DNA of 63,502 nt, the filler included, from Collodictyon triciliatum (taxonomy: Eukaryota): assembly GCA_043381765.1 (NCBI GenBank). It is 27 parts of 27 records of this genome, joined end to end, with 100 filler letters (N's around TTAATTAATTAA, not from the genome) between each part and the next. Parts side by side here need not be neighbours in the genome. Positions count along the whole stretch, not along the records: positions 4,732 to 6,992 come from JBHJMP010009186.1; 26 more parts are not named here. The stretch is one strand, 5' to 3'. Under the pieces are notes generated by a model. That model ran no database searches, was not told where the DNA came from, and saw only the letters and a list, made by a program, of their open reading frames with translations. Both the position numbers and the translations under genes were made by a program. Of the stretch, positions 1 through 63,502 are shown one piece after another (positions within the stretch are counted from its first letter, which is position 1; the number at the start of each line of letters is the position of its first letter).

Positions 1-257
1 CTGTAGCGAGGATTGAGTTTAGTTATCCATTTCTTGCATAAAAACGCTACACCTGCATGTCTGTTGATATTCGTCACAGGACCACATTTGTGGACGTTTC
101 CATATTTCATCATTGTTGTTAGATTGTCAGGGCTGAGCCATGTTTCTTGGAGGCAGATGATATCTGCATGAGAGAAAAGAGCAGTGTTTAGGGCCTCTTT
201 TCTTTTTTGGGGGTCGTTAATCCCCCTAACGTTCCACGACAGAACGTTAAAACGCAT
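1..257 (-). pseudogene. LINE ORF2 apurinic-like (APE) endonuclease N-terminus, frameshifted and truncated by the window start
   Basis: Manual translation from ATG 257 gives MRFNVLSWNVRGINDPQKRKEALNTALFSHADIICLQETWL (SWNVRG and DIICLQET motifs). The following HAGVAFL motif lies in another frame near 60. Confidence 0.9.
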
Positions 258-2263
258 GAATAATCTATTGGCTTTTGGAGGCCGTAGCCTCCGGTGGTTG
301 GCCCTCTCCGCTGGAGCTGGGTTGCCCAGAGTGGGATGGTTTACTCGAGTTATCCTTCATTTGGCCGCTACTATTATTGCTCGCGGTTCGGCCAGGATTT
401 ATCGGGTGGTCTTGGGCTTTTGGCTGCACCCCTTTGTAGCTGGTGTGTTGGGAGATGCACACTGTTGGTCATCAGTAACCCTCGGTTCTAATTTCCCTCT
501 CTCATCCACGCGGTAGGCAGGGCCAACCATGTTTCCGCTTTCATTCTGGCTTGCTTTCTGGCTCGCTATATTCGGTGGTGTACTTGACTGATTCATATTC
601 TTTTCCTCGGGCGAGGCTTTATCTTCGACGGTTTCGATATTTTTTTGGTGCGCCAGTGATTGCAGGATGAGTAACCGGTGTTTTATATTCGTCTACGTTT
701 CTTTTTCTTGGATAGGAAGCCGTTTCTCGCTGGGGAGTCGCAAGAGTTTCGACACTAGGTGTGCGCCCATAAACAGTACTTGAGGAGTAGTTCGTTGTTC
801 CCGAAGCTTCAAGGTGTTCACTTTCTCCTTCAGCAGAACCTTCTATGACGACGACAGGTTGGATGGACTGTTGTTCTTCCAATTCCGAGTCTGGGGCGTC
901 GCTTCTTATGGATTGCGCAGTGTTTGCTGAAGAAAGAGTCTCTTGGGTGGTCCCAGGAGCCATGCCCTCTAAGGTGGCTAGTGGGTGTGGTTTGCTGGGT
1001 GCCATTATGCTGTTCCCCGATTCTGTTACCCAGTTGGATTGGGCTTCCCTTTCCTCAGCATCCTTTTAATTATTTGAAGGAGAGTTTGGTGAGATATCAT
1101 CGGCTTGAGGAGGTTGGAAATCTTTGAGGTTATCGATGTTTCCTCCACTTTGAAGCCATTTCACTATTGATACTGCTTCCTTTGTATTCATTGGTGAACT
1201 TGATGAAGCACTTTCGGGCAAATCGCCTGGTGTTTCGTCCATTATTTCGATATCCATTTCTTGATTTTGGGGCCGTTCCTGAACCTTTGTCTTGATTGAG
1301 ACTTCGAACACTTCATCCACGGGTGTCTTGTCACGATTTCTCCCTCTGGCATTAGAGGACGACGCGTGTTGCCTTTGGCCTTGTTGGTGGGCTTTGGGCT
1401 TGTTTTGCACAGACGATTCCTGCACGGTTGGCCAGTCTTTAGCGCTGAAGTCGGCTACTGTTGTCTTGAAGCCCGAGAAGCGAGTGGTGGCGTTTTGTTT
1501 GTTGGTGGCCGCTTGATTGGTGGTGATAGGCTTGGTGATAGTTTTTTTTGTGGTTTGGCCTTGTGTGTCATACCCTTCTTTGTTGGGAAGAGTTGGTGGG
1601 ATGTCAGACTCTTTGAGGGCGCGTAACTCCACGCGACAGCGTCTGCCATAAATGACGATAAAGGGAGGTATTTTCCCCATTTTTTTTCCTGTTCTTCGTC
1701 AAAAGTAACGAGTGCATCTCTCATGCTTATTCCTCCAGGCTTTGTCCAGTTGACTTTGGTTGGGATGAAGTGCTCGTTGCAGGCCTTAAAAATATCAGTC
1801 TATTGACCCCCAGCGGTATGTTAGACAGGTGTGCAACCTTTGTGACGGTTTTTGCTGGCATGGGGGTGTAAAGGTGGTTGAGGAGCTTGAACGACCCCTC
1901 CTTAATGAAGGCAGCTGCGTTTTCTTTTCTTGGGAAGGCGATCCTGAGTCCGAGGGCAGGGCTGTCCACCATTAGAGTCACATCCTTCTCGTAGCACTTT
2001 CGGGCTTCCATAACCTCCCGCAGTTGCTTGCACATATTACTACGGGTTGCGAAAGAGAGAACAGGCCATTGCTTGCCCCAAAGGCGGACAAAGCAGTCTT
2101 CGTCTTTGAAGAGTTCGTTCTCAATCGCACTTTTTGATCGCGGTACGTCAGCCACGAATGATCGATCGGGAGGTTCCGTTTCCCGATGCAAGTTCGACGA
2201 TGGTTAGGGTTGACTGGCGCCATCATACTTCTGGTCTCACTGAAGTCCATTGATGGTTGAATT
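1..2263 (-). mobile_element. 5' portion of a degenerate non-LTR retrotransposon (L1/Tx1-like): broken ORF1 followed by the start of ORF2
   Basis: Intronless, ~48% GC, co-oriented minus-strand ORF fragments (2191-1727, 1680-1066, 1005-619, 596-399, 462-265) separated by stops and frameshifts. They lead directly into an APE-endonuclease N-terminus at 257. Confidence 0.85.
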
Positions 2264-2363
2264 NNNNNNNNNNNNNNNNNNNNNNNNNNNNNNNNNNNNN
2301 NNNNNNNTTAATTAATTAANNNNNNNNNNNNNNNNNNNNNNNNNNNNNNNNNNNNNNNNNNNN
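2264..2363. other. Artificial contig linker N44-TTAATTAATTAA-N44 (first of 26)
   Basis: An identical 100-nt spacer with stops in all six frames recurs about every 2.35 kb (cores near 2308, 4676, 7037, 9399, 11760, 14120, 16480, 18839, 21197, 23554, 25911, 28266, 30621, 32977, 35330, 37683, 40036, 42388, 44745, 47096, 49447, 51797, 54147, 56497, 58847, 61197). Confidence 0.99.
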
Positions 2364-3170
2364 CGTTGTTGTTCGTAGTGACCATCACGTTCAAGTGCTG
2401 AATGAGGATTTGAGCTTTTTCTGCACGGTTGGCACGGATGGCTCAGGCTCAAGTCAATTTAGCAATCCAATCGGAATCGCCATTTCGCATGATGGATGCA
2501 TCGCTGTTTGTGACTCTTCTAATCATCGTGTACAAATCTTTGATGATAACTTCAAGATGATTGAGACAATCCAATCGGGTCGCAAAAGAAGCGCACAAAG
2601 CACAGAATCCAGTGAGTTTGGCGGATTCTCCAATCCGTTTAATCCATGCTTTGACAGCGAAGGCAATCTTAATGTTACAAACAATGGCAAGAATCAAGTA
2701 GACAAGTTCAACCGTGTGTTTGAGTACAAACGCTCGTTTGCGAGAGCATCCTCTGGCGATGAAGGAATCGCATCCCCGTAGGGCATTTGCGTGACTGCAA
2801 AGAGCGAAGTGTGTGTGATTGGATGCGGCGGAGACAAAATCAAAATTTATTATGTGATAGGGATATTTCTGCGCACTGTCAGAATCAATAATGTGCCGGG
2901 TCATGTTTCGATTGCAGAAGGTCCAAACAACACAGTTGTGGTGAGTGAACATGAAATAATCATCACATACGCGTTTATGACATGACAAAAGACAATGTCG
3001 TTGTTCACACTTTCGGCACATCATCGCAGTCTTCACCAAATGATGGACAGTTTTATTGTCAGATGGGAGTCTGCTTTGGACCGAATCAGAAACTCTATGT
3101 TTGCGACTTCAGTAATCACCGCATCCAAAAGTTTGGCAAAAGCGAATTAGAATATGATTGGAGAGAATGA
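2364..3170 (+). pseudogene. NHL-repeat beta-propeller protein, disrupted, 5' partial
   Basis: QFSNPIGIAISHDGCIAVCDSSNHRVQIFD and GQFYCQMGVCFGPNQKLYVCDFSNHRIQKFG are NHL repeats. There is an in-frame TAG at 2779-2781 (SP*GICV) and a frameshift near 2955 (HHIRVYD continues in another frame). Confidence 0.85.
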
Positions 3171-4731
3171 CGGAGAAAAATCCTCAAAGGAGGATAAAAA
3201 GGCAGAGTGAGAAAAGTCTGATTGAATAAAAACTTAACAGATTAATTGCAGCTATTTGTGTGTATTTATGAAAATGCCGAATAGTAAAAATGGATGTGAA
3301 TATTTAATTTGATTTTATTTGATTATTTCATAACATCATTTTGCAATAAATCCCAGCACGATTACGCGCAATAACTCGGCATCATTCATCTTCCTTCGTA
3401 GTCAATCTCGCTTCGAGAAACTGATTCTCCATCAATCATTCAAACATGATAAACTGCGATAAAGGTAATGCGGCCCACCAAACACCTCTTGAAAAGCAAA
3501 GACTGTGTTGTACACCTTCGAGAAAAGTCATAACCAGTTCTCTGCTCTACTAATCTCTGGGAAGGAAATAAAGGCAGCCAACCGCGGAGTGTGATGGAAG
3601 TCCGAAGCCACTGTCGAAAGGATGTGACTTTTTTATCGGTGAATCCTGATTGCAACCTCGGACTTTGGTATCAACAGAAGAAATGGGGAAGAAATGAATC
3701 TGTTTTTACAAAGACTGCGCACTCCTATCTCGCCTAAAGTATATTCATTTGTTAGACATGGCATCAGAAAGCTGCATATTTATTGAACGGCCGAGTTTGG
3801 ACAGAGCTGCAAGACGTATTGTATCCCTGTAAAAGGCGTATTCTTTCCAATCAAATGCAAGCGAATGAAACCTTCGGCAGAAAAATGAGTAACAAAGTCC
3901 TTTTTTTTTCTTTTTTCTTTTTTTTGGAGGAGGAAGAAAATGACTCTTTTCTGTTTGGGATTGGCAAAATAACCTTTCTTGCAGATATCCCAAAGATGCT
4001 GACATCCAGACTTTTCCTTCCAATACAAAACGAGTTCCATCGAACAAGAAACTTATTCGCACCAATAGAGAAAGAAAGAAGAAAAAGGGAAAAAAGACAC
4101 TATTAACGTAAAAAAATAGCATTTGTAGGATTCTTGCATGACATTCAGTTCCAATAAACCCATTACCGACTTTCAAACCAATAAAGTGTTGCGGATGACA
4201 TGGGCGAATAATCGGGTATTACCATCAAACAGGTAGCTTCGCTGACAACAGCCAGTAAAAAGAGACGGAATCGGTACCGAACCTCCTTTTTTTGAAGATA
4301 TCGGGATAGCCTTGCAATCACCCAGGATGTTGGAGCCTTCTTTTCACACCAACCGGATTTCATCAGCTTGATTATGTGATGCTGCGATGAATGATACTTT
4401 GCGAGTCTCGCACTTTATCTAAAACAGAGTCTGACAATATTAACATAACATGCAGCAATCCAACCTCGTGTGCTCATTCAGATAAGGTCGCTTCCACCAA
4501 CTTATTTCTGCTGGCGTCGTTTGCCTACCAGTCAGACTTAAACTCAACCCATCTGCTGCTTATCCAACGCACTTCAATCGGTCTATCTTCTGGCTCAATA
4601 CATTGATATTTTGCCAATCCAAGAAGGTAGCNNNNNNNNNNNNNNNNNNNNNNNNNNNNNNNNNNNNNNNNNNNNTTAATTAATTAANNNNNNNNNNNNN
4701 NNNNNNNNNNNNNNNNNNNNNNNNNNNNNNN

Positions 4732-4858
4732 AGTGCTAGCCTCTCCACGGTAGTGTCTTCTCCTACTCGCGTTTGCTCTCTCCCATGCGCTCCCATCCCG
4801 CCCCTTTGTATGGCATAACCTCGCTACACTTTGAATCGAATAAAGGAAAAAAGAAAAA
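4732..4858 (+). mobile_element. 3' end of a dispersed A-tailed repeat (LINE 3' end or SINE-like), cut by the contig start
   Basis: Closely matches 13197-13314 and the reverse complement of 56244-56362. Ends CTTTGAATCGAATAAAGG followed by an A-rich tail. Confidence 0.85.
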
Positions 4859-6097
4859 GACAATCCAAACAAGTACACTCCATGTCTGATTTACATGAAT
4901 CACATTTTTGAGGACATAGGAACCCAAAACTGTTTCAACCAATCTCTATAAGAACTAACAATATACCGTGTCATATTACTCCAGATACTGCATGTTTGAT
5001 AGATATATTAGTATTAACTGGAAAAACATCATTAATGAAGAATATATCAGGATTTGAAGAGACCCTATGGGATAAGTTCTTTGAAATGAAGAAGAGAGTC
5101 TTTCATCAAAAAGACTACAATTTTAAATACATGATACAAACAGATGGCTTGGCGGTGTGATTATTGTTTGAAAAGAAAGGTATTTCAAATTCAAAATCCA
5201 AATATAATCAAAAGAACCAAGAATATGTTTATATAGATGAACTTTCCGATGAGCTGTTATCTTTATTGATGGCAAAAAAATATAGTTGGGATGGATGCAG
5301 GCAAGTTTAATTTTGTTTACATGGTGGATGAGACATATAATAAATTACGTTACCCGGCACACCAAAGAAGACATGATAGCAAATCTCTTAAAAATGACAA
5401 AATACTCTTGTGCAAGAAAAAAAAGTGCAATGCTTCAGGGATGTGCATGGCAATAGGTTTACAAAGTGCTGTTTCTTTTGGTGCTAAGACTTTTGAAGAG
5501 AATCAGCAGTTTGAGGCATCAAGAGTATCTTTAATCGATTTAGAGACAGAACTGAGTAAACATAATTCATGCACGGTCGATTATGAACAATTTCGAAAAC
5601 ATGTATCTATAGAATCAAGATTCCGGATAGAACTTTCCGGATTTTATGAACAAGTGACTTTTTCCGAAAGATGACATGGAGACAGTATGTTAATACAAAA
5701 AGAAGTGAACAGTTGTTTATGGACCGAATCGAAAAGACATTTGGCAAGGATGTTGTACTGGCGTATGGAGACTGGAGCAGAAAATCTCTGATGAAGCATT
5801 TTATGCCAACAATCGGAAGAGGATTACGAAAAATGCTATCCAAACGTTTTGAAACAGTTAGTGTAGATGAATATTAGAACCTCCAAGATGTGCTGCAACT
5901 GCGAAAAAGAACTGGAATATATGACATCGAAAGGAAATTCAAAAAAAAGGTATATAGATGTCTCATGTAAAGAATGTAATCGCTCATAGAGTAAACAAAG
6001 TGTTTTCTTGACAAGAGACTTAAACAGCGCTAATAATATACTCAACAAAGTTTTTCCAATTCTTCAAAATATGCCTACACCTTCCTCTAAAAAATAG
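4859..6097 (+). pseudogene. Fanzor1 (eukaryotic TnpB-like RNA-guided endonuclease), copy A, disrupted and 5' truncated
   Basis: Across frames: NPNKY..PCLIYMN, FKYMIQTDGLAV*LLF, RuvC-I VGMDAGK, YGDWS...MPTIGRGLRKMLSKRF, RuvC-II VDEY, TSKMCCNC zinc finger, RuvC-III LTRDLNSANNI. Several stops and frameshifts. Homologous to 54797-56243. Confidence 0.9.
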
Positions 6098-6214
6098 ACT
6101 GTCGGGTCTTTCCTGGCTGCCTTCACCACCACACAATCTTTGTTAAAAAGTGGTGAGACCTTGGATGTTAGCGCACCAGGTTTACTGATCAAAAGATTGA
6201 TATACCCCTTCTAG
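6098..6214 (+). ncRNA. Candidate Fanzor omegaRNA scaffold and element right end, copy A
   Basis: Non-coding stretch conserved with 54670-54787 (minus strand). Similarity stops at CTAG 6211-6214. Nested stems CCTGG/CCAGG and TCACCAC/GTGGTGA plus a terminal hairpin. Confidence 0.7.
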
Positions 6215-6659
6215 ATAATCTTTTGACCAGGTGATTGGGCATCCAGAATGAGCCGGTTAATTCCTTCGGTTATAATTTCCACAATTGTTGTTGGGCGAAG
6301 AGCTGGTTCCACGAACAAGCCCACGCCAAACAAATCCAAATTCCCACAGTTGTGGTCTGCCCGCCCTATAAAAATCCGCAACCCGACGAGTTCGCCCGAT
6401 CGCAACATAACTTCTGAGACAAAAGAGAAATCTGGGAAGGCCAAAAGCCGCTCGAGCACGACCACACAACGCCACCAACGCGTTATCCCCAACGCCGTTG
6501 GCCACCCTTATGCCTGCACCCATCTCACTTCGCCATGGGCTACAGCTGAGCGCAACTAACCGGAATATAACTGAGTGGGATGAGAGAAAACAAGGAAAGG
6601 CGAGAGTATTAAGCCCAAACAAAGCACAGTTCTACCCATCCAGAAGGCAGCTACCCAAG

Positions 6660-6992
6660 AAACAAAACATTACAAAACATTACAAAACATTACAAAACAT
6701 TACAAAACATTACAAAACATTACAAAACATTACAAAACATTACAAAACATTACACAACATTACAAAACATTACAAAACATTACAAAACAAAAACAAAACA
6801 AAACCAAACCAAACCAAACCAAACCAAACCAAACCAAACCAAACCAAACCAAAACAAACCAAAACAAACCAAAACAAACCAAACCAAAACAAACCAAAAC
6901 AAACCAAAACAAACCAAAACAAACCAAAACAAACCAAAACAAACCAAAACAAACCAAAACAAAACAAAACAAAACAAAACAAACCAAAACAA
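6660..6992. repeat. Compound microsatellite (ACAAAACATT)n, (AAACC)n, (AAAAC)n
   Basis: Direct inspection. Similar simple repeats terminate most contigs in the window. Confidence 0.95.
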
Positions 6993-7485
6993 NNNNNNNN
7001 NNNNNNNNNNNNNNNNNNNNNNNNNNNNNNNNNNNNTTAATTAATTAANNNNNNNNNNNNNNNNNNNNNNNNNNNNNNNNNNNNNNNNNNNNTTGGGGTT
7101 TTTTTATTGGGGTTTTTTTATTGGGGTTTTTTTATTGGGGTTTTTTTATTGGGGTTTTTTTATTGGGGTTTTTTTATTGGGGTTTTTTTATTGTGTTTTT
7201 TATTGGTTTTCGTTTAATATTGTGATCTCAATAACAACGGCTACTCAAATTTGGAATTTATAAACAAAGCAATATAACATATCTTAGTTGATCTTTAAGT
7301 GCCCGATAAGTAGTAAAAGCTACTGGACAATAAAATTGATCATAGAAAAATCAAAATTGCTGCATCATTCGCTACTGCTTCTTAATTGTAAGATCTTGGG
7401 CGGAGAAGCGCGTTTCGGGCACAACCCAAAGCCGATCGGCCTTCTGTCCTTTTGTCTGACTACGCGCCGAAAAGACCGTAGCGCT

Positions 7486-8080
7486 ATGGCGTCCGCAGTT
7501 CCCCAAAGTCTTCGCAAAGTCGCCGTTTTCCTGCGAAGAGCAAACGAAGTCTCCGCTGACTTTCCTATAGTCTCGTACAATTGTAAGACTCTATCTTTTT
7601 CTTTTTCTTTTTCTTTTTCTTTTCTTTTTTCTTTTTTCTTTTTTCTTTTTTCTTTTTTCTTTTTTCTTTTTCTTTTTCTTTTTTCTTTTTTCTTTTCTTG
7701 TTTTCAATTTTATAATATCCTACAACAGATAAAAACCGCTGGAATTTTACCAGTACATTTACCTTACGTTTGACCATTTCTTGTTATTTCTTTTGTATTT
7801 TCTTTCACTATACTCAGGTCGTCAGTTTTTTGTGCAGCAGGCCTTAGAAATCCAAAAGACGCTCCCGCCCGCAGAAAAGAAGCCAGTCACAAAATATATC
7901 CTAGATGTAATGGATCAACTTGAAAGGGTTTGCTCACTTACTCATGAAATATACTTTTAAGATGATATACCCATTTCATCCTCATTTTTGTTTTTGTTTT
8001 TGTTTTTGTTTTTGTTTTTGTTTTTGTTTTTGTTTTTATTTTTATTTTTATTTTTATTTTTATTTTTATTTTTATTTTTA

Positions 8081-8111
<31 letters not shown>

Positions 8112-9021
8112 CGCCACATCTTTCATCTGCACTCAACCTCTGATGTTATGTGCAAAGGATAAACTCAGCCTCGTACAAATGCCTGAGTTTGAACGAGCGG
8201 CCGTTCATCATCTTGATTTTGCGCTTAAAGTATTTGATGGAGTGGACACACAAGATCGCGAAGGAAACATCGATGAGTAGAAATTTCCTCTTCACATGAA
8301 CGACTCATTTTCTATTCTCTTGACATGTTAAATGACTAGTTGTATATAATTGTATTCGCTCATCTGCTTTTATATTTTATGAAGCGAGAGACGATTTTAT
8401 ATGGCGGATGGAAGCTTTTCTTCTGAAATCGTGGTTTTTTTAATATATATATATTATTTTGGCTATATAGAGGCACTGCATCAGGATTTCTGGCCGCTTC
8501 ACAATTCTTTGAGGCACTCCAGATATTCGGGCCTCTCCCAGCGGAGGTATATCAAAAGCTCTTTCATAACATACATTTATTTATATATTTCATGACATTA
8601 CTAAATCAATATTTACATCACAAAAAAAATACTATCATGGTATGGAAACATGAGAAGTCGGCTGCTTACATCATCCTACTATATCAAGGTATCGGAGAAG
8701 AAAAAGTATGCAAAGTGGAAGGCATCCAGTATCACCAAAGCGCTGAAATCCGGCGTTGTCCCGTCACCCGGTGCTCCCGGAGAAGCTGCGGCTCTTGAGA
8801 AGGAACTTGACGAGCTTATGAAAAGTGCGCCAGAACAGTCCGCTCAACAAAGCAACGCCAGTGATGCAGGGTTATCTGCTGAGCCCACAACCGAAACATC
8901 CATTGCCCGAATCGATGCTCCAAAAGATGCGGCCCAGCCTTTGGAGGAAAGAAACCCGCACCAGTCAAACCCCGCATCGAATCCCAGTACATCAAGGCAA
9001 ACTCCGGCTCGAGTGCAAGAG
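7486..9021 (+). CDS. VTA1: Vacuolar protein sorting-associated protein VTA1/LIP5 (ESCRT, MIT domains), multi-exon, 3' partial
   Basis: Exons with GT-AG introns: MASAVPQSLRKVAVFLRRANEVSADFPIVSYNC / RQFFVQQALEIQ...YILDVMDQLE / DFALKVFDGVDTQDREG / TASGFLAASQFFEALQIFGPLPAE / VSEKKKYAKWKASSITKALKSGVVPSPG. Confidence 0.92.
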
Positions 9022-11340
9022 GTATCTTAGTTTTATTTGTTTTATTTGTTTTTTCATTTATTTTTTCATTTATTTTTTCATTTATTTTTTCATTTATTTT
9101 TTCATTTATTTTTTCATTTATTTTTTCATTTATTTTTTCATTTATTTTTTTAACCAATAAATGAAGTATGTAAGCTGCCCAGTTCTTTAAAATGGTTTAC
9201 TCTTTGCTTTTTTCTTCTTTTTTTCTTTTTTCTTTTTTTTTTTTCTTTTTTCTTTTTTCTTTTTTCTTTGGGGTTTTTTTATTGGGGTTTTTTTATTGGG
9301 TTTTTTTTATTGGGGTTTTTTTATTGGGGTTTTTTTATTGGGGTTTTTTTATTGNNNNNNNNNNNNNNNNNNNNNNNNNNNNNNNNNNNNNNNNNNNNTT
9401 AATTAATTAANNNNNNNNNNNNNNNNNNNNNNNNNNNNNNNNNNNNNNNNNNNNATATTTTTGGATTTTTTCGTCTTAGGGGGCGGCGTGTGATTAATTC
9501 TTGTAGTTGAATTATTGGCGAGTATTTTGGTCACGCAGTCATTAATATGCATGCAGGGCCATTGATAGAGATAATTAAGGTCAGAGATATTTTCCAGGAT
9601 TAGAGGATATGAAAATATAGGACGGATGGATGGATAAAAGTGTGATTGCTGGGATTGTAGAGAGATGAAAGGGATGATTTATTAGTCAAATAAACAAGAA
9701 ATAAAAACATAGAAATAGTAGAGTAAAAGGGTCAGGTAAAGGACGGATTCCAGAATCTAGAAAGTGTCGGCATTGCATAAATGGGCAGTTTGGACACAAA
9801 ATTTCGGTTAGAGAAATTCAGAATTGGTTTATCGCATTCAGATAATAAAGANNNNNNNNNNNNNNNNNNNNNNNNNNNGTGAAATAGTTTATATTGTCNN
9901 NNNNNNNNNNNNNNNNNNNNNNNNNNNNNNNNNNNNNNNNNNNNNNNNNNNNNNNNNNNNNNNNNNNNNNNNNNNNNNNNNNNNNNNNNNNNNNNNNNNN
10001 NNNNNNNNNNNNNNNNNNNNNNNNNNNNNNNNNNNNNNNNNNNNNNNNNNNNNNNNNNNNNNNNNNNNNNNNNNNNNNNNNNNNNNNNNNNNNNNNNNNN
10101 NNNNNNNNNNNNNNNNNNNNNNNNNNNNNNNNNNNNNNNNNNNNNNNNNNNNNNNNNNNNNNNNNNNNNNNNNNNNNNNNNNNNNNNNNNNNNNNNNNNN
10201 NNNNNNNNNNNNNNNNNNNNNNNNNNNNNNNNNNNNNNNNNNNNNNNNNNNNNNNNNNNNNNNNNNNNNNNNNNNNNNNNNNNNNNNNNNNNNNNNNNNN
10301 NNNNNNNNNNNNNNNNNNNNNNNNNNNNNNNNNNNNNNNNNNNNNNNNNNNNNNNNNNNNNNNNNNNNNNNNNNNNNNNNNNNNNNCTGCAAAAATGCTG
10401 TAATTATAGTGCAAAAAGTCACAAAAATGAGCAGGGTTACTTGGATACTTTTGCAGCTGGATATATTTGCACAGATCTACAATTTTGTCGTCTGAATTTG
10501 GATATAGATTGGCGCTAGCGATCATAATGATTCAATTATGGGTTATGCGCTATATATTCCAGATATAGTTGTACCGCCATTTATCCTTTACTTTCATTTT
10601 GTGTGCATTTTCCTTTCATTTTCCTTTCATTTTCATTTCTTTCATTCTCATCTTCATTTTCACTTTCATTTTCATTTCCTTCTTANNNNNNNNNNNNNNN
10701 NNNNNNNNNNNNNNNNNNNNNNNNNNNNNNNNNNNNNNNNNNNNNNNNNNNNNNNNNNNNNNNNNNNNNNNNNNNNNNNNNNNNNNNNNNNNNNNNNNNN
10801 NNNNNNNNNNNNNNNNNNNNNNNNNNNNNNNNNNNNNNNNNNNNNNNNNNNNNNNNNNNNNNNNNNNNNNNNNNNNNNNNNNNNNNNNNNNNNNNNNNNN
10901 NNNNNNNNNNNNNNNNNNNNNNNNNNNNNNNNNNNNNNNNNNNNNNNNNNNNNNNNNNNNNNNNNNNNNNNNNNNNNNNNNNNNNNNNNNNNNNNNNNNN
11001 NNNNNNNNNNNNNNNNNNNNNNNNNNNNNNNNNNNNNNNNNNNNNNNNNNNNNNNNNNNNNNNNNNNNNNNNNNNNNNNNNNNNNNNNNNNNNNNNNNNN
11101 NNNNNNNNNNNNNNNNNNNNNNNNNNNNNNNNNNNNNNNNNNNNNNNNNNNNNNNNNNNNNNNNNNNNNNNNNNNNNNNNNNNNNNNNNNNNNNNNNNNN
11201 NNNNNNNNNNNNNNNNNNNNNNNNNNNNNNNNNNNNNNNNNNNNNNNNNNNNNNNNNNNNNNNNNNNNNNNNNNNNNNNNNNNNNNNNNNNNNNNNNNNN
11301 NNNNNNNNNNNNNNNNNNNNNNNNNNNNNNNNNNNNNNNN

Positions 11341-11715
11341 TGATATTCATCGTCGCCACTTAATATTGACCATTGTGATAATATTCATCGCATTGATTTT
11401 CATCATCACGTTGATTTTCATGGTCACGTGGATATTCTTTGTCACGTTGATATCCTTCTTCATGTTGATTTTCATGGCCCTGAGGATTTTCATGACCGTG
11501 AGGATATTCTTCGTCGAGTGGATATTCATCGTCATGTTGATTTTCATCGTTGCATTGATATTCATCGTCATTCACGTATCCTTCTTCATGTTAATATTCA
11601 TCGCCGTGTTAATATTCATCGTCCTAACCCCATATTTACGATTGTGTGAATATTTATGATTTAGTGAATATTCATCATCACTTAAATATTAATTGCCCTG
11701 AGGATATTCATCTTC
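11341..11715. repeat. Degenerate 18-nt minisatellite, consensus about GATATTCATCGTCATGTT
   Basis: Visible 18-nt periodicity. The minus strand reads as acidic hexapeptides (DDEYPL, DENQHD) interrupted by stops. Confidence 0.8.
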
Positions 11716-63340: not shown

Positions 63341-63502
63341 TAAAGTCCTCTTTTTTCTTTTTTTCTTTTCTTTTCCTTTCCTTTCCTTTCTTCTCTTTTC
63401 TATTTTTCTATTCTATTCTATTCTATTCTATTCTATTCTATTCTATTCTATTCTATTCTATTCTATTCTATTCTATTCTATTCTATTCTATTCTATTCTA
63501 TT

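What the first reader, a model, noticed from the sequence alone, without database searches (positions are those of the whole stretch)
4859..6214. Fanzor1 RNA-guided nuclease family present as two diverged copies (second copy 54670-56243, minus strand)
Seen: two homologous intronless broken ORFs on different contigs, with TDG..VS, G.D.G, YGD(W/C)S, D(E/G)..TS, a CxxC...CxxC zinc finger and RD.N(S)A.NI. Established: this is the Fanzor/TnpB RuvC layout, in which the RuvC-II glutamate is displaced to the DExxTS motif. Some lesions are complementary: copy A has TGA at 5158 where B has TCA, and B has VDGF where A keeps VDEY. Inference: a consensus would restore much of the C-terminal ~450 aa. Finding two copies in 27 small contigs suggests a multi-copy family that may include intact members.
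Basis: partly seen in the sequence, partly recalled or inferred. Interest (0 to 1): 0.88.

Follow-up and report, generated by a model that had tools for sequence, protein, structure and literature searches.

The report
Two dead Fanzor1 nuclease gene copies
Two small contigs of a eukaryotic draft assembly each carry a broken, front-truncated copy of a Fanzor1 gene, a transposon-borne RNA-guided DNA cutter of a well-known family, so this is ordinary decayed mobile DNA.

Summary
Contig A (4732-6992, +) and contig B (54203-56452, -) share about 1.36 kb at 86% identity. Both align to an intact 648-aa environmental protein, P0002, at 59-60% identity. In the PDB, P0002 matches only Fanzor1 structures by sequence, and its predicted fold matches them first.

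Both copies are dead. A has 4 frameshifts and 3 stops. B has 4 frameshifts, 1 internal stop and an early stop, and has lost the alternative RuvC-II glutamate. No lesion is shared. dN/dS is 0.70 and differences are spread evenly over codon positions. Both lack the N-terminal 145-217 residues, and an unrelated repeat with an A-rich 3' end abuts their 5' ends.

The copies and P0002 form a separate lineage, sister to Fanzor1 genes on giant-virus contigs. One such viral relative lies in a TIR-bounded Tc1/mariner-type element. Neither a guide RNA nor intact copies could be shown. This is a new, dead member of a known kind, of low interest.

The parts
4732..4851 (+). 3' end of an unrelated dispersed repeat ('R'). 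It ends in ...TTTGAATCGAATAAAGG plus an A-rich run and abuts the 5' end of copy A at the start of the contig.
   Evidence: It is 90% identical to B 56363-56244 and 94% identical to 13197-13313. In the alignment the sequences diverge right after the A-run.
4856..6148 (+). Fanzor1 pseudogene copy A, equivalent to residues 218-647 of the intact relative P0002. It has frameshifts near 4916, 5281, 5657 and 5875, and in-frame stops TGA 5158, TAG 5987 and TAG 6095. RuvC-I Asp is GAT 5294 (in DAG, not DPG), the alternative Glu is GAA 5869, and RuvC-III Asp is GAC 6017.
   Evidence: Frameshift-aware alignment to P0002 gives 258 of 428 aligned codons identical. Codons were checked. A keeps 47 of the 52 family-conserved columns it covers.
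6149..6217 (+). 3' tail of copy A, from the end of the P0002 alignment to the end of A/B similarity. This is the presumed right end of the element and the place where a guide-RNA scaffold would end. No function was shown.
   Evidence: A/B similarity ends at ...TATACCCCTTCTAGATAAT, with no poly-A. RNA fold z-score is -0.63. This stretch is the least conserved part of the A/B alignment, at 78%.
54800..56239 (-). Fanzor1 pseudogene copy B, equivalent to residues 146-624 of P0002. It has a TGA stop at 55822, frameshifts near 55777, 55676, 55327 and 55239, and an early stop at 54799-54797. RuvC-I Asp is GAC 55582 (in DAG). W523 is changed to Cys (TGC 55102). The alternative Glu is lost (GGA 55006). 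RuvC-III Asp is GAC 54859.
   Evidence: 278 of 471 aligned codons are identical to P0002. Codons were checked. B keeps 42 of the 54 conserved columns it covers.
56019..56243 (-). 225-bp coding segment present in B only (P0002 residues about 146-217). In A, repeat R adjoins the gene directly at this point.
   Evidence: blastn break points are, the P0002 alignment, and the junction sequences.
54667..54799 (-). 3' tail of copy B up to the end of A/B similarity. It contains the decayed last ~24 codons and the presumed right end.
   Evidence: Alignment. RNA fold z-score is -1.35. The consensus fold of the two tails has 38 pairs, only 2 with a change on both sides.
56244..56452 (-). Repeat R (209 bp, running to the contig end) abutting the 5' end of copy B.
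   Evidence: 90% identical to 13107-13312 over 209 bp.
13107..13312 (+). Third copy of repeat R, on a contig with no Fanzor sequence. It shows that R is an independent dispersed repeat.

Best explanation
These are two decayed paralogous insertions of one Fanzor1 element in a eukaryotic genome. Fanzor1 is the eukaryotic and giant-virus branch of the TnpB/Cas12 RuvC nucleases.

Inferred from the family: when intact, the gene would have made a protein of about 650 aa. That protein binds a guide RNA transcribed from the 3' end of its own element and cuts matching DNA. It uses a RuvC triad made of the Asp of the DPG motif, an alternative Glu six residues before the zinc finger, and the Asp of the RDxN motif.

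Shown here: both copies are now non-functional. Each has 4 frameshifts and at least one in-frame stop, none of them shared between the copies. B has also lost the catalytic Glu. Neither contig holds the N-terminal 145-217 residues, because an unrelated repeat with an A-rich 3' end abuts the gene and the contigs end inside that repeat.

Inferred from the private lesions and near-neutral divergence: the two copies descend from one sequence that was open over the stretch they share, and they have drifted about 13% apart since.

Shown by tree and loci: the lineage (A, B and P0002) is sister to Fanzor1 genes on giant-virus contigs. At least one of those viral genes sits in a TIR-bounded Tc1/mariner-type transposon. 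Inferred: the window's element was moved by a transposase of that kind, and exchange between virus and host is a plausible origin.
For: Homology:
- P0001 finds P0002 at E 1.3e-86.
- 1155 cluster representatives match at E <= 1e-3, and 303 at E <= 1e-10.
- The only PDB sequence hits at E below 0.4 are Fanzor1. For P0002 all 3 hits at E <= 0.01 are Fanzor1.
- The P0002 model (pLDDT 76.3, pTM 0.73) has Fanzor1 chains as its top 7 Foldseek hits.

Decay:
- Lesions are mapped. A/B differences comprise 16 indels, 13 of them not multiples of three, and 176 mismatches in 1342 aligned bases.
- dN/dS is 0.70 (bootstrap 95% CI 0.50-1.01) over 397 codon pairs. Differences by codon position are 50/57/61.
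- A keeps 47 of 52 and B 42 of 54 columns that are at least 90% conserved in 45 intact relatives. B has lost E555 and W523. Both have P365A, while DPG is present in 156 of 157 intact relatives from the fetched loci.

Separate loci: the flanks differ beyond 6217 in A and 54667 in B.

Lineage:
- A+B has support 99 and joins P0002 at support 100. This group is sister, at support 95, to a 10-row clade that includes viral contigs.
- A ~33-aa insert is found only in A, B and P0002 among 47 rows.

Viral and transposon context of relatives:
- 431 of 594 pattern matches in IMG/VR encode relatives, many of them on contigs labelled GVMAG.
- Paralogue pairs within one viral contig share 1.9-2.4 kb.
- L083 carries 33-bp inverted ends, at 3627-3659 and 6917-6949, around a DDE_3/HTH transposase (E 1.5e-15) and the Fanzor gene.

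Literature (passages only): the rearranged glutamate and the DPG motif (PMC10711439; PMC10530073). Giant-virus Fanzor1 with an IS630/Tc1/mariner transposase, and a host-genome fragment at 80% nucleotide identity (PMC11398304).
Against: - Pfam's TnpB-type zinc-ribbon model (PF07282) scores only 15.7 bits against a cut-off of 26.3. Pfam alone would therefore not have named the copies.
- dN/dS is somewhat below 1, so part of the A-B divergence may date from a time when the copies or their sources were still under selection.
- Neither the transposase nor terminal repeats are in the window, so the carrier transposon is inferred from a sister-clade relative only.
- No significant RNA structure was found in the 3' tails.
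- The missing N-terminal part might lie beyond repeat R on other contigs. 'Truncated' then means 'not on these contigs'.
- The host organism was not identified.
Confidence: 0.9

Rival explanations
1. The copies are remnants of an integrated giant virus (an endogenous viral element), not of a transposon resident in the host genome.
For: Most relatives that could be fetched lie on IMG/VR contigs, many labelled GVMAG and up to 267 kb long. Integrated giant viruses that carry Fanzor1 elements and share them with the host are described in PMC11398304 (passages).
Against: Each copy is flanked by a dispersed repeat that also occurs without Fanzor sequence (13107-13312), and by microsatellite-rich DNA like the rest of the window. 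No other virus-like ORF lies on either 2.25-kb contig. A, B and P0002 sit on their own long stem (length 0.83) outside the clade that holds viral contigs. No IMG/VR locus is more than 47% identical to P0002.
Confidence: 0.07
2. The gene is functional and only looks broken, because of sequencing errors, introns, programmed frameshifting or a variant genetic code.
For: The contigs are small, from what looks like a fragmented draft. Some Fanzor genes have introns (PMC10530073, passages).
Against: The eight frameshifts (four per copy) lie inside stretches that align colinearly to P0002 with no inserted sequence, so they are not introns. A code change cannot mend frameshifts. B has lost the catalytic Glu and 11 other conserved residues. 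Substitutions are spread evenly over codon positions. The N-terminal third is absent from both contigs.
Confidence: 0.02
3. The two copies are alleles or an assembly duplication of a single locus.
For: Both have repeat R in the same orientation at their 5' end.
Against: They differ at 13% of aligned bases and by 16 indels and a 225-bp segment. Their 3' flanks are unrelated beyond the end of the element.
Confidence: 0.01

Closest known systems
Fanzor1 RNA-guided endonucleases with solved structures: Spizellomyces punctatus SpuFz1 (8GKH), Parasitella parasitica PpFz1 (9CF0) and Guillardia theta GtFz1 (9CER)
   Same: They are the only significant PDB sequence matches and the top 7 structural matches of the closest intact relative. 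They share the RuvC-I Asp, the alternative Glu just before the CxxC zinc finger, and the RDxN RuvC-III motif (alignments).
   Different: Only 18-21% identity in the structural alignments. The window copies are pseudogenes that lack the N-terminal third. Both have DAG instead of DPG, and B has Gly in place of the Glu.
Fanzor1 elements of giant viruses carried with an IS630/Tc1/mariner transposase, including Fanzor-only and fragment forms and a host-genome fragment (Chlamydomonas endogenous giant virus, PMC11398304, passages read)
   Same: The sister clade contains IMG/VR viral contigs. Relative L083 has the same layout: a DDE_3 transposase and Fanzor1 between 33-bp inverted ends. Decayed host-genome fragments of such genes are already described in that paper.
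   Different: The window lineage (A, B, P0002) is a separate branch with its own ~33-aa insert. No transposase or inverted ends are on the window's contigs.
Prokaryotic TnpB (IS200/IS605, IS607) and Cas12f
   Same: RuvC fold with an inserted zinc ribbon. Weak Pfam PF07282 match and weak structural matches (for example 8H1J, E 1.5e-4, TM 0.20-0.31).
   Different: The match is below Pfam's cut-off. The family is much longer (634-656 aa). The RuvC-II Glu is in the alternative position, not the canonical one (PMC10711439).
Fanzor2 (Acanthamoeba polyphaga mimivirus Fanzor2, 9B0L)
   Same: Alternative glutamate, and occurrence in giant viruses.
   Different: It ranks only 39th in the fold search (E 4.5e-4, TM 0.21-0.27). 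The family studied here has the Fanzor1-type size and fold.

Membership tests
Fanzor1 | Significant sequence similarity to experimentally characterised Fanzor1 proteins | tested here: met
   B read-through (P0001): PpFz1 E 2.3e-7 and SpuFz1 E 5.5e-5, with all other hits at E >= 0.4. P0002: GtFz1 2.1e-28, PpFz1 2.7e-24, SpuFz1 3.7e-23, and nothing else at E <= 0.01.
Fanzor1 | Fanzor1 fold | tested here: met
   Tested on the closest intact relative P0002, not on the broken copies. The AF2 model has pLDDT 76.3. The top 7 Foldseek PDB hits are all Fanzor1 (E 1e-25 to 1e-22, TM 0.55-0.67), with a large gap to Cas12, TnpB and Fanzor2.
Fanzor1 | RuvC-I catalytic Asp within a DPG motif (near-exclusive in Fanzors, PMC10711439) | tested here: not met
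   The Asp is kept in both copies (GAT 5294, GAC 55582). The motif, however, is DAG in both (GCA at 5297 and 55579). DPG is present in 156 of 157 intact relatives and in 45 of 45 rows of the alignment.
Fanzor1 | Alternative RuvC-II Glu six residues before the first CxxC | tested here: inconclusive
   A keeps it (GAA 5869), but a frameshift follows two codons later, near 5875. B has GGA (Gly) at 55006. The residue is present in 45 of 45 intact relatives.
Fanzor1 | CxxC...CxxC zinc finger and RuvC-III Asp (RDxN) | tested here: met
   C562, C565, C587, C590, R603, D604, N606 and N610 are kept in both copies.
Fanzor1 | Complete open reading frame of about 600-650 aa including the N-terminal part | tested here: not met
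   A covers residues 218-647 with 7 breaks. B covers 146-624 with 5 internal breaks plus an early stop. tblastn finds no N-terminal part anywhere in the window.
Fanzor1 | Conserved structured guide RNA (omega/fRNA) at the 3' end of the element | tested here: inconclusive
   Fold z-scores are -0.63 and -1.35. Only two sequences were available, and 2 of 38 pairs have a change on both sides. The 3' tail is the least conserved part of the alignment.
Fanzor1 | Location inside a eukaryotic or viral transposon (terminal repeats, transposase) | tested here: inconclusive
   No transposase or matching ends are in the window, and the left part of the element is not on the contigs. A sister-clade relative (L083) lies in a Tc1/mariner-type element with 33-bp inverted ends.
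Fanzor1 | RNA-guided DNA cleavage with a target-adjacent motif | not testable with these tools
   This needs biochemistry on an intact member.
TnpB / Cas12f (Pfam PF07282 Cas12f1-like TNB domain) | Score at or above Pfam's gathering cut-off | tested here: not met
   15.7 and 14.1 bits against a cut-off of 26.3. For intact relatives, P0003 scores 15.7 bits and the other three scanned (P0002, P0004, P0006) have no match.

The most novel reading that the evidence does not exclude
A, B and P0002 represent a distinct Fanzor1 sub-lineage, marked by a long stem and a private ~33-aa insert after RuvC-I. It would be resident in a cellular eukaryote and sister to giant-virus-borne Fanzor1s. Intact, still mobile copies of the P0002 type would then survive elsewhere in this genome or in close relatives. 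That would give a fresh case of Fanzor exchange between giant viruses and a host, and one more natural nuclease to test.
Probability: 0.25. Interest if true: 0.35.

Novelty: new member of a known kind. Interest (0 to 1): 0.15.

Why it matters
It matters little by itself. Fanzor1 genes are known in thousands of variants across eukaryotes and giant viruses, often in many copies per genome (PMC10530073, passages), and decayed host-genome fragments are already described (PMC11398304, passages). The result is useful for annotation: these stretches should be masked as transposon pseudogenes. There is also a modest lead. The closest intact relative, P0002, belongs to a branch that was not seen on the viral contigs fetched here.

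Tried and rejected
- **Whole-genome search for more copies:** no genome is held for this window.
- **Earlier notes of this scan:** none on this genome or on this sequence.
- **Public sequencing runs:** 18 rows hold a part of copy B. The best share of sampled words is 0.22, and no row holds half or more. No RNA holder is listed.
- **Rfam at gathering thresholds over the whole window:** 0 matches.
- **Pfam and NCBIfam on the copies:** only sub-threshold matches. The intact relatives carry a precomputed label PF26935.1, which the local Pfam copy did not return, so I cannot say what it is.
- **Retrocopy hypothesis** (5'-truncated copies inserted into an A-rich tail): rejected, because there is no poly-A at the 3' end of either copy.
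- **R junctions at two positions:** whether these reflect two independent insertions of R, or one insertion followed by a 225-bp deletion in A, could not be decided.
- **Right end against L083:** the window's right end does not resemble the inverted ends of L083.
- **Solo right ends:** none elsewhere in the window.
- **Host taxon:** the two protein-atlas look-ups on neighbouring contigs gave only LIM and GPS families with animal-leaning but weak taxon hints. The host is left unnamed.
- **Supplementary tables of the Fanzor papers:** closed, so I could not check whether P0002-like sequences are already catalogued there.

Full report
**Layout of the window.** The window is a string of 27 small contigs of about 2.25 kb each, joined by N spacers. 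The finding concerns contig A (4732-6992, gene on the + strand) and contig B (54203-56452, gene on the - strand). No whole genome is held for the window, so everything below rests on these contigs and on public relatives.

**Observation.**
- blastn of A against B gives 85.7% identity over 1378 columns, A 4855-6217 against B 56018-54667.
- A separate 120-bp block just upstream is 90% identical, A 4732-4851 against B 56363-56244.
- B has 225 bp (56243-56019) between these two blocks that A lacks.
- A global alignment of the main block has 176 mismatches in 1342 aligned bases (112 of them transitions). It has 16 indels, 13 of which are not multiples of three.
- The codon-level claims are exact: TGA at 5158 in A against TCA in B, and GAA (Glu) at 5869 in A against GGA (Gly) at 55006 in B.
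- tblastn finds no third copy in the window.

**What the gene is.**
- Pfam gives only a sub-threshold match to the TnpB/Cas12f zinc-ribbon domain PF07282 (15.7 bits, cut-off 26.3).
- A read-through of copy B with X at its three stops (P0001) finds two Fanzor1 proteins in the PDB: PpFz1 at E 2.3e-7 and SpuFz1 at E 5.5e-5. Every other hit has E >= 0.4.
- In the 5.8-billion-protein collection it finds five intact proteins of 634-656 aa. The best is P0002 (648 aa, E 1.3e-86).
- In the exhaustive representative library it finds 1155 clusters at E <= 1e-3 and 303 at E <= 1e-10.
- P0002 matches only Fanzor1 chains in the PDB: GtFz1 2.1e-28, PpFz1 2.7e-24, SpuFz1 3.7e-23.
- An AlphaFold2 model of P0002, built on a 16-row alignment, has pLDDT 76.3 and pTM 0.73.
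- The model's seven best Foldseek hits are Fanzor1 structures (E 1e-25 to 1e-22, TM 0.55-0.67). Cas12 variants, TnpB and Fanzor2 follow only at E >= 2e-6 with TM <= 0.32.
- The family is therefore Fanzor1.
- I could not measure whether the three acidic residues superpose on a RuvC site, because model coordinates are not exposed.

**Catalytic layout.** Passages of PMC10711439 and PMC10530073 define the Fanzor hallmarks. These are a DPG motif at RuvC-I, and a RuvC-II glutamate moved to six residues before the first CxxC of the zinc finger. Against 45 intact relatives, 62 alignment columns are at least 90% conserved.
- A keeps 47 of the 52 such columns it covers. B keeps 42 of 54.
- Both keep D364, the four cysteines, and R603, D604, N606 and N610.
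- A keeps E555. B has Gly there and Cys for W523.
- Both have Ala for P365 (DAG instead of DPG). DPG is present in 156 of 157 intact relatives from the fetched loci. Two further changes, E391D and N506D, are also shared by A and B.

**State of the copies.** I aligned P0002 to each contig with a frameshift-aware dynamic programme.
- Copy A corresponds to residues 218-647 (window 4856-6148), with 258 of 428 aligned codons identical. It has four frameshifts (near 4916, 5281, 5657, 5875) and three in-frame stops (TGA 5158, TAG 5987, TAG 6095).
- Copy B corresponds to residues 146-624 (56239-54800), with 278 of 471 codons identical. It has four frameshifts (near 55777, 55676, 55327, 55239), one stop (TGA 55822) and an early stop at 54799-54797.
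- Over 397 codon pairs, dN is 0.145 and dS is 0.207. The ratio is 0.70 (bootstrap 95% interval 0.50-1.01). Differences fall 50/57/61 on the three codon positions.
- That is the pattern of mostly neutral decay after the two copies separated, perhaps with a small remnant of earlier constraint.
- The frameshifts lie within colinear alignment to P0002 with no inserted sequence. Introns or a variant genetic code therefore cannot rescue the frames.

**The 5' ends.**
- The shared 120-bp block is not part of the gene. It is the 3' end of a dispersed repeat, which I call R. R ends in ...TTTGAATCGAATAAAGG followed by an A-rich run.
- R occurs again at 13107-13312, on a contig without any Fanzor sequence (90% identical to B, 94% to A). 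Its tail motif recurs at 51674-51702, 51732-51752 and 45763-45786.
- An AATAAA followed by an A-run suggests a retroposon 3' end. That is my inference and was not tested.
- R adjoins the gene at residue ~146 in B and at ~218 in A, in the same orientation, and both contigs end inside R.
- Two histories fit. R may have inserted twice. Alternatively it inserted once before the duplication, and A later lost 225 bp next to the junction. A short similarity between the R tail and the gene near the A junction fits either history.
- The N-terminal part of the gene may lie beyond R on other contigs. It is not in this window.

**The 3' ends.**
- A/B similarity stops about 70 bases after the last aligned P0002 codon, at ...TATACCCC(T/C)TCTAG(A/T)TA(A/G)T, with no poly-A. 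Beyond that point the flanks are unrelated. The copies are therefore separate loci and not retrocopies. This point is the likely right end of the element.
- In Fanzor and TnpB systems the guide-RNA scaffold ends at this boundary. That is family knowledge from passages of PMC10530073.
- Here the last ~220 bases fold no better than shuffled controls (z -0.63 and -1.35). The two-sequence consensus fold has only 2 of 38 pairs with changes on both sides. This stretch is the least conserved part of the alignment, at 78%.
- A guide RNA is therefore neither shown nor excluded.

**Relatives and context.**
- Pattern scans found 496 relatives among 598 candidate stretches in JGI metagenome contigs. They found 431 among 594 in IMG/VR viral contigs.
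- Many of the viral contigs are labelled giant-virus MAGs and reach 267 kb.
- 157 of the 160 loci have an intact ORF of at least 450 aa that hits P0002.
- Paralogous copies within one viral contig share 1.9-2.4 kb, that is the gene with short flanks.
- In L083, 33-bp inverted ends at 3627-3659 and 6917-6949 enclose the Fanzor gene and a divergently oriented 343-aa DDE_3/HTH transposase (Pfam E 1.5e-15). A second contig (L001) shares exactly this 3.3-kb unit at 96% identity.
- I built a tree of 47 rows: the two copies with X at breaks, 27 database proteins, and 18 locus ORFs left after merging those at least 75% identical.
- It puts A with B (support 99), then P0002 (100), on a stem of length 0.83. 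This group is sister, at support 95, to a 10-row clade that includes viral contigs L082 and L084 and the L001/L083 type.
- This was the quick IQ-TREE search, and several long rows were flagged, so I rely only on these near branches.
- A ~33-aa insert after RuvC-I, with low model confidence, is present only in A, B and P0002.
- No IMG/VR locus exceeds 47% identity to P0002.

**Comparison with the literature.**
- Fanzor1 genes associated with Tc1/mariner and other transposons are established, as is their occurrence in many copies per genome, up to 122 (PMC10530073, passages).
- Giant-virus Fanzor1 elements with an IS630/Tc1/mariner transposase are described in PMC11398304 (passages). So are Fanzor-only forms, fragments, and a host-chromosome fragment at 80% nucleotide identity.
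- Earlier notes of this scan on other genomes report similar dead Fanzor1 remnants. I did not test those.
- I recall that the original description of Fanzors is Bao and Jurka 2013, and that the SpuFz1 structure comes from a 2023 Nature paper. I did not read either here.

**Verdict.**
- What is there is a pair of dead, front-truncated (or interrupted) Fanzor1 copies of a lineage close to giant-virus-borne elements, embedded in host repeats.
- The host was not identified. Neighbouring contigs carry LIM, GPS-motif, ankyrin, WD40 and integrase ORFs.
- Whether the genome holds more copies or intact ones could not be tested.
- Interest is low. The most novel reading still open is that intact P0002-type copies of this separate sub-lineage are alive in this or a related organism.

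Noticed in passing
window 4732-4851, 56244-56452, 13107-13312; tail motif also at 51674-51702, 51732-51752, 45763-45786: A dispersed repeat ('R') of at least 209 bp. It ends in ...CACTTTGAATCGAATAAAGG plus an A-run, which looks like a retroposon 3' end. It abuts both Fanzor copies and also occurs alone. Its full length and type are unknown because the contigs end inside it.
   Followed up: partly
window 14734-15861 (-), with a neighbouring ORF at 14210-14731 (+): An intact 375-aa ORF with an integrase core domain (Pfam rve, E 4.7e-10), on its own 2.26-kb contig. This is another mobile element, of a type not determined.
   Followed up: partly
window 37691-39736 (-): A 681-aa ORF made of very regular WD40-like repeats. 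It runs open to the contig end.
   Followed up: no
window 26369-27454 (-): A LIM-domain ORF (Pfam LIM, E 1.1e-27) on a contig of 52% G+C, against about 35% for most of the window. The composition differs markedly from the neighbouring contigs.
   Followed up: partly
window 31355-32497 (+) and 36652-37242 (-): An ORF with a GPS (GPCR proteolysis site) motif followed by a likely membrane span, and an ankyrin-repeat ORF. These are eukaryotic host-type genes and give only weak hints about the host taxon.
   Followed up: partly
window 41027-42307 (-): Several overlapping long ORFs made of a repeated peptide unit (...RRSLLHT...), which implies a tandem DNA repeat of about 1.3 kb.
   Followed up: no
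L083 3627-6949 (same unit in L001 1617-4949): On a 173-kb IMG/VR contig, a 3.3-kb unit with 33-bp inverted ends holds a DDE_3/HTH transposase and an intact 634-aa Fanzor1. A second contig shares exactly this unit at 96% identity.
   Followed up: partly
L106/L125, L088/L091, L096/L152, L131/L157: Pairs of Fanzor1 paralogues on the same viral contig share 1.9-2.4 kb at 73-89% identity. In three of the four pairs this includes about 180-220 bp downstream of the gene, which is a candidate guide-RNA region in those viruses.
   Followed up: no
P0002-P0006: The protein collection labels these intact relatives with Pfam PF26935.1, but the local Pfam-A scan returned no such family for the four of them scanned (P0002, P0003, P0004, P0006). 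The accession may be newer than the local copy.
   Followed up: no

What the first reader, a model, noticed from the sequence alone, without database searches (positions are those of the whole stretch)
6098..6214. Conserved, structured ~115-nt non-coding region after the Fanzor stop: candidate omegaRNA scaffold
Seen: both copies keep CTGTCGGGTCTTTCC(C)TGGC...CCTTCACCACCACAC...TGGTGAGA.CTTGGA...TAGCGCACCAGGTTT...ATACCCC.TCTAG. Pairings retained in both copies are CCTGG(6112-6116)/CCAGG(6176-6180), TCACCAC(6123-6129)/GTGGTGA(6150-6156; 6 bp in copy B), and GGGT(6104-6107)/ACCC(6204-6207), which could close the 5' and 3' ends or form a pseudoknot. A terminal hairpin has a GAAA tetraloop in copy B. 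Differences concentrate in the loop at 6135-6149. Established: Fanzor/TnpB omegaRNAs derive from the element's 3' end. That this region is that RNA is an inference.
Basis: partly seen in the sequence, partly recalled or inferred. Interest (0 to 1): 0.9.

Follow-up and report, generated by a model that had tools for sequence, protein, structure and literature searches.

The report
Decayed Fanzor1 guide-RNA (omegaRNA) relic
The stretch is the worn-out 3' end of a broken, multi-copy Fanzor1 transposon gene and descends from the guide-RNA scaffold that such nucleases use, so it is a new example of a known kind of element.

Summary
The region is not specially conserved: A and B are 81.5% alike here, against 87.5% in the ORF part. 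It does not fold better than shuffles (z about -0.8), and the two copies show no compensatory change.

The upstream ORF is a Fanzor1 pseudogene. It has stops and frameshifts and lacks about 148 N-terminal residues.

The nearest intact relatives, from aquatic metagenomes, carry a roughly 150-nt RNA across the ORF end with strong covariation. A covariance model of that RNA places both window copies at ranks 2 and 3 of the whole window, at the expected place and strand (targeted E about 1e-3). A model built from the window copies finds one hit in 727 kb, which is the same RNA in locus L033. A sequence-only profile finds neither copy.

So the region descends from an omegaRNA-type scaffold, but with a fold partly different from the one proposed. 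It overlaps ancestral C-terminal codons. It lacks the relatives' 3' half and terminal motif, and each copy has stem mismatches (2 in A, 5 in B).

Verdict: a relic omegaRNA module, a new member of a known kind, of modest interest.

The parts
4732..4852 (+). Right end of a separate, more abundant repeat that abuts the truncated Fanzor copy. It is also at 56244-56452 (-) and 13105-13313 (+).
   Evidence: BLAST of copy A against the window and sequence reading. Summed contig depth here is about 2000-2700 in runs X3 and X4, against mostly about 100-500 over the Fanzor body. Many contigs diverge at 4852/4856.
4855..6094 (+). Fanzor1 pseudogene, copy A. It has stops and frameshifts and an internal deletion at its 5' side.
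   Evidence: Frame analysis. tblastn of P0002 residues 246-628 onto 4927-6175. 85.7% identity to copy B over 1378 columns.
6095..6097 (+). TAG that ends the copy A frame. It lies in the 5' arm of stem 1, and copy B has no stop at the aligned place.
6096..6122 (+). Stem 1 (6096-6106 with 6112-6122, loop 6107-6111). It aligns to stem 1 of the relatives' RNA.
   Evidence: R1 and R2 alignments. 9 of 11 pairs form in A and 9 of 11 in B, with mismatches at different pairs. All contigs of runs X1, X3 and X4 covering 6118 read A, which would pair with 6100.
6123..6156 (+). Stem 2 (6123-6129 with 6150-6156) around a variable loop (6130-6149) that stands where relatives have an inner hairpin.
   Evidence: 7/7 pairs in A and 6/7 in B. 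The CM aligns it to the relatives' stem 2. At its second pair the window has C:G. The P0002 clade has G:C and distant clades have U:A. 8 of 26 A/B differences fall in 6135-6149.
6158..6181 (+). Lineage-specific hairpin (6158-6161 and 6163-6164 with 6176-6181). It replaces the relatives' conserved 10-position core as a 24-nt insertion in the CM alignment.
   Evidence: MFE fold of A. 6/6 pairs in A and 5/6 in B. The CM insertion is shown.
6182..6199 (+). Conserved linker UUUAC plus stem 5 (6186-6190 with 6195-6199). The 10-mer UUUACUGAUC is identical in locus L017.
   Evidence: 5/5 pairs in A, 4/5 in B.
6200..6219 (+). 3' tail and end of the repeat. The boundary lies between 6214 and about 6219.
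   Evidence: A/B similarity falls to 38.5% after 6214. No cover in any of the four runs over 6252-6631. In X4, the variants at 6130, 6144 and 6168 lie 86, 72 and 47 letters from a contig end, which points to about 6215-6216 (inference).
6215..6234 (+). Flank that would supply the guide if the module were transcribed as an omegaRNA (inferred only).
   Evidence: Rule taken from Saito 2023 passages. Nothing was tested here.
54668..54791 (-). The same 3' module in copy B.
54800..56251 (-). Fanzor1 pseudogene, copy B. It has 5 in-frame stops and a local frameshift, it starts at about residue 149 of relatives, and the RuvC-II Glu is replaced by Gly.
   Evidence: (P0002 residues 149-593, E 7e-85).

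Best explanation
Window 6095 to about 6216 (and 54668-54791 on the minus strand) is the 3'-terminal module of a multi-copy, decayed Fanzor1-derived repeat. It descends from the omegaRNA scaffold of that Fanzor1 lineage.

In an active ancestor (inferred), the transcript across the ORF end folded into four elements: stem 1 (6096-6106/6112-6122), stem 2 (6123-6129/6150-6156), a lineage-specific hairpin (6158-6164/6176-6181) and stem 5 (6186-6190/6195-6199). It bound the nuclease and used the 15-20 nt of flank after the repeat end as guide.

The same DNA also encoded the C-terminal tail of the protein. In the two copies seen here it is most likely a relic. The genes are broken and N-terminally truncated, the stems carry uncompensated mismatches, and the module has decayed at least as fast as the ORF.
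For: Shown:
- The ORF is a Fanzor1. Its read-through P0001 finds 1402 relatives at E<=1e-3, the best at 1e-83. It hits solved PpFz1 (6e-9), SpuFz1 (3e-5) and GtFz1 (1e-3). Relative P0002 hits SpuFz1 at 9e-37.
- The nearest relatives have a conserved block of about 150 nt, from about 100 nt before the stop to about 50 nt after it. It ends where the loci diverge.
- The 5' 99 positions of that block are 92% paired in 13 sequences, against 36-48% with slid partners. 14 pairs have changes on both sides, against 1-5 in the slid controls.
- Model R1 finds this RNA in 34 of its 35 hits on the ORF strand at ORF ends, including clades only 36-44% identical in protein.
- Model R2 puts copy A (17.6 bits) and copy B (16.2 bits) at ranks 2 and 3 of 127 kb searched, full length, on the sense strand and directly after the ORF.
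- In the 341-nt target regions the E-values are 7.9e-4 and 1.5e-3, and the best antisense score is 1.1 bits.
- Reciprocal test: model R3, built from A and B, gives a single hit in 73 loci (727 kb counting both strands). It is L033 2580-2680 +, E 0.009, the place R1 had already marked.
- A sequence-only profile of the same relatives finds neither copy among its 7 hits at E<=100, so the CM score comes largely from pairing.
- Internally deleted copies in runs X3 and X4 join 5852, 5855, 5872 or 5900 to 6089 or 6099 and keep this module.

Established knowledge: Fanzor1 omegaRNAs lie between or over the ORF end and the right end, and carry a 14-15 nt variable extension. 'Ghost loci' keep only the ends (Saito 2023, passages). 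The scaffold beyond SL1 varies between species (Xu 2024, passages).
Against: - No RNA evidence. The one clearly RNA run (X20) covers only 4732-4771, 5753-5966 and 5800-5864.
- Between A and B there are 0 compensatory double changes, and 2 (A) and 5 (B) of 29 model pairs are broken.
- Differences are not significantly rarer in paired columns: 9 of 58 against 17 of 65, p=0.19.
- The region is less alike between the copies than the ORF.
- MFE stability is ordinary.
- Whole-window CM E-values are only 0.15 and 0.28. The best window hit (15937-16024, 19.4 bits) has no Fanzor ORF beside it, so scores of this size occur as probable noise.
- E-values from these models are rough.
- The module lacks the relatives' conserved core after stem 2, their stems 6-7 and the terminal motif. 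That motif is found by the regex in 21 of 26 relatives and in neither window copy.
- CM alignments are fitted to the structure, which favours pairing.
Confidence: 0.7

Rival explanations
1. The stretch is only the decayed C-terminal coding tail of the Fanzor ORF. Its likeness to relatives and between copies comes from shared protein-coding ancestry, and this lineage never used it as RNA, or no longer does.
For: In copy A the ORF frame continues open from 6098 to 6211 after a single TAG. BLASTP and tblastn carry the alignment with P0002 through the stop to residues 628. Copy B has no stop at the aligned TAG position.
Against: The same segment in relatives shows RNA covariation inside the coding tail. 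It stays conserved in L028 and L076, where the ORF stops early inside the RNA. The sequence-only profile misses the window copies while the structure-aware model finds them. A and B differ by 4 single-base indels in 120 nt. The peptide likeness beyond the stop is weak. A 38-codon open frame has about a 16% chance (own estimate).
Confidence: 0.12
2. The stretch is the cis-acting 3' terminus of a carrier transposon, for example a Helitron-like end with a subterminal hairpin about 10 nt before CTAG. It is kept because it is needed for mobilisation, not as a guide RNA.
For: The hairpin at 6186-6199 is followed by 11 nt and then CTAG at 6211-6214, which fits CTRR. The next base is T in copy B. Internally deleted copies keep the end. 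Fanzors are reported inside hAT, Mariner/Tc1, CMC, LINE and Helitron elements, and CrFNuc sits in Helitron2 (Jiang 2023, passages).
Against: The hairpin and its UUUAC leader align to stem 5 of the Fanzor RNA family, and the 10-mer is identical in L017. The base after CTAG is A in copy A. No terminal inverted repeat was found within either contig. No Rep/helicase gene or 5' end is visible. The Helitron features are recalled, not tested against a model.
Confidence: 0.08
3. There is no function at all in any ancestor. The matches to the relatives' RNA model are chance hits in AT-rich repeat DNA.
For: Whole-window E-values are 0.15-0.28, and an unrelated site scores higher. Stability z-scores are ordinary. 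The two copies are not independent of each other.
Against: Both hits are full length, on the sense strand and exactly after the ORF. The reciprocal model finds one hit in 727 kb, and it is the homologous RNA. MAFFT independently aligned the blocks to the relatives.
Confidence: 0.1

Closest known systems
It matches no Rfam family.
   Same: It lies on the ORF strand across or after the ORF end. Stem 1, stem 2, the A-rich strand before the stem 2 3' arm, the UUUAC linker and stem 5 align. Hits are reciprocal with the CMs.
   Different: The window copies have a 24-nt hairpin in place of the conserved 10-position core. They lack stems 6-7 and the terminal motif. Their ORF stops before the RNA rather than inside it. 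They are decayed.
SpuFz1 omegaRNA of Spizellomyces punctatus (Saito et al. 2023, PMC10432273; passages read)
   Same: It is a Fanzor1 partner RNA. [quoted passage not shown] The window's protein relatives hit SpuFz1.
   Different: The SpuFz1 conserved part is 75 nt and lies in a 3' inverted repeat. Here it is about 120 nt, and no inverted repeat was found within the contigs. The RNA sequences could not be compared with the tools at hand. Expression and binding are shown for SpuFz1 and not here.
GtFz1 omegaRNA and ISDra2 TnpB omegaRNA, which overlap the end of the ORF (Saito 2023, passage)
   Same: The RNA scaffold shares DNA with C-terminal codons. In the P0002 clade the overlap is about 100 nt, and in copy A the whole module is in frame with the ORF.
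   Different: The reported GtFz1 overlap is 17 aa. In the window the overlap is inferred from a read-through of a stop.
CrFNuc fRNA of Chlamydomonas reinhardtii, with 20 extra solo fRNA copies (Jiang et al. 2023, PMC10530073; passages read)
   Same: It is a multi-copy Fanzor1 family in which the 3' RNA module outnumbers or outlives intact genes. Compare the internally deleted copies that keep 6089/6099 onward.
   Different: The carrier transposon of the window family is unknown. No small-RNA data are available here.

Membership tests
Fanzor1 / TnpB omegaRNA (OMEGA guide RNA) | Encoded on the nuclease strand, at or over the 3' end of the Fanzor/TnpB ORF, and reaching the right end of the mobile element | tested here: met
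   ORF homology runs to 6094 (to 6175 with read-through). Copy similarity and run cover end at 6214 to about 6219.
Fanzor1 / TnpB omegaRNA (OMEGA guide RNA) | Conserved secondary structure supported by covariation | tested here: inconclusive
   Within the window there are 0 double changes in 29 pairs across 2 copies. In relatives the support is strong. The window copies fit the relatives' model with targeted E of 8e-4 and 1.5e-3, and a sequence-only profile misses them.
Fanzor1 / TnpB omegaRNA (OMEGA guide RNA) | A transcript with defined ends that carries 14-21 nt of flank as guide | not testable with these tools
   Only contigs of four runs could be laid. The RNA run X20 does not cover the module.
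Fanzor1 / TnpB omegaRNA (OMEGA guide RNA) | Bound by a cognate, intact nuclease | tested here: not met
   Both adjacent ORFs are broken, lack about 148 N-terminal residues, and copy B has Gly at the nearly invariant RuvC-II Glu. Intact copies elsewhere in the genome could not be searched because no genome is held.
The conserved RNA of the P0002-type Fanzor1 superclade (models R1/R2) | Stems 1, 2 and 5 with the UUUAC linker | tested here: met
   Full-length R2 alignments of both copies. Pairs formed under the homology fold: 27 of 29 in A and 24 of 29 in B.
The conserved RNA of the P0002-type Fanzor1 superclade (models R1/R2) | Invariant core after stem 2 (AUCNGUUGAU), stems 6-7, and a 3'-terminal AAGGUGUAAA-like motif at the element end | tested here: not met
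   The core is replaced by a 24/25-nt insertion. The motif regex is found in 21 of 26 relatives. Of the 5 misses, 3 have variant spellings, 1 is cut by its contig end and 1 lacks the motif. It is found in neither window copy.
Fanzor1 protein (adjacent gene) | RuvC-I Asp, RuvC-II Glu, RuvC-III Asp (RDxNS/A), a CxxC...CxxC zinc ribbon, and similarity to solved Fanzor1 structures | tested here: met
   GVDAG, RDLNSA and the CCNC...C..C motifs are seen in translations. PDB sequence hits to PpFz1, SpuFz1 and GtFz1. The Pfam TNB domain is only E=0.022 in the window piece, and is above its cut-off in relative P0005. The gene is a pseudogene.
Helitron 3' terminus | Subterminal hairpin about 10-12 nt before a CTRR end, insertion between A and T, a 5' TC end, and a Rep/helicase in autonomous copies (features recalled) | tested here: inconclusive
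   A hairpin plus 11 nt plus CTAG is present. The following base is T in B but A in A. The 5' end and any Rep/helicase are not visible.

The most novel reading that the evidence does not exclude
This Fanzor1 lineage may have evolved a shortened omegaRNA. It would keep stems 1, 2 and 5 of a widely conserved scaffold, swap the conserved core for its own hairpin, and drop the otherwise near-universal 3' stems and terminal motif. On this reading the hundreds of truncated and internally deleted copies seen in two organisms' runs still make guide RNAs that intact paralogues use in trans. That would be a large natural library of 'ghost' guides.
Probability: 0.12. Interest if true: 0.55.

Novelty: new member of a known kind. 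Interest (0 to 1): 0.3.

Why it matters
The placement of a guide-RNA scaffold at the 3' end of Fanzor genes is established biology, so the finding itself is expected.

Two things are useful.
- The session gives a structure-aware model (R1/R2) of an omegaRNA-type family shared by many aquatic Fanzor1 clades. It has no Rfam entry. In one full-text search for 'Fanzor' plus 'covariance model', none of the 8 papers listed of the 12 that hold both terms carried either term in its title or abstract (listing only).
- The window family shows how such a scaffold can lose its otherwise conserved 3' half. That bears on how small a Fanzor1 scaffold can be, if the shortened form proves active.

Tried and rejected
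- **Own genome:** none is held, so all genomic copies could not be collected.
- **Close relatives of the window family:**
  - The metagenome scan with the 163-aa C-terminal piece gave 138 pattern matches, none confirmed.
  - The viral scan with P0001 gave 12 pattern matches, none confirmed.
  - The DNA pattern in viral contigs gave 0 matches.
  - The DNA pattern in prokaryotic genome contigs gave 1 match (L081). It lies inside a GC-rich bacterial gene and is a chance hit.
- **Earlier findings of the scan:** nothing on this genome or sequence.
- **Rfam:** no family at gathering score in the window. Only a 11.2-bit snoRNA-like match at E=9 near the region. Nothing in three relatives' loci.
- **BLASTN of the module against the 80 loci:** only 12-21 nt chance matches. 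The nhmmer step of that script failed on a format option.
- **Thermodynamic stability as evidence:** rejected, since z is only about -0.8.
- **RNA evidence from public runs:** the holders have small shares only (0.05-0.14 of words). X3 and X4 are only guessed to be RNA. X20 does not cover the module. No conclusion on expression or habitat is drawn.
- **A 13/14-bp stem between 6185-6198 and the flank 6217-6230:** present in copy A and not favoured in copy B. My hand-read 'compensatory' version in B needs a bulge and a mismatch. Dropped as copy-specific.
- **Terminal inverted repeats within either contig:** none convincing.
- **Search for the relatives' 3' motifs in the window:** 20 matches against 13.7 expected, and 2 against 4.5 expected, none at the copies.
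- **TAG as a sense codon:** considered because copy A's two internal stops in 5867-6214 are both TAG. Rejected because copy B is also broken by TGA and TAA, and B and the runs read GAA at 5987-5989.

Full report
**What the window is.** The 63.5-kb window is a chain of contigs of about 2.3 kb joined by N44-TTAATTAATTAA-N44 linkers. The finding lies on contig 4732-6992 (copy A, + strand). The second copy lies on contig 54203-56452 (copy B, - strand). Both contigs start inside repeated DNA, so the 5' part of the element is not visible. No whole genome is held for the window.

**Check of the observation.**
- The leading 15-mer occurs exactly twice, at 6099-6113 (+) and 54773-54787 (-), with 0.05 expected.
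- The copies align from 4855 to 6217 against 56018-54667 at 85.7% identity. The likeness collapses after TCTAG, with 3 of the next 5 bases shared and 38.5% identity over 6215-6240.
- 8 of the 26 differences within 6095-6214 fall in 6135-6149.
- The stretch is not specially conserved. Identity is 81.5% (78.9% with indels), against 87.5% (85.6%) in the ORF-homologous part, and 107 of 112 sliding 120-nt ORF windows are at least as alike.
- Its folding energy is ordinary. z is -0.78 and -0.89, with 46 and 34 of 200 shuffles folding as well, and the antisense strands behave alike.
- The proposed pairs do not vary, apart from one break at 6150 in B. They therefore carry no evidence for or against a structure.

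**The gene beside it.** Both copies are pseudogenes with stops and frameshifts.
- The copy B read-through, with X at five stops (P0001), finds 1402 proteins at E<=1e-3 among 1.84 billion representatives. The best is at 1e-83, and most hits are 600-700 aa long.
- P0001 hits the solved Fanzor1 proteins PpFz1 (6.3e-9), SpuFz1 (2.9e-5) and GtFz1 (1e-3). The best relative, P0002, hits SpuFz1 at 9.2e-37 over nearly its whole length.
- Pfam alone is weak: TNB domain E=0.022. It is above its cut-off only in relative P0005.
- tblastn maps P0002 residues 149-593 onto copy B (E 7e-85). Nothing maps for residues 1-148, so both copies lack the N-terminal quarter.
- At the nearly invariant Glu of the alignment (E530 of P0002), copy B has Gly. 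I take this residue to be the RuvC-II Glu from its alignment to SpuFz1 (inference and the passage).
- Directly upstream of the truncated gene sits the end of another repeat (4732-4852, 56244-56452, 13105-13313). It has several-fold higher summed contig depth than the Fanzor body in runs X3 and X4.

**How common the family is.** Four public runs were laid on contig A at 80% likeness.
- 149 (X1), 363 (X3), 363 (X4) and 3 (X20) contigs matched.
- Cover runs through the ORF and the module, drops in bin 6176-6251, and is zero from 6252 to 6631 in all four runs.
- In X4 the variants at 6130, 6144 and 6168 lie 86, 72 and 47 letters from a contig end. This points to an end at about 6215-6216 (my inference).
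- Joints from 5852, 5855, 5872 or 5900 to 6089 or 6099 show internally deleted copies that keep the 3' module. Three of them have only 5, 9 or 22 other letters between the two sides.
- These are contigs, so nothing can be said about transcription.

**Relatives, and what sits at their 3' ends.** No close relative of the window family could be fetched.
- A scan of metagenome contigs with an alignment of the nearest proteins (A2) gave 80 loci. The closest to the window are L001-L008, at 36-37% identity over about 470 residues.
- In the P0002 clade a block of about 150 nt is conserved. It runs from about 100 nt before the stop to about 50 nt after it and ends abruptly where the loci diverge.
- It stays conserved in L028 and L076, where the ORF stops early inside it.
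- On 13 sequences, a structure for its first 99 positions has 92.0% of cells paired, against 36.0-47.5% when partners are slid by 1-3 columns. It has 14 pairs with changes on both sides, against 1-5 in the slid controls, and 0 of 500 shuffles reach its covariation score.
- Covariance model R1 then found 35 matches at E<=1 in the 80 loci. 34 of them are on the ORF strand at the ORF end, including clades whose proteins are only 36-44% identical to P0002. The 35th is a 16.5-bit antisense hit.
- No Rfam family matches.
- By position and by established Fanzor/TnpB biology (passages of Saito 2023, and Jiang 2023), this is very probably the omegaRNA scaffold of that superclade. That step is inference.

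**Is the window stretch the same RNA?** MAFFT already aligned the window blocks to the relatives.
- R1 on the whole window, with filters off, placed copy B (9.7 bits) and copy A (9.6 bits) at ranks 3 and 4.
- The broader model R2, built on 26 relatives, raised them to ranks 2 and 3. A scores 17.6 bits (E 0.15) and B scores 16.2 bits (E 0.28). Both are full-length matches on the sense strand, starting at the stop codon.
- Searched only in the 341 nt where an omegaRNA is expected, E is 7.9e-4 (A) and 1.5e-3 (B). The best antisense score is 1.1 bits.
- Model R3, built from A and B alone, finds one hit in 73 loci (727 kb on both strands): L033 2580-2680 (+), 20 bits, E 0.009. This is the site R1 had marked at 2579-2673.
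- A sequence-only profile of the same 26 relatives finds neither copy among 7 hits at E<=100. The CM signal therefore comes mostly from pairing.
- Cautions. The two copies are not independent. The E-values are rough. The alignments are fitted to the model. The best window hit (15937-16024, 19.4 bits) has no Fanzor ORF beside it.

**The fold that homology suggests.**
- Stem 1 is 6096-6106 with 6112-6122. It has 9/11 pairs in each copy, with mismatches at different pairs. All contigs of X1, X3 and X4 covering 6118 read A, which would pair with 6100.
Its second pair is C:G here, G:C in the P0002 clade and U:A in distant clades.
- The loop 6130-6149 stands where relatives have an inner hairpin.
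- A 24-nt local hairpin (6158-6164 with 6176-6181) replaces the relatives' invariant core.
- The UUUAC linker and stem 5 (6186-6190 with 6195-6199) follow. The 10-mer UUUACUGAUC is identical in L017.
- On this fold CCUGG (6112-6116) and CCAGG (6176-6180) each pair locally, not with each other. The 4-bp GGGU/ACCC helix is not needed.
- With two invariant sequences the alternatives cannot be separated by covariation.

**What argues for a relic.** Under the homology fold, A has 27 of 29 pairs and B has 24 of 29. Between the copies there are two one-sided pair-keeping changes and no double change. Differences are not significantly rarer in paired columns (9 of 58 against 17 of 65, p=0.19). The module has diverged more than the ORF. 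The genes are dead.

**Missing 3' half and overlap with the coding tail.**
- The module lacks what follows stem 5 in relatives: two nested stems and a terminal AAGGUGUAAA-like motif. A regex finds the motif in 21 of 26 relatives. The five misses are three variant spellings, one contig end and one true absence. It is found in neither window copy.
- Xu 2024 (passages) reports that Fanzor1 scaffolds between SL1 and the guide vary from one to three stem-loops. A short form is therefore not excluded.
- The stretch is not simply non-coding. After the TAG at 6095-6097, copy A stays in frame to the TAG at 6212-6214. Alignments with P0002 run through the stop to residue 628. This matches the relatives, where the RNA overlaps the C-terminal codons.

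**Verdict.** The stretch descends from a Fanzor1 omegaRNA-type scaffold, with confidence 0.7. In these copies it is a decayed remnant, its fold differs in part from the one proposed, and it lacks the relatives' 3' half. It is a new member of a known kind. No expression or binding evidence exists.

Noticed in passing
window 1-63502: The window is a chain of about 27 contigs of about 2.25-2.36 kb in descending length, joined by N44-TTAATTAATTAA-N44 linkers. It also has five longer N runs (27-736 nt). Features near linkers are contig ends, not biology.
   Followed up: yes
window 4732-4852; 56244-56452 (-); 13105-13313: A repeat of at least 210 nt abuts the 5'-truncated Fanzor copies and also occurs on a third contig without any Fanzor. 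Its summed contig depth in runs X3 and X4 is several-fold that of the Fanzor body, and many contigs diverge at 4852/4856. It may be another element inserted into the gene, or a carrier.
   Followed up: partly
window 15937-16024 (+): This is the best hit of R1 (18.2 bits) and R2 (19.4 bits) in the window, yet no Fanzor ORF is near. It lies upstream of an rve-integrase ORF (14737-15867, minus strand; Pfam rve, 4.7e-10). It sits between inverted copies of a GGGTGTACA motif and near (TTAGGG)n-like repeats at about 16190-16225. It is either a false positive or a solo scaffold.
   Followed up: partly
window 6185-6198 with 6217-6230: In copy A only, 13 of 14 bases of the last hairpin region are complementary to the flank just beyond the repeat end. 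The 57-nt fold has z -2.67. Copy B does not favour the equivalent.
   Followed up: partly
loci L001, L007, L069, L079 and others (3' ends of their RNA): In relatives the UUUAC linker before stem 5 is complementary to the terminal GUAAA. L007 has UUUGU with AUAAA, a possible compensatory change that hints at a long-range or pseudoknot pairing next to the guide. L005 breaks it. This was read by eye and was not counted.
   Followed up: no
window 5852-6099 (joints in runs X3, X4): Contigs join 5852, 5855, 5872 or 5900 to 6089 or 6099. These are internally deleted family members that lack the zinc-ribbon and RuvC-III coding part but keep the 3' module.
   Followed up: partly
window 5987-5989: Copy A has TAG where copy B and the contigs of X3 and X4 read GAA. 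That is a two-base difference creating a stop at a codon that is Glu or Asp in relatives.
   Followed up: partly
window 6660-6992: A 33-copy tandem repeat of a 10-nt unit (AAACAAAACA) fills the end of contig A.
   Followed up: no
loci L003 (254-kb contig) and L006 (173-kb contig): Intact P0002-type Fanzor1 genes with the conserved RNA lie on very long metagenome contigs. These could be giant-virus or protist genomes. Their context was not examined.
   Followed up: no
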